DNA from: Actinomycetota bacterium
GTDB lineage: Bacteria > Actinomycetota > Actinomycetes > S36-B12
Assembly: GCA_016717115.1 (NCBI GenBank)
Contig: JADKGE010000001.1
Coordinates: 573,598-637,597, forward strand
Direction of reading: 5' to 3'
Length of the DNA stretch: 64,000 nucleotides
In this document: piece by piece, positions 1 to 64,000 of the stretch
How the letters are laid out: every line of letters starts with the position of its first letter
Position numbering within the stretch: the stretch's first letter is position 1
Translations under genes and position numbers: made by a program
Notes under the pieces: model-generated
Databases searched by the model: none
Seen by the model: only the letters and a program-made list of their open reading frames with translations
What the model was told of the DNA's origin: nothing

Positions 1-1
1 G

Positions 2-796
2 GACGACCTCGTCGCGGGCGAGATCGCCACCCGCGCGACCTCGTCCGAGGCGTCGCGCGCGCACGGCAGCGAACCCGCCGAGGTGCTCGCGGCTGTCGAG
101 CCCCGCCGTCGACAGGCGCGTCTTCTCGACATCATGATCCGGTCCGGTCCCTATGGGGACGGCTTCGGGTCGCACCCGGACGGGCTGTCGCTCGCGACCC
201 TGGAGGCCAGTCCGCATGGCATCGACCTCGGCCCGCTCGAGCCACGACTACCGGAGGTGCTCAGGACGCCGACCGGACGCATCGAGGCGGCGGCCCCGCA
301 ACTGCTCGATGAGGCGGCCCGCATGGCTGCCCTCATGCAGGCGACCGCGACCCTGCCGCCCGGTGACGGGCTCCTTCTCGTCGGCCGTCGCTCATTGCGC
401 AGCAACAACTCCTGGATGCACAACATCTCGCTGCTCGCGAGCGGCGCCAACCGCTGCACCCTGTGGCTCAACCCCGTCGACGCGACCGAGCGCGGGCTCG
501 CCGACGGCACGGACGCGGTCGTGACCAGCGCCACCGGAAGCGTGCTCGCCAACGTCGAGGTGACCGACGTCGTGCCGCCCGGCGTGGTGAGCCTGCCGCA
601 TGGCTGGGGCCACTCGGCGCCCGGCACGTGGGGGCCGGTGGCGACGGCACGCCCGGGCGTGAACTCGAACATCCTCACGCCGTCCGGGGGCCTCGACGCA
701 CTTGCCGGAACGGCGGTGCTCAACGGCATCCCGGTATCGGTGTCGGCGCCGGCAGCAGAGGGCGCAGCCGGCTCGGAGCCCAAGTCCGACCGCTAG
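2..796 (+). CDS. molybdopterin-dependent oxidoreductase, C-terminal part (5' end outside the window)
   Basis: The frame is open from the window edge to TAG 794-796. The C-terminal sequence looks like a molybdopterin-dinucleotide-binding domain (NPVDATERGLADGTDAVVTSATGSVLANVEVTDVVPPGVVSLPHGWGH), typical of formate dehydrogenase/nitrate reductase-family enzymes. Confidence 0.75.
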   Translation, partial: DDLVAGEIATRATSSEASRAHGSEPAEVLAAVEPRRRQARLLDIMIRSGPYGDGFGSHPDGLSLATLEASPHGIDLGPLEPRLPEVLRTPTGRIEAAAPQLLDEAARMAALMQATATLPPGDGLLLVGRRSLRSNNSWMHNISLLASGANRCTLWLNPVDATERGLADGTDAVVTSATGSVLANVEVTDVVPPGVVSLPHGWGHSAPGTWGPVATARPGVNSNILTPSGGLDALAGTAVLNGIPVSVSAPAAEGAAGSEPKSDR

Positions 797-797
797 C

Positions 798-1920
798 TGT
801 TCTGTCCATCGACGTTGGTAACGAGGCGCGTCAGCTGTTGACGTGGGGAAGGCCTCCTTGTGAGGTGTGAAGCGACCAAGCAATCACATTCACGAAGGAG
901 GCCTTCATGGCCCACGCTAATGCCCCGTTGTCCGAGCTGGGCCGGTTGAAGCTGGCCCGGTTCCATGTTGAGTCGGGGTCGACGATCCGTGGGACTGCGG
1001 AGCGGTTCCAGGTCTCGACCACGACGGTGATCCGATGGTCGCGTCGGTATCGGGCGGTGTTGGCCGCCGGGATGACACCGACGTCGCGGGACATGGTCGA
1101 TGTCTCGAGCCGGCCGCACCGATCGCCGACGCGGACCAGGCGCCGGATCGAGAGGAGGGTCAAGCACCTGCGAACGAAGCGGCGGTTCGGGCCGGTCCAG
1201 ATCGCGGGCCGGGTCGGGATCCCCGCCTCGACCGTGCACCGGATCCTGGTCCGCGAGGGCCTCAACCGGCTCGATCACATGGACCGGGCCACCGGTGAGG
1301 TCATCCGCTACGAGCGGGACCGGCCCGGGGACCTGCTGCACGTGGACGTGAAGAAGTTCGGCCTGATCCCTCCCGGCGGCGGATGGAAGGTCAACGGACG
1401 CGCTGGGTTCCAGACCGGACGCAAGCAGATCGAGGCCGACCGCCGCCAGCAGCGGTCCCGACGAGGAACCGGAAGGGCGGGCTACGCGTTCGTCCACTCC
1501 GCAGTCGACGACCACTCCCGCCTGGCCTACTCCGAGGTCCACGACGACGAGACCAAGGCGACCACCGTGGCCTTCTGGACGCGTGCGATCGCGTTCTACG
1601 CCTCGCACGGATCACCGTCACCGAGGTCATCAGCGATAACGGCCCGGCCTACCGCTCCACCGACTGGGTCCGGCTGAACACCGACCTCGGCATCGCCATC
1701 CGCCGCACCCGGCCATACCGACCCCAGACCAACGGCAAGGTCGAGCGCTACCAGCGGACCCTGCGCGACGAATGGGGCTACGCCAAGGCCTACTCCTCCG
1801 AATCAGCCCGCCGGAAGGCCTTGACCAGCTGGCTCCACATCTACAACCATCACAGGCCACACACCGCACTCGGCGGCAAGCCACCGGTCACCCGCGTGAC
1901 CAACCTGCTTGGACAGAACA
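798..1920 (+). mobile_element. IS481-family insertion sequence, copy A (1123 bp)
   Basis: Near-identical to the inverted copy at 24869-25993. Imperfect terminal inverted repeats: TGTTCTGTCCATCGACGTTGGTAACG and, as reverse complement, TGTTCTGTCCAAGCAGGTTGGTCACG. The left flank is GCTAGC and the right flank is GCTGC, which is GCTAGC minus the A. This fits the NCTAGN target typical of IS481. Confidence 0.9.
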
Positions 1921-1949
1921 GCTGCCGACCGATGTCTCCGGCGCCCTGA
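907..1949 (+). pseudogene. IS481-family DDE transposase, frameshifted
   Basis: The gene is split into ORFs 907-1677 and 1383-1949. Copy A has GG at about 1609-1610 where copy B has GGG. The second ORF carries the conserved C-terminus WLHIYNHHRPHTALGGKPP. The frame runs past the IS end because the flanking TAG has lost its A. Confidence 0.85.
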
Positions 1950-2807
1950 CGCCCCTCACAATCGCAGCGACAAGGGGAACCGTCTGACGCGAGCCCCGCG
2001 GCGAAAAGGGGCCTACGCGGCGGCCTGACGATTGCGGGGCTGGACGGATCGGCGATCAGGAGCCCGACGCCGATCCGGGTGCCGCTCTCGTGAGGGCCAG
2101 CGCACCGATTGTGTACAGGGGCAGAGTCGTGGTCGGCATGAGGCCTCCTCTGATCAGGTCGACCCGCCACGATCGCCCCGGACGACGCCTCTCCGTCGTG
2201 GGCGAGGGGGCGGTGGATAGGTGGCGTCCGACGACCTGGTTAGCGTCGAGTCGTGCGGGCCGCGTGCGAACGTGCCCTGTTGCAGGCGGCAGGCGGCGCC
2301 GGCAGCCGGCACGGCCCGGTTTCGGGAATCTCCCGCTTTGTAACGGTGACGTCGTACCACTGGCGATGCCGGGCCGCGGCAGCGGCAGATCGGAGTTCGA
2401 GGCGGCACGTCCACTACATGCAGTCACGGCTGAAGATCACGCTGGCCCTCGTTGCCCCAGTGGGTAGCCGTCGAAGGTGCCGAAGGGCTCGATGATGTCA
2501 GCGTCGGTGGTTGGCGTGAAATAGGTGAGCTGGGCGACCAGCCGGGTGTTGGCCTTGGCCGTCGCTGCCGCCCCTGAGCCGAAGCCATGTCCGGGCCGCT
2601 TGCTGACTCGACGGCCCCCCGCTCCGCTTGGCGTAAACCCGCCTCCGCGTGGCACATCTGCGCCTTAACGGTGACCGTAGCCGTGACCGGCGCCGATGGC
2701 TGGAGGTGTGGTGCCGGTACCGGACCCGAACCCGCCGCTGGACACACGAGGCCGGCACTGCCCGCGCGCGTGGTCGGGATGACGTCCGCTCGCCGTCGGC
2801 CCCTGTC

Positions 2808-4050
2808 TCACGGCATGCTGCTGCAGGAGCACCAGTATTGGTCGGGCGTCGGTGCGGTCAGGTGGTGCGCACGTACGTCGGGGCTGGTCTGTGGCATTCC
2901 AGTGGCCAGATGTTCCAGGCGAGCGGATAGGGCACCGATCGAGGGCGGGACGTTGCATCCGTCGGCGAGGATGGCGGCCCCGGCGCCGGTGGTTGTTGGG
3001 AGCCGGTCGCTTTCGGCGAAGGCGGGGATGAAGTCACCCCAGGAATCGCCGGACACGTTGGTGTTCGGGTCGAAGGGATCCGCCGTGCGTGTCATGTCCG
3101 GTCTCGATGTCGTGCTGCAGCTCGGCCGGGCTGGCGGCCCAGGCGGCCGTTCGCAAGTACGGGCGGGCAACGGATCCCGTGGCATGGCACAGGGTGACGA
3201 AGAATCGTGCTGCCCGGAAGCCAGGAACGACCGGGATCTGCGGCACATGGGGCAGCACCGGCACCGTGGGGGTGATCGGCTTGCGCGGGCTTGTTCGGCA
3301 CGGTGGGGCACCGTGGGGTGATCGGCTTGGCGGGCTTGTTCGGCACCGTGGGCACTGTGGGGTGATCGGCTTGGCGAGGGCTTGTTCGGCACGGTGGGCA
3401 CTGTGGGGGTGATCGGCTTAGCGGGCTTGTTCGGCACCGTGGGCACAGTCGGCGTGATCGGCACCGCCGGGCGGTTCGGATCAACCGGGTCGACAGGCTC
3501 GGGGACAGCGCAGCCGTTGGCCAGGATGTCAGCCGGAAGCGTGTTGTTCAAGCCCGGGAAGTCCCCCACGGCAAGGATGAGGGTCGCCCCAGTTGTCACC
3601 TGATTGGCTTGTCGCGGGATCGAAGACGGGCCCCGGCGTGCCCCCGTCGTGACCGTTGATGGCCGACTCAGCGACAGTGATCAGGGTGTAGATTGGCTAC
3701 CGGAACTCGTTGCGTGGCACAGCGTGACCTTCTCGTTGCCTCGAGCTTCGTTGGACGTGGTGGATGCCGCATCGGAGGTGGTGGATGCTGCGCATCGGTC
3801 CGGCGCGGGCAACTCGGTTACGGGGGCGAGGGGCGCCGTCGCGGGGATCCGGGAAGATCGGCAACGGAAGGGGGCTGGGGGACGTTACGGCCACTTCAGG
3901 TGGGGAGTGGGGCGAGGCGGGCACTTGCGGTGTTTGGGACAAAAGTGAGGTCGCCGTCGCCAAGCAGGCGGCTATGAAGGTTCCTAGACGGACGATCGGC
4001 CCACGGTACTGGTGTTCCCACTGCTCTCCTCCCTTGAGAGGGTGCACCAA
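2808..4050 (-). pseudogene. secreted proline-rich tandem-repeat protein, multiple frame disruptions
   Basis: Signal-peptide-like N-terminus (RLGTFIAACLATATSLLSQTP). A KVTLCHATSSGS motif is followed, in another frame, by IYTLITVAESAINGHDGG. The module DP..SGD.WGD.IPAF...ILA.GC.VP occurs twice. A 15-aa PAKPITPTVPTVPNK repeat block is present. The coding sense jumps between all three frames. Confidence 0.5.
3251..3465. repeat. about 45-bp tandem repeat, about 4.5 copies (units 3291-3335, 3336-3381, 3382-3426 and partial flanking units)
   Basis: Direct reading shows the unit TTGTTCGGCAC(C/G)GTGGGCAC(T/C)GTGGGGTGATCGGCTTGGCGGGC repeated head to tail. Unit lengths are 45, 46 and 45 bp. On the minus strand the unit encodes PAKPITPTVPTVPNK. 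Confidence 0.85.
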
Positions 4051-4098
4051 CTCGACAGGCCGCCAGACCCGGGCAGGTGCGAGGTCTTAGGGAAGTCG

Positions 4099-4698
4099 CT
4101 ACTTGACGTTCTGGATGAGTTTGGCGCTTTGAGCCACACGCAGGGCGCAGGACTCCATCCCGGCCTGGTCCCTCAGCAGCCGGCGTCACGATCTCGCCTG
4201 CGGGCCGGCCGGAGAGCCGTCCAGCCGCCCAGCACCCGGGTGCCGATCTTGATGGTCGACGCGGCGATGACGAGGCCATCGTTCCAGCACACGCGGGTCG
4301 CGCGGTCTGCCGGGATGGCATTCTCCCGAGTCAGAGTGCATTGGTAGCCCTTGCTGACGTCCGCGCCGAAGACCGGACCGGCCGACAGCTTCCGAGGACC
4401 GCCTGCGTGAGCGGCTTCGGATTCGTGTAGTGGAGCAGGGTGACGCCGGCGCGCGGCTCGGTGCTACCCGGGGCGAGGAACGACTGCGACCACATTGTCG
4501 GCGTCAACTTGACGACTCCGACGGTCAAAGGGCACGGCCACCCCGGTTGCCGTGGCGGCCTGCTCGGACGTGAGCAGCCAGTCGGTGTTGTTCGGCGGCA
4601 GTTGCTCTGCACTCGCCGAGGACCGACGCCGATCGCGAGTGCAGCCGCCACGTTGGAACGATGACAAGAGCGCCAAGACGTCTGGACACCGTGCGCAT
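4099..4698 (-). pseudogene. small secreted Cys-containing protein of unknown function, multiple frame disruptions
   Basis: SD AGGAGA precedes ATG at 4698. The N-terminus MRTVSRRLGALVIV looks like a signal peptide. Protein-like sense continues in other frames: NTDWLLTSEQAATATGVAVP, TLLHYTNPKPLTQAVLG, FGADVSKGYQCTLTRENAIPADRATRVCWNDGLVIAASTIKIGTRVLGGW and LLRDQAGMESCALRVAQSAKLIQNVK*. Confidence 0.4.
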
Positions 4699-4834
4699 GA
4701 CTCTCCTGAAGTAGCAGTAGACCTGAGGGGAAGGTACCACCAGGAGGACTTCTGACGCGATGCCCCAAAGGGTCCCGTCGACCCGCTGCTGTCCTTATGA
4801 TGACGATGTTGGAGTGGTCTGACCGGGAGGCACC

Positions 4835-5544
4835 ATGAATCGTTCGCGCACGCGCAAGGTCGTCGTGGCCACCGCACCTCGCGGGTGGGCTCATCGCCGC
4901 CGTCGCGCCGCAGGCCTCGCCGCCCCGCGGACTCGCAAGGCGGATCTGGTGGTTGGGTGCCCTTCTTCGCGAGCGGCTCATTGCAGAACAGCGCATGGGC
5001 CAACTGCGCCGATCCGATCGTGCTGACCGTCGACCCACGAGCCCCTGCCGAAGGCGCAGCAGAAGTCCGCCAAGGACGCGTTCGCCGCATCCGTGAAGAA
5101 CTGGGCGGCTCAAACCGGACTTCACTTCACGTTCGGCGGTGTGACACCCGTGAACTACAACGACACCACCTACGTCATCAGCCCTGTCGATGGCGTCGAT
5201 CGCCCTCGTCACATGTACATCACGGTGCTGACCAACGACGAGTCCACCTACCTCACTGACACCGTCGTCGGGTTCGCCATGCCGACGACCGTCAATGCTG
5301 CGAACAAGGAGATCATCCAGGCGGAAGGGGCCTTCCGTACCGACTACGTCGCCGGAAGCACCAAGGAGCAGCGCGTCGCGGTGTTCATGCACGAACTGGG
5401 ACACGCTCTCGGACTCGGCCACAGCAGCAGCAAGGGCGACATCATGTACCCCATCGTCGACAAGCAGACCACGCGCTCGGCCCCGGCGACATCGCCGGCA
5501 TTCAGGCCATCATGCGCCCCTGCGCCACCACCCCGACCCCCTAG
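4835..5544 (+). pseudogene. matrixin-like (metzincin) zinc metalloprotease, about 4 frame disruptions
   Basis: SD GGGAGG precedes ATG at 4835. Zinc-binding and Met-turn motifs read HELGHALGLGHSSSKGDIMYP. The C-terminal LGPGDIAGIQAIM is readable only in another frame, and the N-terminal region also needs frame changes (for example at the CCCC run near 5040). Confidence 0.7.
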
Positions 5545-5887
5545 AGGGGCCGCTCGCGACGCGGCAACCTGCTGACCACCGCGGCGTAGGAGCCGTCGAC
5601 CGCGTCAGGTACCTCGTCGTCGGGGATTCCCGCGCCGACTCGCAGCGTGTTCCAGCCCGAACGACCGAGATAGGCCATCACCGACGCATCTTGGGGGTAC
5701 CGGGTGAGCCATTCATTGGCCTCGTCCCGCGAGTCGGCGCACTTCAGTCCGACGCTGTCGCTGCCGGGCTCGCCGAGGAAGGCGAAGATCCGGCTGCCCA
5801 CCTTGACGACGATGGTGCCCTCCCACGGCTCGTCTTGCCAGGCACCCGCATGGCGAGGCAGTGCTCGAGCACGTCGTCGGCGTCCAT
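5541..5887 (-). pseudogene. MmcQ/YjbR-family protein, one frameshift
   Basis: The C-terminal ORF 5541-5801 reads SRIFAFLGEPGSDSVGLKCADSRDEANEWLTRYPQDASVMAYLGRSGWNTLRV. The ATG at 5887 (MDADDVLEHCLAM) is in a different frame. The length of 347 nt is consistent with one missing base near 5845. Confidence 0.6.
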
Positions 5888-5888
5888 G

Positions 5889-7422
5889 TCAGCCGTCGTA
5901 GTAGTCGCTCAGCCGCGCGAGCAGCTGAGCGTGTGCGGGGCGAGCGCCGCCACCCGATCGAGCCAGGCCCGATCGGTGGCGAGGGGCTCGGGCGGTGGGA
6001 CGACGAGCGTCGTGGCTCCGCGGCCGTGAGTGCTCGATCCAGGGCATCGGCCGTGCCGGGCGGTCCGGATGGCATGTCGGGGATGAACTCGAGACGGTCG
6101 AGGTCCCGTCCCCCTGAGCGGGCGCGGATCACGGCTGCACCCGGATCGCGATGGACGTCGTCGAGCACGGCCATCCCCTCCGCCCACGACATCGTCGCCT
6201 CGCGGCGCTGCGCGGGATTGGACGGGAGGAGGTCATCCGGCAGCGTCATCACGATCCCCCTGCGTCGACCCGCGACCTGGATCGGCTCGATGCCGTCGGC
6301 CCCCGCAGCAGTGAGCAGGAGGTCATCCCGTACACGGGGCGTCCGCCGACGACGACCAGCGTGATGTGCGGCTCGCGGGCCGCGATGAGCGAGCGGTACG
6401 GATCGGCGTCGCGCGCCGAGTGGACGGTGAGGTCGGCGAGCGCGCCTGCCTGGATGCGCCCGACAGGCACCTGCCACGCCCGTTCCATCGTGAGGCCGGG
6501 ATTGCGGGTTCCGAGTTCGCACAGCTCCAGTGGCGTCAGCTCACCGCCCAGCTGCTCACGGTTCCACAGGTCGGCGACTTTCAACTCCCACAGCAGGCTG
6601 CGCGTCCCCGACGGCGCCCAGTCGGAGCCCAGGCAGACCAGGTGGCCGTGCTCCCGCGCGGCCACGATGTCGGTCGTCCCGCCGTAGAGCCACACGTTCG
6701 AGAACGGTGACCAGACGATGGCGCCGGGCGGCGACCAGTCCGCGTAGTCGGCGGCGGTGAGGGCGGTGGAGTGGATGCCGATGAGCCCCGGTCCTACGCA
6801 GTGGTGCGCGGCGAGCTCGCCGTACTCCTTGCGCAGGGCCGCCGAGGTGCCCTCGGCCAGGTGATAGAACAGCGAGACGCCGCCGGCCATCTCCGTGGCG
6901 TAGCGGTTCAACTGTCCGGCCTCGCCCTTGAGCACCGACTGGCGAACGGTGTCAGGCCCGCCGACGGGGTCCTTCTCCACGTTGCGGAGCATCCACCCAG
7001 GGAAGGCGCGGGTGGTGGGGAGACCCCTGAATGGAGGTGACGCCCCGACGACGGCCTTCACCTCGGCATACCGGAGTGCGGCGGCCGCCGCCGCGATGCC
7101 CAGCGCCTGCGCGGGACTCGAGATGTCCCGACCGTAGGTCTTGGCGGTGGGCCATTGGTAGCGCGTCGTGTACGGGGTGGTTCTCGGCGCCTGCCAGAGC
7201 GGGAGGGGTGTTGTAGGCGAGATGGTTGTGCAGGTCCATCAGGCCGGGCGTGATGATGCTTCTCGTCGAGACGAGGCGGGCATCTGCGTAACCAGCGAGC
7301 CGCCGGCGCCTAGATGACTGCACCGCCTCGATCCGGCCATCGCGAATGTAAACGCTGGCGCGGGGCTCGACGCAGCGATCATCGTCGAAGGTGACCACGG
7401 TGCCCGTGAGGATGAGAGCCAT
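5889..7422 (-). pseudogene. amidohydrolase-family protein, at least 5 frame disruptions
   Basis: SD AGGAGG precedes ATG at 7422. The N-terminus reads ITPGLMDLHNHLAYNT. Other frames carry LPLWQAPRTTPYTTRYQWP, GVTSIQGSP, SLFYHLAEGTS, VCLGSDWAPSG and VVGGRPVYG. The C-terminal LSDYYDG* ends 1 nt before the YjbR start. Confidence 0.6.
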
Positions 7423-7480
7423 CGCTACCTCCTGTGCCAGCAGAGGGGCTCGACGCTAGCCCAACCGTGGCTCGCGCACC

Positions 7481-8293
7481 ATGGGCGCGGAGCGCGGCTA
7501 CGCTCCCAACGTGGGCGGGAAGAGGCGCGAGGATGACGAGTTGTGCGCCGTGGTTCTCGCCGCCGGACGGGGCACGCGCCTTCGACCGCTGACCTCGGTG
7601 CTGCCGAAGGCGCTGTGCCCGGTCGGCAACGTCGCCTTGGTCGACCTCGCGCTCGCATCGGTGCGGCCCTTCGCGGCGGACGTCGCCGTCAACGTGCACC
7701 ACCTGTCCGCGGCGGTCGTCGACCACCTGTCACGGGACCGGCCGGAGGTACACGTGTCGGACGAGACCGACCGGCTGCTGGGATCTGCAGGCGCCTTGGG
7801 CAGGCTCAAGCCCTGGATCGACGGCAGGGCCGTGCTCGTGCGCAACAGCGACGCCTACCTCACCGGGTCGCTTACGGAGCTTGTCGAGGGATGGGACGGC
7901 CAGCGACCCCGGTTGCTGGGCCGTCGGGGGCGTCCGCCGCCGACTTCGGGGACATCCAGTACGTCGGAGCCTGCCTTCTGCCCGCCGACATCGTCGCCGG
8001 CTTGGCGGAGCGGCCCTCCGGGGCTGTACGACCTCGTCTGGCGGCCCCACTGGGAACGAGGCGAGATCGAGTTCGTCATGACGACTGGGGAGTTCGTCGA
8101 CTGCGGCACGCCTCGCGACTACCTGAGGGCGAACCTCGTGGCGAGCGGTGGCAGGAGCGTCATCGGCGCGGGTGCGCGTGTGCTCGGGTCGGTCGTGCGC
8201 ACGGTCGTGTGGCCTGGGGGAGAGGTGGCGGCGGACGAGGTCCTGCATGACTGCATCCGAGTCGGGCGGGATCTCACCGTCGATGCCCGCTGA
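7481..8293 (+). CDS. sugar-phosphate nucleotidyltransferase-family protein
   Basis: N-terminal signature AVVLAAGRGTRLRPLT. The true start may be TTG at 7541, which has a GAGGA SD 7 nt upstream. The middle section (about 7920-8020) reads better in another frame (see findings). Confidence 0.7.
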   Translation: MGAERGYAPNVGGKRREDDELCAVVLAAGRGTRLRPLTSVLPKALCPVGNVALVDLALASVRPFAADVAVNVHHLSAAVVDHLSRDRPEVHVSDETDRLLGSAGALGRLKPWIDGRAVLVRNSDAYLTGSLTELVEGWDGQRPRLLGRRGRPPPTSGTSSTSEPAFCPPTSSPAWRSGPPGLYDLVWRPHWERGEIEFVMTTGEFVDCGTPRDYLRANLVASGGRSVIGAGARVLGSVVRTVVWPGGEVAADEVLHDCIRVGRDLTVDAR

Positions 8294-8361
8294 TCGAGCG
8301 GCGGCGCGCCCGTCCCCCCGCACGCGGTCCGATCTTCCTTTCGAAGGCGATCGGGGTTTCA

Positions 8362-8895
8362 ATGGAGGTGTCGAGTGCGTTCCGGTTCGCTCGGAGGAAG
8401 GAGGTGGCGCATGCTGGTTCTCGTCTTCGACGCCGAGGGTCCCTCATCGCCCACCGCGCCACCCTCGGGCAGCGGCTCCTGGCGAAGTGCACGTCGGGAC
8501 GGCTGGACCGGGCCTTGGCCCAGGGTGCGTCGCCCGAGTCGTCCGTCCTTCTGGCCATCCGCGCCCAGCAGCTCGTCGACGCGCATATGAGGTTCGTGCT
8601 CGCCGACTCGCTTCGTGAACTCGCCGACGAAGCGACCGGTTCGGCCACGCATCGCGGCTCCCGCGTGCCGATGGACTGGCCCGCCGTGCGCGCCGTGGCC
8701 GGCGACCTCCGGGCGCTCGCGTCGCGTCTCCTGGAGCGCGCGCCCGCGCCGGTCCGCGGCGTGGCCCAGGTCAACGTGCTTCTCACCGATGGCGGCGGCC
8801 CGCTCTACTCGCCGCACTCACCACACTCGCTGAAGGACCTTCGGGTCGCCGTGAGTGACGCGAACCGGGCGCTGGATCCACTCGGCCAGTACTGA
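8362..8895 (+). CDS. hypothetical protein
   Basis: 177-aa ORF with helical, protein-like composition. I recognise no family and see no clear SD. Confidence 0.35.
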   Translation: MEVSSAFRFARRKEVAHAGSRLRRRGSLIAHRATLGQRLLAKCTSGRLDRALAQGASPESSVLLAIRAQQLVDAHMRFVLADSLRELADEATGSATHRGSRVPMDWPAVRAVAGDLRALASRLLERAPAPVRGVAQVNVLLTDGGGPLYSPHSPHSLKDLRVAVSDANRALDPLGQY

Positions 8896-8901
8896 CGAGC
8901 C

Positions 8902-10032
8902 CTAGACCCGGCGGCCCCGCTGCGCTGCGATGGCGTCGGCGATGCTCCTGGCCTCGATGCCGATCTCCTCAGCATCCCGGTGGGCGAGACGTGGAAGCCG
9001 CAGTAGTACAGGCCGGGGGCGGCGGACTCGACCCCTGTCGTGAGTGGGGTGCCGGCCGCGTCGTAGGTCGCGGGATCGGGCACGAACTCGTCCACCCGTG
9101 GCCGGTACCCCGTCGCCAGGATCACGGCGTCGAACTGGGCCGTGGCGCCGTCGTCGAACACGACACCGTCCGTCGTGAACCGCTCGACGCCCCCGTGAAC
9201 CGTGACGTCCCCCGACCTGATCAGCTTCATGGTGCCGATGTCGATCAAGGGGATGTGCTTGTCCTTCTCTATCTGGGTGGCGGGACCGTACGGGAGCTTG
9301 CGAAGGCCCACCTTCGTGATGTCGCCCACGGTCATGCGCAGCACCGGCGCGTTCATCGCGTCGGCCACGGCCGACGGCAGGCGTCGCTGCGCGATGCCGA
9401 TCGTCAGGATCGGCAGGCCCAGCACCTCCTTCGGGATGACGTTGACCGCGCTGCGGACGGAGAGGGCGGGATGCGCCCCATGCTCATGCAGGTCGATCGC
9501 GATCTCACCTCCGGAGTTGCCGAATCCCACGACGAGCACCCGCTGACCGGCATACTCGCGTCCGTTGCGATAGTCGCTGCAGTGCTCGACGCGGCCGCGG
9601 AAGTCGTCCACCCCGGGCCAGGTCGGCACCACAGGGATCCGGGCGTTGCCGGTGGCGACGACGACGTGGGTTGTCTCGAACGCGTCGACTGGCGTCCGGA
9701 CGCGCCAACCCGCCTCACCGCGCTCGATGGAGGTGACCCGCTGCTCCAAGCGGATGTCCAGGGCGAACCCGCGCGCATACGCGTCGAGGTAGTTCACGAG
9801 CTCGTCCCGCGACACGTACCGGGGACTGCCCTTGGGCAGCGGCACGAACGGCAATGCGGAGTGCCCCTTGTCCGTGTGCAGGTGCAGGCGGTCGTAGTGG
9901 CGGCGCCACGTCGATCCAACAGTGTCTGCCTGCTCGAGGATCACCGACTCCAGCCCTGCCCCTTCGCAGGCACGCGGCCACGGCGAGGCCCGCCGGCCCG
10001 GCGCCGACGACGACGATGGGAGGCGCGGGCAT
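8902..10032 (-). pseudogene. flavin-containing monooxygenase-like FAD/NAD(P)-binding oxidoreductase, two frameshifts
   Basis: The N-terminus MPAPPIVVVGAGPAGLAVAACL carries GxGxxG and starts at ATG 10032. The body lies in the frame of ORF 8805-10346 (VVGFGNSGGEIAIDL, ATGYRP). The C-terminal EIGIEARSIADAIAAQRGRRV* is back in the first frame. Confidence 0.7.
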
Positions 10033-10128
10033 GCGGGCAGTGTAGGCGGCGTGCTGTGATCGTTGACAGCAATTCGCCGTCGCCTCACACTGACGATGCA
10101 TCTCGCTGGGGGCGAAGGGAGTTCGCGT

Positions 10129-11790
10129 ATGCCCGCCGTCGGATTCCCCATGGCGGATTTCGCGACGAGCCGTCGCATGATGACCGCTCTGGCAGAGGGT
10201 CCCTTCACGCAGCTGGAGGGCGAGCCGCTGACGACGTCGTTGTCGGTGCCGTGGGAGCGGCTTCTGCCCGGGCCGGTCGGCAGCCGCTTCAGCACCGACG
10301 TCGGGGGTCCGGGGCGACCTCGTGCTCGCCCGCTCGTGCTCGACACCGAGTTCGAGTCCGTCTCCTACGACGATGTCGGTTGCCCGAGCGGCCTGGAGGA
10401 CCTGCTGGGGGACCGTCGCTTCCTGGCGCAGCACGCGTACGCCATCGCGGCATCGACCCTCGACCTCTTCGAATCGACGATGGGCCGACGCCTGGGCTGG
10501 AAGGCGCGAGGCCACCGCCTGGCGCTCAAGCTGTACGAGCCGATCCCGTTCGACGAGACCGGCTACGACGGGCAGCGGTGCGAGATCCGGTTCGGGCATC
10601 GCAAGGACCCTCGCGCTCGTCGGCACGTCCCCCTGGCCCTCTATCGCGATCTGATCACCCACGAGGTGACGCATGCGATCATCGACGGCTACCGGCCCCA
10701 CCTCGCCGACCCCGACGGCACTCTCGACGAGCACGCCATCCACGAGGCCGTCGCGGACGTGGTCGCGATGCTGTCGGTGTTCTCCTCGACCGAGCGGGTC
10801 GCCGAGCAGCTGAACGCGGCCCAGGCCACGGCGGAGGAGGGAATCTCCGACGACGCCCTGGTGCAGACCGGCCTGTTCGGAGTCGCCGACGGCCTGCTCA
10901 CACGTCAGGCACTTCGCCGTTCGGTGACCGACCGCGTGCCGCCCGACTGGCGGTCGGAGCGGGAGCCCCATCGCCGCGGCGCCGTCCTCGTCAAGGGCCT
11001 GATGGACACCGTGCTCACCTTGTGGCAGACGCGCATGGCTCGCCCGGGCGGTCGGGCGAGCGAGTACCAGATCGCCGACTCCGGGGCGAGGGTCGGGCGT
11101 CAGGTGCTCGCCATGCTCATTCGCGGGATCAGCTACACCCCCCCGATCGACGTCACCTTCGACGACATCCTTCGCGGCATCCTCGCGGCCGACGCGGTCG
11201 TCGTGCCCGACGACGATCATGACTACCGCGGAACGCTGCGCGCCGCCTTCGGACCGCTGGGGATCACGGCTCCGGACGACGATCTCGACGGCCTGTCCGG
11301 GCTGCGCGATCTGCACTACCCGGTGCGGCTGTCCTCCCTGGCGTCCGACCCCGAAGAGGTCTACCGGTTCCTGTGGGAGAACCCCGCCATGCTGCGCGCG
11401 GCCGCGATCGATCCTGACATCCCCCTGGTCGTCGAGCGTGTTCGGCCGAGCATGCGGGTGGGTCCTGATGGCTTCATCGTCTCCGAGATCGGTGCGAGCT
11501 TCGTCCAACAGGTGCCGATGAGCGCCTACGACGCCCGCCGGCGGCTGGGGCTGCGGGTGAAGGGCAACATCGTCCTGCGCGGCGGCGGGCTCATCCGTTT
11601 CAACGAGGGTGGGCGGCTGGCCTTCGCGGCCATCAAGCCAGTGCTCGACGCGGAACGCCAGCAGGCACGGCTCGACGAGGCGGCCGGGCCGTCGATGCTC
11701 GGGGTCGACGCGGCCGATGTGGCCACGCGCCGCGCCGGCGTGTTCAGCGAGATGCACGCATCGGCGCGGCGACTGGCCGACGACAGGTAG
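10129..11790 (+). CDS. cytoplasmic thermolysin-like (HExxH...E) putative zinc metalloprotease, 553 aa, unassigned family
   Basis: SD GAAGGGA precedes ATG at 10129. The motif HEVTHAIIDG is followed about 24 residues later by IHEAVADVVA, which resembles the thermolysin HExxH / NEAxSD arrangement. There is no signal peptide. The intact frame ends 4 nt before the convergent caspase gene. Confidence 0.6.
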   Translation: MPAVGFPMADFATSRRMMTALAEGPFTQLEGEPLTTSLSVPWERLLPGPVGSRFSTDVGGPGRPRARPLVLDTEFESVSYDDVGCPSGLEDLLGDRRFLAQHAYAIAASTLDLFESTMGRRLGWKARGHRLALKLYEPIPFDETGYDGQRCEIRFGHRKDPRARRHVPLALYRDLITHEVTHAIIDGYRPHLADPDGTLDEHAIHEAVADVVAMLSVFSSTERVAEQLNAAQATAEEGISDDALVQTGLFGVADGLLTRQALRRSVTDRVPPDWRSEREPHRRGAVLVKGLMDTVLTLWQTRMARPGGRASEYQIADSGARVGRQVLAMLIRGISYTPPIDVTFDDILRGILAADAVVVPDDDHDYRGTLRAAFGPLGITAPDDDLDGLSGLRDLHYPVRLSSLASDPEEVYRFLWENPAMLRAAAIDPDIPLVVERVRPSMRVGPDGFIVSEIGASFVQQVPMSAYDARRRLGLRVKGNIVLRGGGLIRFNEGGRLAFAAIKPVLDAERQQARLDEAAGPSMLGVDAADVATRRAGVFSEMHASARRLADDR

Positions 11791-11794
11791 CGAC

Positions 11795-12636
11795 CTAGTG
11801 CCCCAGGGGTCGCTTCTTGGTCGCGGACGGAGCCTCGAGCTGCGGGATCTGGGAGAAGCGGTCGGCCTTGAGCCCGGCCCGAACGGCGGTCAGCAGCTCT
11901 GCGCGCGTCGCATCCGGCTTCGCCTTGAGCGCCTTCAGGAGGTTGTACGTGAAGGCTCCGCTCGATCGACCGTTGAAGCTCGCGTCGGACGACGTCTGCG
12001 CGGCCTTGCAGGCGGCGAACAGCACCGGCTCCTGGACGGCGATCCCCCTCTTGCGCCGGAAGAACTTGTCGCCGAGCTGCACCACTTCGCGCTCCGCTAC
12101 GCCGTCTACGCCGATCGGCGTCGGTGGCGGCAGGAACTTTGGCCGCCGGCCCTGGAGGATGTCCATCGCCTTCAGCCCCGTCCCGCTGTGGCACGTGTCG
12201 AGGAAGGCCTCCACCAGCACATCCGCCGGTACCCGCGCGAAGAGCGCATGCAGCTCGTCGTCGACGATCACCGTGTCGAGATCCCACGCGTCCCCGTCGG
12301 GGCGAGGTCGTAGGCCACGAGCGCCTCGTCTGCGCGATCGAGCTCGTCGCCATTGGCGTCGGGCACCTGCGTGCCGTGGCTCGAGTAGGTGAAGACGATG
12401 TGCTTGACCTTGCCGGCGACCGCGAGGTCGACGATCGCGTTGAGCCGGGCCATGATCGCCGCCTTCGTCGCCTTGTCGTCCGTCAGCGTGACGACATCTC
12501 GCGACCCGAACCCGTAGCTCTTCCGCAGCAGCGACGCCATGTCCCTGGCGTCGTTGACGCAGCCGTAAAGCCAGCTCGCCATCGGCAGGTTGGCGAACTG
12601 GTTGATGCCGACGCAGAGCGCCCGACGATCGGTCAT
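11795..12636 (-). pseudogene. metacaspase-like peptidase C14 protein, one frameshift
   Basis: SD GAAGGGA precedes ATG at 12636. The N-terminus reads ALCVGINQF..LYGCVNDARDM and the catalytic His lies in FTYSSHG. After the frame change near 12300 the sequence reads WDLDTVIVDDELHALF, with the catalytic Cys in LDTCHSGTG. The length is 842 nt. Confidence 0.75.
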
Positions 12637-12659
12637 GACTGTTCCCTTCGTGGTGCGTG

Positions 12660-13515
12660 TCAGATGCGGAACGCCGGCGCGGGAGAGGAACCTCCGGTTG
12701 GCGGGGGCCAACGGTGTAGTAGTTGGGGGTCTGCGACGGGGCATCTGCGCGCTCGTCAACTCCCGGAGCGACTTGAGCGAACCGCTGAAGGCGCCGTCGT
12801 GCCATACCTTGAGCAGCTGCGCGGTGAAGAGGCTGTTCACCCGGCCATCGAGGCTCTCCTGGTTGTCCTGGCAGCCCGAGACGAGGGCGATGGTCGCCGT
12901 CACGTCGGCCTTGGTGCGCGGGAGCACCCGGCTCTGGATGGCGTCGTACGTGCGCCGGTGGGACTTGTAGGTTCGCTCCTCCACGTCGAGAGGCATGCGC
13001 TTGCTGCGCACCTTGGCTGTCGCCAAGGGTCGCGGAATCGCCCAGGGTGGCGGTGCCCCTTGGAGACCGTGCCGCTGTGGCACGAGTCCGAGAGCATGAC
13101 GATCCGCGACTTCGCCGGGAACAGGGACCACAGCGCCCAGAGCTCGTCATCGACGAGCATCCGGTCGTACAGCACCCACGTCTCGTCGTACTGGTCGGCC
13201 GACTCGCCGACCTCGCCGCTCGCGACTCGCCTCGTCGCCGTTGCGGTCGGGCACCTGCGAACCGTGCCCCGAGTAGGTCAGCCAGAAGATGTCGCCCGCG
13301 ACCATCGACGCGGCCGCCTTGGTGATCGCCGCGACCACCTTTCGGGACGTCGCCGCCTCGGTGAGGAGCAACGACGTGGAGTAGCCGAGCGACTGCGCGA
13401 CGGACTGCATGGCGCGGGCGTCGTTCTCGCAGGCGCTCAGCGTGCCTGGCCAGCCGCCGTACGACGCCGGATTGACCCGATTCAGTCCGCCGTGAAGGGA
13501 GTAGCCGTTCGCCAT
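12660..13515 (-). pseudogene. caspase-family (peptidase C14) protein, at least 5 frame disruptions
   Basis: SD AGGAGC precedes ATG at 13515. Frame 0 reads YSLHGGLNRVNPASYGGWPGTLSACENDARAM and LTYSGHG. Another frame reads YDRMLVDDELWALW and MLSDSCHSGT. Back in frame 0 the sequence reads IALVSGCQDNQESLDGRVNSLFTAQLLKVW. The C-terminal pieces QTPNYYTVG and PAFRI* lie in two further frames. Confidence 0.7.
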
Positions 13516-13547
13516 GGTGCTCCTGACGCTCAAAGGGGAGTGGCTCG

Positions 13548-14953
13548 TCAGCGACGGCGCTTGCGCGAGTCGAGGACGGTGATCAGGTCAGAGACGGGCG
13601 TCATGGCCGCCGAATCGTCGGCGGCTACCACCTCGAGTCGGTAGACGCCCTCGGCGAGGGGCGGCACGGTGGAGCGGAAGGAGCCGTCGGCCCGACGACG
13701 CATCGTGCGCCTACGCACGACTCGACCCGTGGCCACGTCGACCAGCGTGGCGCGCGCCGACGCGGCCGGACCCACCGTCGAGGCCACGATGTCCAGCTCC
13801 TGCCGGGCGCTGAGCACGGTAGGAGCATCCAGCGAGAAACTGTTGAAGGGTGCATCCTTGTACTGGCTCAGGCGCTTGCGCGTGACGGTGCCGACGACAT
13901 GGGACAGCGCCGCCTCGGCGTTCTGGAGCGAGCCGTGCTTCGTCGACACATAGGTCTCGCGCGGGGTGTCGGACAGCTCGATCGGGGTGGCCGAGACGCG
14001 GGGCACGGTGCCGTCGCCGCCCATGTCCTCGCCGCCCAGGCTCGTGAACATCGTGACCTTGTTGCCGACCAGCCGCGCCGACTGGTCCGTCGGCTGGAAG
14101 ATGCCGACGATCGGCGTGATCTGGTAGCCGCCGTCGCGATAGGCGGACTGTGCCTGATGAGCCGTGACCGCCGCCTCGATATCGCGATGGAAGCGCAGGG
14201 CGTCGGCGGCCTTGGCCTTGTCGATCCCGGGGAGCGACGCCTCACCCGGCCGGACGAGGTGCCGCCCATCTCGACCGACGGATAGATGGGCAGCAGCTGG
14301 TGCATCGACGGGAAGGAGCGCAGGAGCCCACTGAGGTCGACCGAGATGGGGCCGAAACCCTTGTCCATCCCGTTGACGAGGGTCGTGACCGCATTCAGCG
14401 ACCCGCGATACGGCGTGCCGAACGTGATGAGGTGCCGCGTGATCTTCCAGCCGTCATGCCGCTCGAGGAAGTCGCGCGCGACGAGACCGCCCATCGAGTG
14501 GGCGAGGAGGACGAGCTTGGCGTCCTGGTTCCCGCTCGCCTTCTTCCAGGCCGCGAGCCACTTGGGTGCGCGATCGGCAAGCTGACGGCCGTGGACCCGG
14601 TTGTCGCGCCGCCAGTCATACGGGTAGTCGAACCAGTTCTTGCCCTCCTCGAGGGTGAGCTCGGCGAACAGGCGGGTCTTGATCTGCGTGTAGCCGTCGA
14701 TGGCCCACAGCCCGGGGATGAGATGCAGGTCCTGGACGAGGCGCGGCGCGGTGACACCGTCGCCGAGGTCGTCCTTCGACGGATCGTCCTTGCCCCGGAT
14801 CTCGAGGTCCTTGATGCTCCCGCCCAGGGTGAACAGCGCCGAGATCGCGGACTGCGGAGTGATGGCCCACACGTCCTTGCCGTTCTTCTGGAGCACGCTG
14901 CCGGTGATGCCGGGCAGCAGGATGATCAGATCACCGAACTTGCGTCGTGCCAT
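13548..14953 (-). pseudogene. LCAT/PGAP1-like alpha/beta-hydrolase (putative lipase/acyltransferase), one frameshift
   Basis: SD GAGGAGG precedes ATG at 14953. Motifs are FDYPYDWRRD, the nucleophile elbow LLAHSMGGLVA, and FGTPYRGS. After the frame change near 14265 the sequence reads GDGTVPRVSA and KHGSLQN. The C-terminal section of about 100 aa looks like a beta-sandwich. The length is 1406 nt. Confidence 0.7.
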
Positions 14954-14962
14954 GAGTCCTCC

Positions 14963-16111
14963 TCATTCCGCTTGCTGCAACTCGCGACGCTCGGCGGTGC
15001 CGACGTCCCCGTAGAAGACCGCGCCGAGGCCGGCGAGATCGGCCCGGCCCCATAGCTCCTGCATCGTGGCCCGTCTGGCCTCGAGTACCGCCCGACCGAC
15101 GTTCTCCTGGTCCACGAGGGCCCCGTAGAACGTCTCGACGAAGAGTGCGGCGGCGCGGACGGTCACCGGCCAGCCGAACCCCAGGCAGCCGCTGGCTCCC
15201 GCCGAAAGGAAGGCCGCCGCGACGCCGTTGCCGCCGCCACGAGGGGTGGCCAGGCGTCTGTCGGGAGCGGACCTCGCGCTCCAGCAGGCGCTCGTGATGG
15301 CCAAGTACGGCGGCTTCTGCCACGGCAGATCGACAATGCTGCGGGTGAGCAGCGGGCCGTCTGCCAGCTGGAGCCCGCTCAGACCCGGTCGCCCGGGCAG
15401 GAAGCCCCCATGCCCGGAGAAGTGAAGGACGTCGTAGGCAGTCGCGGCGACGTGCCCGGCGAGGGACGCGTGCGTCGCGGCGTCGCCCTCGAGGACGTCG
15501 AGTCGCAGGTATCCCATCTCGCCGAGCCGCCGCAGTGCCGCGAGCTCCGAGTCGACGTCGCTGAGATCCCTGGACGGGTCGACCACCGCCAGGACGGCGA
15601 TTGTCGTGTCCTCGTCGCGGGGGTCACGTTCGGGCCGTGGCCGCGTGCGCGTCGTAACGATCCGGCCGACCGGCCACTTGAGCACGAGCGGCCCCTCGGT
15701 GTCCGCCATCAGCTCCCACGGCAGGTTCAGGGCCGTCTCGTCCGCGTCGATCATCAGTGCCGTCGGCTCGTGCTCTGCGAGGTAGTCACTGCCGGAGGCG
15801 CCGAGGAACGTGTCGTACAGCCGTCGTCCCAGACGGGTCGCCACCCGCGTGGCCTCCTTCGGGTCCGAGCGAAGGCCCTGCGACCAGTCGTCCAGCACGA
15901 CCAGATCGGCTTCGATCGCTCGCTGAGCGGGGCCCTTCAAGGCGATGTCGCGCCGCCAGGTGACGGGGGTTCCCTCCTCGTGCATGCGGACGGAGAAGTG
16001 CTGGGTCTGCTCGGTTTTCAGGGCGTCGGATGCGGCGCGCGCAACGCTGATCGTGACGACGCGCGGCATCGTGGTGCCGGTCTCGCGTCGGTATCGACCC
16101 AGGAACGCCAT
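14963..16111 (-). CDS. CHAT-domain protease (clan CD), 382 aa
   Basis: SD GGAGA lies 7 nt before ATG at 16111, which is internal to ORF 14963-16261. Motifs are LPWELM, the catalytic His in VLHFSGHGG and the Cys in LAITSACWS. About 150 aa at the N-terminus are unassigned. Confidence 0.8.
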   Translation of the reverse strand: MAFLGRYRRETGTTMPRVVTISVARAASDALKTEQTQHFSVRMHEEGTPVTWRRDIALKGPAQRAIEADLVVLDDWSQGLRSDPKEATRVATRLGRRLYDTFLGASGSDYLAEHEPTALMIDADETALNLPWELMADTEGPLVLKWPVGRIVTTRTRPRPERDPRDEDTTIAVLAVVDPSRDLSDVDSELAALRRLGEMGYLRLDVLEGDAATHASLAGHVAATAYDVLHFSGHGGFLPGRPGLSGLQLADGPLLTRSIVDLPWQKPPYLAITSACWSARSAPDRRLATPRGGGNGVAAAFLSAGASGCLGFGWPVTVRAAALFVETFYGALVDQENVGRAVLEARRATMQELWGRADLAGLGAVFYGDVGTAERRELQQAE

Positions 16112-16268
16112 CGTCTCGTCTCCGGACTCGGGGTACGAATGTGCTTGGCAGCGTAAGGCCTGTCGAGTCGCTGCGGAAGAGCCCGCGCCGGGGTGCGAGA
16201 TCACCCGATCCACCGCCCGTCCGGCGACCGCGGTGGCACACTGATGGTCCACAGCGAGCACCTAGGGG

Positions 16269-16907
16269 ATGCAGATGGATCCGAACAGCACTGCCGTCGT
16301 ACTCGTCGAGTTCCAGAACGACTTCACCAGCGAGGGCGGCACGCTGCACGGTGCCGTGAAAGAGGTCATGGACCAGACGAGCATGCTCGACAACACTCAC
16401 AAGGCCGTGGCGGCGGCACGCGCGGCAGGGGCGACGATCGTCCATGCGCCCATCCAGTTCGCCGAGGGCTACAACGAGATCACGTCCACCCCGTACGGCA
16501 TCCTCAAGGGAGTCGTCGACTCCAACTCGTTCGTCAAGGGCTCGTGGGGAGCTCAGATCATCGATGAGCTCGCGCCGGAGGACGGCGACATCGTCCTCGA
16601 GGGCAAGCGCGGGCTCGACGCGTTCGCGAGCACCAATCTCGACTTCATCCTGCGCAGCAAGGGCATCAAGACGGTCGTCCTCGGCGGCTTCCTCACCAAT
16701 TGCTGCGTCGAGTCGACGATGCGATCGGCCTACGAGAAGGGCTTCGAGGTGGTCACGCTCACCGACTGCGTCGGCGCGACCAGCCCAGAGGAGCATGCCA
16801 ATGCCATCACCTATGACTACCCGATGTTCTCCAAGCCGATGACGGCGACCGAGTTCGCGGAGACGCTCGCAGGTGCGGAAGTGGACGACGCCTCGCGCGG
16901 CTACTGA
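16269..16907 (+). CDS. isochorismatase-family cysteine hydrolase
   Basis: Family-typical sequences are AVVLVEFQNDF, KRGLDAFASTNLDFILRSKGIKTVVLGGFLTNCCVESTMR, and the catalytic Cys context. Confidence 0.85.
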   Translation: MQMDPNSTAVVLVEFQNDFTSEGGTLHGAVKEVMDQTSMLDNTHKAVAAARAAGATIVHAPIQFAEGYNEITSTPYGILKGVVDSNSFVKGSWGAQIIDELAPEDGDIVLEGKRGLDAFASTNLDFILRSKGIKTVVLGGFLTNCCVESTMRSAYEKGFEVVTLTDCVGATSPEEHANAITYDYPMFSKPMTATEFAETLAGAEVDDASRGY

Positions 16908-16932
16908 TCTCGGAGCCGTCTAGGTTGGGGGA

Positions 16933-19764
16933 GTGAGTTCCGCCGCCGGTCCCGCGCTGACGACCGACCAGCGCCTCGTCGATGCGGTCAGCCGGGTGCT
17001 GCCCGGTGGCGTGCGGAGCCGAGCCAGTGACCGGCTCGCCTACGCGCACGACGCCTCGCACTATCTGCTGACACCGCAGGCGGTGGTGACCCCCGAGAAC
17101 GCGGGCGATGTCGCGCGCCTGCTGCGGGTCAGCGGCGAGCAGGGCATCCCCCTCACCTTCCGCTCCGGGGGAACGAGCCTGAGCGGGCAGGCGACGACGT
17201 CGGGCATCCTCGTCGACACCCGCCGCCACTTCCGACGGATCGAGGTGCTCGACGACGGCCGCCGCGTGCGGGTCCAGCCGGGCGCGACCATCGGCGCGGT
17301 CAACGCTCGATTGGCTCCGCTCGGCTACAAGCTCGGACCCGACCCGGCCAGCGAGTCCGCGGCCACCGTCGGCGGCGTCGTTGCCAACAACTCGAGCGGG
17401 ATGGCGTGTGGCACCGAGTTCAACTCCTACCGCACGATCGAGTCGATGGTGCTTGTGCTGGCGAGCGGGACCGTCGTCGACACGGGCGACCCGGACGCGG
17501 ACGGGCTGCTGCGCCAGCGCGAGCCGGACCTGCACGACGGACTGATCCGCCTTCGCGACAGGGTGAGGGGAAACACCACATCGCGGACCATCATCGAGAG
17601 CCAGTTCTCACTGAAGAACACGATGGGCTACGGGCTGAACTCGTTCCTGGACTTCGACAGCCCGGCCGTCATCCTCGCCCACCTCCTGGTCGGCAGCGAA
17701 GGCACGCTCGGCTTCGTCGCCGAGGTTACGTTCCGCACCGTCGCCATCCGACCCCACGTGGCAACCGGTCTGCTGTTCTTCGGCTCGCTGCACGGCGCGA
17801 CGGATGCACTTCCCGAACTGGTGGGGTCGGGCCTCGCCGCGATCGAGCTGCTGGACGAGACGTCGTTGCGCGTGGCGCAGCGCGACCCCAAGGCGACTCA
17901 GGGCCTCACGTCGATGGTGATCGACCGTCAGGCGGCGCTCCTCGTGGAGTACCAGGAGATGACGGCCGACGCCCTGGCGGCGCGGATCGACGCGGCGCGC
18001 CCCCTTCTCGATCGGCTGCCCCTCGTGGCACCCGCCGACCTGGCGGCGGCCCCGTCGACGAGGGCCGATCTCTGGCACATCCGCAAGGGCCTGTACGCCA
18101 CCGTGGCCGGCGCGCGGCCTTCGGGCACGACGGCCCTGCTCGAGGACATCGCCGTTCCCGTGCCGGCGCTCGCGGGCACGTGCGAGTCCCTCATCTCCCT
18201 CTTCGCGCGCCACGACTACCACGACAGCGTGATCTTCGGCCACGCCAAGGACGGCAACATCCACTTCCTGCTCAACGAGCGGTTCGACGACCCCGCGTCG
18301 CTCGTGCGCTACTCGGCGTTCACCGAGGACATGGTCGACCTCGTCCTCGGCCACGACGGGACCCTGAAGGCGGAGCACGGCACGGGACGCATCATGGCTC
18401 CGTTCGTTCGCCGCCAGTACGGCGACGAGCTGTACGACGTGATGGTGGAGGTGAAGCGCCTCCTCGATCCGCATGTCGTGCTGAATCCCGGCGTACTGCT
18501 CAACGACGACCCCGACTCCCACCTTCGCGACCTCAAGATCACGCCGACGGTGGAGGCTGAGGTCGACCGCTGCGTGGAATGCGGCTACTGCGAGCCCGTG
18601 TGCCCCAGCCGAGACCTGACCCTCACGCCCCGACAACGCATCGTCCTGCGGCGCGCCCTGGCATCCGCGCAGGCCGCCGGCGACCATCGGCTCGTGGCGG
18701 AGCTCGAGGAGGACTACGTCTACGACGGCGTGCAGACCTGTGCGGTCGACGGGATGTGCCAGACGGCCTGCCCGGTGCTCATCGACACGGGCGATCTCGT
18801 CCGCCGACTTCGGGCCGAGCAGCGCAAGCCCATCCAGGATGCGGTCTGGCGCACGGCGGGGCGGCACTGGAAGCCCGTCAGTGCCGGCATCGGCCTGGCA
18901 CTGGACATCGCTGCACGCGTGCCGGGATCCGCCCTCGTGCCGGCCTCGGACGCCGCCCGCCGCCTGCTCGGCCCCGACATGGTGCCGAGGTGGGACGCCG
19001 CCCTGCCCGGCGGTGGCGAGCCGCGGACGCCGTGGCACGCCGTAAGCCCCGCGGCGGTCTACTTCCCCGCCTGCGTCAACGCCATGTTCGGCGCCGAGTC
19101 GAGCGGCCCCGGAGTCCGCGCTGCCTTCCTCGAGCTGTGCTCACGCGCAGGCGTGCGCGTGGCCGTGCCCGACGGGATCGGCGAGATGTGCTGCGGCACC
19201 CCGTGGAAGTCGAAGGGGATGGTGGCCGGTCATGAGGCGATGAGCGATCGCGTGGCGCCCTGGGCCTGGGAGGCGACCAGGCACGGCTCGCTTCCCCTCG
19301 TCTGCGATGCGACATCGTGCACCGAGGGGCTCGAGGGCATGCTCGGCGCCGTGGAGAGCGCACACGGTGTCCGGATCGACGTCGTCGATGCCGTGCAGTT
19401 CGTCGCCGACCGCGTGCTGCCGTCGCTGGTCGTCTCGCACCGACTGACGTCGATCGCGCTGCATCCCACCTGCTCATCGACGCGGATGACCGTCAACGCC
19501 GACCTGCTGGTGCTGGCACGCGCGATCGCGGACGAGGCGGTCGTACCCGAGGGGTGGGGCTGCTGCGCGTTCGCGGGAGATCGCGGACTGCTGCACCCTG
19601 AACTCACGGCGTCGGCTACGGCGGCCGAGGCCCGCTCGGTTTCCGCTCGGGAGTTCGACGCCTACGCGTCGCTGAACCGCACCTGCGAACTGGGCATGAG
19701 TCGGGCCACCGGACGCCCTTACCGGCACATCCTGGAACTCCTCGAGGAGGCCACGCGCCCCTAG
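16933..19764 (+). CDS. fused FAD-linked oxidase / 4Fe-4S / CCG-domain oxidoreductase (D-lactate or glycolate dehydrogenase-like)
   Basis: Intact 943-aa ORF. It has an N-terminal FAD-binding PCMH-type region (FRSGGTSLSGQ). Ferredoxin-type Cys clusters read CVECGYCEPVCP and CAVDGMCQTACP. C-terminal Cys-rich CCG-like repeats are present. Confidence 0.85.
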   Translation: MSSAAGPALTTDQRLVDAVSRVLPGGVRSRASDRLAYAHDASHYLLTPQAVVTPENAGDVARLLRVSGEQGIPLTFRSGGTSLSGQATTSGILVDTRRHFRRIEVLDDGRRVRVQPGATIGAVNARLAPLGYKLGPDPASESAATVGGVVANNSSGMACGTEFNSYRTIESMVLVLASGTVVDTGDPDADGLLRQREPDLHDGLIRLRDRVRGNTTSRTIIESQFSLKNTMGYGLNSFLDFDSPAVILAHLLVGSEGTLGFVAEVTFRTVAIRPHVATGLLFFGSLHGATDALPELVGSGLAAIELLDETSLRVAQRDPKATQGLTSMVIDRQAALLVEYQEMTADALAARIDAARPLLDRLPLVAPADLAAAPSTRADLWHIRKGLYATVAGARPSGTTALLEDIAVPVPALAGTCESLISLFARHDYHDSVIFGHAKDGNIHFLLNERFDDPASLVRYSAFTEDMVDLVLGHDGTLKAEHGTGRIMAPFVRRQYGDELYDVMVEVKRLLDPHVVLNPGVLLNDDPDSHLRDLKITPTVEAEVDRCVECGYCEPVCPSRDLTLTPRQRIVLRRALASAQAAGDHRLVAELEEDYVYDGVQTCAVDGMCQTACPVLIDTGDLVRRLRAEQRKPIQDAVWRTAGRHWKPVSAGIGLALDIAARVPGSALVPASDAARRLLGPDMVPRWDAALPGGGEPRTPWHAVSPAAVYFPACVNAMFGAESSGPGVRAAFLELCSRAGVRVAVPDGIGEMCCGTPWKSKGMVAGHEAMSDRVAPWAWEATRHGSLPLVCDATSCTEGLEGMLGAVESAHGVRIDVVDAVQFVADRVLPSLVVSHRLTSIALHPTCSSTRMTVNADLLVLARAIADEAVVPEGWGCCAFAGDRGLLHPELTASATAAEARSVSAREFDAYASLNRTCELGMSRATGRPYRHILELLEEATRP

Positions 19765-19800
19765 GGCAACGGGACCCTAGGGGCGCAGCCGTCCCCTAGG
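19758..19800. repeat. three copies of palindromic CCCTAGG(G) in 43 bp, between convergent genes
   Basis: The sequence reads CCCCTAGGGcaacgggaCCCTAGGGGcgcagccgtCCCCTAGGa. The first CTAG contains the TAG stop at 19762-19764. Any two copies can pair as an 8-9 bp stem, so this may be a bidirectional terminator. Confidence 0.7.
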
Positions 19801-19821
19801 ACGCGTGGTGGCTCGCCGACG

Positions 19822-20220
19822 TCAGGACGAGACGGCGGACGCGGGCAGGAAGAACTCCAGCGGGATGCCGTCGGGATCGCGGAAGTTGAGGTGCCAGCCG
19901 AACGGGGACGACTCGATGTCGGACATCTCGGCGCCGTGCTCGCGCAGCCGAAGCTGCCAGCCGTCGAGCTCGGCTCGGCTCGAGCACACGAATCCGATGT
20001 GGTCGAGGCCGACGCGCTCCTGGGTGAACGACTCGGGGGCGACGGCGGGATCCTGGCGCAGGTCGATGGCCTGCCCGTCCGGCGTCATGAAGACCTTCAT
20101 CGGCGCGGGCTCGTCGAACTCCGCAACGAGGGTGAGATCGAACAGGCGGGCGTACCAGTCGGCGCTCTTGTCGATGTCGTGGACGCTCAGAGCGACATGC
20201 TGAAGCACGGGAGTGGTCAT
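19822..20220 (-). CDS. VOC (glyoxalase/bleomycin-resistance/dioxygenase) family protein
   Basis: 132-aa ORF reading VLQHVALSVHDIDKSADWYARLF and LNFRDPDGIPLEF. Confidence 0.8.
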   Translation of the reverse strand: MTTPVLQHVALSVHDIDKSADWYARLFDLTLVAEFDEPAPMKVFMTPDGQAIDLRQDPAVAPESFTQERVGLDHIGFVCSSRAELDGWQLRLREHGAEMSDIESSPFGWHLNFRDPDGIPLEFFLPASAVSS

Positions 20221-20382
20221 GGCTTTCCTTCCTAGGGGTGTACGGCTCGTGCACTTCTACGGTCCACCCGCCAGCGGGGGTCTCGCATCAGGGGAAACAC
20301 CGGGTTTCCGGCGTCGGGCGTCCCCCGTGTCGAGGGACTTTCGGCCCTGCCGTCGCCGCCGTCGGGCGGAACAGCCTTAGGT

Positions 20383-23109
20383 GTGCTCGTGGGTCGTAGC
20401 GCTGAGCTGACTCAGCTCGACCGCCTGCTGGACGCGGCCCGGCAGGGCAGCGGTGGTCGCATCGTCGTCGTCGGAGATCCGGGTATGGGCAAGTCGACCC
20501 TGCTCGCCGCGGCACGCCGCCGCGCGAGTGGTCGCGGCATGCAGGTGGTCCAGGTGACGGCGACCGAGGGGTCCGCAGGTCATGCGTTCTCCCTCGTCGA
20601 CGATCTCGAGCGCATCTCGGGCCGACAGCCCTCACTCGGCGACGGGGTGGCCGATCGCGGGGACGCGCTGCTCGCGGAACTCACCCGGCGGGCGCTCGAC
20701 GGCCCCGTCCTGGTGGTGGTCGACGACGCGCACTTCGCTGATGCGTCCTCCCTGATCGCCCTGGCGGTGGCAGCCGAGCGCGCTGACCAGCTGCCGGTCG
20801 GCGTCATCGTCGCCCTGGCCGGTGACGGCGGCCCCGGAGAGCGCTTCGCCTCGTGGCCGCACCTCTACCTGAGTCCCCTCACCCGGGAGGCCTCGCTGAC
20901 TGTCTTGCGGGCGGCCGCGGGGCCCAACCTCCCGCAGCCCGCCGTGTCCATCGTCGACGCCTTCGGCGGCAACCCCTGCGCCCTGACGGAGGCCCCTCGG
21001 CTGCTGACCCCTGACCAGATCTGCGGGCGTGACGCGCTGCCGAGCATCATGCCGGTGCCTGCCGCCCTGCAGCATGCCTGGAGCGGACGGCTCGACGGGT
21101 TGTCCGCAGGCGGGCAGCGGGCCGTGGTCGACGTGGCCATCGCGGGAGCCCGTAGCGACGTCCTCGCCGCCATGGCGTCGGCCACGGGTTGGCAGGACGC
21201 TGACCTCGACGAGCTCGTCGAGGCCGGCCTGGCAGTGCGGGACCCGACAGGTGGGCCGCCCCGGCTGACGACGGTGGTGCGCGACGTCGTGCTGGCCCGC
21301 ACCCGAGGCGCGACCGTCAGGGACGGGCATCGCCGCGCTGCGGAGGCGGCGGAGGCGCTCGACCTGCCGCCCAGGATCGTCATCGACCACCTCGTCCAGT
21401 CGGTGCTGACGGCCAATGCGGGCGTCGCCGCCGCCCTGCAGCGACAGGGTGAGCGCGCCGAGGCATCTGACCACCTCCGCATGGCCAGCGACGCCTGGCA
21501 GGCCGCCGCTCGCCTGTCCGTGACGCCGGCGGAACGGGTGGACAGGGCACTCCACGCGGCGCGGCTCATCATCTCCAACGGGCTCGACTACGCCGACGTC
21601 GACGATCTCGTCGAGCTCCTGGCCGGGGCCGAGCTCGACGAGGAGTCGGCCTGCTGGGTCGATTGGCTACGAGCCCTCCAGCGATCACACACGGATCCGG
21701 ACGCGGCCCTGACCGCGCAGTGGTCGACGATCGTGCGGGCCCGTGCGTCGTCGCCGCACACGGTTCTGATGTTCCTGTGGGACGCGGCGATGAACGCGTG
21801 GACCCTCGGCAACGTGGTCGAGGGACTGCGAGCGGCACGGGAGTACGCCGAGCTGGAGCGCCGCCTGGAGCCGACCCTCGAGGGCGTCGAGCCGCCGTGG
21901 GCCGGCACCGCCCTCGTGGCAGCGGGACTGTTCCAGGCCGGACAGGTGGCCGAGGCGATGCCCCTTCGAGCTGCCGCGATCGCGGCAGCGGCGGGGGTTG
22001 ATCCCGCGGCCGAGCCCTTCGACCGGTTGCTGTCGATGGTCTTCCTGGACGATGTGTTGCTCGACACCAGCGCCGCGTCCGGCGACCGGGCGGTCGCGGC
22101 ACTGCAGCGGATGGTGGATGAGTCGGCGCCGCTGGCGTGCCTGTACGGGATCCAGGCGTGGCGGGCCCGAGCGAGCGGCGACTGGCCCGCCGCTCGCGAC
22201 CTCCTTGCCGTGGGTCGACCGGTCGCCGTCACGACGTGTGCCACCGGCGTCCAGCTCGGCATGGCAGCCCTCGCCGCGGAACTGGCCGGCATGGCGGGGG
22301 ATGACGACGTGCTCCTCGAGGAGAGCACTGCGCTCCGCGACGCCGCCATGCGCCAGCGGGATCGACGTAGGCTCGCCACGCTGGATCGGGCCCTGGGCCT
22401 GCGCGCCCTGGCCGATGGTCGCCGGGAGCCCGCGATCGCCTCGTTGTCCGCCGCGGCCGACAGTCCGTTCCTCGGGCGAGGCCTTCGAGACGGCGTCCTG
22501 CCCGCCCGCGTCGACCTCGTGGAGGCGCTGGCGAGGTCCGGTGACCTCGAGGCGGCGGCCGTTCGTGGTGAGGAGGTGCGCGCCCACCTGCTGGCCATGA
22601 GGGATCCGGCGGCCGATGCCCTGTCGGCCCGGGTCGCGGCGCTGGTCTCGGCCGGCGATGAGGCGGCGGGCTGGTACGAGGCAGCCGTCGCCGCTCATGA
22701 GGCGGCACCGGACCCGTTCGAGCACGGGCGCACGCTCCTGCTCCAGGGCGAGCACCTGCGGCGCATGCGCCGACGCACGCATGCCCGGGCCGCCCTGCTG
22801 CAGGCGGAGCGAGCCTTCGACCGGCTGGGCGCGCGACCCTGGCTGGCGCGCACGCGCACCGAGTTGCGTGCTGCCGGAGGCCAGCCGGAGGAGGCCGAGG
22901 GTCTCGATGTCCTGACCCCGCAGGAGACGGCAGTGGCGACCGCGGTCGCCGAGGGACGCAGCAATCGCGAGGTGGCGGAGTTGCTCTTCCTGTCTCCCAA
23001 GACGGTCGAGTACCACCTCGGCAGCGTCTATAGGAAGCTCGGGGTGCACGGCCGGGGCGCGTTGGCCCGCCGGATGATGGAGGACGCGAAGCGCACAAGC
23101 GTGTCGTGA
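20383..23109 (+). CDS. LAL-type (large ATP-binding LuxR-family) transcriptional regulator
   Basis: 908 aa. It has an N-terminal P-loop (VVVGDPGMGKST), a long helical-repeat middle section, and a C-terminal LuxR HTH (LTPQETAVATAVAEGRSNREVAELLFLSPKTVEYHLGSVYRKLGV). Confidence 0.85.
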   Translation: MLVGRSAELTQLDRLLDAARQGSGGRIVVVGDPGMGKSTLLAAARRRASGRGMQVVQVTATEGSAGHAFSLVDDLERISGRQPSLGDGVADRGDALLAELTRRALDGPVLVVVDDAHFADASSLIALAVAAERADQLPVGVIVALAGDGGPGERFASWPHLYLSPLTREASLTVLRAAAGPNLPQPAVSIVDAFGGNPCALTEAPRLLTPDQICGRDALPSIMPVPAALQHAWSGRLDGLSAGGQRAVVDVAIAGARSDVLAAMASATGWQDADLDELVEAGLAVRDPTGGPPRLTTVVRDVVLARTRGATVRDGHRRAAEAAEALDLPPRIVIDHLVQSVLTANAGVAAALQRQGERAEASDHLRMASDAWQAAARLSVTPAERVDRALHAARLIISNGLDYADVDDLVELLAGAELDEESACWVDWLRALQRSHTDPDAALTAQWSTIVRARASSPHTVLMFLWDAAMNAWTLGNVVEGLRAAREYAELERRLEPTLEGVEPPWAGTALVAAGLFQAGQVAEAMPLRAAAIAAAAGVDPAAEPFDRLLSMVFLDDVLLDTSAASGDRAVAALQRMVDESAPLACLYGIQAWRARASGDWPAARDLLAVGRPVAVTTCATGVQLGMAALAAELAGMAGDDDVLLEESTALRDAAMRQRDRRRLATLDRALGLRALADGRREPAIASLSAAADSPFLGRGLRDGVLPARVDLVEALARSGDLEAAAVRGEEVRAHLLAMRDPAADALSARVAALVSAGDEAAGWYEAAVAAHEAAPDPFEHGRTLLLQGEHLRRMRRRTHARAALLQAERAFDRLGARPWLARTRTELRAAGGQPEEAEGLDVLTPQETAVATAVAEGRSNREVAELLFLSPKTVEYHLGSVYRKLGVHGRGALARRMMEDAKRTSVS

Positions 23110-23163
23110 CCGTTCGACTTCGCCGATCCGAGGCGTACCCTGCGACTGTCGAGGGGAGGACCC

Positions 23164-24867
23164 GTGGATTCCGAGGGGATCGACGCGGGACGGCGGCGCT
23201 GGCAGGAGCGATTCGATGCCGCGGTCGCGTCCGGGCAGGTTCGCGCGGCCGACTTCACCACGCTGAGCGGAGTCGACGTCGCGCCCGTGTACGGGCCGCC
23301 GCCCGAGGTCGACGATCCACGGATGGAGTCCATCGGCTGGCCGGGGGAGTTCCCCTTCACGCGCGGCCTGTACGCCACCGGCTACCGCGGGCGTACGTGG
23401 ACGATCCGCCAGTTCGCGGGCTTCGGCAACGCCGAGCAGACCAACGAGCGGTACCGCATGATCATGCAGAGGGGCGGCGGCGGCCTGTCCGTCGCGTTCG
23501 ACATGCCCACGCTGATGGGCCTGGACTCCGACGATCCGAGGAGTCTGGGCGAGGTGGGACACTGCGGGGTCGCGATCGACTCGGCCTTCGACATGGACGT
23601 CCTGTTCGATGGCATCCCGCTCGACCAGGTCACGACCTCGATGACCATCTCGGGCCCGGCGATTCCCGTCTTCTGCATGTACGTGGCCGCGGCGGAGCGG
23701 CAGGGCGTTGACATCTCGTCGCTCAACGGAACGCTCCAGACCGATATCTACAAGGAGTACATCGCTCAGAAGGAGTGGCTGTTCCCGCCGGAGCCGCACC
23801 TGCGGCTCATCGGGGATCTCATGGAGTTCTGCGCCAAGCGGATCCCCTACTACAAGCCGTTGAGCGTGTCCGGCTACCACATCAGGGAGGCCGGCTCGAC
23901 TGCCGCGCAGGAGCTGGCCTTCACCCTCGCCGACGGGTTCGCCTACGTGGAGCTGGGCGTGTCACGGGGCCTGGACGTCGACACCTTCGCCCCCGGTCTG
24001 TCCTTCTTCTTCGACAGCCACGTCGACTTCTTCGAGGAGATCGCCAAGTTCCGGGCCGCCCGCCGCATCTGGGCCCGATGGCTGCGCGACGTCTATGGCG
24101 CGACCACGGAGCGGGCCCAGTGGCTGCGGTTCCACACCCAGACGGCGGGCGTCTCGCTCACCGCCCAGCAGCCGATGAACAACGTGGTGCGCACGGCCGT
24201 GCAGGCGCTCGCCGCGGTGCTCGGCGGCACGAACTCCCTGCACACCAATGCCCTCGACGAGACGCTCGCCCTGCCGACGCAGGAATCGGCGGAGGTGGCG
24301 CTGCGAACGCAGCAGGTGATCATGGAGGAGACGGGGGTCGCGAATGTCGCCGACCCGCTCGGCGGATCGTGGTACGTCGAGGAGCTGACCACGAGGCTGG
24401 AGGACGAGGCCGAGGCGATCTTCAGGCAGATTCGCGAGATGGGGGAGTCTGGATCGGTCAGTGCCATCGGCCCGATGACGTCCGGCATCCTGCGGGGCAT
24501 CGAGAACGGCTGGTTCACCGGGCACATCGCTGAGGCGGCGTTCGACCATCAGCGAGCGCTCGAGACGGGGACGAAGCGGATCGTCGGCGTGAACTGTCAT
24601 ACCGACTCCCTTGCCAAGGACCTGGAGATCCTGCGGATCAGCCGGGACGTCGAGCGTGACCAGGTGCGGGCCCTCGGCGAGCGCCGGCGCGTGCGCGACG
24701 ACGCTCGCGTCAGCCGGGCACTGGCCGCGGTCGCCGAGACGGCGCGAGGCGAGGGCAACCTCATCGAGCCCATCCTCGAGGCGGCCCGCGCCGAGGCGAC
24801 GCTGGGCGAGATCTGCGGCGAGCTACGCGGCCTGTGGGGCGGTTACACGGAGAACGCCCACTTCTAG
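23164..24867 (+). CDS. acyl-CoA mutase large (catalytic) subunit, isobutyryl-CoA mutase IcmA-like
   Basis: 567 aa. The sequence FPFTRGLYATGYRGRTWTIRQFAGFGNAEQTNERYRMIMQRGGGGLSVAFDMPTLMG shows the ATGY...RQF pattern of IcmA-type rather than MCM-type (ATMY...RQY) enzymes. There is no B12-binding domain. The TAG stop at 24865-24867 lies inside the IS target duplication. Confidence 0.85.
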   Translation: MDSEGIDAGRRRWQERFDAAVASGQVRAADFTTLSGVDVAPVYGPPPEVDDPRMESIGWPGEFPFTRGLYATGYRGRTWTIRQFAGFGNAEQTNERYRMIMQRGGGGLSVAFDMPTLMGLDSDDPRSLGEVGHCGVAIDSAFDMDVLFDGIPLDQVTTSMTISGPAIPVFCMYVAAAERQGVDISSLNGTLQTDIYKEYIAQKEWLFPPEPHLRLIGDLMEFCAKRIPYYKPLSVSGYHIREAGSTAAQELAFTLADGFAYVELGVSRGLDVDTFAPGLSFFFDSHVDFFEEIAKFRAARRIWARWLRDVYGATTERAQWLRFHTQTAGVSLTAQQPMNNVVRTAVQALAAVLGGTNSLHTNALDETLALPTQESAEVALRTQQVIMEETGVANVADPLGGSWYVEELTTRLEDEAEAIFRQIREMGESGSVSAIGPMTSGILRGIENGWFTGHIAEAAFDHQRALETGTKRIVGVNCHTDSLAKDLEILRISRDVERDQVRALGERRRVRDDARVSRALAAVAETARGEGNLIEPILEAARAEATLGEICGELRGLWGGYTENAHF

Positions 24868-25884
24868 GTGTTCTGTCCAAGCAGGTTGGTCACGCGGGTG
24901 ACCGGTGGCTTGCCGCCGAGTGCGGTGTGTGGCCTGTGATGGTTGTAGATGTGGAGCCAGCTGGTCGAAGGCCTTCCGGCGGGCTGATTCGGAGGAGTAG
25001 GCCTTGGCGTAGCCCCATTCGTCGCGCAGTGTCCGCTGGTAGCGCTCGACCTTGCCGTTGGTCTGGGGTCGGTATGGCCGGGTGCGGCGGATGGCGATGC
25101 CGAGGTCGGTGTTCAGCCGGACCCAGTCGGTGGAGCGGTAGGCCGGGCCGTTATCGCTGATGACCTCGGTGACGGTGATCCCGTGCGAGGCGTAGAACGC
25201 GATCGCCCGGGTCCAGAAGGCCACGGTGGTCGCCTTGGTCTCGTCGTCGTGGACCTCGGAGTAGGCCAGGCGGGAGTGGTCGTCGACTGCGGAGTGCACG
25301 AACGCGTAGCCCGCCCTTCCGGTTCCTCGTCGGGACCGCTGCTGGCGGCGGTCGGCCTCGATCTGCTTGCGTCCGGTCTGGAACCCGGCGCGTCCGTTGA
25401 CCTTCCATCCGCCGCCGGGAGGGATCAGGCCGAACTTCTTCACGTCCACGTGCAGCAGGTCCCCGGGCCGGTCCCGCTCGTAGCGGATGACCTCACCGGT
25501 GGCCCGGTCCATGTGATCGAGCCGGTTGAGGCCCTCGCGGACCAGGATCCGGTGCACGGTCGAGGCGGGGATCCCGACCCGGCCCGCGATCTGGACCGGC
25601 CCGAACCGCCGCTTCGTTCGCAGGTGCTTGACCCTCCTCTCGATCCGGCGCCTGGTCCGCGTCGGCGATCGGTGCGGCCGGCTCGAGACATCGACCATGT
25701 CCCGCGACGTCGGCGTCATCCCGGCGGCCAACACCGCCCGATACCGACGCGACCATCGGATCACCGTCGTGGTCGAGACCTGGAACCGCTCCGCAGTCCC
25801 ACGGATCGTCGACCCCGACTCAACATGGAACCGGGCCAGCTTCAACCGGCCCAGCTCGGACAACGGGGCATTAGCGTGGGCCAT
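24823..25884 (-). pseudogene. IS481-family transposase with a C-terminal frameshift
   Basis: 353-aa ORF identical to copy A through ...SESARRKA. An extra base at 24967 then replaces the conserved LTSWLHIYNHHRPHTALGGKPP tail with unrelated sequence, and the ORF runs out of the IS into flanking DNA. Confidence 0.75.
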
Positions 25885-25993
25885 GAAGGCCTCCTTCGTG
25901 AATGTGATTGCTTGGTCGCTTCACACCTCACAAGGAGGCCTTCCCCACGTCAACAGCTGACGCGCCTCGTTACCAACGTCGATGGACAGAACA
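24869..25993 (-). mobile_element. IS481-family insertion sequence, copy B (1125 bp), with a perfect 6-bp target duplication
   Basis: TCTAGG at 24863-24868 is repeated at 25994-25999. The termini match copy A. Copy B differs from copy A by 5 substitutions and 2 single-base indels. Confidence 0.92.
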
Positions 25994-25994
25994 T

Positions 25995-26870
25995 CTAGGC
26001 GTCGGTCGGTCCGGGCCAGGTCGCGAGCGTCGGCAGCGTGACGAGGTTGCGACCCACTTTCGGCTGATCGACCGCGACCACGCCTCTGCCGTCGGGCAGG
26101 AACGCCAGGCCTCCGGCCTTGGTGACCCAGTCGGGCAGGGCCCACACCTGGTCGAAGGAGGCCTCCGTAGGCGCATCGCCGGCAAGCGGCAGCCGGAGCC
26201 GTCCGACGGCGTTGCTCTTGTCCGACAGCAGGTACAGGTTGCCGTCCGGGCCGACGGCCGCATCGGACAGGTCGTCGAGCTCCGCACTGGCCGGCCACCA
26301 CGCGAGGGCCGTGAGGGTGTCCTCGTCGGGCGGAGTCCACCCGTGCGCCGCTTGGCCCAGTGTCTGGGCCGCGACGCCGAGCGGAGGGTCCCCCTGCGGC
26401 CCGAACTCGATGAACCCGGCCGGCTTCTTCTCCTTCACGACGAGCACGTGGCCACCCGGTAGGAGCACCAGGCCCTCGCCGCGTGAGCTGGGATCGGTCG
26501 CCCAGGTCGAGCCGAGTCCGGGCAGATCCGCGCCGTCGAGACCGAAGGCGTGGGTGAGTCGCCGATCGGGCACGTCGAGGACGAGGAGCACCGGCGGGTC
26601 CTCGATGAGAACCAGCGCCTGTCGGATGCCGTCGGTGGCCACTGCCTCGGCCTGCTTGACCCGCGGTGAGCCCGGCGGGGCGGAGATCGTGGACAGGTCG
26701 ATGACGCGCCACCCGGTGACGTCCGTGTCGCCGGCGGCAAGCTCGAGATAGGCGAGGTCGGGCCCGTGGTCGCCCACGGCCACGAGGAAGGTGCCCTGCT
26801 CCCAGGCGGCCACGGCCAGACCCGACACCTCGACCAGCGGGATCGAACCGAAGGAGACGAGGTCAAGGGC
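25995..26870 (-). CDS. beta-propeller-like protein (SdiA-regulated/phytase-like family, tentative); start uncertain
   Basis: The ORF 25995-27056 is protein-like only downstream of about 26870 (LAVAAWEQGTFLVAVGDHG, DLSDAAVGPDGNLYLLSDKSNAVGRL). The upstream part of the ORF runs through a simple repeat and a palindrome and is probably not coding. The stop lies inside the IS target duplication. Confidence 0.45.
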   Translation of the reverse strand, partial: ALDLVSFGSIPLVEVSGLAVAAWEQGTFLVAVGDHGPDLAYLELAAGDTDVTGWRVIDLSTISAPPGSPRVKQAEAVATDGIRQALVLIEDPPVLLVLDVPDRRLTHAFGLDGADLPGLGSTWATDPSSRGEGLVLLPGGHVLVVKEKKPAGFIEFGPQGDPPLGVAAQTLGQAAHGWTPPDEDTLTALAWWPASAELDDLSDAAVGPDGNLYLLSDKSNAVGRLRLPLAGDAPTEASFDQVWALPDWVTKAGGLAFLPDGRGVVAVDQPKVGRNLVTLPTLATWPGPTDA

Positions 26871-26894
26871 CGACCACGAGCGGTGACGCCGGTC

Positions 26895-26940
26895 GCCCAA
26901 GCCCAAGCCCAAGCCCCTGCCCAAGCCCTTGCCTTTGCCC
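26895..26940. repeat. degenerate hexanucleotide repeat (GCCCAA)3-GCCCCT-GCCCAA-GCCCTT-GCCTTT-GCCC
   Basis: Read directly from the sequence. The repeat lies in the divergent intergenic region next to palindrome H1. Confidence 0.8.
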
Positions 26941-26967
26941 ACGCCCCCAAAGTACCCACCCCACTGC

Positions 26968-27031
26968 CGTCGAGTGGCGGCTTGTGGCGGTCCGCTGCGG
27001 GGCCCTTGCCGCCACAAGCCGCCACTCGACG
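26968..27031. repeat. palindromic element H1: perfect 23-bp arms with an 18-nt spacer
   Basis: CGTCGAGTGGCGGCTTGTGGCGG (26968-26990) is the exact reverse complement of 27009-27031. H1 shares the core CGAGTGGCGGCTYGTGGCGG and the 18-nt arm spacing with H2. Confidence 0.9.
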
Positions 27032-27054
27032 GGGAGTGGTGGCAGGGTTGGGGC

Positions 27055-27435
27055 ATGATCGATCACATCGCCATTCAGTGCGCGGACATCGCGGCCAGCG
27101 CTGCCTTCTACGACCGGGTTCTGGCGGAGCTTGGTGGTCGCCGACTCATGGACTTCGGTCCCGTCATCGGCTACGGCGAGGAGTTCCCGTCGTTCTGGCT
27201 CGGGCCGCTGACCACGGGCGAGGGGTTCCGGGAGGCCCACCTGGCCTTCCGGGCACCGAGCCGCGAAGCGGTCGTCGCGTTCCGTGACGCCGCCGTCGGC
27301 CTGGGTGCCGAAGTCCTGCACGAGCCACGGGAGTGGCCGGAGTACCACCCCGGCTACTTCGGCGCCTTCGTGCGGGATCCCGATGGCAACAACGTCGAGG
27401 CCGTCCACCACACCTGGGCTGCCCCAGAAGCCTGA
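27055..27435 (+). CDS. VOC/glyoxalase-family protein (126 aa)
   Basis: Starts at ATG 27055, internal to ORF 26929-27435. The sequence reads MIDHIAIQCADIAASAAFYDRVL and FVRDPDGNNVEAV. Confidence 0.85.
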   Translation: MIDHIAIQCADIAASAAFYDRVLAELGGRRLMDFGPVIGYGEEFPSFWLGPLTTGEGFREAHLAFRAPSREAVVAFRDAAVGLGAEVLHEPREWPEYHPGYFGAFVRDPDGNNVEAVHHTWAAPEA

Positions 27436-27443
27436 CCCCCCCA

Positions 27444-27505
27444 GCCGAGTGGCGGCTCGTGGCGGTCGAAACGACCGTTTCGACCGCCACGAGCCGCCAC
27501 TCGGC
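27444..27505. repeat. palindromic element H2: perfect 30-bp stem with a 2-nt loop; probable bidirectional terminator
   Basis: GCCGAGTGGCGGCTCGTGGCGGTCGAAACG-AC-CGTTTCGACCGCCACGAGCCGCCACTCGGC. H2 begins 9 nt after the VOC stop and ends 14 nt before the stop of the convergent gene. There is no U-tract. Confidence 0.9.
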
Positions 27506-27518
27506 GGAAGTGGGGTTG

Positions 27519-28097
27519 TTACCTTGGGGTTCTTGTCAGCCAGGGCCTTAGCCACTTCGTCAGGTAGGGCACCCCCAGCCAGGTCATCCAGGGCACGATC
27601 AACAGGGTCGACAGGGCCACGCGAAGGAAGATGTTCCACGCGACCACCTGCGGGATCACCAGCCAGTTGATGAGCAGCGACGCCGGATACAGGGCCATCG
27701 CGATGATGCTCGCCGTCTTCCAGCGAGGCGGCGGGGAGGACATCGCCTGCACGCTGGGCGCGAAGATCCCCTCGAAACCGCTGACCGACTGCGGGCGGGT
27801 GGGGCCCTCGACAAGGGGCTGGGCCTTCGCCAGCCACTCACGGCGCACCGAGCTGCCCTCCCAGGCGCTGAGGTCTGCCGCCGTGGCGAAGCTGAAGGCG
27901 ATAACGAGGTCCTCGCGATCGGGCGCCGTCGGCGGGTACAACTGCACCGCGAGGTGGCCCGGAAAGCGCGTGGCCGCCTCGCTGATGCCTTGGCCCCACG
28001 CGGTCAGTTCGTCCTCGCGACCGGGAGCGGGTCGCCGGGACACCACGACCGTCACCGCGAGAGGGGCGGCGACAGGGTCGCGGTCCGGCTCCGTCAT
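27519..28097 (-). CDS. ABM (antibiotic-biosynthesis-monooxygenase-like) domain protein with a C-terminal membrane region
   Basis: Start taken at MTEPDRD (28097). The ABM-like region reads LAVTVVVSRRPAPGREDELTAWGQ...FATAADLSAWEGSSVRREWL. Two to three hydrophobic helices sit at the C-terminus (IIAMALYPASLLINWLVIP and LSTLLIVPWMTWLGVPYL). Confidence 0.6.
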   Translation of the reverse strand: MTEPDRDPVAAPLAVTVVVSRRPAPGREDELTAWGQGISEAATRFPGHLAVQLYPPTAPDREDLVIAFSFATAADLSAWEGSSVRREWLAKAQPLVEGPTRPQSVSGFEGIFAPSVQAMSSPPPRWKTASIIAMALYPASLLINWLVIPQVVAWNIFLRVALSTLLIVPWMTWLGVPYLTKWLRPWLTRTPR

Positions 28098-28191
28098 GAC
28101 ATCCCTTCGTGGTCTGATGAACGTAGTCGGATTCGGCCCACGATGCCGAGAATGCAGGCTAGTTTGGCGACCCAGAAGAAACTGTTCCGCC

Positions 28192-28707
28192 ATGCAGAAC
28201 GAGTGGCTCGCCGGAACCGTGAACCGCCTAACTTCCGAACATCAGGCCCGTCGGGCTGAGAACACATCGCTGGGAGGCTGGATGACGCCGTTCATGGTTC
28301 GGGTGGCTGAGGCGCTCGGCGAGGACGTCGATCCCTCCGACCTGCCAGCAGTTGCCACCCGTCCGGCGGTCATCCGTCCGGTGGGCAAGGGAAACGACCT
28401 TCAGATCGCCTATCGAGGGCTCACGGAGCAACTGGTCTGCGAGGTGAACGCCCTCCTGTACGAGGAGGACGAGCACATGAGCCTCGTCGACGACATCGTG
28501 GGCAACGAGATGATGTTCTCCGTCTACTACAGGGGCCGCGCTGCCGTCGTCTCGACGGTGTTCGGCGAAGGCAAGGCCTACGGCCGCGTCGTCGCCGACG
28601 GACTCGACAACTCCGAGCCCCAGGAACTTGCGGGGCCCGAATCAGTGCAGGACCTTCTCCTTCTCCTCCTTCTGGAGTCGGACACCCCGCGCCATCCGGC
28701 GCACTAG
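28192..28707 (+). CDS. hypothetical protein (171 aa) upstream of the phenol hydroxylase operon
   Basis: ATG at 28192 lies in frame within ORF 27631-28707. The composition is protein-like but I recognise no family. The 3' end contains a 21-nt CT-only tract (28653-28673). Confidence 0.35.
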   Translation: MQNEWLAGTVNRLTSEHQARRAENTSLGGWMTPFMVRVAEALGEDVDPSDLPAVATRPAVIRPVGKGNDLQIAYRGLTEQLVCEVNALLYEEDEHMSLVDDIVGNEMMFSVYYRGRAAVVSTVFGEGKAYGRVVADGLDNSEPQELAGPESVQDLLLLLLLESDTPRHPAH

Positions 28708-28741
28708 TACCTACATCTCGTCATTCATCCAGGAGGTGAGC

Positions 28742-29764
28742 ATGCAATTCGAACTGCGCACGCAGGTGATTGAGCAACGGCGCAAGACCTTCTCGAATCT
28801 CGTGCGGCGATACGGCGATCGGCCGGCATCCCGCTACGAGGAGGGCTCGGTCGACATCCAGGCGACGGAGAACTTCCACTACCGCCCGCTCTGGGCTCCC
28901 GACAAGGAGCTCTACGACCCCGCTTACACGGTCTTCCGGCTCACCGACCCCTACTCCTTCATGGATCCGCGTCAGTTCTACTACGCGCCCTACGTGCAGT
29001 CCCGGGCAGCGATGGGCGACGCGTTCGCCAAGTCCCTGGAGTATGTGGACACCCGCGGCCTGCTGCAGAAGCTGCCGGCCGGATGGGACGCGCTCGTCGG
29101 CGATCTGCTGCTGCCGCTTCGGCACTACGAGGCCGGCGCGGAGCTGATCCTCATCGAGGGCTCACGGTTCGCCTACGGAACGACGATCGAGCAGGCGTGC
29201 ATGTACTCCGCCTTCGATCGCATCGGCAACGCGCAGAGCATCTCGCGTATCGGGATCGTCTACGCGGACGGTCACGATCACGCGCTCAGCCAGGCCAAGG
29301 AGAAGTGGCTCACCGACCCGGCGCTGCAGGGATTGCGACGCCTGATCGAGGAGATGCTGGTCGAGAGGGACTACGCCCGAGAGCTCATCGTCCTCGACCT
29401 CACCGATCGGCTGCTCTACTCGCTGATGTTCACGCATCTCGACGAAGCAGCGCTCATGGGCGGTGCCGGGGCGTACAGCCTGCTGGCGCAGCACTTCGCG
29501 GGCTGGTTCACCGACCAGCGCCGCTGGGTCGACCACCTGATCAAGACGTGGTTCGCGGACGAGGAGTTCGGCGAGGCCAACAAGGCCGCGTTCAACGACG
29601 TGCTCGCCGCTCGCTGGCAGCAGATCGTCGAGGCCGTCGGTGATCTGGCGACCGCTGTCGAGGCGCGGGTCGGCACGGGCGCCGTGGCCGCCTCGGATGC
29701 CGCCGCGTCGGCCCTGGTGACCGACCTCGAAGCCCTTGGCCTGACCGTTCCGGGAGGTAAGTGA
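28742..29764 (+). CDS. multicomponent phenol hydroxylase beta subunit (DmpL-like)
   Basis: SD AGGAGG precedes ATG at 28742. The 340-aa product has sequence typical of soluble diiron monooxygenase small subunits (NFHYRPLWAPD and QFYYAPYV). Its position is first in an L-M-N-O-P gene order. Confidence 0.8.
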   Translation: MQFELRTQVIEQRRKTFSNLVRRYGDRPASRYEEGSVDIQATENFHYRPLWAPDKELYDPAYTVFRLTDPYSFMDPRQFYYAPYVQSRAAMGDAFAKSLEYVDTRGLLQKLPAGWDALVGDLLLPLRHYEAGAELILIEGSRFAYGTTIEQACMYSAFDRIGNAQSISRIGIVYADGHDHALSQAKEKWLTDPALQGLRRLIEEMLVERDYARELIVLDLTDRLLYSLMFTHLDEAALMGGAGAYSLLAQHFAGWFTDQRRWVDHLIKTWFADEEFGEANKAAFNDVLAARWQQIVEAVGDLATAVEARVGTGAVAASDAAASALVTDLEALGLTVPGGK

Positions 29765-30054
29765 TGAGCGTCGAAGCAGAGCCCCGCATGGTGGGCGTCG
29801 ACCTGCAGGAGAACGAGGAGAACAGGGCTATCGTGGAGGCCGTCGAGGCTGACAACGAGGACCTGACCGTTCGTCACATGCCCGGACTGATCCGGCTGAC
29901 CAAGCCTGGTCGCCTGGTGATCAACCAGGCCAGCGTCGAGCAGCGGCTAGGGCGCCCGTGGGAGACCCACGAGTTCCAGCTGGCCATCGTGTCGTATTTC
30001 GGCGAGATCGTTGAGTGGGATGACGACGAGATCGTCATCGCCTGGAAGCACTGA
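29761..30054 (+). CDS. monooxygenase coupling/effector protein (MmoB/DmpM family)
   Basis: About 97 aa. The start (GTG 29761 or ATG 29764) overlaps the upstream stop. Size and position between the beta and alpha subunits fit this family. Confidence 0.8.
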   Translation: MMSVEAEPRMVGVDLQENEENRAIVEAVEADNEDLTVRHMPGLIRLTKPGRLVINQASVEQRLGRPWETHEFQLAIVSYFGEIVEWDDDEIVIAWKH

Positions 30055-30066
30055 GGAGAAGCGAAT

Positions 30067-31596
30067 ATGTCCGTTCCTACCCAGAAGCCCGTCCGCAAGC
30101 TGTCGATGAAGCAGCGGTACTCGGCGCTCACGCACGACCTCGATTGGCCCCTGTCCTACGTCGAGGAAGACGATGCCTTCCCCTACACCAAGTTCGAGGG
30201 CATCAAGGTTCACGACTGGTCCAAGTGGGAGGATCCCTTCCGTCTGACGGTGGAGTCCTACAACAAGTACCAGGCGGAGAAGGACCGTCGCCTGTACGCG
30301 GTTCTCGACGGCTTCGCGCAGAGCCAGGGCCAGCTGAGCCTGAGTGACGCGAGCTACATGAACGCGATGAAGATCTTCCTTCAGGGCATCCCGTCGGGCG
30401 AGTACCAGGCGCACCGCAACTTCGCGCATCTGGCCCGCTACCTCAACGGCCCCGGGGCTCGATTCGCCTCGCTGTGCCAGAGCATGGACGAACTGCGCCA
30501 CGCGCAGACGGAGATCCACACGCTGTCGCACTACAACAAGTTCTTCGGCGGCATGCACGACTGGAACAAGATGAGCGACCGCGTCTGGTACCTGTCGGTG
30601 CCCAAGTCGTTCTTCGACGACGCCGGCACCGCGGGCCCGTTCGAGTGGCTCATCGCCATCGGCTTCTCGTTCGAATACCTGCTGACCAACCTGCTGTTCG
30701 TCCCGTTCATGTCGGGCGCGGCGTTCAACGGCGACCTGCCCACGATGACCTTCGGGTTCTCGGCGCAGTCCGACGAGAGCCGTCACATGACGCTCGGCCT
30801 CGAGGGCATCAAGTTCATGCTCGAGCAGGACGAGGACAACCTGCCCATCGTGCAGGCATGGCTGGACAAGTGGTTCTGGCGCGGATACCGGCTCATCTCC
30901 CTCGTCGCGGGGATGATGGACTACATGCTCCCCAAGCGGGTCATGAGCTGGAAGGAAGCGTTCGAGCTCTACTTCGAGGAGCAGATGCTCAACGGCCTGT
31001 TCAAGGACCTCGCGTACTACGGCATCAAGCCGCCGCGCGACGTCGAGTGGGCCATTCAGGAGAAGGAGATCCTGTCGCATCAGGTGTACTGGATCCTGTA
31101 CCAGTTCAGCCATGCGGCGGCGTTCACCACCACGGTGCCCAATGCTCAGGATCAGGCCTGGCTCGCCGAGGCCTACCCCGAGACGTGGCCGATCTACAAG
31201 TCGGTCGTGTGGGACAAGGCCCAGAAGGTCATGGACGAGGGTGGCCGGTACTTCAATCCCGGTCTGCCGCAGCTGTGCCAGGTGTGCCAGATCCCGATGG
31301 GCTTCACCGAGCCTGGCGATCCGATGACCCAGTGCCAGCGGCACTCGATCTACGAGGGGGAACGCTACGACACCTGTTCCGACGGGTGCAAGTGGATCTT
31401 CGAGCGGGAGCCGGAGAAGTACGTGCAGGCGTGGCTTCCGGTGCACCAGATCTACCAGGGCAACTGCGGTGGCCCGACTCTGCCCGACGTCGCCGTCTGG
31501 TACGGCCTCGAGCCGGGCGACGGTGGCGAGTACGTCGGGTCCATGGACCAGCTCGACTGGGCCGCGTGGCACGCATCGACAGTGAAGGAGGGCTGA
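30067..31596 (+). CDS. multicomponent phenol hydroxylase alpha (diiron catalytic) subunit (DmpN-like)
   Basis: 509 aa. It carries two diiron ligand motifs, SMDELRHAQ and SDESRHMTLG. Confidence 0.9.
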   Translation: MSVPTQKPVRKLSMKQRYSALTHDLDWPLSYVEEDDAFPYTKFEGIKVHDWSKWEDPFRLTVESYNKYQAEKDRRLYAVLDGFAQSQGQLSLSDASYMNAMKIFLQGIPSGEYQAHRNFAHLARYLNGPGARFASLCQSMDELRHAQTEIHTLSHYNKFFGGMHDWNKMSDRVWYLSVPKSFFDDAGTAGPFEWLIAIGFSFEYLLTNLLFVPFMSGAAFNGDLPTMTFGFSAQSDESRHMTLGLEGIKFMLEQDEDNLPIVQAWLDKWFWRGYRLISLVAGMMDYMLPKRVMSWKEAFELYFEEQMLNGLFKDLAYYGIKPPRDVEWAIQEKEILSHQVYWILYQFSHAAAFTTTVPNAQDQAWLAEAYPETWPIYKSVVWDKAQKVMDEGGRYFNPGLPQLCQVCQIPMGFTEPGDPMTQCQRHSIYEGERYDTCSDGCKWIFEREPEKYVQAWLPVHQIYQGNCGGPTLPDVAVWYGLEPGDGGEYVGSMDQLDWAAWHASTVKEG

Positions 31597-31599
31597 GGC

Positions 31600-31923
31600 A
31601 TGCCAGTCGTGGCCATCAGCGAGTACAAGTTCCCGTCCAAGTCCCGCCAGGAGCTCTACGGCGACGACCAGCTCGTCCACGTGTGGTGGAAGGGCAATCC
31701 GTGGTTCGTCGCCGCCGGCTGCTTCCGATTCCCCAAGGCCATGCCGTGGGGGGACTTCGTCGGGGTGCTCAAGGGCTTCTACACGGCCGATCCGGACTTC
31801 GTCCCGGACAGCCTGGACTCGGTCCAGTGGGTCATCGACGACCAGGAGGTGACGCCGGATCCGTCGGCGTCGATGGAAGCCAACGGCGTCGGGCACAAGA
31901 GCCTCGTCCAGTTCAGCGTCTAG
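31600..31923 (+). CDS. phenol hydroxylase small subunit (DmpO/P4-like)
   Basis: 107 aa. It starts 4 nt after the alpha subunit stop. The call rests on size and position. Confidence 0.65.
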   Translation: MPVVAISEYKFPSKSRQELYGDDQLVHVWWKGNPWFVAAGCFRFPKAMPWGDFVGVLKGFYTADPDFVPDSLDSVQWVIDDQEVTPDPSASMEANGVGHKSLVQFSV

Positions 31924-32016
31924 CCGCTTCACAGTGACCCATGTCGCGGTGCCCGGGGGAAGTCGTACCGGGCACCGCGACACACGTGTCTTGGCCCCAC
32001 ATCGCAGGAGCAGCCC

Positions 32017-33081
32017 ATGACCACCGAATACCGGATCACCGTCGAGCCGCTGGGCCGAGACGTGATGTGCCGCGAGGACCAGACCATCCTCGACGCCTGC
32101 CTGAGGGCTGGCGTGTGGGTGCCGCACTCCTGCACGCACGGCACCTGCGCCACGTGCAAGGCGGAGGTCCTCGAGGGCGACGTCGACCACGGGGAGGCCT
32201 CGTCCTTCGCCCTCATGGACTTCGAGCGTGACGAGGGCAAGACCCTTCTGTGCGTGTGCAAGCCGCGCTCCGACGTCACGATCGAGGCGGATGTCGATGC
32301 CGACGATGCCATCGAGGTCTACCCGGTCGAGGACTACGCCGGGACCGTTGTGGGGCTCGAGGAGGTCGCCCTCGACACTCGCCGGTTGCTGATCGAGCTC
32401 GATCGCGACCTGACCTTCAACGCCGGCCAGTACATGGCACTGGCCGTTCCCGGGCACGACGGGGTGACGCGCACCTATTCGATGGCCAACATCCCGACCG
32501 AGCCCCGCGTCCTGGAGTTCCAGATCCGTCGCACGAAGGACGGCCTCGCCACGGATGGCTGGATCTTCAAGGACCTCGCGGTCGGAGATCCGATCAAGCT
32601 CAGCGGGCCGTACGGCCGATTCGTGCTGCGCGTCGATCGCGACGAGCCATCGGTGCTCATTGCCGGCGGTACCGGGCTCGCGCCTATCGCGTCGATGATC
32701 CGCCACGCGCTGGAGAACGACCTCGAGGAGATCGGGCACCTGACCCTCTACCAAGGCGCCCGAACACGCGAATGGATGTACGACGTCGAGCGGTTCCGCG
32801 CCCTCGAGGCCGACTACCCCGACCGCTTCACCTACCGGCCGTGCCTGTCGGAGGAGGAGGCGGAGGGCTTCGCCTCCGGGATGGTCACCGACGTGCTCAA
32901 CGCAGACCACGAGAACCTGAAGGGGTACATCGGCTACGTCTGCGGACCGCCCGGCATGGTCGAGGCCGCATTGAAGACGCTCATGCTCAAGCGCCTGTTC
33001 CCCCGTGACATCTACAAGGAGGAGTTCCTCGACGCCAGTGCAGCAGCGAGCGTCGTACGGTCGCCGTTGATCAAGAGGTAG
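32017..33081 (+). CDS. monooxygenase reductase: plant-type [2Fe-2S] ferredoxin fused to an FAD/NAD(P)H-binding domain (DmpP-like)
   Basis: The Cys cluster reads CTHGTCATCK...C. RTYSMAN is an FAD-binding motif and VLIAGGTGLAP is an NAD-binding motif. Confidence 0.9.
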   Translation: MTTEYRITVEPLGRDVMCREDQTILDACLRAGVWVPHSCTHGTCATCKAEVLEGDVDHGEASSFALMDFERDEGKTLLCVCKPRSDVTIEADVDADDAIEVYPVEDYAGTVVGLEEVALDTRRLLIELDRDLTFNAGQYMALAVPGHDGVTRTYSMANIPTEPRVLEFQIRRTKDGLATDGWIFKDLAVGDPIKLSGPYGRFVLRVDRDEPSVLIAGGTGLAPIASMIRHALENDLEEIGHLTLYQGARTREWMYDVERFRALEADYPDRFTYRPCLSEEEAEGFASGMVTDVLNADHENLKGYIGYVCGPPGMVEAALKTLMLKRLFPRDIYKEEFLDASAAASVVRSPLIKR

Positions 33082-33190
33082 CCGCTCGTCCGGTTCCTGC
33101 CCGAGTGGCCGGTCCGGTCGTTCACATCGCGCATGGCGCCCCGCAGCCGTATCGTGAGTCGGGGGGTCGACGAGAGGGCGGTGTGCCGGA

Positions 33191-33961
33191 GTGGCTGAGC
33201 CTCATCATGAGGGCGAGCTCAAGTCCGTCGCGTCCGCCATCGAGCTCCTCGACTGCTTCGTCACCGACGAGGAGCTCGGGGTCTCGCAGGTGGCCCGACG
33301 CCTCGGAGTCGCGAAGAGCACGGCACATCGGCTGCTGACGACGCTGGCCGCTGGTGGCCTCATCGAGCAGAACTCCGAGAACGGTCGCTACCGCCTTGGC
33401 CTGCGCCTGTTCGAGCTCGGTCACCTTGCCTTGAGCCGAGTGGAACTGCGACGGGAGTCGCGAGCCCTGCTCGAGGAGATGCGCGAGGTCAGCGGGCTCA
33501 CTGTTCACCTGGCCGTGGCCCAGGGCGCGGACACCTTGTATCTGGAGCGGCTGCCGACCCTGCGGGGGATGCAGGCGATGAGCGAGTACCGACGACGCTG
33601 GCCGCTGCACGCGACGTCATCGGGCAAGGCCATCTGCGCCTACGACCCCGTGTCGACCCAGGCGCGGATCGCGGCGGGCTTCCCCGCCTTCACGCCGAAC
33701 ACGGTGGCGACGCGCGAGCAGTTCCTCGCCCAGCTCGCCCAGATCAGGCGTGTCGGCTACGCGCAGGCCAGCGAGGAGGTGATGCTTCGGCTCGCTTCGG
33801 TGGCCGCCCCCGTGCTCGACGCACAGGGCTTCGCCCGCGCGGCGGTCTCCATCACCGGCTCGGTGCAGGACCTCAGCGCCAATCCCGACCGGCTCGGCCG
33901 GCTGGTCGTCAAGGCCTCGCAACGGCTGTCGAAGATGCTCCAGCACCGGGCGCCGGCCTGA
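33191..33961 (+). CDS. IclR-family transcriptional regulator
   Basis: N-terminal wHTH (VSQVARRLGVAKSTAHRLLTTLAAGGLIE) and a C-terminal IclR effector domain (ATSSGKAICAY). Confidence 0.85.
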   Translation: MAEPHHEGELKSVASAIELLDCFVTDEELGVSQVARRLGVAKSTAHRLLTTLAAGGLIEQNSENGRYRLGLRLFELGHLALSRVELRRESRALLEEMREVSGLTVHLAVAQGADTLYLERLPTLRGMQAMSEYRRRWPLHATSSGKAICAYDPVSTQARIAAGFPAFTPNTVATREQFLAQLAQIRRVGYAQASEEVMLRLASVAAPVLDAQGFARAAVSITGSVQDLSANPDRLGRLVVKASQRLSKMLQHRAPA

Positions 33962-34004
33962 CGGCCCCGTATCGCTCGCCGCGTTCTGCGCATACGATCC
34001 ACAG

Positions 34005-35079
34005 ATGTCCATGATCGCGGCGGTTCACGGGGTTCTCGGGCTGCACGCGTATCCCCAGGACGTGATCACGGCGGCGTTCGCGACGGTGGTGTCGCCGGAC
34101 GGGAAGCATCGAGCCGTCATCGACCGGATCCACGAGGCGACGGGCGTGCGCAGCCGCAGCCTGGCCCTGCCCCTGGAGCAGTACGCGGACCTCGACGGCT
34201 TCGGGGCGGCGAACGACGCCTTCATCCGCGTCGGCCTCGATCTCGGTGAGCAGGCGATGCGAGGAGCCCTCGAGCGGGCTGGCCTCGACCCGGCCGACGT
34301 CGACCTCGTGCTCGCCACGTCGGTCACCGGGATCGCGGCGCCGTCGCTGGAGTCCAGGCTCGTCCCGCGGCTGGGTCTGCGCCCGGACGTCAAGCGACTG
34401 CCCGTCTTCGGGCTCGGGTGCGTGGCCGGGGCCGCGGGCATCGCTCGGCTGCACGACTACCTCGCCGGCGACCCCGACGGCGTGGCGGTCCTGCTATCCG
34501 TGGAGCTGTGCTCCCTCACGGTGCAGCGCGACGACGTCTCCATGTCCAACATCGTCGCGAGCGGGCTCTTCGGCGACGGGGCCGCCGCAGTGGTGATGGT
34601 CGGAGACGCGAGAGCGCGGCGGATGGGGATCTCCGGCCCTGCGGTCGTCGCGACGCAGGGCCGCATCTATCCCGACACCGAGCGGGTCATGGGCTGGGAC
34701 ATCGGTGGCAGCGGATTCCGCATCGTGCTGTCGACGGGCGTGGCCGACGTGATCGAGCAGTACGTGGGCGACGACGTGAGCGACTTCCTGTCTGAGCACG
34801 ACCTGAAGACCACCGATATCGCGAACTGGGTCTGCCATTCGGGCGGGCCGAAGGTCCCTGGAGGCGCTGGAGCGCACGCTCGACCTGCACGACGGCCAGC
34901 TCGCGGTCACGTGGCGATCCCTGGCCGCGATCGGCAACCTGAGCTCGTCGTCGGTGCTGCATGTGCTGGCCGACACGATGTACGGCGAGCCAGCAGCCGA
35001 ACCGGAGCCGGGAACGCCGGCACTGATGATGGCGATGGGGCCGGGATTCTGCGCTGAGCTGGTCCTCCTTCGATGGTGA
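34005..35079 (+). pseudogene. type III polyketide synthase (SrsA/alkylresorcinol synthase-like), one frameshift
   Basis: The active-site Cys lies in FGLGCVAGAAG and the His in WVCHSGGPKV. An extra base near 34857 (CCC run) shifts the frame. The true C-terminus LEALERTLDL...IGNLSSSSVLHVL...MGPGFCAELVLLRW* (carrying the Asn of the triad) is in the +1 frame and ends at 35079. Confidence 0.85.
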
Positions 35080-35083
35080 GTCG

Positions 35084-35614
35084 ATGACGTTCCAGCAGGC
35101 GTTCACGCTGCTCATCGTGCTCGTCGCCGTCGAGCGACTCGTCGAACTGGTCGTCTCGCAGCGCAACCTTCGTTGGAGCCGGTCGCACGGCGGCATCGAG
35201 TTCGGCCGGGGCCACTACCCCTACATGGTCGTGCTGCATCTCGGGCTCCTGGTCGGTGCCCTGGTCGAGGTGTGGGTGTGGCCGCATGCGATCTCGCCGG
35301 CGGTCTCGTGGATCATGCTCGCGCTCGTGCTCGCCGCTCAGGCCCTGCGCTGGTGGTGCATCACGACGCTCGGGCCACGGTGGAACACGCGGATCGTGAT
35401 CGTCCCTGACCTGCCCCGGGTCACCGGCGGCCCGTACCGGTGGCTGAGCCACCCCAACTACCTCGCCGTCGTCGTCGAAGGCTTCGCGCTGCCGATGGTG
35501 GGGTTCGCCTGGGTCACGGCCATCGCCTTCACGGTGCTGAACCTGCCCCTGCTCTTCGTGCGCATCAGGGCCGAGGACGCCGCGCTCGCGACCCTGCCGG
35601 CAGCCGCGCCGTGA
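35084..35614 (+). CDS. isoprenylcysteine carboxyl methyltransferase (ICMT)-family membrane methyltransferase (SrsB-like)
   Basis: 176 aa with multiple TM helices. The family motif reads GPYRWLSHPNYLAVVVE. Confidence 0.8.
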   Translation: MTFQQAFTLLIVLVAVERLVELVVSQRNLRWSRSHGGIEFGRGHYPYMVVLHLGLLVGALVEVWVWPHAISPAVSWIMLALVLAAQALRWWCITTLGPRWNTRIVIVPDLPRVTGGPYRWLSHPNYLAVVVEGFALPMVGFAWVTAIAFTVLNLPLLFVRIRAEDAALATLPAAAP

Positions 35615-36630
35615 TCGACGTCGTCGTCGCCGGCGGTGGACCGGTCGGGCTCGCCACCGCCATTCGCGCCGCCGATGCCGGGCTGGAGGTCGTCCTGGTC
35701 GAGCCTCGGAGCGGGCCGATCGACAAGGCCTGCGGCGAGGGTGTCATGCCGGATGCGCTGGCCCGGCTGCGCTCGATGGGGGTCGATCCGCCGGGCATCG
35801 ACTTCCACGGCATCCGGTACGTGTCGGGAGACCGGGACGCGGTTGCGCGGTTCAGTCGGGGCCCGGGGCGTGGCGTGCGACGGACCACCCTTCACGAGGT
35901 GCTGCTTCAGCGCGCGGTCGATGCGGGGGTACGGGTCGAGGAGGGACGAGTCGAGGGCATCGAGCAGGGTCCCGACTGGATCGAGGCGGCCGGCATTCGC
36001 GCCCGATACCTCGTGGGTGCTGACGGCCTGCACTCCGGCGTGCGGCGCACACTAGGCCTGCAGGACCTGGTTCGAGGTGTGCCTCGCTACGGCATCCGTC
36101 AGCACTTCTACGTGGAGCCGTGGGACGACGTGGTCGAGGTGCACTGGCTGCCGACCACCGAGGTCTACGTGACCCCGGTCTCCGACCGCGTCGTCGGCGT
36201 GGCCGTTCTGGGGGCCGCACCGCTGAGCCTGCACGACTCCATCGCCGCCCTGCCCGCCCTGGCCGAGCGGCTCGGGGCCGCGAAACCGGCGAGTGAGCCG
36301 AGGGGAGCCGGTCCGCTGCGTCAGCGAGTCAGGGCGCGCACGGCGGGTCGAGCCGTGCTCGTGGGGGATGCGGCGGGCTACGTCGACGCGCTCACGGGGG
36401 AGGGCCTGCGCGTGGGTTTCGCGGAGGCCGATGCTGCCGTCGACGCCATCCTTCGGGACGACCTGCCGGGATACGAGGGCGAGTGGCGCCGCATCACTCG
36501 CTCCTATCGGAGGCTGACGGGCAGCCTGCTGTGGGTCTCGTCCCGATCATCCCTGCGCCCGCTGATCGTGCCGACGGCGCGGGCCGTGCCCAGCATCTTC
36601 GGCCGCATCGTCGACTCGCTGGCGCGGTAG
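35611..36630 (+). CDS. FAD-dependent oxidoreductase/hydroxylase (SrsC-like)
   Basis: GTG at 35611 overlaps the upstream stop (GTGA). The N-terminus reads IDVVVAGGGPVGLATAI and a GDAAGYVDALTGEG motif is present. Confidence 0.8.
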   Translation: MIDVVVAGGGPVGLATAIRAADAGLEVVLVEPRSGPIDKACGEGVMPDALARLRSMGVDPPGIDFHGIRYVSGDRDAVARFSRGPGRGVRRTTLHEVLLQRAVDAGVRVEEGRVEGIEQGPDWIEAAGIRARYLVGADGLHSGVRRTLGLQDLVRGVPRYGIRQHFYVEPWDDVVEVHWLPTTEVYVTPVSDRVVGVAVLGAAPLSLHDSIAALPALAERLGAAKPASEPRGAGPLRQRVRARTAGRAVLVGDAAGYVDALTGEGLRVGFAEADAAVDAILRDDLPGYEGEWRRITRSYRRLTGSLLWVSSRSSLRPLIVPTARAVPSIFGRIVDSLAR

Positions 36631-36671
36631 CCGCGGATCAGCGTCGTAGCCGTCGATCGGGGCGGGGGCCG

Positions 36672-38345
36672 CTACTCGAGTTGGTCGCGCAGCTCGCGGC
36701 GCATCAGCTTGCCAATCACGGTCCTCGGCAGCTCGTCGACGACCACGACACGCTTGGGCACCTTGTAGGCCGCGAGGTGGGCCCGCGCCGCCTCGCGGAT
36801 CGCCTCGGGGTCGAGGGTGGCCCCCGGCTCGGCGACGACGGCCGCCACGACCTCCTCGCCGCTGGGCGTGCGGGCGCCTACGACGGCCGCGTCGGCGATG
36901 CCGGGCATGTCCTTGAGGACTTCCTCGACCTGCGACGGGTAGACGTTGAATCCGCCGACCAGGATCAGCTCCTTGATGCGATCGACGATGGTGACGAATC
37001 CGTCGTCGTCCATGACGACGACGTCGCCGGTGCGCAGCCAGCCGTCGCGCAGCAGCACGGCCTCGGTGTCGGCCGGTCGGTGCCAGTACCCGTCGAACAC
37101 CTGCGGACCACGCACGAGCAGCTCGCCGGGCTCGCCGAGCGGCATGTCGACGGACGAGTCGTTGCGGTCGACCACGCGCGCCTCGGTGGAGGGGAAGGGG
37201 ATGCCCGCCGTGCCGGCCCGGCGGCTCGGCGCCAGCGGATTGCCGACGACGATCGGGGATGTCTCGGTCATGCCGTAGCCCTCGACGAGGAGTCCGCCGG
37301 TGACCGCCTCCCATTCGGCCACGGTCTCCGGCGGCAGTGGCATCGCGCCGGATAGGGAGAAGCGCAGGGAGGTGAGCGGGACGCCGCGTTCGCGGGCGCG
37401 CTTCGCCAGGCGCGGGTAGATCGGCGGAACGCCGGGCATGAAGGTCGGTGGGCGTCGGCCGACGGCATCGAGCACCTGGTCCACGTCGAACCGCGGGAAC
37501 AGCACGATGGTGGCCCCCATGTAGACGGCCGCCGTCAGGCAGAGGGTCAGTCCGTACGCGTGGAACAGCGGGATCACCGCGTAGAAGACCTCCTCCCCAT
37601 CGATGAGCGCGGGCACCCAGGCCCTCGACTGCACGACGTTGGCGAGCAGGTTGCGGTGGGTCAGCATGGCCGCTTTCGGCACGCCCGTGGTGCCGCCTGT
37701 GTACTGCAGGAGGGCGATGTCGTCGGCTCGCGGCCGGGGGTAGCTCGATGGCAGTGGCGTGGCGTCACGAAGCTCCCGGTCCCAGCGCAACGCCCCGGGA
37801 ACGGCGGAGTGCATGGCTGCGCGGGTCGTCCGGGCCTTGCGCACCGGCAGCCGCAGGGCCAGGCGCTGGCGCAGGGGCAGGGCCGTGGTCAGGTCGACGG
37901 CCACCACGATCGTGTCGGCGGGAGCGACCTCCTGCACCGTGGCCGCGATCTTGTCCCATACGACGGCGACGACGGGCTCATGATCGGCGAGCTGGAACTC
38001 GAGCTCCTCCCGTGCGTACAGGGGGTTGTGCTCGACGACGATCGCCCCAAGCCGAAGGGCGGCGTAGAACACGACCACGTGCTGGGGGCAGTTGGGCAGT
38101 GCGATGGCCACTCGGTCGCCCGCGTCGACACCCAGGCCGCGAAGCACGCCCGCGCCGAGCTCCACCTGTCGGCCGAGCTCCGCATACGTCGTCGTGGCCC
38201 CGAAGAAGTCGAGCGCGACGTGCTCGGGGAACTTGCGCACGGTGCTCTCGAGAAGCTCCACGAGCGACCCGCTGGGCACGTCGATCTCGTGCGGGACGCC
38301 CGGGGCGTAGCTGGACAGCCACGGCCGGTCGGCGGGCAGGCCCAC
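36672..38345 (-). CDS. long-chain fatty-acid--CoA ligase (FadD-like, AMP-binding)
   Basis: SD GAGGAGG lies 6 nt before GTG at 38345. The AMP-binding motifs are LQYTGGTTGVPKAAMLTH and GYGMTETSP, followed by the C-terminal motif AAYKVPK. Confidence 0.85.
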   Translation of the reverse strand: MGLPADRPWLSSYAPGVPHEIDVPSGSLVELLESTVRKFPEHVALDFFGATTTYAELGRQVELGAGVLRGLGVDAGDRVAIALPNCPQHVVVFYAALRLGAIVVEHNPLYAREELEFQLADHEPVVAVVWDKIAATVQEVAPADTIVVAVDLTTALPLRQRLALRLPVRKARTTRAAMHSAVPGALRWDRELRDATPLPSSYPRPRADDIALLQYTGGTTGVPKAAMLTHRNLLANVVQSRAWVPALIDGEEVFYAVIPLFHAYGLTLCLTAAVYMGATIVLFPRFDVDQVLDAVGRRPPTFMPGVPPIYPRLAKRARERGVPLTSLRFSLSGAMPLPPETVAEWEAVTGGLLVEGYGMTETSPIVVGNPLAPSRRAGTAGIPFPSTEARVVDRNDSSVDMPLGEPGELLVRGPQVFDGYWHRPADTEAVLLRDGWLRTGDVVVMDDDGFVTIVDRIKELILVGGFNVYPSQVEEVLKDMPGIADAAVVGARTPSGEEVVAAVVAEPGATLDPEAIREAARAHLAAYKVPKRVVVVDELPRTVIGKLMRRELRDQLE

Positions 38346-38634
38346 GGAACACCTCCTCGGGACGAGCGCGTTCGCGGAACGCATCGCCAATGCGGCGGGT
38401 AATGCCGATCATGCCGGAAATGGGACGCTTTCGGCGGGCGGCGGTCAGGGGAGTGCCGTCGCTCACGGTAGACTGCGCTCATATTCGGGTTATTGCCGCC
38501 CAAGCGGCGCGTGCTCCTCTTAAGCCAGGTTCGCGGAAACCTGCCGAAGGAGTCTCATCATTTCTGCATCACTGTCCGTTCTTGACCCCCTGCCCGTCGA
38601 GGAGCCGATCGGTGCCACGTTCTCGGCGCTCGGT

Positions 38635-39828
38635 GTGCCCGCGGAGTTGACCCGCATCCTCACTAAGCAGGGCCTGACCACCGCGTTCCCCATCCAGGAG
38701 GCAACGCTGCCCGACGCGCTGGCCGGTCGCGATGTCCTCGGCCAGGGTCGCACCGGTTCGGGGAAGACCCTCGCGTTCGCCCTGCCGATCGTCGCTCGGC
38801 TGGCCGCTCACCCGCAGCGACCCGTGCGTGGACGCCCGCGGGCGCTTGTTCTCGTCCCTACGCGGGAGCTGGCCACCCAGGTCGCCGCGGTCATCGAGCC
38901 GTTGGCCAAAGCGTTCGGCATGTCCACGGTCACCGTGTTCGGCGGCATCGGCTACGGGCACCAGCGCAAGGCGCTCACCGCAGGCGTCGAGATCGTCATC
39001 GCCTGCCCGGGCCGACTCATCGACCTCATGCAGACGCGCGACGTCAGCCTTGATCGCATCGAGGTCTGCGTGCTGGACGAGGCCGACCACATGGCCGACC
39101 AGGGCTTCCTGCCCATGGTCAAGCGCATCCTGGACGCGACGCCTTCCACGGGCCAGCGGATGCTCTTCTCCGCGACCCTCGCCGGCGGCGTCGACTCCGT
39201 CGTTTCGCGGTACATGCACGATCCCGTGTCGCATGCCGCTGGCATCGAGGCACCGGTTCTGCTCGACCATCGTGTGCTCGTGGTCAATGACGAGGATCGC
39301 CTCACCGAGATCGCCAACATGGCCCGTGCCGGCCGCGTGGTGGTCTTCACGCGGACGAAGCACCGCGCCAAGCAGCTCGCCCGCAAGCTCGAAGCGGCCG
39401 GCGTCGGCGCCGTCGACCTGCACGGCAACCTGTCGCAGGGCGCGCGTGAGCGCAACCTCGCCGCGTTCTCCGACGGGCGCGCTACGGCACTCGTGGCCAC
39501 GGACATCGCGGCCCGAGGAATCCATGTCGACGACGTCCCGCTCGTCGTGCACGCGGATCCGCCGGTCGAGCACAAGGCCTACACCCACCGCTCGGGCCGC
39601 ACGGCTCGCGCCGGGGCGGCCGGCCAGGTGGTCACCATCGCGACGCTCGACCAGGTGGCGGAGGTCCGTCAGCTGCTGCGCAAGGCGGGCGTCACGGCAA
39701 CCTGGGAGGGCATCCCGGTGAAGGCGTCGAGTTCGAGCACGTCCGCCGCGTCGGTCTCGGCTGCGAGCCGGCCGGCACGGTCCGGCGGTGGATCCCGTCA
39801 GGGTGCTCGTCGGCGCAGCGGCCGCTAG
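38635..39828 (+). CDS. DEAD-box ATP-dependent RNA helicase (5' end probably upstream of 38635)
   Basis: Helicase motifs are GRTGSGKT, the DEAD box in VLDEADHM, SAT, and HRSGRTARAG. The Q-motif Phe (TFSALGVP) lies upstream of the first canonical start. Confidence 0.85.
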   Translation: MPAELTRILTKQGLTTAFPIQEATLPDALAGRDVLGQGRTGSGKTLAFALPIVARLAAHPQRPVRGRPRALVLVPTRELATQVAAVIEPLAKAFGMSTVTVFGGIGYGHQRKALTAGVEIVIACPGRLIDLMQTRDVSLDRIEVCVLDEADHMADQGFLPMVKRILDATPSTGQRMLFSATLAGGVDSVVSRYMHDPVSHAAGIEAPVLLDHRVLVVNDEDRLTEIANMARAGRVVVFTRTKHRAKQLARKLEAAGVGAVDLHGNLSQGARERNLAAFSDGRATALVATDIAARGIHVDDVPLVVHADPPVEHKAYTHRSGRTARAGAAGQVVTIATLDQVAEVRQLLRKAGVTATWEGIPVKASSSSTSAASVSAASRPARSGGGSRQGARRRSGR

Positions 39829-40622
39829 TCGCGCGTCGTCCGCCTCAGGAGCCACCTGACGGCCGACACCACCATCGCTGGCTGATCGTTCTGGATCACG
39901 TGTCCGGACCTCTTCGCGAACCAGTGCCGCGACATGGTCGACAGCCTGGCCGCTCGGGCCTGCTCGGTGTTCCACTTCCGGTCCGCCCATGATGTGGCCG
40001 TCGCCGGGTCGCCCGCAGTGACCACGACCAGCGGCGTGGCGCCCAGGTTCGGACCGCCCTTCGTCGCCCGTTCACTGGCATCCATGTCTATGGTCGTGCC
40101 GCCCTCGTGCCACGGTCCGCGGTACGAGGCGACGAAGGTCCGCTGGATGCCGGGGTACACCGCGTCCAGCAGCAGCACTCCCGCGACCTCGGCGGGGTGC
40201 GCGGCCGCGAAGGCGCGATCGATGAGGCCCGCATAGGAGTGGCCGACCAGGATGAACGGGCCGGTCTCACCCGATCTTCGGAGAAGTGCCCGGAGCTCCT
40301 CGGCGTGCTCGCCGGCATCCGTCGTCGTGCTGCCTCGCCGGGACGGGCTCGATCCCAGTCCCGGCCGGTCCGAGATGCACACCCGACTCAGGGACCGCAG
40401 GGGGGCGATGACCTTGCCCCACATGGTGTGCGAGGCGCCGAGCCCGGAGGCGATCACGATCGTCGGGCTGCCCGTGCCCGCGCAGGAGATCCACTGCCGC
40501 TGGCCGCCCGCGTCGAACACGCCCTGGACATCGCCGGTGGCCGCGCTCGCGCAGGGGAGCACGGCGAGACCGACGACCAGGGCCAGCGCCGACAGCATCG
40601 CGGCGCGGAATGGTCGGGTCAT
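39825..40622 (-). CDS. secreted alpha/beta-hydrolase
   Basis: Start taken at MTRPFRAAMLSALALVVGLAVLPCASA, a signal peptide. The nucleophile elbow reads LVGHSYAG. ATGA overlaps the upstream gene's stop. Confidence 0.75.
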   Translation of the reverse strand: MTRPFRAAMLSALALVVGLAVLPCASAATGDVQGVFDAGGQRQWISCAGTGSPTIVIASGLGASHTMWGKVIAPLRSLSRVCISDRPGLGSSPSRRGSTTTDAGEHAEELRALLRRSGETGPFILVGHSYAGLIDRAFAAAHPAEVAGVLLLDAVYPGIQRTFVASYRGPWHEGGTTIDMDASERATKGGPNLGATPLVVVTAGDPATATSWADRKWNTEQARAARLSTMSRHWFAKRSGHVIQNDQPAMVVSAVRWLLRRTTRD

Positions 40623-41698
40623 CGGCTTTCGCGCCGGCGGTACATGTCGTCGTCGGCCGCGTCGATGAGGGCGGCGATCTCCTGCTCGTCCGGCCGCGCT
40701 GCCGCCGTTCCGATGCTCACCTTCCCCGGCCACCAGGCCAGGTTCAGCCCGCTGTGCGCGATGTGGTCATGGACCCGGGCGCCGAACTGAACCGCGTCAG
40801 GTGCCGCGCCGAAGCCGATGACGATGAGCTCGTCGCCACCCCATCGCGCGACGAGGTCGTTCTCCCGGACCGAGGCAGCCACGGCCGCCGACGCGGTGGT
40901 GATCACGCGGTCGCCGAAGGCGTGGCCGTGGCGGTCATTGGCCGCCTTCAGCCCGTCGATGTCGATGTAGACGACGAACACCTGCTGATCCAGGCGGCGG
41001 GCCATGGACGTGAGACCCGGCAGGTGCACCTTCATGCCGTACCGGTTCAGCATCCCCGTCAGGTTGTCGGTCGTGGCGAGTCGCTGCGCGAAGGCCGTGG
41101 CAGCCGCGAGCTCGGTGACGGAGCGCAGCCTGGCTCGGAGCAGGACGGCGCTGATGAGCAGCGCGGTGACGGAGGCGAGCACCCAGTCGAGCCATGCGTC
41201 TCCCGCCCACGTGCTCGAGACGACGGCCGACGCGACCGCCATCACGACGGCGGCCGCGATGAAGGGCCGCCATTCGAGGGTCGGGGCGCCGAAGGCGCAC
41301 ATGACGATCAGGACGTAGGCCATCGCCAGGGGCGAGGGCGTGTGCCAGATCTCGAAGAGGAAGGCCAGGACCAGCAGCGTGGTCAAGGCGGCGAAGGCCT
41401 TCGGGATCGACTCCGGCGGAACGGACGGCCGGCGCAGGACCGAGCCGGAGATCGCCATCAGCAGGCCCACCGAGATGTCCGCCGCATGTGCGGCGAAGCC
41501 CCCCGTGCGGTCGATCAGGAACGACACCAGGCTGAACACCACCACCAGGAGGCCGCTCCAACTGAGCACGCGGGGCGCGTCGTGCCGCGCGATGTCGAGA
41601 CGCAACTGGTCGACCAGGCGGGGGTCGGGCGGGCCCGTGACATCGGCCGGCAGACCGGCGAGGTCGTCGTCGGTCGAGGTGCTTCGCGGCTCGAGCAT
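40619..41698 (-). CDS. membrane-anchored diguanylate cyclase (GGDEF domain; GGDEL variant)
   Basis: SD GGAGGA lies 6 nt before ATG at 41698. About 5-6 N-terminal TM helices are present. The I-site and active-site region reads RENDLVARWGGDELIV. Confidence 0.8.
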   Translation of the reverse strand: MLEPRSTSTDDDLAGLPADVTGPPDPRLVDQLRLDIARHDAPRVLSWSGLLVVVFSLVSFLIDRTGGFAAHAADISVGLLMAISGSVLRRPSVPPESIPKAFAALTTLLVLAFLFEIWHTPSPLAMAYVLIVMCAFGAPTLEWRPFIAAAVVMAVASAVVSSTWAGDAWLDWVLASVTALLISAVLLRARLRSVTELAAATAFAQRLATTDNLTGMLNRYGMKVHLPGLTSMARRLDQQVFVVYIDIDGLKAANDRHGHAFGDRVITTASAAVAASVRENDLVARWGGDELIVIGFGAAPDAVQFGARVHDHIAHSGLNLAWWPGKVSIGTAAARPDEQEIAALIDAADDDMYRRRESR

Positions 41699-41720
41699 GC
41701 GGCGTCCTCCAAGCACGATC

Positions 41721-43646
41721 CTACCGTCGCCAGCGACCCCGATTGGCTTCCGACGACCGCTTCCGCGCCTTCTGCGGCGCGGTCAGGTGGGGGTCCTGAT
41801 AGCCCCCGCGGGGTGCCTTCTCGACCACCAGCACCTCAGGGTCGACCTCCGGCTCGGGCTCATCGTCGACGGCGATCCGCTCGGCGCTGTCAGGCACGTC
41901 CCCGTCGTCCGGCTCGTCGACGACCTGAGCGTGCGGCTTGCCCTTAACCTTCGCCGCCGACTTGGCCGCCCTCACCCCGGCGGAGATGCTGTGCCACATG
42001 TGGTCCTCGCCGAGGAGCTCGATGAAGCCCGCCTTGGCGAGGGTCTGCCGGGCTCGGTAGAAGACCCGGACGAGGTACAGGTCCACGTCGCGCTCGCGGA
42101 GCCGGGTGAGCAGCAGCTCGAGCATGTCGATGCTCGTCGTGTCGAGCTGGCTGGTGGCCTCGAGGTCGAGCAGCAGCACGCGCACGCCGTCCTCTGAGTC
42201 GACCTGGGCGAGGACCTGATCGCTGATGAGTGCGGCATTGGCCCAGAAGAGGGGGGCGTCGAGTCGGATCACCTGGATGCCGTCGATCGTCTTGCGCTCG
42301 GGGTGGCTGGTGATGCTGCCCCATGCCGCCTTCTCGTCGGGCACCTTTCCCATGACGTCCATCTCGGCGCGGCTCGAGCGATAGACGAGTCCGAGAACCG
42401 CGAGCCCGACGGCCACGAGCAGTCCGTAGAGGGGACCGAGGAGGAGCACTCCCACCATGGCGGCCAACGAGGCAACGAAGTCGTTGCGGCGGATCGACTT
42501 GTACCGGCGAAGGGCGCGGACGTCCATGAGGCCCCAGACGGCCTGGATGACGATGGCCGACAGGACCGCCCGAGGCAGCGGCGCGAGCAGCTCGGCCAGG
42601 GAGACCAGCACGATGAGCACGATGACCGCAGCGGTGACTCCGGTGAGCTGGGTGACGCCGCCTGCACGCCGCGATGCTGCCGTCTTCGACAGTGACCCGG
42701 CCACGCCCATGCCACCCGAGAACCCGGAGGCGATGTTGGCCGCGCCGGTTGCCAGCAGTTCCTGGTTCGTGTCGACGCTGTAGCCCTCCCGTGCGGCGAA
42801 GATACGCGCCGCGCTCAGTCCCTCCGCGAGGCCGACCATGGCCAGCGCGAGCCCACCGAACGCCAGTGCGGACAGGTCGCCCAGCGCGACGTCGGGCAGG
42901 CCGAGGGGCGGCAGTCCCCTCGGCACGACGCCGACCGTCACGACCCCGTCCGCCGCGAGGTCGAGCCAGGACGACACGGCGATGGCCGCCACAAGAACGA
43001 CGAGGCCCCAGGGGACGCGGGGGGCAAGCTTGGCTCCGATGAAGAGGATGGCGAGGGAGCCCAGGCCAAGGGCAGCGGTGATGGGGGTGATCTCACCGAG
43101 CGAGGTGACGATCGACCAGACGCGGCTGCGGACGTCGCCGGTGACCGGGGGCAGACCGAGCAGGCTCGGTATCTCGCCCAGGATGATGAGAAGAACGAGG
43201 CCGAAGACGAAGCCCGTGACGATCGGCCGCGACAGGAACTCGGCCGCCCACCCCAGCTTCGCGACTCCGCCGATCAGCAGGCCGATGCCGGCGCCGAGGG
43301 CCAGTGCCGACGTCAGCCCCACCGCCTTGGCAGGGTCGCCGTGGGACATGTCCGCGACGAGCGAGCCCGAGAGCACGGCAACCGTCGACACGGGTCCCAC
43401 GACCAGGTGCGGCGACGAGCCGAGGATGGCGTAGGCGATGAGGGCCAGCGGTATCGAGTAGAGGCCAACGAGGACGGGCACTCCGGCGATGCCCGCGTAG
43501 CCGAGCGACTGCGGGATGGCGAGGGCCGCGACGATGAGGCCGGCGAGGATGTCGCTGAAGATGTAGGAGCGGCGGTAGTCGGGCAGCCACGACAGCATCG
43601 GGAGTCGGCGGGCAAGGTCCGACGCCGAGTCAACTCCAGTAGACAT
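41721..43646 (-). CDS. SulP-family anion transporter with a C-terminal STAS domain
   Basis: Start taken at ATG 43646 (MSTGVDSASDLARRLPMLSWLPDYRR). The sequence AGLIVAALAIPQSLGYAGIAG is present, and the STAS region reads VRVLLLDLEATSQLDTTSIDMLELL. Confidence 0.85.
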   Translation of the reverse strand: MSTGVDSASDLARRLPMLSWLPDYRRSYIFSDILAGLIVAALAIPQSLGYAGIAGVPVLVGLYSIPLALIAYAILGSSPHLVVGPVSTVAVLSGSLVADMSHGDPAKAVGLTSALALGAGIGLLIGGVAKLGWAAEFLSRPIVTGFVFGLVLLIILGEIPSLLGLPPVTGDVRSRVWSIVTSLGEITPITAALGLGSLAILFIGAKLAPRVPWGLVVLVAAIAVSSWLDLAADGVVTVGVVPRGLPPLGLPDVALGDLSALAFGGLALAMVGLAEGLSAARIFAAREGYSVDTNQELLATGAANIASGFSGGMGVAGSLSKTAASRRAGGVTQLTGVTAAVIVLIVLVSLAELLAPLPRAVLSAIVIQAVWGLMDVRALRRYKSIRRNDFVASLAAMVGVLLLGPLYGLLVAVGLAVLGLVYRSSRAEMDVMGKVPDEKAAWGSITSHPERKTIDGIQVIRLDAPLFWANAALISDQVLAQVDSEDGVRVLLLDLEATSQLDTTSIDMLELLLTRLRERDVDLYLVRVFYRARQTLAKAGFIELLGEDHMWHSISAGVRAAKSAAKVKGKPHAQVVDEPDDGDVPDSAERIAVDDEPEPEVDPEVLVVEKAPRGGYQDPHLTAPQKARKRSSEANRGRWRR

Positions 43647-43749
43647 CCCCACCCCCTTCCGCTCCTGCGGGGAACGGTAGTGGTCGGCGGCGCCGCATGC
43701 GCCCGCAACGTCGTTCTCGACGCGAAATGACCTGCTGGAGGGTCGCGGC

Positions 43750-44729
43750 TCAGGCGTTGAGCGGCGACATGTCGGGGTACCGATCGCCAACGGCGGCGCC
43801 GATCGGGACGGCCGCGTCGATGCGGGCGAGGTCGTCGTCGGTGAGTTCGAGATCGAGGGCGCCGAGGTTGTCCTCGAGGTAGGCGATGCGGCGCGTTCCG
43901 GGGATGGGTACGACATCGTCGCCGCGCGCCAGCACCCAGGCGAGTGCGAGCTGGGCGGGCGTCGCCCCCTTCTCGTCGGCGATCGCGCGGACGCGCTTGA
44001 CGAGTTCGAGGTTCTTGTAGAAGTTGTATCCCTGGAACCTGGGGTTCCTGCGTCGGAAATCGTCCGGTGCCAGCGCGTCGATGCTGCTGATCTGCCCCGT
44101 GAGGAATCCGCGGCCTAGCGGCGAGTAGGCGACGAAGCCGATGCCGAGCTCGCGAACGGTGGCGAGGACGCCGTTGGTCTCCGGGTCGCGCGTCCACAGC
44201 GACCACTCCGTCTGCAGGGCCGTGACGGGATGCACCGCATGGGCGCGACGAATCGTGTCCGGTGCCGCCTCGGAGATGCCGAGGTGGCGCACCTTGCCGG
44301 CCGCGACCAGGTCGCTCAGGGCACCCCAGGTGTCCTCGATGGGCACCGTGCGATCGATGCGGTGCTGGTAGTACAGGTCGATGTGGTCCACCCCCAGGCG
44401 CTGCAGCGACGCGTCGCAGGCGGTGCGCACGTACTCCGGCTTCCGTTGATGCCCAGACGCGTGCCGTCCTCGGCCCGTTCGTTGCCGAACTTGGTGGCGA
44501 GCACGACCTCGTCTCGGCGTCCCGAGATGGCGCGTCCGACCAGGCGCTCGTTGGTGAAGGGGCCGTACATGTCGGCGGTGTCCAGCAGCGTGACCCCGAG
44601 GTCGAGCGCCCGCTGGATGGTGGCGAGCGATTCGGCGTCGTCGCTGCTTCCGTAGAACTCGCTCATTCCCATGCAGCCAAGGCCTTCGGCCGACACCTCA
44701 AGACCCTGTCCGAGTGTTCGATGCTTCAT
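43750..44729 (-). pseudogene. aldo/keto reductase, one frameshift
   Basis: SD AAGGAG precedes ATG at 44729. The N-terminal ORF reads [11 protein letters not shown] and LLDTADMYG. The C-terminal ORF 43750-44430 reads IDLYYQHR and VRHLGISE. One base is missing near 44443 (the length is 980 nt). Confidence 0.85.
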
Positions 44730-44787
44730 GGGGCTCCTTGATGGGAAGCGGTTAATGGACGACGCAGCCAACCTACCCCCGCCCTCC

Positions 44788-44853
44788 CCGTCGACTGCAG
44801 CGCCGCGCGTCGGTCACGCCGACCTGACCGACGCGCGGCGCTGCAGTCGACGG
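44788..44853. repeat. perfect 29-bp inverted repeat with an 8-nt loop
   Basis: CCGTCGACTGCAGCGCCGCGCGTCGGTCA-cgccgacc-TGACCGACGCGCGGCGCTGCAGTCGACGG. It lies between the phosphatase stop (44870) and the AKR start (44729). There is no U-tract. Confidence 0.9.
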
Positions 44854-44869
44854 CTGGGAGTGATGGCGG

Positions 44870-45427
44870 TCAGCTGCTGTCCCCGTCGAGGAGCAGTTGC
44901 GGGCGGACGGAGAAGCGGTACTGGCCCGAGCCGTCCGCGGCCCGCTCCAGGATCCAGTAGAGATCGAAGCGGTCCTCGGGCCAGTGCTCCGGCACGTCGG
45001 CGAGATTCTGCAGCGGGAAGGCACGCGCGAGGTCGACCAGGCGACCGTGGTGCCACACGATGAGGACGGTGCCGCCGAGGCCGAGCACGCTGTCCGCGAG
45101 CTGCGCCTCCTGCCCGTGAGTCCAGGACTCGTCGACCTCCAGGCCCAGTCGCAGGGCGGTCGGAAGGGCGGTGTCGCGCTCGCGGTGGCTGCGGGAGGTG
45201 GGCGTCGCCTTAGTCGCGAAGACCGCGCTCGGTGCCGCCCCCACGGCAGTGTCGGGGCGGGGGGCTCGGGTCAGGACCGCGGCCAACGCTCCCGCGCGGG
45301 TCCAGCCACGCACAGCGAGAGCGTGCTCGTCGTGCTCGCCGTGGCGGTTGACACCGTGGGGCGGGCCGTCGGCGCCGGGCTTCTCACCGTGCCGGATGAG
45401 GATGATCGACTCAGGGGGAGGGGTCAT
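44870..45427 (-). CDS. histidine phosphatase (phosphoglycerate mutase-like) family protein
   Basis: The N-terminal catalytic motif is IILIRHGEKP. 185 aa. Confidence 0.75.
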   Translation of the reverse strand: MTPPPESIILIRHGEKPGADGPPHGVNRHGEHDEHALAVRGWTRAGALAAVLTRAPRPDTAVGAAPSAVFATKATPTSRSHRERDTALPTALRLGLEVDESWTHGQEAQLADSVLGLGGTVLIVWHHGRLVDLARAFPLQNLADVPEHWPEDRFDLYWILERAADGSGQYRFSVRPQLLLDGDSS

Positions 45428-45437
45428 CGGCGACGGG

Positions 45438-45560
45438 TCACTCGTCCCAGCCCTTCTGGTCCTCGCCCTCGCGCACTGACGTGTTGAAGAACTTCAGCCC
45501 CAAGGCGATGGCGCCCAGGATCACGACGGCCGCGACGACGATGAAGATGATGGTTCTCAT
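45438..45560 (-). CDS. 40-aa single-pass membrane peptide (hypothetical)
   Basis: SD GAGGGAG lies about 8 nt before the ATG. The product is MRTIIFIVVAAVVILGAIALGLKFFNTSVREGEDQKGWDE. Confidence 0.4.
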   Translation of the reverse strand: MRTIIFIVVAAVVILGAIALGLKFFNTSVREGEDQKGWDE

Positions 45561-45845
45561 GGGCTGGCTCCCTCGATGCTCGACTGGCGGCGATCCGTGC
45601 TGGGCCCTACTCACCAGCAGACTATCGGCGCGGCTGCCTCCATGACCTGATCTGCGGTGGCAGATCGGATACGTGCGGAACGCTCGTCCGGACTGGTGCG
45701 TCAGACCGCTGTCGCCGGCTGACGGGCCGGAGCCGATCAGGAGGACAGAGCCATCGACGACCTCTCGAACCTCGCCCGCACGCTGGGCGTCCCCTGCCGG
45801 TCCCTGCGGGAGGCCATCGGCAGCCCGTGGCACCGCGCTCGGCAC

Positions 45846-46247
45846 GTGCGGTACGACCTTGACCTCGGCCAGCTGTTCGTCGGCCGGGACGGCCCTAGCG
45901 TGGCCATCTGGTGCCTGGGAAGTGACGAGGAGCTGATGGGTGAGCGGGGCCTGGTGACCCACACCTCGGGTTTCGTCGTGGTCGGCACCGCGACGGGAGT
46001 CCGTCTGGAGTCAGGCGAGCTGCGGTGGACGCTCGGCGGGACGAAGGTGCGCCTGGAGCGCGGTGGCGGGATCTCCGATCGTTGCTTCCTCGCGGGGCTG
46101 AAGGCCGCGGTCTCGCGGGCTGCCGCTCAGAAGGCGCCCGAGCTGAGCGCCTGCCACGTGTGCCAGGAAGTAGTCGGTCCGGAGTCGCGATACGACGAGC
46201 ACCTGTGCCACGCGTGCGCGGCCGGCGTGCTGGGAGTCGGCAACTGA
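45846..46247 (+). CDS. hypothetical protein with a C-terminal CxxC...CxxC zinc-ribbon-like motif
   Basis: 133-aa ORF reading CHVCQEVVGPESRYDEHLCHAC. I recognise no family. Confidence 0.3.
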   Translation: MRYDLDLGQLFVGRDGPSVAIWCLGSDEELMGERGLVTHTSGFVVVGTATGVRLESGELRWTLGGTKVRLERGGGISDRCFLAGLKAAVSRAAAQKAPELSACHVCQEVVGPESRYDEHLCHACAAGVLGVGN

Positions 46248-46254
46248 CGAGGTA

Positions 46255-47409
46255 GTGCAGCGCCGAGCCGGTGTACGGTCACCGAATGGCCGGACAGACG
46301 CGCGCGGGCTGCTGATGATGCGCGGCGGCATGGGCGTCGTCGGCATCGCGCTCGTCATCGCCACCTGGTGGTCGCTGCTCCGAACCCTCGTGGTGCCCCG
46401 CGGCAGCTCGCAGTTGATCCTCGCCAAGAACCGCGGACTCATCTGGGGGTTCCGATGGCTAGCACACCGTACGAGCACGTACGCCGGACGCGACCGCATA
46501 CTCATCTGGGCCTCGCCCCTGGGCATCTTCACGTCCCTGCTCCTCTGGCTGCTCCTGTTCTTCATCGGGTACGCCCTGCTCATGTTCGCGACGGGCGACC
46601 TCGGCGTCGCCGCCTCGTTCCGAGAGGCCGGCTCCAGCCTGTTCACGCTGGGTTACGCCAGCACCGACCGAGGCAACCTGACGGCCCTGGACTTCGTCGC
46701 CGCAGCTACGGGTCCGATCACCATCGGCCTGCTCATCGGATACCTGCCGACGATGTATGCCGCGTACCAGCAGCGAGAGGCAGAGGTGACCTTGATGCTG
46801 GCGCGGGCGGGCGAGCCCAACTGGGGCCCTGAACTGCTTGCCCGACATGCGATGGTCGGTATGGTCCCGCAGCTCTACGACCTGTGGCCCCTCTGGGAAC
46901 GGTGGGCCGCAGAGGTCGGTGAGAGCCATACGAACTTCCCGGTCCTGATCCAGATGCGATCGGCGCGGCCGAACCGCAACTGGTTGGTGGCCCTGCTGTG
47001 CGTCATGGACGCGGCCGCCATGCACATGGCCCTCAACCCGAGGGAGGTGCAGGATCGGCCGCGCCTGCTCCTGCGGCAGGGGATCCTGTGCCTTCAGGAA
47101 CTCGCGACCGTAGAACGCATCGCCTTCGATGATGATCCTTCTCCGGATGAGCCGTCGGCGATCTCGCGCGACGAGTTCGCCGCGGCCTGCGCGAGCCTGG
47201 CCACTGCGAACTACGCCATGGAGCGTTCGCCCGAGGACGCCTACCCGCACTTTCGCGGGTGGCGGGCCAACTACGAGGCGATGGCGTACGCGCTGGCCGA
47301 GCGCATCGAGGCGGTCCCTGCCCCGTGGAGCGGCCCGCGCCGGCCCCCGCTGCCGGTCATTGTCCCGCACCGGCCGGTGAACCGCACTCCGGATCCCGAC
47401 GCAACGTAA
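46255..47409 (+). CDS. hypothetical integral membrane protein
   Basis: 384-aa ORF with about 4 TM helices in the N-terminal half and a soluble C-terminal half. I recognise no family. Confidence 0.55.
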   Translation: MQRRAGVRSPNGRTDARGLLMMRGGMGVVGIALVIATWWSLLRTLVVPRGSSQLILAKNRGLIWGFRWLAHRTSTYAGRDRILIWASPLGIFTSLLLWLLLFFIGYALLMFATGDLGVAASFREAGSSLFTLGYASTDRGNLTALDFVAAATGPITIGLLIGYLPTMYAAYQQREAEVTLMLARAGEPNWGPELLARHAMVGMVPQLYDLWPLWERWAAEVGESHTNFPVLIQMRSARPNRNWLVALLCVMDAAAMHMALNPREVQDRPRLLLRQGILCLQELATVERIAFDDDPSPDEPSAISRDEFAAACASLATANYAMERSPEDAYPHFRGWRANYEAMAYALAERIEAVPAPWSGPRRPPLPVIVPHRPVNRTPDPDAT

Positions 47410-47598
47410 GTGCCGAGGCGCGGACCCCTCATGGCCCGCGGGTGGCCGCGTGAGTTGTCCCCGAACGAGGGACCGTGAAAATCGCGGCAATCCAGTCACG
47501 GATGATCCGCCGAACGTTACCTTTCTCGTGCGCCCGCTGGTCACCAGTGCGCTGCAGGCGGCGTCAGGGCGCATCTCGACAATCAGTCAGGAGGACGC

Positions 47599-47772
47599 AT
47601 GGGAATCATGGACAGCGCCGAGGGTCTGCTCGGTGGCGCGGGCGACCAGGTTGACGGTGCGGTGGATGCCGCTGCCGACGCGGTCAAGGACAAGGCCCCG
47701 GATCAGGTCGACGGTGCGATCGATCAGGGCGCCGACATGGCGAAGGACGCCATTACGGACCAGCTCTCCTGA
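47599..47772 (+). CDS. small Asp/Ala-rich protein of the MT0933/Rv0909 'antitoxin-like' family (57 aa)
   Basis: Below the ORF-track size cutoff. SD AGGAGG lies 4 nt before the ATG. The product is MGIMDSAEGLLGGAGDQVDGAVDAAADAVKDKAPDQVDGAIDQGADMAKDAITDQLS. A hairpin terminator follows. Confidence 0.6.
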   Translation: MGIMDSAEGLLGGAGDQVDGAVDAAADAVKDKAPDQVDGAIDQGADMAKDAITDQLS

Positions 47773-47784
47773 TCGCGCCAGCCG

Positions 47785-47818
47785 AAGAGGCCCGAACCCC
47801 ATCGGGTTCGGGCCTCTT
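47785..47818. terminator. bidirectional intrinsic terminator hairpin
   Basis: AAGAGGCCCGAACCC-catc-GGGTTCGGGCCTCTT is followed by TTC. It lies between convergent stops at 47772 and 47834. Confidence 0.7.
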
Positions 47819-47833
47819 TCGTGCGGGCCAAGG

Positions 47834-48121
47834 TCAGGCGGCCTTCCTCGTCCCTCCGCGGCCGAGGAGCGCCGCCGCACCCCAGACAGCCACGATCCCG
47901 ACGACGAGCTGCAGGCCGTGGCGGATCCAGTCGAATCCACCGGTGTCCTTGACTCCGATGAGGCTTGAGAGCCAGTCGCCCACGAACATGCCGACCACGC
48001 CGGCGACGATGACCGACCACCAGGGAATGTTCTGACGCCCCGGCAGGATGAGGCGCGCGATGATGCCGATGATCGCGCCGCCGATGATGATCCACAGGAT
48101 GTTGCCGATACTCCAGTCCAC
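47834..48121 (-). CDS. GlsB/YeaQ/YmgE-family (transglycosylase-associated) small membrane stress protein
   Basis: GTG at 48121 has a GGAG SD 7 nt upstream. The product reads ILWIIIGGAIIGIIARLILPG and GVVGMFVGDWL. Confidence 0.75.
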   Translation of the reverse strand: MDWSIGNILWIIIGGAIIGIIARLILPGRQNIPWWSVIVAGVVGMFVGDWLSSLIGVKDTGGFDWIRHGLQLVVGIVAVWGAAALLGRGGTRKAA

Positions 48122-48309
48122 GTGAGAACTCCGCATCTGACGGGTCCGACGCCCGTGCCGCGAGTATTCAACTGCACGGGCGAGCCCCTGGACCAGTGCC
48201 TGGCGTCCTCGGCCTCGAATCGCCACCGATCGCCTGCGCGGAGCGGGTGTTTGGAGGACGATCGTCCGCGAAGTCGACTAGACGGCCGCCGAGGCCCGAG
48301 GGGAGTGAC

Positions 48310-49122
48310 ATGGTCAAGCGCCGGGATGTCACGTCGCGTGAGTACAAGGTGATGCTGTCGCCGTCGAGACTGGACGGCGACGAGGCCACGATGACCGCTC
48401 AGGTCCAGGCCTTCTGGGCGGAGTTCAAGGCCGCTCTTGCTCCCTTGGACATCCCCACCACGGGCTCCTTCAGTGGCGTCAAGGCTCGCCGCCTGATCCG
48501 GTTCTTCGACACCGACGCACACTCGCTGCATTCAGACAGCTACATCGTCCGTGAGCGTGAGGACATCGAGACGGGGGAGCGGGAGGTGACCCTGAAGTTC
48601 CGCCACGCCGATCGCTACGTGGCAGCCGACCGCCGCATGGACGCGGAGTCGGCAGCCGAGGTCAAGACCAAGTTCGAGGAGGACGTGAAGCCCCCCTTCG
48701 TGAGCGTGTTCAGCTTCTCGACGACGCTTCCGCTCGAGTCCGGCCACGTCCTCGAACAGGTGCGCGACGTTGCGCACCTGTTCCCGGGCCTGACCGAGGC
48801 GCTCGATGAGCTTCCCGTCGACCAGCCGCTCGTCCTCGTCGGCGACTTCGTCGGCCATGAGATCGTCCTCGAGGGGGCGACCCTGCTGCTCGGGAAGCGC
48901 GACATCGAAGCCGAGTGCGCGCTGGTCGTCTGGTACGACGAGGGCGCCGCCGATACCACCCCTGTGGTCGCCGAGTTCAGCTTCAAGTACGGCGACGACC
49001 AGGAGGACTACCGCGGTTCGATAGCCCGCGATGCCTACGAGATCCTCAGGATTCTGCAGGGCGGGCTCGACGGATGGGTGGATGCGAAGTCGATGACGAA
49101 GACGGCGTTCGTGTACGCCTGA
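48310..49122 (+). CDS. hypothetical protein, possibly CYTH-like (triphosphate tunnel fold)
   Basis: SD GAGGGGAG precedes ATG at 48310. Alternating charged beta-strand patterns are present (REYKVML, EVTLKFRH, KTKFEEDV and AEFSFKY). The assignment is tentative. Confidence 0.4.
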   Translation: MVKRRDVTSREYKVMLSPSRLDGDEATMTAQVQAFWAEFKAALAPLDIPTTGSFSGVKARRLIRFFDTDAHSLHSDSYIVREREDIETGEREVTLKFRHADRYVAADRRMDAESAAEVKTKFEEDVKPPFVSVFSFSTTLPLESGHVLEQVRDVAHLFPGLTEALDELPVDQPLVLVGDFVGHEIVLEGATLLLGKRDIEAECALVVWYDEGAADTTPVVAEFSFKYGDDQEDYRGSIARDAYEILRILQGGLDGWVDAKSMTKTAFVYA

Positions 49123-49134
49123 GCGGGCTGCCGG

Positions 49135-50199
49135 TCAGATGCGCGACGAGGCGCGGTCGACGAGGACGTTGACGCCCGCGCCGAAGCCGGCGAACGCCGG
49201 GTTCGTGGTCTCTCCGCGGCGGAACCGGAACCAGATCTGCTGAACGATGACCGCGAGCCGGAACAGGCCGAACACCTCGTAGAACCGCCAGTCCTCCACA
49301 GGCAGGCCGGTGCGCCCCGCGTACCGCTCCACGTACTCCTCCCGCGTCGGCATGCCCGGCAGGTCGGTGGGCTGGCGACGCAGGAGCTGGAAGGCGGGAT
49401 CGTCGTCCGCCGTGACCCAGTAGGCGAGAGAGGCCCCGAGGTCCATGAGCGGGTCGCCCACGGTCGCCATCTCCCAGTCCAGGACGCCGACAAGCCGAGC
49501 GTCGCCATCGAGGTCGAGCACGAGGTTGTCGAATCGCCAGTCGCCGTGGATCAGGCGCTGCGCCACGTCGGCGGGCTGGTTGGCGTCGAGCCAGCGCATG
49601 ACATCGTCGGCCGTGGGCACGTCGTCGGTCATGGCGTCGCGATACCTCCGCGACCACCCCGACACCTGTCGGCCGACGTAGCCGGGCCCCCGTCCGAGGG
49701 TGTCCAGGCCGACGACGACAGGGTCGAGGGTGTGCAGATCGGCCTGAGCATCGATGACGGTATGGGCGAGGGTTCGTGTCAGGTCGGGGTCGCGCAGCAC
49801 CCCGGCGGGCACATCCCGACGCAGGATGGTGCCGCGCTTGCGCTCCATGAGGTAGAACTCACTGCCGATGACCGCGGGATCCGTGCAGTACCCGAGGATG
49901 TCCGGCACAAGTCCGTAGTGGGGTCGCAGCCGACGCTGCACCGTGACTTCGCGACCCATGTCGTGTGCCGAGGCGGCCTTGTGGCCCATCGGGGGGCGAC
50001 GCAGGACGAGGTCGCCGGCCGCGTCGCCGTAGGAGACCAGGTACGTGAGGTTGGACGCCCCGCCGGGGAACTGACGCACCGTCGGAGGTGCACCGCCGGT
50101 GCTGCCCGGCACGTGCTCGATTATCCAAGCGTGCAGGGCGCCAACGTCGAAGGCGTCCTCGTCGCGCGTGCGGATCGTGCCGTCCGAGCCCTCGCTCAC
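49135..50199 (-). CDS. phosphotransferase (APH/choline-kinase-like) family protein
   Basis: 354 aa. The kinase catalytic motif is LIHGDWRFDNLV. It overlaps the upstream acyl-CoA dehydrogenase gene by 4 nt. This is the pairing seen fused in ACAD10/11-type proteins. Confidence 0.8.
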   Translation of the reverse strand: MSEGSDGTIRTRDEDAFDVGALHAWIIEHVPGSTGGAPPTVRQFPGGASNLTYLVSYGDAAGDLVLRRPPMGHKAASAHDMGREVTVQRRLRPHYGLVPDILGYCTDPAVIGSEFYLMERKRGTILRRDVPAGVLRDPDLTRTLAHTVIDAQADLHTLDPVVVGLDTLGRGPGYVGRQVSGWSRRYRDAMTDDVPTADDVMRWLDANQPADVAQRLIHGDWRFDNLVLDLDGDARLVGVLDWEMATVGDPLMDLGASLAYWVTADDDPAFQLLRRQPTDLPGMPTREEYVERYAGRTGLPVEDWRFYEVFGLFRLAVIVQQIWFRFRRGETTNPAFAGFGAGVNVLVDRASSRI

Positions 50200-51422
50200 G
50201 ACGGCAGGTGGCGCTTGATCTCGCCGCGCGCAATATCGCGCAGGTGCACCTCGTCCGGACCGTCGGCAAGGCGCAGTGTGCGAGCGCCCGCGTACATCTG
50301 CGCCAGCGGCACGTCATCGCTGACGCCCATCCCGCCGAACACCTGGATCGCTCGGTCCAGAACAGCAAGTGCCGCGCGCGGTGCGGCCACCTTGATGGCC
50401 GCGATCTCCATGCGCGCTCCCTTGGGGCCGACCTGGTCGATCTTCCAGGCCGCCTTCAGGGTCAGTAGGCGGGCCTGCTCGATCGCCAGTCGCGATTCGG
50501 CAATCTGGCCCTGCACGACGCCCTGCTGCGCCAGGGGCTTGCCGAACGCGACGCGGCTCATCGCCCGCTCGGTCATGAGGTCGATCGCCCGCTCGGCCAT
50601 GCCGATCGCTCTCATGCAGTGATGGATGCGGCCGGGGCCCAGACGCGCCTGGGCGAGGGCGAAGCCGCTGCCTTCGTCGCCGAGCAGGTTCGTGATCGGC
50701 ACCCGAACGTCATTGAGGAGCACCTCTCCGTGCCCGTGCTGGTCGTGGTAGCCGAATACCGGTACCGAGCGAAGGACCTCGACTCCGGGTGCATCGACCG
50801 GCACCAGCACCATCGACTGCTGGTGGTGGACATCGGCTGACGGATCGGTCTTGCCCATGATGATCATCACCGAGCAGCGTGGGTCGTTCAGCCCGGTGGT
50901 CCACCACTTGCGGCCGTTGATCACGTAGTGGTCGCCATCGCGCTCTATTCGAGTCGCGATGTTGGTCGCGTCGCTGCTGGCAACGTCGGGTTCTGTCATC
51001 CCGAAGGCGGACCTGATGCGACCGTCGAGCAAGGGCTCGAGCCACTGATCCTTCTGCTCGGATGTGCCGAACATGTGGAGGATCTCCATGTTGCCCGTGT
51101 CCGGGGCGGAGCAGTTGATGGCCTCCGGGGCGATGTCCACGGAGCGGCCGGAGAGCTCCGCGATGGGCGCGTACTCCAGGACCGACAGCCCGTGTGCCGG
51201 CTCGGTGGAGTCCGGAAGGAAGAGGTTCCACAGGCCGCGTGAGCGTGCGTCGGCCTTCAGCTGCTCCACGACGGGGGGCAGGGTGTGCAGCTGCCCCGAC
51301 GCGGTCAGTTCGCGCCGCTGGGCCACATAGACGGGCTCCGCCGGATAGACCGCCTCGTCCATGAAGGTCTGCATGCGCCCGAGGTACTCTTCGGCGCGCG
51401 GGCTGAGGCTGAAGTCCATCAT
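50196..51422 (-). CDS. acyl-CoA dehydrogenase
   Basis: 408 aa with ACAD family sequences GMTEPDVASSDATN, WWTTG and QVFGGMG. Confidence 0.9.
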   Translation of the reverse strand: MMDFSLSPRAEEYLGRMQTFMDEAVYPAEPVYVAQRRELTASGQLHTLPPVVEQLKADARSRGLWNLFLPDSTEPAHGLSVLEYAPIAELSGRSVDIAPEAINCSAPDTGNMEILHMFGTSEQKDQWLEPLLDGRIRSAFGMTEPDVASSDATNIATRIERDGDHYVINGRKWWTTGLNDPRCSVMIIMGKTDPSADVHHQQSMVLVPVDAPGVEVLRSVPVFGYHDQHGHGEVLLNDVRVPITNLLGDEGSGFALAQARLGPGRIHHCMRAIGMAERAIDLMTERAMSRVAFGKPLAQQGVVQGQIAESRLAIEQARLLTLKAAWKIDQVGPKGARMEIAAIKVAAPRAALAVLDRAIQVFGGMGVSDDVPLAQMYAGARTLRLADGPDEVHLRDIARGEIKRHLPS

Positions 51423-51472
51423 CGTCCCCTCGTCGCGTGATCACCTCATGGTGTCACGCAGCGACCTTCGAT

Positions 51473-51862
51473 CTAGCCGCGCCCTTCCTTCTTGAAGTTC
51501 CGCCATGGCCCGGGAAGCAGCCAGATGAACATCCCGCAGATCCACACGATCAGCGTGCCCCAGATCCACCCCATGCCGGAGATGTCGAGTGAACCCCACG
51601 GGAGCACGTTTGTCACAAACAGTGCGAGGAAGGTGGCAATGAGTCCGGTCAGGGCGACGATCGACCCGGCATTGCGGATGAGGAACTTCAGGACGAGCCA
51701 GGTGAACAGCCCGCTGAGGATAGCGAACAGGACCAGGCTGACGAAGAAGCCGGTCGCGCTCGTGAAGTGGAACTGGTCCTGAGGCAGGATCAGGCCGGCG
51801 AGCAGGAGCCCGACGGCGTTGCCGCCCAGGCCCAGCAGCCAGCCGAGGAGGAATCGAGGCAT
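51473..51862 (-). CDS. DUF360/phage-holin-4-like four-helix membrane protein
   Basis: 129 aa, entirely hydrophobic helices. No phage genes are adjacent. Confidence 0.55.
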   Translation of the reverse strand: MPRFLLGWLLGLGGNAVGLLLAGLILPQDQFHFTSATGFFVSLVLFAILSGLFTWLVLKFLIRNAGSIVALTGLIATFLALFVTNVLPWGSLDISGMGWIWGTLIVWICGMFIWLLPGPWRNFKKEGRG

Positions 51863-51991
51863 GGCAAAACCCTAGCCATCCTCTCCGCGATTCGCTGGAT
51901 TTCACCCACCGAGATCCTCCACCGGAGTCTGCCCGCATGGTCGGCGCGAGTAGCCTCGAGGTCCAGCCCAAGCGCCCACGAGGGGACCCCT

Positions 51992-53062
51992 GTGCCCGAC
52001 CTGTTCTCACCGCTGACGATCCGTGCCCAGAGCTTCGCCAACCGGGCATGGGTCTCGCCCATGTGCATGTACTCGGCCGAAGGCGGAGTGGTCACCGACT
52101 GGCACCTTGTCCACCTCGGCGCACTCGCCGCCGGAGGAGCGGGGCTGGTCATGACGGAGGCCACGGGCGTGACGCCCGAGGGTCGCATCAGCCCGGCGTG
52201 CCCGGGGATCTGGAGCGACGAGCAGGCGCAGGCCTGGTCCCGAGTGGTCTCCTTCGTGCGCGGGCAGGACGCGGTGGCCGGAATACAGCTGGCGCACGCC
52301 GGGCGAAAGGCGTCCACAGCAGCGCCCTGGGACGGCGGCGGATACGTGGCGCCCGCCGACGGCGGCTGGCAGACGGTGGGGCCGTCCGACATAGCCTTCG
52401 GGACGCTGCCTGCCCCGCGGCCGATGAGCGCCGACGATATCGGCGAGACCGTGACCGCCTTTGCGACGGCCGCGCGGCGGTCGCTCGACGTCGGCTTCGA
52501 CGTGATCGAGCTGCACGCTGCCCACGGGTACCTCCTGCACCAGTTCCTCTCTCCCCTGTCGAACCTGCGAGAGGACGAGTACGGCGGTTCGCTGGACAAC
52601 CGCATGCGCTTGCCGATCGAGGTGGCGGTCGCCGTTCGCGAGGTGTGGCCGGCCGATCGGCCGCTGTTCATGCGGATCTCCACGACCGACTGGATGTCGG
52701 GCGGCTGGGACGTGAGCCAGTCGATCGAGCTGGCGCGTCGCCTCCACGACGTCGGCGTCGACTTGATCGACGCCTCGTCGGGCGGACTGCACCACGAGCA
52801 GCGGATCCCCGATCGGGTGGAGTACCAGACCGACATCGCGGCGGAACTGCGCCGGGAGGCCGGCCTGCTCGTCGGCGCCGTCGGACGGATCACCGACCCG
52901 CACCAGGCAGATGCCCTCATTCGGGACGGCAAGGCCGACGCGGTCTTCCTCGCCCGGCAGATGCTGCGCGACCCGCATTGGCCCCAGCGCGCGGCGCACG
53001 AGCTTGGTGCAGACGTCCGGTGGCCGCGGCAGTACCTGCGCGCTGCCTCCTGGCGCTCGTAG
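51992..53062 (+). CDS. NADH:flavin oxidoreductase (Old Yellow Enzyme family)
   Basis: GTG at 51992 follows a GAGGGGA SD. The product reads LFSPLTIRAQSFANRAWVSPMCMY and IELHAAHGYLLHQFLSP. Confidence 0.85.
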   Translation: MPDLFSPLTIRAQSFANRAWVSPMCMYSAEGGVVTDWHLVHLGALAAGGAGLVMTEATGVTPEGRISPACPGIWSDEQAQAWSRVVSFVRGQDAVAGIQLAHAGRKASTAAPWDGGGYVAPADGGWQTVGPSDIAFGTLPAPRPMSADDIGETVTAFATAARRSLDVGFDVIELHAAHGYLLHQFLSPLSNLREDEYGGSLDNRMRLPIEVAVAVREVWPADRPLFMRISTTDWMSGGWDVSQSIELARRLHDVGVDLIDASSGGLHHEQRIPDRVEYQTDIAAELRREAGLLVGAVGRITDPHQADALIRDGKADAVFLARQMLRDPHWPQRAAHELGADVRWPRQYLRAASWRS

Positions 53063-53082
53063 GGCGTCGGAGCGGATATCCC

Positions 53083-53898
53083 GTGAACCGGCTGTCCGCG
53101 TTCGCACGCGCCTGCCACCCCGCGCCGACCGTGGTGGTCACGTTCGTCATCACCGCCTTCGCGTGGAGCCTGGGCTGGCGGCTCCCGGGCCTGGCCGGCG
53201 TCCTGCTCGCGGTTCTCGTGGGGCAATTGTCGATCGGATGGAGCAACGACGCCTTCGACGCGGACCTCGATGCGACCGTCGGGCGAGGATCCAAGCCCAC
53301 GGTCGCCGGCGACGTCACCGCTCGCGGACTCTGGCTCGCCGCCGCGACGGCCCTGGTCCTTTCGGCGGGGCTCAGCTGGGCCGTTGCCGGGCTCGTCGGC
53401 GGCACGCTGCACGTCTTCTCCGTGCTCATGGCCTGGCTCTACAACACCGTGCTGTCGCGAACCCCCTGGTCGTGGCTGCCGTACGCTCTCGCCTTCGGTG
53501 CCGTTTTTGCGTTCTTTACTTACGGCCTTGACGGATCCGCACCACCAGCCTGGACCGTCGCCGTCTTCGCCATCGTCGGAGTGAGCGCGCACCTGGCCAA
53601 CGCGGTGCCTGACATCAACGCCGACCGTGCCGCGGGAGTGGATGGCCTGGCCGTGCGGCTCGGCACGCGGGCGTCACTGGCGGTGTGCTGGGCGCTGCTG
53701 GGCATCGGGACCCTCATACTCGCCGTCGTGACGTGGGTCGACCAGCCATGGCTGGCGGTAATCGTCATTGCGGTCCTTCTCGTCGCAGGAGCAGTCGCCA
53801 TCTCCTCTCGCCGCAAGGGTGCCGACTTCGTCGCACTGATGGCTGTCGTAGCGATCGACGTCGTGGTCCTGGTGGTCGCGGCAGCGCAGGGAGGGTGA
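53083..53898 (+). CDS. UbiA-family prenyltransferase
   Basis: GTG at 53083 lies in frame in ORF 51937-53898. The product has about 8 TM helices. The Asp-rich motifs are SNDAFDADLD and PDINADRAAG. Confidence 0.7.
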   Translation: MNRLSAFARACHPAPTVVVTFVITAFAWSLGWRLPGLAGVLLAVLVGQLSIGWSNDAFDADLDATVGRGSKPTVAGDVTARGLWLAAATALVLSAGLSWAVAGLVGGTLHVFSVLMAWLYNTVLSRTPWSWLPYALAFGAVFAFFTYGLDGSAPPAWTVAVFAIVGVSAHLANAVPDINADRAAGVDGLAVRLGTRASLAVCWALLGIGTLILAVVTWVDQPWLAVIVIAVLLVAGAVAISSRRKGADFVALMAVVAIDVVVLVVAAAQGG

Positions 53899-53901
53899 CG
53901 A

Positions 53902-54504
53902 ATGGCGACCGAGCTTCCGGAGCTTGCCGTGCTCGACGTCGCCGAGTGGCGTGAGTGGCTGGCGCATCACCACCACGACTCGTCCGGGGTCTGGCTGCTC
54001 CTGGCCCGAAAAGGGACCACCGAGCCCACCAGCCTCAGCTACGCGCAGGCGCTCGACGAGGCGCTGTGCGTCGGCTGGATCGACGGCCAGGTTCGCCGCA
54101 ACGACGAGGCGACGTTCCGTCAGCGATTCACCCCGCGCACGGCACGCAGCGTCTGGTCGCGGCGTAACGTCGAGCACATCGCTCGCCTGGAGTCGGAGGG
54201 GCGCATGCGGCCGGCCGGCCGGGCGCAGGTCGAGCGAGCCATGGCCGACGGACGCTGGGAGGCGGCCTACGCCGGACCCGCGACGATCGAGGTGCCGGTT
54301 GACCTGGCGGCCGCGCTGGACGCAACGCCACGGGCCAAGGCCATGTTCGGCATCCTCACCAGCCAGAACCGCTACTCCGTGCTGCTGAGGATCGGCCAGG
54401 CGAAGCGTGCCGAGACGAGGGCTCGTCGCATCCAGGCGTTCGTCGCCATGCTTGAGCGGGGCGAGACCGTCTATCCGCAGAAGCGGACGCTGGACGACGA
54501 GTAG
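53902..54504 (+). CDS. YdeI/OmpD-associated (DUF1801-like) family protein
   Basis: 200 aa reading FRQRFTPRTARSVWSRRNVEHIARLESEGRM and NRYSVLLRIGQAKRAETRARRI. Confidence 0.7.
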   Translation: MATELPELAVLDVAEWREWLAHHHHDSSGVWLLLARKGTTEPTSLSYAQALDEALCVGWIDGQVRRNDEATFRQRFTPRTARSVWSRRNVEHIARLESEGRMRPAGRAQVERAMADGRWEAAYAGPATIEVPVDLAAALDATPRAKAMFGILTSQNRYSVLLRIGQAKRAETRARRIQAFVAMLERGETVYPQKRTLDDE

Positions 54505-54505
54505 G

Positions 54506-55276
54506 TCAGGGCTTGGCGGTCAGGCCGCCGTCGACGACGAGCGTCTGGCCCGTCATGAACGAGGATGCGTCGCTCGCCAGGAACAGCGCCGCCTGGGCGA
54601 TCTCCTCCGCTGTGCCCCATCGCGCCATGGGCACCCCCGACAGCAGGGCGCTCTCGGCGTGCTCGTCACTTCGGAGGAAGTCGGTGAGCTCGGTCTCGAT
54701 CCAGCCGGGCACCAGGGCGTTCACGCGAAGGCCCTGACCGGCCACCTCGACGGCAAGGCTGCGCGTCAGCGAGATGAGCGCGGCCTTCGCTGCGCCGTAG
54801 TGCGCCATCATCGGGGAGGCGCCTAGTCCCGCCACCGAGGCGACGTTGATCATCGATCCGTTGCCCGACTCGACCAACGGTGGGAGGGCCGCCTGGATCA
54901 GGCGGACCACCGACTCGAGGTTGAGTTCCATGGTCTTCTGCCAGCCGGAGTAGCGCATGGTCTGCAGGGGCGCCATGAACGAGTTGCCGCCCGCGTTGTT
55001 CACCAAGATGTCGATGCCACCCAGTTCGGAGACCGCCTGGTCGACGATGAGCGACGGGGCGTCGACATCCGTGATGTCGGTGGCGATCACCGAGCATCGT
55101 CGACCGGTCGCCCGGATCTCGTCCGCGACGGCGTCGAGAGTCTCGCGAGTGCGGGAGACGATGGCGACGTCAGCCCCCTCCTGGGCGAAGAGCGCCGCCA
55201 TCGCGCGGCCGATCCCGCGTGAGGCTCCGGTGATGACTGCGCGACGACCCTGGAGAGCCGGACCACGTGAGCTCAT
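54506..55276 (-). CDS. short-chain dehydrogenase/reductase (SDR)
   Basis: Start at 55276. The cofactor-binding motif is ITGASRGIGRA. NNAG and the catalytic YGAAK are present. Confidence 0.9.
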   Translation of the reverse strand: MSSRGPALQGRRAVITGASRGIGRAMAALFAQEGADVAIVSRTRETLDAVADEIRATGRRCSVIATDITDVDAPSLIVDQAVSELGGIDILVNNAGGNSFMAPLQTMRYSGWQKTMELNLESVVRLIQAALPPLVESGNGSMINVASVAGLGASPMMAHYGAAKAALISLTRSLAVEVAGQGLRVNALVPGWIETELTDFLRSDEHAESALLSGVPMARWGTAEEIAQAALFLASDASSFMTGQTLVVDGGLTAKP

Positions 55277-56301
55277 GACTGGTGACCGTCCTTCGTGCCG
55301 GAGATGTCGAGGATCAACTTGCCGAGGTTGTCGCCGGAGAACAGGCGCAGGAGAGCCTCGGGGAAGTCCGTCACCGCGCCGGCGACGATCGTCTCGGGCG
55401 CAGTGATCAGCCCGTCGTCCTTCCACGCGGCCAGGCGTTGTCGGGCCACCCGGTACTCCGCACTGTGGTCGAACACCAGGAAGCCGGTCATTGTCGCTCG
55501 CCGCACGAGCAGGTTCATGTAGTTGGACGGTCCGGGCGTCGGAGTCTCCGCGTTGTACTGGGAGATGGCGCCGCAGATCACCACCCGAGCATGCATGGCC
55601 AACGTCGAGAGCGCGGCGTTGAGGATCGAACCCCCGACGTTGTCGAAGTACACGTCGATGCCGTTGGGGCACGCCGTGGCCAGCGCTGGGCGCACGCGCT
55701 CGCTCTTGTAGTCGATGGCGTGGTCGAACCCGAGCTCCTCGACCACGTAGCGGCACTTGTCAGGACCTCCGGCGATCCCGATCACTCGGCAGCCACTGAT
55801 GCGGGCGAGCTGCCCGACCGTGGAGCCGACGGCTCCGGCAGCGCCGGAGACGACGACGGTGTCGCCCGCGGTCGGCCGGCCATGCGTGAAGAGCCCGAAG
55901 TAGGCCGTCAGCCCCGTGGAGCCCAGGAGCCCGAGATACATCGATGGGGTGCCGAGACTCGGGTCGACCAGAGTGACGTCCCGGCCGTTCGACACTGCGA
56001 ACTCCTGGACGCCGAAGGCTCCCTCGACCCAGGCCCCCACAGGGAACCGACGATGCTGCGAGGCGACGATCTCGCCGACGGCGCTGGCGCGCATGACGTC
56101 GCCGAGTCCGACCGGTGGCAGGTAGGAGGGCCGGTCGTCCAGCCAGCCGCGCATGGCCGGATCGAGCGAGATCATGGAGATTCTCACGACGAACTCGTTC
56201 GCGCCGGGCTCCGGCACCGGTTCGGCGACCTGAGCCCAGTCGTCCGCGACGGGCAGGCCGTTGGGACGTTGGGCGAGGCGGATCGATGTGTTCTGGGTCA
56301 T
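55273..56301 (-). CDS. NADP-dependent medium-chain oxidoreductase (YncB/PTGR/CurA-like)
   Basis: Start at MTQNTSIRL (56301). The cofactor motif is VSGAAGAVGSTVGQLA. ATGA overlaps the SDR gene. Confidence 0.85.
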   Translation of the reverse strand: MTQNTSIRLAQRPNGLPVADDWAQVAEPVPEPGANEFVVRISMISLDPAMRGWLDDRPSYLPPVGLGDVMRASAVGEIVASQHRRFPVGAWVEGAFGVQEFAVSNGRDVTLVDPSLGTPSMYLGLLGSTGLTAYFGLFTHGRPTAGDTVVVSGAAGAVGSTVGQLARISGCRVIGIAGGPDKCRYVVEELGFDHAIDYKSERVRPALATACPNGIDVYFDNVGGSILNAALSTLAMHARVVICGAISQYNAETPTPGPSNYMNLLVRRATMTGFLVFDHSAEYRVARQRLAAWKDDGLITAPETIVAGAVTDFPEALLRLFSGDNLGKLILDISGTKDGHQS

Positions 56302-56308
56302 GGCTGCT

Positions 56309-57532
56309 TCACGATAGTGGAAGCGAGGCACGAGGGCGCAGGACGGAGCTCAAGGGCACCAGCAGGAAGGCGGCGAGAATCGGCACCGTCAGGCCCCACG
56401 CGATGCCGAAGCGCTCAGCCACGGCGCCCACGGCGAGCGGCGCCAAGACGAAGCCGGCCCGCGCCAGCCAGCTCACCGTGGCCACGCCCATCGCCGGCCG
56501 CACCCCGGGGATGCGCGTGGCCGCGTGCATGGCGGCCGGGAACAACGTGGCGACGCCGACGCCGATCACGGCGCACGCCGCGATGTAGGCCCATGTCGTG
56601 CCGATGAGCAGGGCGACGGCCAGGGCGGTGCCCGTCACGGCCATGCTGACCCGGACGACCCGCACCTCGGAGAAGCGGTTGACCAGTCGGTCTCCACCGA
56701 ACCGCCCCACCGTCATGGCGATGGTGAACGCCGTGTAGCCCAGGCCCACCGATGCCGCCGATGCCCCGATGCCGGTGAGGTAGATCGAGCTCCATCGCGC
56801 AGGGACGTCCTCGATGATCACCGTGAGGAGCGTGAACAGCCCCAGGAGCGCCGTCAGACGCGTGAGGATCCCGCGATAGCCGACGGGGGGTGGCACCGAC
56901 GTGGGGTCGGCGTTCGTCGTGGCCTCGGCCAGCGCGAGGGCATCGGCGTCGCCGGTGTCGGGGTCGCGGCCCGGCAGCAGCCAACGGGCGGTCGTGGCGA
57001 CGGCCAGCGCGCTCGCCGCCGCGATGCCGGTCATGGCCCAGCCGAGGGGAATGCCGAGGGCCAAGGTGGCCGTCCCGACGAGCGCCCCCATGACGGCCCC
57101 GAGCGACCAGTAGCCGTGGAATCCGTTGATCACGGATCGTCCGTAGCGGGTCTGCACGCGCAGGCCGTGGGCGTTCATGGCCGCATCCATGACCCCATCG
57201 GTGGCCCCGAGCCAGAACAGGACCAGGGCCAGGAACAGCCCGCTGGGGGCGATTCCCACGAGGGGCAGGGCAGGCAGGAGCGTCACGAAGGCGAGCACCG
57301 AGACACGGGCGCTGTTGCTCCGGGCGACGAGCAGACCGGAGAGCGGTCCGACCATGAGACCGCCGGCTGCACCACACGCGAGCACAAGGCCGAGCTGGGC
57401 GTCGTTGAGTCCGAGATCGGCTTGCACCTGGGCCAATCGCGGCAGCCATGCGGCCAGCGCGATGCCGTTGACGACGAACAGCACGGACACTGCCACGCGT
57501 GCGCGAGTGAGCGCGGGCGAGGGCGAGGGCAC
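56309..57532 (-). CDS. MFS transporter
   Basis: 407 aa with about 12 TM helices. Confidence 0.8.
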   Translation of the reverse strand: MPSPSPALTRARVAVSVLFVVNGIALAAWLPRLAQVQADLGLNDAQLGLVLACGAAGGLMVGPLSGLLVARSNSARVSVLAFVTLLPALPLVGIAPSGLFLALVLFWLGATDGVMDAAMNAHGLRVQTRYGRSVINGFHGYWSLGAVMGALVGTATLALGIPLGWAMTGIAAASALAVATTARWLLPGRDPDTGDADALALAEATTNADPTSVPPPVGYRGILTRLTALLGLFTLLTVIIEDVPARWSSIYLTGIGASAASVGLGYTAFTIAMTVGRFGGDRLVNRFSEVRVVRVSMAVTGTALAVALLIGTTWAYIAACAVIGVGVATLFPAAMHAATRIPGVRPAMGVATVSWLARAGFVLAPLAVGAVAERFGIAWGLTVPILAAFLLVPLSSVLRPRASLPLS

Positions 57533-57605
57533 GAGCCAACCCTAGGCGGAATGCCGTCGCGGCCCTGGGCGGAATGACGGCGCGGCTCGCGCGGTTGCGG
57601 CTGAT

Positions 57606-58163
57606 GTGACCCAAGAGCAGACGTACCAGGTCGTGGCCGAGCACGGAGACGTGGAGCTTCGTCGGTATGCGCCGTGCGTACTCGCCGAAGTGGTCGTGTC
57701 CGGGTCGGCCGAGCGCGCGGGTAACACGGCGTTTCGCCCGCTGCTCTCCTACATCTCAGGGCGCAACCGGTCCCGCGTCACGCTCGACATGACGTCCCCC
57801 GTGCTGCAGTCGAACGAGAAGCTCGCCATGACCGCGCCGGTGATCCAGCAGGCGACCACGGAGGAGCGGTGGATGGTCTCCTTCGTCCTGCCGGGGTCCC
57901 GAGAGATCGAGGACTACCCGGAGCCGCTGGACGCGTCCGTCACCCTGCGTGCGGTGCCGACGCAGGATGCGGCGGTCCTTCGGTGGTCGGGCAGATGGAC
58001 GTCGTCGAACGTCAGCAGGCGCACCGAGCAACTACGCGCCGTGATCGGCGACGCTGGCTGGACGGAGGCCGGGGAGCCGCGGTGGGCCCGCTTCGACCCC
58101 CCGTGGAAGCCGGCTTTCGCCCGTCGCAACGAGATCGTCATCCCGGTGTCCATCGCGTCCTGA
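57606..58163 (+). CDS. SOUL heme-binding family protein
   Basis: 185 aa reading YQVVAEHGDVELRRYAP and NTAFRPLLSYISG. Confidence 0.8.
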   Translation: MTQEQTYQVVAEHGDVELRRYAPCVLAEVVVSGSAERAGNTAFRPLLSYISGRNRSRVTLDMTSPVLQSNEKLAMTAPVIQQATTEERWMVSFVLPGSREIEDYPEPLDASVTLRAVPTQDAAVLRWSGRWTSSNVSRRTEQLRAVIGDAGWTEAGEPRWARFDPPWKPAFARRNEIVIPVSIAS

Positions 58164-58256
58164 CCGGACCGCCCTGGTCGCCCTGGCGTTTCGCAACCTA
58201 CGGTTCCGTAAGTTACGGTAGAGTAAGTTACGCACCAGGGGATCGAAGGAGACGAC

Positions 58257-59175
58257 ATGACCGAGCACGACACGCGGGCGACGGGTCTGCGCCAGTCGGC
58301 GTTCCTGCACGGACGTGAGGTGGCCTTCCGCCATCTGCCGGGTGCGGGCACCCCCGTCCTGCTCATTCACGGCATCGGCTCCAGCATGGAGACCTGGGTT
58401 GACATCCCCGAGCGGCTGTCGGCGGCAGGCGTCCACGTCGTCGCTGTCGACCTCAGCGGTCACGGCGACTCGTCGAAGGGTCCGGGCGACTACAGCCTGG
58501 GCTCGCTCGCGAGCACGCTGCGCGACCTGCTCGACTACCTCGGCTTCGATCGGGTGCATCTCGTCGGGCATTCCCTCGGCGGCGGGGTCTCGATGCAGTT
58601 CGCCTACCAGTTTCCCCGAGCGGGTCGACGCGATCGTGCTGGTCTCCAGTGGCGGGCTCGGCGAGGAGGTCTTCACCGGTCTGCGGGCCGCAAGCCTGCC
58701 CGGATCCGAGATTGCGATTCGCTGGGCCATCAATCCCCGGACGCTCAAGGGGGCCTCATGGCTTGGGGCGAAACTGTCCCGGATCGGCCTCGAGCCACAT
58801 GCCCTCAGCCCCGGGGCGCTGGAGACGGTGAGCTGGCTCGGCGAGGAGGATCGGCGCACCGCGTTCCTCGCGACGCTCAGGAGCGTGGTCAGCCCGAAGG
58901 GGCAGACCGTCTGCGCGCTGGACAAGATCCACCTCATGACCGCCGACAAGGTGCTCATCATCTGGGGCGACAAGGATCCGATGATCCCCATGAAGCACGG
59001 CCAGAACGCCCACGATCTGCTGCCCGGCAGCCGCTTCGTCGTGTTTCCTGGCGCTGCGCACGAGCCGCACATCCACGACCCCGCCCGGTTCGCCGCCCTG
59101 ATCGCCGAGCATGTGACCGCCGTGTCCGCGCAAGGCGAGGGTCAGGTCGCCCAGCGGCCCCCACGCGGGACGTAG
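58257..59175 (+). pseudogene. alpha/beta-hydrolase, one frameshift
   Basis: The N-terminal frame reads VLLIHGIGSS and has the nucleophile elbow LVGHSLGGGVS. An extra C in the CCCC run near 58616 shifts the frame. The remainder (ERVDAIVLVSSGGLG...FPGAAHEPHIHDP) lies in ORF 58315-59175. Confidence 0.8.
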
Positions 59176-59207
59176 GCTGGCCTTCGCGCCGACCCGCGAG
59201 GAGCCTG

Positions 59208-59471
59208 ATGAGCACTGAGCCCGACCCCTTCGACGACCTCGTCCTGAACGACGACTTCATCGCCGACGGACCCAAGGAGGCGACCGCCGACGAGCGCATC
59301 GCCAAGGCGAACCGGATCGCGCGCAGCAACGACCGGCTCAAGGCGTCAGGGGAGATCTCGGACGGGTCCGGGAAGCCGCGCTTCCACCGCGTGCGCAAGT
59401 CGGCCCCCTGGATCGCGATCGGCGCGATCGTCGGCATCACGATCATCGTCATCGTCCTCATCGCGCGGTAA
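59208..59471 (+). CDS. hypothetical C-terminally membrane-anchored protein (87 aa)
   Basis: SD GAGGAG precedes ATG at 59208. The C-terminal TM segment is WIAIGAIVGITIIVIVLIA. Confidence 0.45.
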   Translation: MSTEPDPFDDLVLNDDFIADGPKEATADERIAKANRIARSNDRLKASGEISDGSGKPRFHRVRKSAPWIAIGAIVGITIIVIVLIAR

Positions 59472-59502
59472 CAGCCGGCACGCGGCGTGGGAGGGTGGGC
59501 CC

Positions 59503-60210
59503 GTGGAAGACCTGCGCGTCCAGCTGACCGAGTCCGTGGCGGTCGATGACTTCGTCACCTGGTCGGAGTGGGCCTTGGCCCGGGTCGGCTTCCGCCCGAG
59601 CAACACCCTCGCCGTCGTGGATGTGTGCCGCGACGAGCTGATGGCCGATTTCGATGACGCCGTCTCCGTGGTCTGGGGTAAGCCCTTCGACATCGGTGCG
59701 TTGGCCGGCATGGTGTTCCTGGGGAAGACGGGCCTTCAGGCCGCGCTGAGCCACGTTCCCGGCGAGGACGGCAGGCATCGGTTCGTGGTGTTCTGCTTCC
59801 CGCATATCGGCTTCGACGACGAGGGCACCGTCGGCCGCGTGCTGCGACGCGGGATGTCGAGGGCGTCGACGGCCTGCGGCGCCCTCGCCGCGTTCCGCTC
59901 CGAGCTGGCCACCGGCGACCGGGCGTTCTCGCTCGACACCGACGACGTCGAGCAATCGCTCCTGCGGATGAGACTCGCGCCCCTCGTGCCGGGCACCGAG
60001 GTGCCGTCCCTCCTCGGGCTCACCGAGCTGGCCCGAGCCACGGCGGTGGCTGATGTCCGCCACTTCGTCGACCTTGCCCGCGGCTCGGAGCCGGTCGACG
60101 TGGCGTACATCAGCGGCATCGTCGTGCACCTGCCCGAGGGCGTCGACCGAGTGGTGAGCGTCGCCGCAGAGGTCATCATCGACGACATCGTCATAGCACT
60201 TCCCCACTGA
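59503..60210 (+). CDS. LCIB/LCIC-like (beta-carbonic-anhydrase-fold) protein, tentative
   Basis: 235 aa reading VCRDEL, GMVFLGKTGLQAALSHVP, FCFPHIGFDDEGTVGRVLRRGM and STACGALAAF. This pattern of putative Cys/His/Cys zinc ligands resembles algal limiting-CO2-inducible proteins as I recall them. Confidence 0.45.
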   Translation: MEDLRVQLTESVAVDDFVTWSEWALARVGFRPSNTLAVVDVCRDELMADFDDAVSVVWGKPFDIGALAGMVFLGKTGLQAALSHVPGEDGRHRFVVFCFPHIGFDDEGTVGRVLRRGMSRASTACGALAAFRSELATGDRAFSLDTDDVEQSLLRMRLAPLVPGTEVPSLLGLTELARATAVADVRHFVDLARGSEPVDVAYISGIVVHLPEGVDRVVSVAAEVIIDDIVIALPH

Positions 60211-60264
60211 GGGCGCGGTACGGTGCCATCCGACCCCCGTCCGCTCCGATAGGAGACCCGAGCA

Positions 60265-62343
60265 GTGTCCGACAGCCTGTACATCACCTCCACGACGATC
60301 CGGGCGGGCAAGGCCGTCGTGGCGCTCGGCACGCTGGAGACACTGGCCCGACAGGTGGGCCGCATCGGGGTGTTCCGGCCCGTGGTCGACGGTGACGGCG
60401 AGCACGACGCCCTCCTCGAGCTGCTGACGGTTCGCTACCAGTTGCGCGCCGATCACTCGTACGGACTCACGTACGCCGAGGCAGCGGCCTACGTCGACGA
60501 GGACGGTGACTCGCGGCTGGTCGCCCATCTGGTCGACGCCTTCATCCACATGAAGGAGCACTACGACTTCGTCCTCGTCGTCGGAACCGACTTCACCGGT
60601 CCGTCCCCCTCCACGGAACTGGCCCTCAACGCTCGACTGGCCTCGAACATGGGCTCACCCGTGCTGGCGGTCGTCAACGGGCACGACCTCGACGAGCTGG
60701 AGGTCGTCAACGCGATGGACTCCTCGACGAGCCTGCTCGCCCGCCTCGGCTGCTCCGTCGTCACGACGATCATCAACCGTGTCGATCCCGAACGGGTCGA
60801 GCGCATTCGCGCGCGGATCGCCGAGGAACCGCACCGCTCGCCGGTGTACGTGCTCCGCGACCTGCCCGTCCTTTCTGCCCTTACGGTCGAGGAGGTCGCG
60901 AACGGCCTCCACGGCGTGGTCCTCGTCGGCGGACCGGACAGCCTCCAGCGCGAGGTGGATGCCTACGTGGCCGGGTCCGGGCATCTGCAGACCCTGCTGC
61001 CGATCCTGTCCGACGGGGCGCTGGTGGTGGCCTCTGGCGATCGCGCCGACCTGGCCGTCGGAACCGCTGCCTCAGCGCTGAGCCGTGACATGCCGACGCC
61101 GTCGGGGGTAGTGCTCACGTGCGGGCATCGCCCCGACCCCATGACGCAGATGCTGCTCGAGGCGTCCGGGCTCCCGGTCGTCGCCGTCGAGCCGGACACG
61201 TATCAGACGCTCCACGCGATCGAGGGACTTCGGGGCGAGATCCGCTCGACCAGCCGGCGCAAGATCGCGGCCGCCCTGGGCGAGTTCAACGCAGGTGTGA
61301 ACGTCGACGAACTGTCGTCGCAGATCCGGCTCTCCCACCCGTCGGTGATCACGCCCCTCATGTTCTCCTTCGGACTGCTCGAGCGGGCGAGGGCCGACCG
61401 CAAGCGGATCGTCCTGCCGGAGGCCACCGACGAGCGCGTGCTGCGAGCGGCCGAGGAACTGGTGCACTCACTCGTCGTCGACATCACCCTGCTGGGCTCG
61501 CCTACCGAGGTCCAGGCGAAGGCCGTGGCGACGGGCGTCGACCTGGCCGGCATGCAGATCATCGACCCGTCCACCTCGCCGCTGCGCGACGAGTTCGCCG
61601 AGGAGTACGCGCGCCTGCGTGCCCACAAGGGCGTGACCCTCGAGGCCGCCTACGACACGGTCGTCGACCCTTCCTACTTCGGCACGATGCTGGTGCAGAC
61701 CGGCCGCGTGGACGGCATGGTCTCCGGGGCCGCGCACACCACGGCCAACACGATCCGGCCCGCCCTCGAGATCATCCGCACCACCCCCGACGCGAAGATC
61801 GTCTCGAGCGCGTTCCTCATGTGCCTGCCGGACCGTGTCCTCGTGTTCGCCGACTGCGCCGTCAATCCCGACCCGTCGGCCGAGGAACTCGCCGACATCG
61901 CCGTCAACAGCGCCGACACGGCCCAGGCCTTCGGGGTCGAGCCACGCGTGGCGATGGTGTCCTACTCCACCGGCACGTCCGGCACGGGCAGTGACGTGGA
62001 CAAGGTGCGCGCCGCGACTGCGCTGGTCGCCGCGCGTCGGCCCGACCTGCCGCTCGCCGGCCCGATCCAGTACGACGCTGCTGTCGACGAGGGCGTCGGC
62101 GCCGCCAAGCTGCCGGGCAATCCGGTGGCGGGGCACGCCACGGTGATGATCTTCCCGGACCTGAACACGGGCAACACCACCTACAAGGCCGTGCAGCGCT
62201 CGTCGGCGGCCGTCGCCATCGGGCCTGTCCTCCAGGGGCTGCGAAGGCCCGTGAACGACCTGTCGCGCGGCTGTACCGTGCCCGACATCATCAACACGGT
62301 GGCCATCACGGCGATCCAGGCCCAGCAGGTGGCGGCGCGGTGA
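60265..62343 (+). CDS. pta: phosphate acetyltransferase, long form (N-terminal P-loop/DRTGG region plus PTA domain)
   Basis: 692 aa. The C-terminal PTA_PTB sequences are MVSGAAHTTANTIRPALEII, the ADCAVNPDP motif, and NTGNTTYKAVQR. It overlaps ackA by 4 nt. Confidence 0.9.
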   Translation: MSDSLYITSTTIRAGKAVVALGTLETLARQVGRIGVFRPVVDGDGEHDALLELLTVRYQLRADHSYGLTYAEAAAYVDEDGDSRLVAHLVDAFIHMKEHYDFVLVVGTDFTGPSPSTELALNARLASNMGSPVLAVVNGHDLDELEVVNAMDSSTSLLARLGCSVVTTIINRVDPERVERIRARIAEEPHRSPVYVLRDLPVLSALTVEEVANGLHGVVLVGGPDSLQREVDAYVAGSGHLQTLLPILSDGALVVASGDRADLAVGTAASALSRDMPTPSGVVLTCGHRPDPMTQMLLEASGLPVVAVEPDTYQTLHAIEGLRGEIRSTSRRKIAAALGEFNAGVNVDELSSQIRLSHPSVITPLMFSFGLLERARADRKRIVLPEATDERVLRAAEELVHSLVVDITLLGSPTEVQAKAVATGVDLAGMQIIDPSTSPLRDEFAEEYARLRAHKGVTLEAAYDTVVDPSYFGTMLVQTGRVDGMVSGAAHTTANTIRPALEIIRTTPDAKIVSSAFLMCLPDRVLVFADCAVNPDPSAEELADIAVNSADTAQAFGVEPRVAMVSYSTGTSGTGSDVDKVRAATALVAARRPDLPLAGPIQYDAAVDEGVGAAKLPGNPVAGHATVMIFPDLNTGNTTYKAVQRSSAAVAIGPVLQGLRRPVNDLSRGCTVPDIINTVAITAIQAQQVAAR

Positions 62344-63536
62344 GCCTTGTCCTCGTCATCAACTCGGGGTCCTCGAGCCTGAAGTACCAGCTGGTCGACG
62401 TCGAGCAGGGCACCTGGATCGCCAAGGGGCTTGTCGAGCGCATCGGCGAGGGACTGTCGCGGCTCGTGCATGAGGTGCGCGACGCCGACGTGGTCGAGGT
62501 CGACATGTCCCTGCCCGACCATGCAGCGGCCCTGGAACTGGTGCTCGACACGTTCGACGGGGTGGGCCCGCCCCTGGACGGCCTCGTGGCCGTCGGCCAT
62601 CGCGTCGTCCATGGCGGCCCCGACTACCGCGAGCCCGTCATCGTCGACGACGAGGTCGAGCAGGCGATCGAGGAGATCGTCCCGCTCGCGCCGCTGCACA
62701 ATCCCGCCGCGCTCCTGGGCATTCGCGATCTGCGACGCCTCATGCCCGATGTGCCGCACGTGGCCGTCTTCGACACCGCCTTCCATGCCACGATGCCGCC
62801 TGAGGCCTACACGTACGCCATCCCCGCGGATCTGGCGGCCGAGTACCGGATCCGGCGCTACGGGTTCCACGGCACGAGCTACCGCAACGTCACGCGCAAG
62901 GCGGCGGCGTTCCTCAGCACTCCGGTCGACGACGTGAACCTCATCGTGTGCCACCTCGGCAACGGCGCGTCGATGGCGGCGATCCGCGGTGGACGGTCGG
63001 TCGACACCACGATGGGCCTGACCCCGCTCCAGGGCCTGATGATGGGTACCCGGTCGGGGGACATCGATCCGGCGGTGGTCTTCCACCTCGTACGGGTGGC
63101 CGGCCTCACGCTCGACGATGTCGACGCGATGCTCAACAAGGCGAGCGGGCTCAAGGGGCTCGCGGGCGATCAGGACATGCGCGAGGTACGTCATCGCGCG
63201 GCCACGGGCGACACTGCGGCGCGGCGAGCCCTCGACGTCTACGCGTATCGCATCCGCGCCTACGTCGGCGCATACCTCGCGGTGGTCCCCGGCGTTCAGG
63301 CCATCGTGTTCACCGCGGGGATCGGCGAGAACGACGCCGCCCTTCGACGCGAGGTGTGCGGGCCGCTCCGGCACCTGGGCATCCACCTCGACGACGACCT
63401 CAACCGTTCAGCCTCCTCGGCTGCCCGGGCGATCGACGACGGCACGGGCACGATCCGCATCCTCGTCATCCCGACGAACGAGGAGGCCGAGATCGCCAGG
63501 CAGGCCCAGGAGGCCGTCGTGGCGCTACGCGCCTGA
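62340..63536 (+). CDS. ackA: acetate kinase
   Basis: 398 aa reading VLVINSGSSSLKYQL, GHRVVHGG, LAPLHNPA, RRYGFHGTSY and the CHLGNGAS motif. Confidence 0.95.
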   Translation: MSLVLVINSGSSSLKYQLVDVEQGTWIAKGLVERIGEGLSRLVHEVRDADVVEVDMSLPDHAAALELVLDTFDGVGPPLDGLVAVGHRVVHGGPDYREPVIVDDEVEQAIEEIVPLAPLHNPAALLGIRDLRRLMPDVPHVAVFDTAFHATMPPEAYTYAIPADLAAEYRIRRYGFHGTSYRNVTRKAAAFLSTPVDDVNLIVCHLGNGASMAAIRGGRSVDTTMGLTPLQGLMMGTRSGDIDPAVVFHLVRVAGLTLDDVDAMLNKASGLKGLAGDQDMREVRHRAATGDTAARRALDVYAYRIRAYVGAYLAVVPGVQAIVFTAGIGENDAALRREVCGPLRHLGIHLDDDLNRSASSAARAIDDGTGTIRILVIPTNEEAEIARQAQEAVVALRA

Positions 63537-64000
63537 ACGAGCCTTGAGCAGGTCGGCCTTCATCCCGGCCAGCATGGGCGTGCGGTCGTAGCCGACCGTG
63601 ATCATGCGGAACCCCGCCGCCGTCCACTTCTGCGTCAGGTCGGCATCGGCGTGGATGCCGGCGACGATGCCGTGCCTCCGACAGGCGTCGAGGATGCGGT
63701 CGATCGCGTCGGTGAACAGGGGGTCGTCGTGGGCCGTGAGCGGGGGAAGGCCCAGGGTGAGCGACAGGTCGACCGGGCCCACGTAGATGCCGTCGATGCC
63801 CGGCACCGAGAGGATCTCGTCGAGGTTGTCGACTGCCTCGATGGTCTCAATCATGGGGATGCAGCAGACGGCGGCGTTCGCCTGCTGCACGTAGTCGCCG
63901 CTGTACCGATCGAGGGCGGCGAGGGCGCCGAAGCTGCGGATTCCCTCGGGGGCGTAGCGGCAGGCGGCCACGGCGCGGGCCGCCTGCTCGGCGTTGTTCA
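63525..64000 (-). CDS. HpcH/HpaI-family aldolase (5' end outside the window)
   Basis: The C-terminal region reads CIPMIETIEAVDNLDEILSVPGIDGIYVGPVDLSLTLG. The frame is open to the window edge. Confidence 0.8.
   Translation of the reverse strand, partial: NNAEQAARAVAACRYAPEGIRSFGALAALDRYSGDYVQQANAAVCCIPMIETIEAVDNLDEILSVPGIDGIYVGPVDLSLTLGLPPLTAHDDPLFTDAIDRILDACRRHGIVAGIHADADLTQKWTAAGFRMITVGYDRTPMLAGMKADLLKARSGA

Follow-up and report, generated by a model that had tools for sequence, protein, structure and literature searches.

A candidate protease-gated suicide module combining a CHAT protease, an LCAT-like hydrolase, and two small caspases in an Actinomycetota genome

Why would a bacterium encode three clan-CD proteases and a lipase-like hydrolase in one tight operon? 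The question is raised by a stretch of 64,000 nucleotides (hereafter, the window) from an Actinomycetota genome assembly, in which four minus-strand genes occupy positions 11795-16111 in the order CHAT protease, lipase, C14a, and C14b. The gaps between successive genes are 9, 32, and 23 nt, and every start is preceded by a Shine-Dalgarno-like sequence (GGAG, GAGGAGGA, AGGAG, and GAAGGGA). Transmembrane segments and obvious signal peptides are absent from all four proteins (maximum KD19 score 1.42). On all of these points, as well as on the coordinates, strand, and gene content, a preliminary description of the locus was borne out. Pfam searches also agree with its domain calls (CHAT, LCAT, and two Peptidase_C14), the matches for the two frame-broken caspase genes having been obtained on pieces of each, and the catalytic motifs that it quoted were all found and are invariant or nearly so across orthologue alignments. 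The GC content of the operon is that of its flanks. The divergent intergenic region of 157 nt (16112..16268), located between an isochorismatase gene on the plus strand and the CHAT gene on the minus strand, is presumed from its position only to be the promoter region of the operon; a sigma-70 consensus scan of this region found nothing.

As assembled, the window copy carries seven frame breaks (positions 14259, 13221, 13059, 12741, 12707, 12683, and 12302), of which five fall in C14a and one each in the LCAT-like gene and C14b. For this reason the preliminary description considered three of the four genes to be disrupted, and such breaks could indicate a decaying operon in which these three are pseudogenes. 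However, all seven indels fall in C or G runs or in a GAGAG repeat. L042, an independent contig of 4.6 kb from a wastewater metagenome (k127-named assembly, presumed short-read), is 99.7% identical to the window, differing by eight substitutions and the seven indels, and has unbroken ORFs for all four proteins (382, 468, 285, and 280 aa). Three further contigs (L130, L131, and L132) also have intact ORFs that agree with L042, which brings the independent assemblies with unbroken genes to four, and all four contigs are 99.7% identical to the window where measured. Because the L042 ORFs are intact and each indel lies in a homopolymer or GAGAG run, the seven disruptions are assembly (sequencing) errors and the genes are not broken. 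The catalytic residues of the orthologues are invariant, and frame switching of the same kind affects other window genes, such as the amidohydrolase gene discussed below. Decay of the operon is therefore highly improbable.

The first gene (14963..16111, minus strand) encodes a stand-alone CHAT cysteine protease of 382 aa (Pfam CHAT, E = 8.6e-30), in which LPWEL, H234, and C276 are invariant or nearly so in the orthologue alignment. Clustering at 50% identity yields about 25 full-length clusters, a small family in which a PRPERDP loop is invariant and a C-terminal tail of the RRDLATA type is conserved. Against the profile of this family, generic CHAT proteins begin to match at about position 30-90. 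The best Foldseek matches of the AlphaFold (AF2) model (pLDDT 83.7) are the protease modules of Csx29/TPR-CHAT and separase (E = 2e-13, TMq 0.62-0.64), and these alignments span 370-380 of the 382 residues. The N-terminal region of about 150 aa, previously regarded as unassigned, is thus no separate domain; in the model it forms the N-lobe of a separase/Csx29-type CHAT fold, which leaves no sensor domain. The protein is accordingly a separase/Csx29-type protease in minimal form, its His-Cys dyad intact, and it is proposed to be the initiator of the module.

The second gene (13548..14953, minus strand) encodes an LCAT/LPLA2-like α/β-hydrolase of 468 aa after repair of a single missing C at 14259/14260; the gene is intact in L042. 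Pfam LCAT is matched with E = 3.5e-13, and PGAP1 more weakly. The motifs YDWRRDNR, HSMGG (S153), and GDGTVP (D314), together with H340, are near-invariant in orthologues and provide an S153-D314-H340 triad. The structures in the PDB closest to a model built on the orthologue P0050 (pLDDT 77) are lysosomal phospholipase A2 (4X92, E = 9e-12) and LCAT, and the C-terminal tail is modeled as an Ig-like β-sandwich. Both the LCAT-like call and the β-sandwich-like tail of the preliminary description are upheld by this model. The catalytic loops have low confidence, which may reflect only the shallow alignment. Given this predicted fold, the hydrolase is proposed to be a latent phospholipase effector.

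The remaining two genes encode small Peptidase_C14 caspases of different types. C14a (12660..13515, minus strand; 285 aa repaired) is of the GSU0716 type and matches PDB 3BIJ over its full length (E = 1.8e-72). In the window, its gene has five indels, all in homopolymers or repeats, and an intact protein that is 100% identical (P0170) is present in other assemblies. C14b (11795..12636, minus strand; 280 aa repaired, with one C missing at 12302/12303) is metacaspase-like, matching yeast metacaspase 4F6O (E = 3.8e-24). The catalytic residues H84 and C146 of C14a and H87 and C149 of C14b are invariant or nearly so in the orthologue alignments. Between p20 and p10, C14a has a conserved [RK]-x-[ML]-P site and C14b an invariant RR-x-[RK]-F-x-x-P motif; that these basic linker motifs are cleavage sites is a guess from sequence conservation. 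In distant loci, the C14b type lies directly upstream of a CHAT gene, the stop codon of the former often overlapping the start codon of the latter.

Two neighboring genes may be associated with the operon. A convergent plus-strand gene (10063..11790) has its probable start at 10129 (553 aa), and 4 nt separate its end from the stop codon of C14b. The encoded cytoplasmic protein carries a zinc motif, HEVTH...HEAVAD, that resembles that of thermolysin. Its matches to Pfam Peptidase_M4 (E = 0.2) and PDB thermolysin (E = 0.8) are not significant. This gene is likewise convergent after C14b in L001/L006, L007, L030, L050, L052, and L131, is missing from relatives with C14a only, and has one distant homolog (n = 1) in an LCAT+CHAT locus (L092). 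It is a possible accessory, at low confidence. On the strand of the operon and 4.4 kb beyond it, an amidohydrolase gene (5892..7422, minus strand; 512 aa when intact) distantly resembles guanine, 8-oxoguanine, and deoxyadenosine deaminases, with matches to NCBIfam deaminase models below cut-offs. The window copy is split over four to five frames. Compared with the intact gene of the syntenic contig L130, its pieces show 97-100% identity, except over the N-terminal ~135 residues, where the match is only 63% owing to frame breaks. Homologs directly adjoin CHAT, C14, or LCAT genes in 13 loci, in orders such as amidohydrolase-LCAT-C14a (L051), C14a-LCAT-amidohydrolase (L089), and C14b-CHAT-amidohydrolase (L033/L035/L036). 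The amidohydrolase may be a displaced accessory or a further effector.

The preliminary description had proposed a search for the four-gene arrangement elsewhere, and it does recur in other assemblies, namely L030 and the near-identical contigs L042, L130, and L132. A CHAT-LCAT-C14 combination is found in at least eight related actinobacterial loci, some with unrelated flanks. For the CHAT family, 30 loci had 1 kb or more of sequence on each side, and in 21 of these a small caspase gene adjoins on the same strand; such loci are distributed among Actinomycetota, Chloroflexota, Myxococcota, NC10, Methanomassiliicoccales, Methanosarcinales, and others. The LCAT family has an adjacent CHAT and/or C14 gene in 40 of the 42 loci with enough flank, mostly within less than 100 nt. 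Pfam confirmed these adjacent proteases in 10/10 sampled cases, with TPR, TPR-S, TCAD7, STAND, or CBM9 parts. Elsewhere, the neighbors of CHAT-family genes include an Avs1a-like MBL hydrolase (NF041809, 6e-50), STAND-WD40 NTPases, a second CHAT, and an amidohydrolase. On a Bradyrhizobium conjugative plasmid, an LCAT-like gene adjoins a CHAT gene in an island that also holds AbiE, ImmA/IrrE, peptidases S8 and C1, and a caspase, and in Actinoplanes aureus, CHAT-SIR2, nSTAND1, an LCAT-like gene, and a C25-like gene occur together. Judged by gene content, the context of these relatives points to a conflict or defense function. As for the question of whether the operon belongs to a defense island, also raised in the preliminary description, the window operon itself does not; it is embedded among housekeeping genes whose synteny is conserved in related MAGs and metagenome contigs.

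Taken together, a cytoplasmic protease-gated suicide or abortive-infection module is the interpretation that we hold slightly more probable than its negation. The CHAT protease would be held inactive until a trigger is received. Candidates for this trigger are a phage factor, a sensor whose gene lies elsewhere, and the loss of an inhibitory interaction involving the conserved RRDLATA tail. Once activated, it would act as the initiator and cut its operon partners, processing C14a and C14b at the basic p20-p10 linker sites, as SAVED-CHAT does with PCaspase, to yield broad Arg/Lys-specific executioners. The hydrolase would be licensed by CHAT and/or caspase cleavage, as LcHydrolase is by LcCaspase, and would then break down membrane phospholipids, such that the cell dies or is arrested before the virus spreads. 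The deaminase-like amidohydrolase could be another effector. A branched layout, with one initiator and several latent effectors, is more likely than a strictly linear one. Points that weigh against the module as a whole are the housekeeping surroundings of the operon, the lack of a sensor in or beside it, and the sparse PADLOC matches described below.

In the linear alternative, which the preliminary description had favored, CHAT would activate one caspase, this caspase the next, and the last protease alone would cut the lipase. The gene order, the existence of loci with a small C14, LCAT, and a large C14, the characterized two-step cascade from SAVED-CHAT to PCaspase (bioRxiv 10.1101/2023.06.23.546230), and the cleavage of an α/β-hydrolase by LcCaspase (PMC12642450) are all compatible with such a chain. 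However, 22 of the 42 LCAT-family loci have a single CHAT protease and no caspase, so CHAT can evidently serve the lipase directly. Furthermore, the two caspases look alternative or parallel rather than successive, since relatives carry either C14a or C14b alone, and each of the pairs CHAT+C14, CHAT+LCAT, and C14+LCAT is also found separately. A strictly linear cascade is therefore not indicated and appears unlikely.

Metacaspases act in proteostasis by regulated proteolysis, and the operon might instead have a physiological, non-antiviral role in stress, developmental, or quality-control proteolysis coupled to membrane-lipid remodeling. The syntenic housekeeping surroundings, the flank-like GC content, and the lack of adjacent sensor or mobile-element genes would fit this role, and no CHAT-family relatives were found on viral contigs or plasmids. 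Against it, the patchy distribution over distant bacterial and archaeal phyla suggests horizontal spread, STAND NTPases, Avs1a-like MBL, TCAD7, and SIR2 appear in other combinations of these parts, and the LCAT-CHAT pair is carried in the plasmid defense island, which together make a physiological function improbable. It is also improbable that the operon is an incomplete effector arm, with CHAT activated in trans by a STAND NTPase or signal-generating enzyme encoded elsewhere in the genome. Characterized CHAT proteases all need an upstream activator, sensor domains are frequent in LCAT partners, and the genes clustered with distant CHAT-family members encode another CHAT protein, a STAND-WD40 NTPase, and a 398-aa protein of unknown kind. 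As the preliminary description had stated, SAVED, cyclase, CRISPR, STAND, TPR, and WD40 sensor genes are missing from the operon. Nevertheless, the sensor-less CHAT-LCAT-C14 combination is retained in the actinobacterial loci mentioned above, even among unrelated flanks, and a scan of the ten nearest ORFs found no WD40, TPR, or SAVED protein, the sole NTPase-type protein being an AAA_16-GerE regulator of the LuxR type at a distance of about 4 kb.

Among known systems, the SAVED-CHAT/PCaspase pair of the Haliangium ochraceum type III-B CRISPR/CBASS locus (PDB 8TL0) offers the precedent for a CHAT initiator with a promiscuous caspase executioner in abortive infection, SAVED-CHAT having been established as the activator of PCaspase (Steens et al., bioRxiv 10.1101/2023.06.23.546230). 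In both cases, the gene partner of CHAT encodes a small caspase (Peptidase_C14, about 280-300 aa) that has a His/Cys dyad, and a myxococcal relative (L003/L010) also has a Ser/Thr kinase gene beside the CHAT-caspase pair. However, the window operon has no SAVED domain, cyclase, CRISPR, sigma factor, or PCi; its CHAT protein consists of the protease module only and is a weak structural match to SAVED-CHAT (TMq 0.38), and the operon contains in addition an inserted phospholipase-like gene and a further caspase gene.

The pairing of caspase-superfamily peptidases with α/β-hydrolases is known from a computational study (Kaur et al., 2020, PMC7159879), and a caspase-activated α/β-hydrolase zymogen, the cleavage of which kills the cell, was demonstrated experimentally (Evans et al., 2025, PMC12642450). 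That hydrolase family is reported to be widespread in Actinobacteria, with linked proteases that have variable sensors (β-transducin repeats, a STAND NTPase; PMC7159879, PMC12642450). As with LcCaspase/LcHydrolase, a clan-CD protease gene is tightly and near-obligately linked to a lipase-like α/β-fold hydrolase gene (40/42 loci for the window family). In contrast, the window hydrolase has an LCAT/LPLA2 (PF02450) fold with an Ig-like C-terminal domain, is larger (51 kDa, 468 aa) than LcHydrolase (~33 kDa), and belongs to a family whose partner is often CHAT rather than a C14 caspase. Two conserved R↓G sites were not found in it, the sole conserved R-G lying within a structural PYRGS motif.

Other likenesses are partial. 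A two-lobed protease module with a His-Cys dyad is common to the window CHAT, separase, and Csx29/TPR-CHAT (type III-E Craspase), but the window CHAT lacks the TPR or armadillo-like regulatory domains of the others, and its system lacks a Cas7-11 partner, Csx30, or a cohesin-type substrate. The protease-MBL modules of Avs1 (AVAST type 1) follow a similar logic of protease and latent effector, and distant CHAT-family members adjoin Avs1a-like MBL and STAND NTPase genes, whereas the window operon has neither. Borvo (BovA) places a CHAT protease in anti-phage defense and is the sole PADLOC model touched by the window CHAT, although this match is weak and partial (E = 3e-4, positions 508-665 of 711) and BovA is a long single protein rather than a multi-gene operon. 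GSU0716 of Geobacter sulfurreducens, the full-length homolog of C14a, is a structural-genomics protein with no assigned function. Eukaryotic LPLA2 and LCAT superpose on the lipase model, but are secreted or lysosomal enzymes with no Ig-like tail or protease partner. PADLOC returned only a generic caspase match besides BovA, with none for the lipase, and neither PADLOC nor NCBIfam gave a system hit for the composition or its two protein families. The preliminary description's term "undescribed" therefore holds for the exact composition and not for the kind of module, which is known from the three studies cited above. The best reading of this comparison is that the operon may bring together two themes already known, CHAT→caspase and clan-CD protease→α/β-hydrolase zymogen, in a four-gene composition that, like its two protein families, is unnamed and still new.

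The operon lies on the minus strand of the window, where GC content is about 69%, as four consecutive open reading frames (ORFs) or ORF fragments. These encode a CHAT protease (14963–16111), an LCAT-like lipase (13548–14953), and two small caspases, the GSU0716-type C14a (12660–13515) and the metacaspase-like C14b (11795–12636). The four-gene coordinates in the preliminary description match these ORFs and fragments exactly, and its intergenic gaps of 9, 32, and 23 nt were reproduced. A purine-rich SD sequence precedes every start (GGAG, GAGGAGGA, AGGAG, and GAAGGGA), while a scan of the operon for sigma-70 promoters and intrinsic terminators found none. Pfam profiles bore out the domain assignments made at that stage, namely CHAT, LCAT, and Peptidase_C14 for both caspase genes. 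The reported lack of signal peptides and transmembrane helices also held, as the four products contain no hydrophobic segment and no signal-peptide-like N-terminus; a cytoplasmic location is accordingly the one predicted for all four. The possibility of a secreted toxin was dropped because the products have no signal peptide or transmembrane segment.

Three of the four genes had been described as frame-disrupted, which would be compatible with a set of pseudogenes. Comparison with L042, a 4.6-kb contig of a wastewater assembly that is 99.7% identical to window positions 11724–16310, ruled out this reading. All four ORFs are intact in L042 and encode proteins of 382, 468, 285, and 280 aa (CHAT, lipase, C14a, and C14b, respectively). 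The two sequences differ by eight substitutions and seven indels, and the indels all fall within C/G runs or a GAGAG repeat, which is the signature of long-read homopolymer errors in the window; L042 was taken as a short-read assembly from its k127 contig name. Since every indel lies in a homopolymer or the GAGAG repeat and the L042 genes are intact, the frameshifts are artefacts. Intact genes are also present on three further near-identical contigs, L130 (28 kb, syntenic over ±10 kb), L131, and L132, and the repaired proteins were used in the analyses that followed the frame check. Such single-base homopolymer indels are frequent in the window (seven per 4.6 kb relative to L042), so gene calls anywhere in it should be regarded as error-prone until the assembly is polished; an amidohydrolase gene at 5892–7422 is likewise broken over four to five frames relative to L130.

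A database entry of an "Actinobacteria bacterium" MAG (897,958-bp contig) matches the CHAT protein at 100% identity, and this protein is also encoded on small metagenome contigs, L042 among them. Two other database proteins, from NCBI "Actinobacteria bacterium" MAG records, are 100% identical to operon products: a truncated lipase (P0061), which has the IPO93 locus-tag prefix of the window copy, and an intact C14a (P0170). Both records are on a 128,699-bp contig, not the 897,958-bp one, and thus the bin may hold a duplicated region or a second strain.

The CHAT protein belongs to the clan CD family PF12770 (104.6 bits against a cut-off of 24, E = 8.6e-30). In an alignment of 30 homologues, the catalytic dyad formed by H234 (in HFSGHG) and C276 (in SACWS) is invariant, as are an LPWEL motif and a P-x3-RDP loop that lies between the two halves of the protein. 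The family also keeps a C-terminal tail with the consensus RRDLATA, which is doubled in some orthologues. This tail motif, RRD[LIV]ATA[AS] (window positions 14963–14995), occurs twice in the longer-tailed orthologues and ends in small residues, recalling ssrA-type degrons. In the AlphaFold model (pLDDT 83.7, pTM 0.87), 370–380 of the 382 residues were aligned by Foldseek to separase and to the protease module of Csx29/TPR-CHAT (Craspase), with E = 2e-13 and TMq up to 0.64, indicating a separase/Csx29-type fold. Among 1.84 billion representatives searched with the family profile, full-length matches are confined to about 25 clusters; generic multi-domain CHAT proteins rank below these and cover the profile from position ~30–90 to ~368. 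The full-length structural alignment and the profile coverage indicate that the N-terminal region, previously left unassigned, is the N-lobe of the CHAT module and not a separate domain, and that the modeled protein consists of the bare protease and lacks a sensor domain. Fusion to SAVED was not found either, as Pfam detects CHAT alone and the CHAT module covers the whole protein. A search for natural sensor fusions of the family returned two longer representatives (P0299 and P0301), with no Pfam domain in their extensions, which look like miscalled starts or frameshift fusions.

The first part of the lipase gene product matches the LCAT/LPLA2 family (PF02450; 50 bits against a cut-off of 21, E = 3.5e-13), with weaker matches to PGAP1 and other α/β-hydrolase models. 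The repaired protein of 468 aa is a member of a large family (more than 4,000 matches). Its predicted catalytic triad, S153 in the invariant HSMGG nucleophile elbow, D314 in GDGTVP, and H340, is conserved in the alignment. The structure model, built on an orthologue that is 84% identical (P0050; pLDDT 77), is most similar in fold to LPLA2 (lysosomal phospholipase A2, 4X92, E = 9e-12) and LCAT, and has a C-terminal Ig-like β-sandwich. Model confidence is low in the Asp314 loop, the His340 loop, and the interdomain linker. Such low confidence would be compatible with a latent state, although it is not a demonstration of one.

Both caspase genes encode a PF00656 match together with the SxHG histidine and DxCHSG cysteine of Peptidase_C14, and these dyads (H84/C146 in C14a and H87/C149 in C14b) are invariant in alignments of the protease-linked members. 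C14a, whose family numbers over 6,000 members, is homologous over its full length to GSU0716, a structural-genomics protein (PDB 3BIJ, E = 1.8e-72), and C14b is nearer to the metacaspases (Yca1, 4F6O, E = 3.8e-24). A look-up of one C14a homologue, P0244 of Humibacillus, found nothing on record. The p20–p10 linkers are otherwise variable and yet keep basic sites, [RK]-x-[ML]-P in C14a and an invariant RR-x-[RK]-F-x-x-P in C14b. Metacaspases have an established Arg/Lys specificity. From this specificity and the conservation of the sites, we infer that they are candidate maturation sites.

A scan of the CHAT alignment against one genome per GTDB species yielded 37 loci, distributed among Actinomycetota, Chloroflexota, Myxococcota, NC10, Acidobacteriota, Bacillota, Methanomassiliicoccales, Methanosarcinales, and Promethearchaeota, among others. 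A small caspase gene adjoins the CHAT gene on the same strand in the window and in 21 of the 30 loci that have at least 1 kb on both sides. C14a is usually directly downstream of the CHAT gene (directly upstream in one locus, L013), and C14b usually sits just upstream of it, where the stop and start codons of the two genes often overlap. Placement of the lipase gene between the CHAT and caspase genes is restricted to an actinobacterial clade (L001/L006, L002/L008, L005, L007, L009, L030, and L050). The four-gene neighborhood, when sought in other genomes, proved to be conserved, with the full set present in L030 and the near-identical contigs. Taken together, these results indicate that the operon is real, intact, and conserved. 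The CHAT family was not found on viral contigs in a scan of IMG/VR, and a tblastn search of the CHAT protein against plasmids gave no match.

Nine of the CHAT loci lack a caspase and have other partners instead. Across CHAT loci with or without a caspase, these partners include an amidohydrolase of ~520 aa encoded right behind CHAT, an MBL hydrolase that hits the Avs1a model of AVAST (6e-50), and a set composed of a second CHAT gene, a 398-aa protein, and a STAND (NPHP3_N/AAA_16)-WD40 NTPase. A conserved protein of ~395 aa accompanies the second CHAT and STAND-WD40 genes in the larger versions (L016, L018, L020, L023, L032, L034, and L041); it has no significant Pfam match (e.g., L034, 12700–13896), and its sole, faint match is to a Card1-like endonuclease (E = 0.004). 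In a deltaproteobacterial MAG (L026, 11088–18395), two large genes come after the CHAT and C14b pair. The product of one has 1160 aa and carries C14 fused to a DUF7379 α/β-hydrolase-like domain, which is an example of a protease-hydrolase fusion; the other encodes a 1270-aa TPR-CHAT protein. The closest complete relative (L001, 3312–7824) has two genes inserted between isochorismatase and CHAT that the window lacks, encoding a 200-aa protein and a 1315-aa protein. The latter was considered as a sensor and rejected, being of the VWA/DUF5979/DUF7601 surface-protein type and missing from the window.

Linkage of the lipase family was surveyed in 80 metagenome loci with LCAT-family genes and three look-up loci, using iterated CHAT and C14 HMMs. 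Where at least 1.5 kb was available on both flanks, a CHAT and/or C14 gene was present in 40 of 42 loci (CHAT only in 22, C14 only in 8, and both in 10), mostly on the same strand and within 100 nt. All ten sampled protease partners were confirmed by Pfam, and they carry TPR, TPR-S, TCAD7, AAA_16/STAND, or CBM9-like parts. The survey thus yields a concrete generalization: the LCAT-like family of ~465 aa has a near-obligate partnership with clan-CD proteases. In cultured Actinoplanes aureus (L045; JADQTO010000022.1, 90754–106172), genes for CHAT-SIR2, nSTAND1, an LCAT-like protein, and a C25-like clan-CD peptidase lie in a row; this locus offers a relative of the lipase module that has sensors and is accessible to experiment. 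On the conjugative plasmid pBsp27S5a of Bradyrhizobium sp. 27S5 (L133; 91207–106577), an LCAT-like gene and, next after it, a CHAT gene belong to an island that also contains AbiEi/AbiEii, ImmA/IrrE, S8 and C1 peptidases, a metallophosphoesterase, UDG, and a caspase. The linkages of CHAT with small caspases and of LCAT-like hydrolases with clan-CD proteases are therefore both strong and phylogenetically broad, and parts of the module recombine with established defense components.

In the window, the genes flanking the operon encode, according to Pfam, a flavin monooxygenase (FMO), NTP_transferase, isochorismatase, an FAD/Fe-S oxidase, and glyoxalase, and further neighbors include a LuxR-type AAA_16 regulator, methylmalonyl-CoA mutase, and one IS integrase. 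These flanks are housekeeping genes, which are syntenic in L001 and L130; the locus is not a defense island. The absence of several usual partners had been pointed out earlier and was borne out here: Pfam detects no gasdermin among the four genes of the operon or the ten nearest genes, CRISPR is likewise absent from the operon, the CHAT protein carries no SAVED, and neither Cas10 nor CD-NTase is found among the neighbors. The large LuxR-family regulator with an AAA_16 NTPase (20236–23109, plus strand) and the IS-type integrase (rve; 24823–25920, minus strand) lie 4–9 kb from the operon, and no link of either to the module was seen.

Two other neighbors may belong to the module. A gene on the plus strand (10063/10129–11790) encodes a cytoplasmic protein with a thermolysin-like HEVTH...HEAVAD motif and is convergent to C14b, with the two stops 4 nt apart. 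In all close relatives it is found together with C14b, and it is missing where C14a is the only caspase; one distant homologue is found at an LCAT and CHAT locus (L092). Similarity to M4 peptidases is not significant. The protein may add a fourth peptidase to the module. The other candidate is the frameshifted, deaminase-like amidohydrolase (5892–7422), located on the minus strand as is the operon, 4.4 kb beyond it with three genes between. At 13 other loci (L051, L089, L033, L035, L036, and others), members of this family directly adjoin a CHAT, C14, or LCAT gene, and matches below the NCBIfam cut-offs are to guanine, 8-oxoguanine, and deoxyadenosine deaminases.

The operon structure and the intact catalytic residues of the four proteins are established directly. 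With regard to mechanism, the CHAT protease would act as the initiator, the caspases and lipase would be latent effectors freed by cleavage, and the resulting damage to proteome and membrane would lead to death or arrest. The preliminary description had proposed a proteolytic cascade. A strict linear order of three steps is not favored, because CHAT with C14, CHAT with LCAT, and C14 with LCAT each occur as separate pairs; this gene content favors a branched scheme. For control, the family-specific C-terminal tail of CHAT may, speculatively, be the most obvious candidate element. A more specific proposal, which we consider unlikely, is a self-contained death switch without a sensor. The RRDLATA tail would control CHAT: it would fill the active site as a pseudosubstrate or, in the manner of an ssrA degron, hold the protease at a low level. 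Firing would follow when a virus disturbs host proteolysis or expression, and the phospholipase, the two caspases, and perhaps the deaminase-like amidohydrolase would be released simultaneously. This would amount to a minimal "guard" logic common to bacteria and archaea, including a Promethearchaeota MAG.

If the main model, with CHAT as initiator of latent effectors, is right, the operon would be among the smallest multi-protease death modules known, with a bare CHAT lacking a sensor domain serving as many as three or four distinct latent effectors, and the CHAT-to-caspase cascade would extend beyond CRISPR/CBASS signaling. Four small soluble proteins would then provide a tractable system for studying how a stand-alone CHAT is switched on, which protease licenses which effector, and how caspase, CHAT, and hydrolase parts are shuffled among bacteria and archaea. 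To our knowledge, LCAT/LPLA2-type phospholipases are an effector class not yet characterized in prokaryotic immunity. The sensor-less design and the LCAT-type effector make the operon a worthwhile experimental target.

In the conflict systems of Kaur et al. (2020, PMC7159879), caspase-superfamily domains always have a neighboring α/β-hydrolase gene. The commonest protease-linked effectors listed by Evans et al. (2025, PMC12642450) are PCaspase, MBL, α/β-hydrolase, Pepco, and EACC1. The window operon shares with these modules the adjacency of a clan-CD protease and an α/β-hydrolase. In one such module, LcCaspase cuts LcHydrolase twice, each time at an R↓G site, and the cut hydrolase is lethal to cells (Evans et al., 2025). 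As compared by description, LcHydrolase is ~33 kDa, whereas the window lipase is a 51-kDa LCAT/LPLA2-type protein with an Ig-like tail. Similar R↓G zymogen sites in the lipase are not convincing: the lone conserved R-G (R183–G184) is within a structural PYRGS motif, and other conserved basic residues, e.g., R366 in the interdomain linker, have no following Gly. In the second related system, SAVED-CHAT activated by cA3 cleaves and activates PCaspase, a promiscuous executioner (Steens et al., bioRxiv 10.1101/2023.06.23.546230). The likeness lies in the pairing of a CHAT gene with a gene for a small C14 caspase. However, the window CHAT has no SAVED domain, its neighbors include no signal-generating partner (Cas10 or CD-NTase), and the operon has two different small caspases, PCaspase being compared by description only. 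Compared with Csx29/TPR-CHAT, the window CHAT lacks the TPR part; compared with bacterial gasdermin-protease systems, no gasdermin gene is next to the window proteases. Similarity to Borvo (BovA) is not full-length, covering profile positions 508–665 of 711 (E = 3e-4). Unlike the known relatives, the operon itself contains no signal generator or NTPase gene.

A PADLOC check and an NCBIfam scan of the intact proteins agreed with the earlier view that no named system is matched; the residual matches are a generic "caspase," a weak BovA, and a sub-threshold "caspase_w_EACC1." Searches of the literature for CHAT with LCAT, or for GSU0716 in a defense context, turned up no named system and no paper on this composition. 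The further suggestion that the module is of an undescribed kind is not upheld, as the operon is a variant of the protease-effector conflict or defense modules in the 2020–2025 literature. It unites the theme of caspase with α/β-hydrolase and that of CHAT acting on caspase, and is thus an unnamed variant of known modules and not a new category.

Follow-up and report, generated by a model that had tools for sequence, protein, structure and literature searches.

Long palindromes on both sides of a VOC gene belong to a dispersed repeat family with a candidate partner nuclease in an Actinomycetota genome

A single short VOC/glyoxalase-family gene in an Actinomycetota genome stands between two long palindromes, here called H1 and H2, and the question raised by this arrangement is whether gene and palindromes form one unit or whether the palindromes are copies of a repeat found elsewhere in the genome. 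A model's earlier interpretation of the letters and predicted reading frames (hereafter the sequence-only reading) had treated the bracketed gene as one neat unit and offered four explanations, including a REP/MITE-like repeat family, operators of a dimeric regulator, and the remnants of a cassette. We follow the question from the locus to the genome, the genus, and beyond. The window, i.e., the whole stretch of 64,000 nt that was analysed, corresponds to contig 1, positions 573598-637597, of the genome (G000; 3.88 Mb, 69% G+C, 91% complete), in which codon-based calls gave a set of 3612 genes covering 89% of the genome. The features of the window that matter below are, in window coordinates:

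25995 to 26942, minus strand: divergent upstream gene of 316 aa (gene call; orthologs in relatives G048 and G008)
26951 to 26956, minus strand: -10-like box TACTTT, separated by GGGGGC (6 nt) plus 2 nt from the GTG start at 26942
26958 to 27034, no strand: H1, solo palindromic repeat of family A (core 26967-27032), an element of ~75 nt in the divergent gap
27040 to 27048, plus strand: extended -10-like box TGGCAGGGT, 6 nt before the VOC ATG and intact beside H1
27055 to 27435, plus strand: VOC/glyoxalase-family gene of 126 aa (PF00903, E 1.4e-9; PF18029)
27436 to 27518, no strand: H2, solo palindromic repeat of family A (core 27444-27505), filling the whole convergent gap
27519 to 28097, minus strand: convergent downstream gene of 193 aa (gene call; ortholog in G048)
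44788 to 44853, no strand: solo palindromic repeat of family C, with arm CGACTGCAGCGCCGCGCGTC, an 18-nt centre, and a geometry like that of H1 and H2

The product of the upstream gene had no Pfam match, and PF27539 is recorded for the same downstream protein on contig L083. A GCCCAA microsatellite lies in the N-terminus of the upstream (minus-strand) gene.

By the called gene layout, H1 lies in a divergent gap of 112 nt and H2 across a convergent gap of 83 nt. The arms of H1 (26967-26990 and 27009-27032) are 24 nt each and 100% complementary around a centre of 18 nt, those of H2 (27444-27473 and 27476-27505) are 30 nt each and 100% complementary around a centre of 2 nt, and the distance from the inner GTGGCGG to CCGCCAC is 18 nt in both. 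Hence, the claim of two homologous palindromes around the VOC gene with equal 18-nt spacing was confirmed, with H1 arms one nucleotide longer than the 23 nt first reported. The window contains four occurrences of the core common to H1 and H2, GAGTGGCGGCTYGTGGCGG, one in each arm (0.17 in shuffles), and whichever strand is folded, both palindromes reach -80 to -85 kcal/mol (z -7 to -11). Between the inner boxes, the two are unrelated (3 of 18 positions), and the H2 centre, TCGAAACGACCGTTTCGA, agrees at 17 of 18 positions with that of a family B copy at C8:178600. Rfam models matched the palindromes only as chance microRNA hairpins, all far under their gathering scores. Derivation of the palindromes as MITEs of the neighbouring IS481 element was rejected, as the ends of that element (...CTAGGTGTTCTGTCCA and TGGACAGAACATCTAG...) show no relation to the arms. 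On inspection by eye, the sequence to the right of H1 reads as a third, degenerate arm copy.

The neighbourhoods of VOC orthologs (76-82% identity, in 12 other species of the genus) bear on whether the gene travels with its palindromes. The sister species G048 has the same order as G000, i.e., upstream gene, VOC, downstream gene, and phenol-hydroxylase gene, with a palindrome on neither side of VOC and the convergent genes abutting; in G008, the upstream gene adjoins VOC, and in other species VOC likewise adjoins these upstream genes. The divergent gap measures 112 nt in G000 vs 37 nt in G048, which gives an insert of ~75 nt, and comparison with the empty G048 site showed no clear direct repeat and no definable excision footprint. 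Judged by this gene order, the VOC gene is ancestral and resident at the locus, not cargo. The gap after the VOC stop codon holds an A-like variant with a 14-nt centre in G008 and palindromes of the CGACCTTGAGGTT family in G010 and G020, and such other palindromes at the same place in relatives mark it as a permissive site that was colonised repeatedly. Within the species, our search for polymorphism yielded a sole other contig with an identical VOC protein (from a noisy assembly of the same strain), which carries both H1 and H2.

Comparison across species also informs the promoters. In 9 of 11 relatives' VOC loci, the box TGGCANNNT (TGCAACAGT in G048) recurs at a distance of 6-7 nt from the start codon, which is ATG except for GTG in one locus, and the box at 27040-27048 is probably a leaderless VOC promoter; a sigma-70 consensus scan gave no promoter match. 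On the opposite strand, the equivalent G048 box, TAGGTT, lies 6 nt before the GTG of the divergent gene, so that a TAnnnT box precedes this GTG in both genomes and is a putative promoter element. Since both boxes are intact, H1 sits exactly between two back-to-back -10 boxes and destroys neither.

These loci weigh heavily against two ways of seeing VOC and its palindromes as a unit. First, H1, VOC, and H2 could be a mobile cassette or composite unit (integron- or transposon-like), or the remnant of one. Such a unit would suit the tight bracketing of a single short gene, the arrangement in genome G049, where three near-identical palindromes separate single toxin-antitoxin-type genes, and the likeness of the H1 left flank to the H2 right flank (22 of 30 positions, in the top 4 among 5304 flank comparisons). 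However, VOC orthologs occupy the locus without palindromes (G048) or with one of another variant (G008), copies of the palindrome elsewhere in the genome are dispersed singly, with no array beside an integrase seen, the H1 and H2 centres share only the 3 of 18 positions given above, and the alike flanks coincide with resident sequence (for H1, the -10 box of the divergent gene; for H2, the convergent gene's 3' end). The flank likeness is left without an explanation and is given no weight as a sign of a composite unit, and we consider a cassette highly improbable. Second, H1 and H2 could be operators of a dimeric regulator that acts on VOC from both ends, as suggested by the symmetrical arms, by the two GTGGCGG boxes 10 nt apart, and by the overlap of H1 with the -35 position of both putative divergent promoters. 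Against this proposal, to which we give hardly any credence, stand the VOC orthologs that keep the -10 box without a palindrome and the recurrence of the arms beside 26 further, unrelated pairs of genes, for the most part at their 3' ends. Because G048 keeps the gene order without palindromes and because the arms are not specific to VOC, both the cassette and the dedicated operator fail; among the explanations offered in the sequence-only reading, it was the REP/MITE-like family that the census of copies upheld.

The genome-wide search for the paired motif that the sequence-only reading had proposed returned 28 paired copies (inverted pairs), of which H1 and H2 are two, with a spacing between arms of exactly 18 nt in 27. 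We refer to these as family A. Its consensus is ACCCCG-YCGAGTGGCGGCTYGTGGCGG-N18-CCGCCACRAGCCGCCACTCGR-CGGGGT, most copies having GTCGAGT and a minority GTTGAGT, and its 28 sites comprise 11 convergent, 12 tandem, and 4 divergent gaps and one site overlapping gene ends, with none inside a gene. A census of long perfect hairpins, combined with pattern searches of the same genome, brought the total to 86 palindromes in four families of equal geometry, all of them intergenic or at gene 3' ends and 85 of them with an 18-nt centre:

Family A: arm CGAGTGGCGGCTYGTGGCGG, 28 copies
Family B: arm CGAGYGGTGAGTTGTCGGGG, 24 copies, 14 of 20 arm positions the same as in A
Family C: arm CGACTGCAGCGYCCSGCGTC, 28 copies, one of them at 44788-44853 of the window
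Family D: arm GAGACCTGCAGYAGACGCC, 6 copies, the smallest and most degenerate family

With the same arms next to dozens of unrelated genes, the VOC gene and its two palindromes lose their appearance as one neat unit.

The copies have a common core of 58 nt, and their perfect stems reach 24-45 bp and contain no extrahelical bases. A CGTC or CGCC before the arm pairs with GACG or GGCG on the opposite side, and the flanks are rich in C on the left (55%) and in G on the right (53-61%) of the elements. Within families, pairwise identity is 0.89-0.91 for arms and 0.37 for centres (A and B). Centres are related at some distant loci, e.g., C1:95739 and C7:120481 (16 of 18 positions), and therefore whole elements have been copied. 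Further, at least 6 of the 7 possible Watson-Crick pairs are kept in 27 of 85 centres vs 0.3% of shuffled ones, a pairing that is selected or templated. This points to a hairpin or cruciform as the relevant form rather than to a duplex operator, which counts further against H1 and H2 as binding sites of a VOC regulator.

The distribution of copies along the genome raises a different reading, namely that the palindromes are mainly RNA elements, i.e., bidirectional terminators without a U-tract or 3' hairpins that protect mRNA, kept by the host for this function, with any link to a nuclease gene (below) being secondary. Across families A-D, convergent, tandem, and divergent copies number 36, 35, and 7, and none lies inside a gene. 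The sequence-only reading had held that many copies at the ends of convergent genes would mark a generic terminator or REP, and with 36 of 86 copies convergent, this is essentially the pattern found. Per kb of intergenic DNA as it was before insertion, there are 0.71 copies in convergent, 0.157 in tandem, and 0.055 in divergent gaps, which makes convergent gaps 13 times denser in copies than divergent promoter gaps. The median distance from stop codon to palindrome core is 14.5 nt, a closeness that is partly trivial because convergent gaps in this genome have a median of only 22 nt. RNA function would also agree with hairpins that are very stable on both strands and whose centre pairing is maintained, and with a slight excess of G-U over A-C among sense-strand mismatches in tandem contexts (49 vs 33); this strand bias is too weak to decide for selection at the RNA level and was set aside as a sign of it. 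On the other side, the T-tract is absent after the H1 and H2 stems and no terminator-like site was detected in 26700-27800, whereas ordinary terminators with canonical A/T tracts exist elsewhere in the genome, and seven copies, H1 included, lie in divergent promoter gaps. We regard a predominantly RNA-level role as possible, if on balance somewhat unlikely. As a side effect, the hairpins may still terminate or insulate transcription, and an influence on how mRNA 3' ends form or how stable the mRNA is would agree with the data.

Which genes stand between copies of one family proved informative. Palindrome pairs within 1.2 kb were observed 6 times where 1.6 were expected (p = 0.004), and seven single genes in G000 are bracketed by same-family pairs; all seven bracketing pairs (7/7) match in family, for which random pairs would reach ~30%. 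Four of the seven bracketed genes are paralogs of one protein of ~300 aa. The remaining three are VOC, a gene resembling beta-eliminating lyases, and the GDSL lipase gene that neighbours one of these paralogs (nB), and the chance of three same-family brackets around such other genes (0.295^3, ~0.03) explains them weakly. A tblastn search of the genome found only five paralogs of the ~300-aa protein, each flanked on both sides by a family of its own (A-E), so that genes and repeat families are paired one to one:

nA, C7:55217-56101: flanked by family A
nB, C7:146187-147080: flanked by family B
nC, C1:429107-430036: flanked by family C
nD, C9:138172-138997, frameshifted: flanked by family D
n5, C2:49527-50420: flanked by family E, which has two copies

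Relatives among the proteins have relatives among the arms. The nA and nB proteins are 57% identical and their arms agree at 14 of 20 positions; for n5 and nD, the values are 57-69% and 15 of 18; between the two paralog clades, protein identity falls to ~30% and arm agreement to 8 of 20. Judged by these identities, protein relatedness parallels arm relatedness. The broken paralog nD pairs with family D, whose copies are the fewest and the most degenerate, n5 is intact yet family E is without solo copies, and the family A copies beside nA have degenerated further than many of the solo ones. The upstream palindrome lies ~80-130 nt before the start codon of the nuclease gene, and an AbiEii toxin partner is absent beside these genes.

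The protein encoded by nA, the partner of family A, has ~294 aa; its N-terminal part is AbiEi-like and a putative DNA-binding part, and its C-terminal domain is DUF559/Vsr-like. PF04480 (DUF559) matched nA at 21.2 bits and nB at 25.5 bits (cut-off 20.6), and the AbiEi_4 match in the N-terminal part was weak. At least 864 homologs of ~300 aa carry PF04480 and PF09407 (AbiEi_1), and NCBI names homologs as DUF559 or endonuclease domain-containing proteins of Candidatus Nanopelagicales. Across 40 homologs, six residues do not vary (D226, E237, Y238, D239, G240, and H243). In the AlphaFold2 model of the protein (pLDDT 91), the C-terminal domain matches I-Bth0305I (3r3p) with a target-normalised TM of 0.75 and a probability of 1.00, and among PDB nucleases, the closest by sequence is 3hrl, a DUF559 protein that matches weakly (E 0.07). 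By Pfam match, modelled fold, and acidic/His motif alike, nA is a predicted DUF559/Vsr-like PD-(D/E)xK nuclease.

The association of this gene with palindromes extends across the genus, where all 33 genomes (33/33) encode homologs of the nuclease, 1 to 11 per genome. Among 30 best-hit loci, 25 have at least one long palindrome flanking the gene, with arms specific to species and paralog, and palindromes number 3.4 per kb at the ends of the nuclease genes vs 0.055 per kb elsewhere in the same loci. The dispersed family is the one that flanks a nuclease gene in G001 (~28 copies), G047 (~27), and G042, and in both G020 and G010, two dispersed families each are the flanks of nuclease genes. Nuclease loci are syntenic, with flanking genes common to up to 8 species, and the nuclease genes were thus inherited vertically while their repeats diverged alongside. 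Beyond the genus, palindromes of the A/B type are present in a few other uncultured Actinomycetes MAGs, with the three near-identical copies of G049 as an example. Arm families that are specific to species, each with a flanked nuclease gene, would be unexpected for terminators that evolved independently and add to the case against a mainly RNA-level role. Flanking copies that are linked to a gene would, however, co-vary with it by descent alone, and this counts against assigning the repeats to the nuclease, as do the intact n5 without solo copies, the degenerate copies beside nA, and the three other bracketed genes.

A further alternative takes up that objection. The repeats may have spread by some other route (template switching, another transposase, or gene conversion), the genes for the wHTH-DUF559 proteins being only favoured neighbours for landing or genes regulated by palindromes; in the regulated variant, the flanking copies would be the genes' own operator and terminator, much as AbiEi antitoxins bind inverted repeats. 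The AbiEi-type N-terminal part does suggest a DNA-binding regulator, the distance of the upstream palindrome from the start codon is a possible operator position, and n5 has flanking copies only. Yet palindromes stand on both sides of 5 of 5 paralogs in G000 and of most homologs in the genus, including directly after the stop codon, and the dispersed copies of each genome follow the arm variant of its nuclease gene. The nuclease motif is invariant, and the smallest family belongs to the broken paralog. We think it doubtful that the repeats spread independently of these genes.

The explanation we favour, at a probability of roughly 80%, is that H1 and H2 are solo copies of the dispersed family A, whose cognate nuclease is nA, in an arrangement like that of REPINs and RAYTs. 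The family A unit spans ~58-76 nt and consists of a C-rich flank, a conserved arm of 20 nt rich in G and T, a centre of 18 nt whose sequence varies freely but tends toward self-complementarity, the complementary arm, and a G-rich flank. H1 and H2 would be non-autonomous copies inserted into intergenic DNA on either side of the resident VOC gene, H1 having landed between the divergent -10 boxes and H2 between the convergent stop codons; one of them is possibly a local hop from the other. On this account, the bracket would be no functional unit and would reflect two insertions at the nearest tolerated sites. We infer that family A arms, most likely as a hairpin or cruciform, are what nA would recognise, and that it would cut there and so maintain or spread the repeats, as RAYT does for REPINs. 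The invariant length of the 18-nt centre, its kept pairing, and the strict conservation of the arms fit recognition of arms and cutting of hairpins by the predicted nuclease. Whether the same holds more broadly, i.e., that wHTH-DUF559 proteins serve specifically to propagate or maintain a large class of long intergenic palindromic repeats in Actinomycetota, each paralog recognising the arms of its family, is a claim on which we are evenly divided; if true, it would be a second, independently evolved partnership of the REPIN/RAYT type, built on a domesticated nuclease of a different catalytic fold.

Few features of bacterial genomes have gone unexplained for as long as REP-type repeats, and RAYT is, to our knowledge, so far the sole enzyme class tied to them. 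In the REPIN-RAYT system, or REPtrons (Bertels and Rainey 2011, PMC3116915; PMC3337134), as here, long intergenic hairpin repeats occur in tens of copies with one repeat-flanked enzyme gene per family, several pairs of family and enzyme coexist in a genome, and vertical inheritance at syntenic loci goes together with lineage-specific variants. Unlike in that system, the enzyme here is AbiEi-like/DUF559 and not an HUH Y1 (IS200-like) transposase, and the repeat is one long palindrome without a GTAG head rather than two short inverted REP hairpins. By analogy, the layout matches REPIN/RAYT in every comparative respect tested except the enzyme. A search for RAYT (PF01797) gave no match in G000 (91% complete), while control genomes do match.

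Other extragenic palindromes resemble the present families in part. Like REP/BIME elements and tagged REPs, they lie mainly between convergent and co-directional genes (PMC3733652), and many copies begin with CGTC, as do the CGTC REPs, themselves without a known transposase (PMC3733652). A tagged REP is an imperfect palindrome of 20-40 nt with a stem of 8-9 bp, a loop of 4-5 nt, an unpaired tag, and a CCA tail, and the survey of Di Nocera et al. 2013 reported no GTAG- or CGTC-tagged REPs in Actinobacteria (both PMC3733652). Membership of the palindromes among CGTC-tagged REPs was rejected, given a core of 58 nt, stems of 24-45 bp, and a CGTC that is base-paired.

On the side of the enzyme, the nuclease fold and the acidic/His motif are like those of I-Bth0305I (EDxHD), Vsr-like homing endonucleases, and 3hrl. 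Homing endonucleases copy themselves into an empty allele, whereas the present gene keeps to a single syntenic locus and it is the short palindrome beside it that has multiplied. The N-terminal part (weak AbiEi_4; AbiEi_1, PF09407, in homologs) recalls the AbiEi antitoxins of type IV toxin-antitoxin systems, which bind inverted repeats; unlike these, the proteins here have no AbiEii partner and carry a C-terminal nuclease domain. The palindromes resemble integron attC sites, themselves imperfect palindromes, in their conserved outer boxes, variable centre, and single short genes between consecutive sites, but differ from them in occurring singly in core intergenic DNA, in bracketing an ancestral gene, and in their perfect stems.

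For the locus itself, the VOC bracket is neither a switch nor a cassette but two copies of a genome-wide repeat, and for genome projects, perfect hairpins of 60-90 nt come with a practical warning in that they break or garble assemblies. More generally, DUF559, a nuclease family of unknown function, shows hallmarks of RAYTs (a gene per family, nesting, vertical inheritance, and co-divergence) and thereby gains a substrate that can be tested, and the palindromes and their predicted nucleases offer a candidate REPIN-like system for the high-GC Actinomycetota, for which REP surveys list little. Our search of the literature on DUF559 found no paper tying it to palindromic repeats. DUF559 genes have been tabulated as enriched among predicted inversion targets (PMC9881135), an enrichment that would fit genes flanked by inverted repeats.

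Two palindromes of family A, a palindromic repeat family of the source genome (G000), flank the VOC/glyoxalase gene as H1 on its upstream side and H2 on its downstream side, and their likeness extends past the family consensus. The left flank of H1 (26945-26969) and the right flank of H2 (27505-27529) form inverted repeats, CCCCAAAGTACCCACCCCACTGCCG versus CCCCAAGGTAACAACCCCACTTCCG, identical at 22 of 30 positions, which places this pair among the top 4 in 5304 flank comparisons. Each of the two flanks overlaps resident sequence: at H1 this is a -10 box, at H2 the region of a stop codon.

Single genes between such palindromes were also found in a genome outside the genus, G049 (C1:194000-208825), where three palindromes intermediate between families A and B, two of them near-identical including their centres, separate a RES-domain gene, a nucleotidyltransferase/HepT gene and two genes of unknown function (9913-11733 of that locus). 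Palindromes and genes together make up a small array near a contig end, in surroundings where toxin-antitoxin genes abound. Separately, in G004, the VOC ortholog is preceded at a distance of about 60-110 nt by another, unrelated palindrome, CTGCCCCTCGCGTCAC-N16-GTGACGCGAGGGGCAG.

Sister families C and D of the source genome, with their cognate nuclease paralogs, are represented by the following features:

44788-44853, in the window: solo family C member, a perfect 29-bp hairpin, CGACTGCAGCG...
G000 C1:429107-430036: nC, the cognate nuclease gene of family C
G000 C9:138109-139005: nuclease paralog of family D, a pseudogene

The family D paralog has its N- and C-terminal halves in separate frames and lacks a middle piece. 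Family D itself has only 6 copies, the most degenerate of all the families.

The strain is represented by one further assembly (JGI 3300038404, 28-kb contig; 99.2% identity, 21 gap openings), in which small deletions garble both H1 and H2, indicating that such hairpins are error-prone during assembly or polishing. In the protein database, many contigs bearing nuclease homologs are just 1-3 kb long, as breakage of assemblies at the repeats would predict.

The gene divergent from the VOC gene is bordered by, or contains, the following:

23164-24867: methylmalonyl-CoA-mutase-like gene
24857-26005: IS481-family element, in the convergent gap between genes 23164-24867 and 25995-26942
24857-24897 and 25965-26005: its imperfect 41-nt terminal repeats
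24823-25884, minus strand: IS481 transposase gene
26895-26942: GCCCAA-type hexanucleotide microsatellite, VGKGKGLGRGLGLGLG, within the divergent gene (25995-26942, minus strand)

In G008, the methylmalonyl-CoA-mutase-like gene directly adjoins the divergent-gene counterpart, with no insertion sequence between them. The microsatellite lies within what is probably the N-terminus of the divergent gene. In the G048 and G008 orthologs of this gene the N-terminus is Lys-rich and lacks the hexanucleotide repeat. The genes of a soluble di-iron monooxygenase (Phenol_Hydrox, MmoB/DmpM; window 28628-31923) form a cluster that starts just downstream of the VOC locus.
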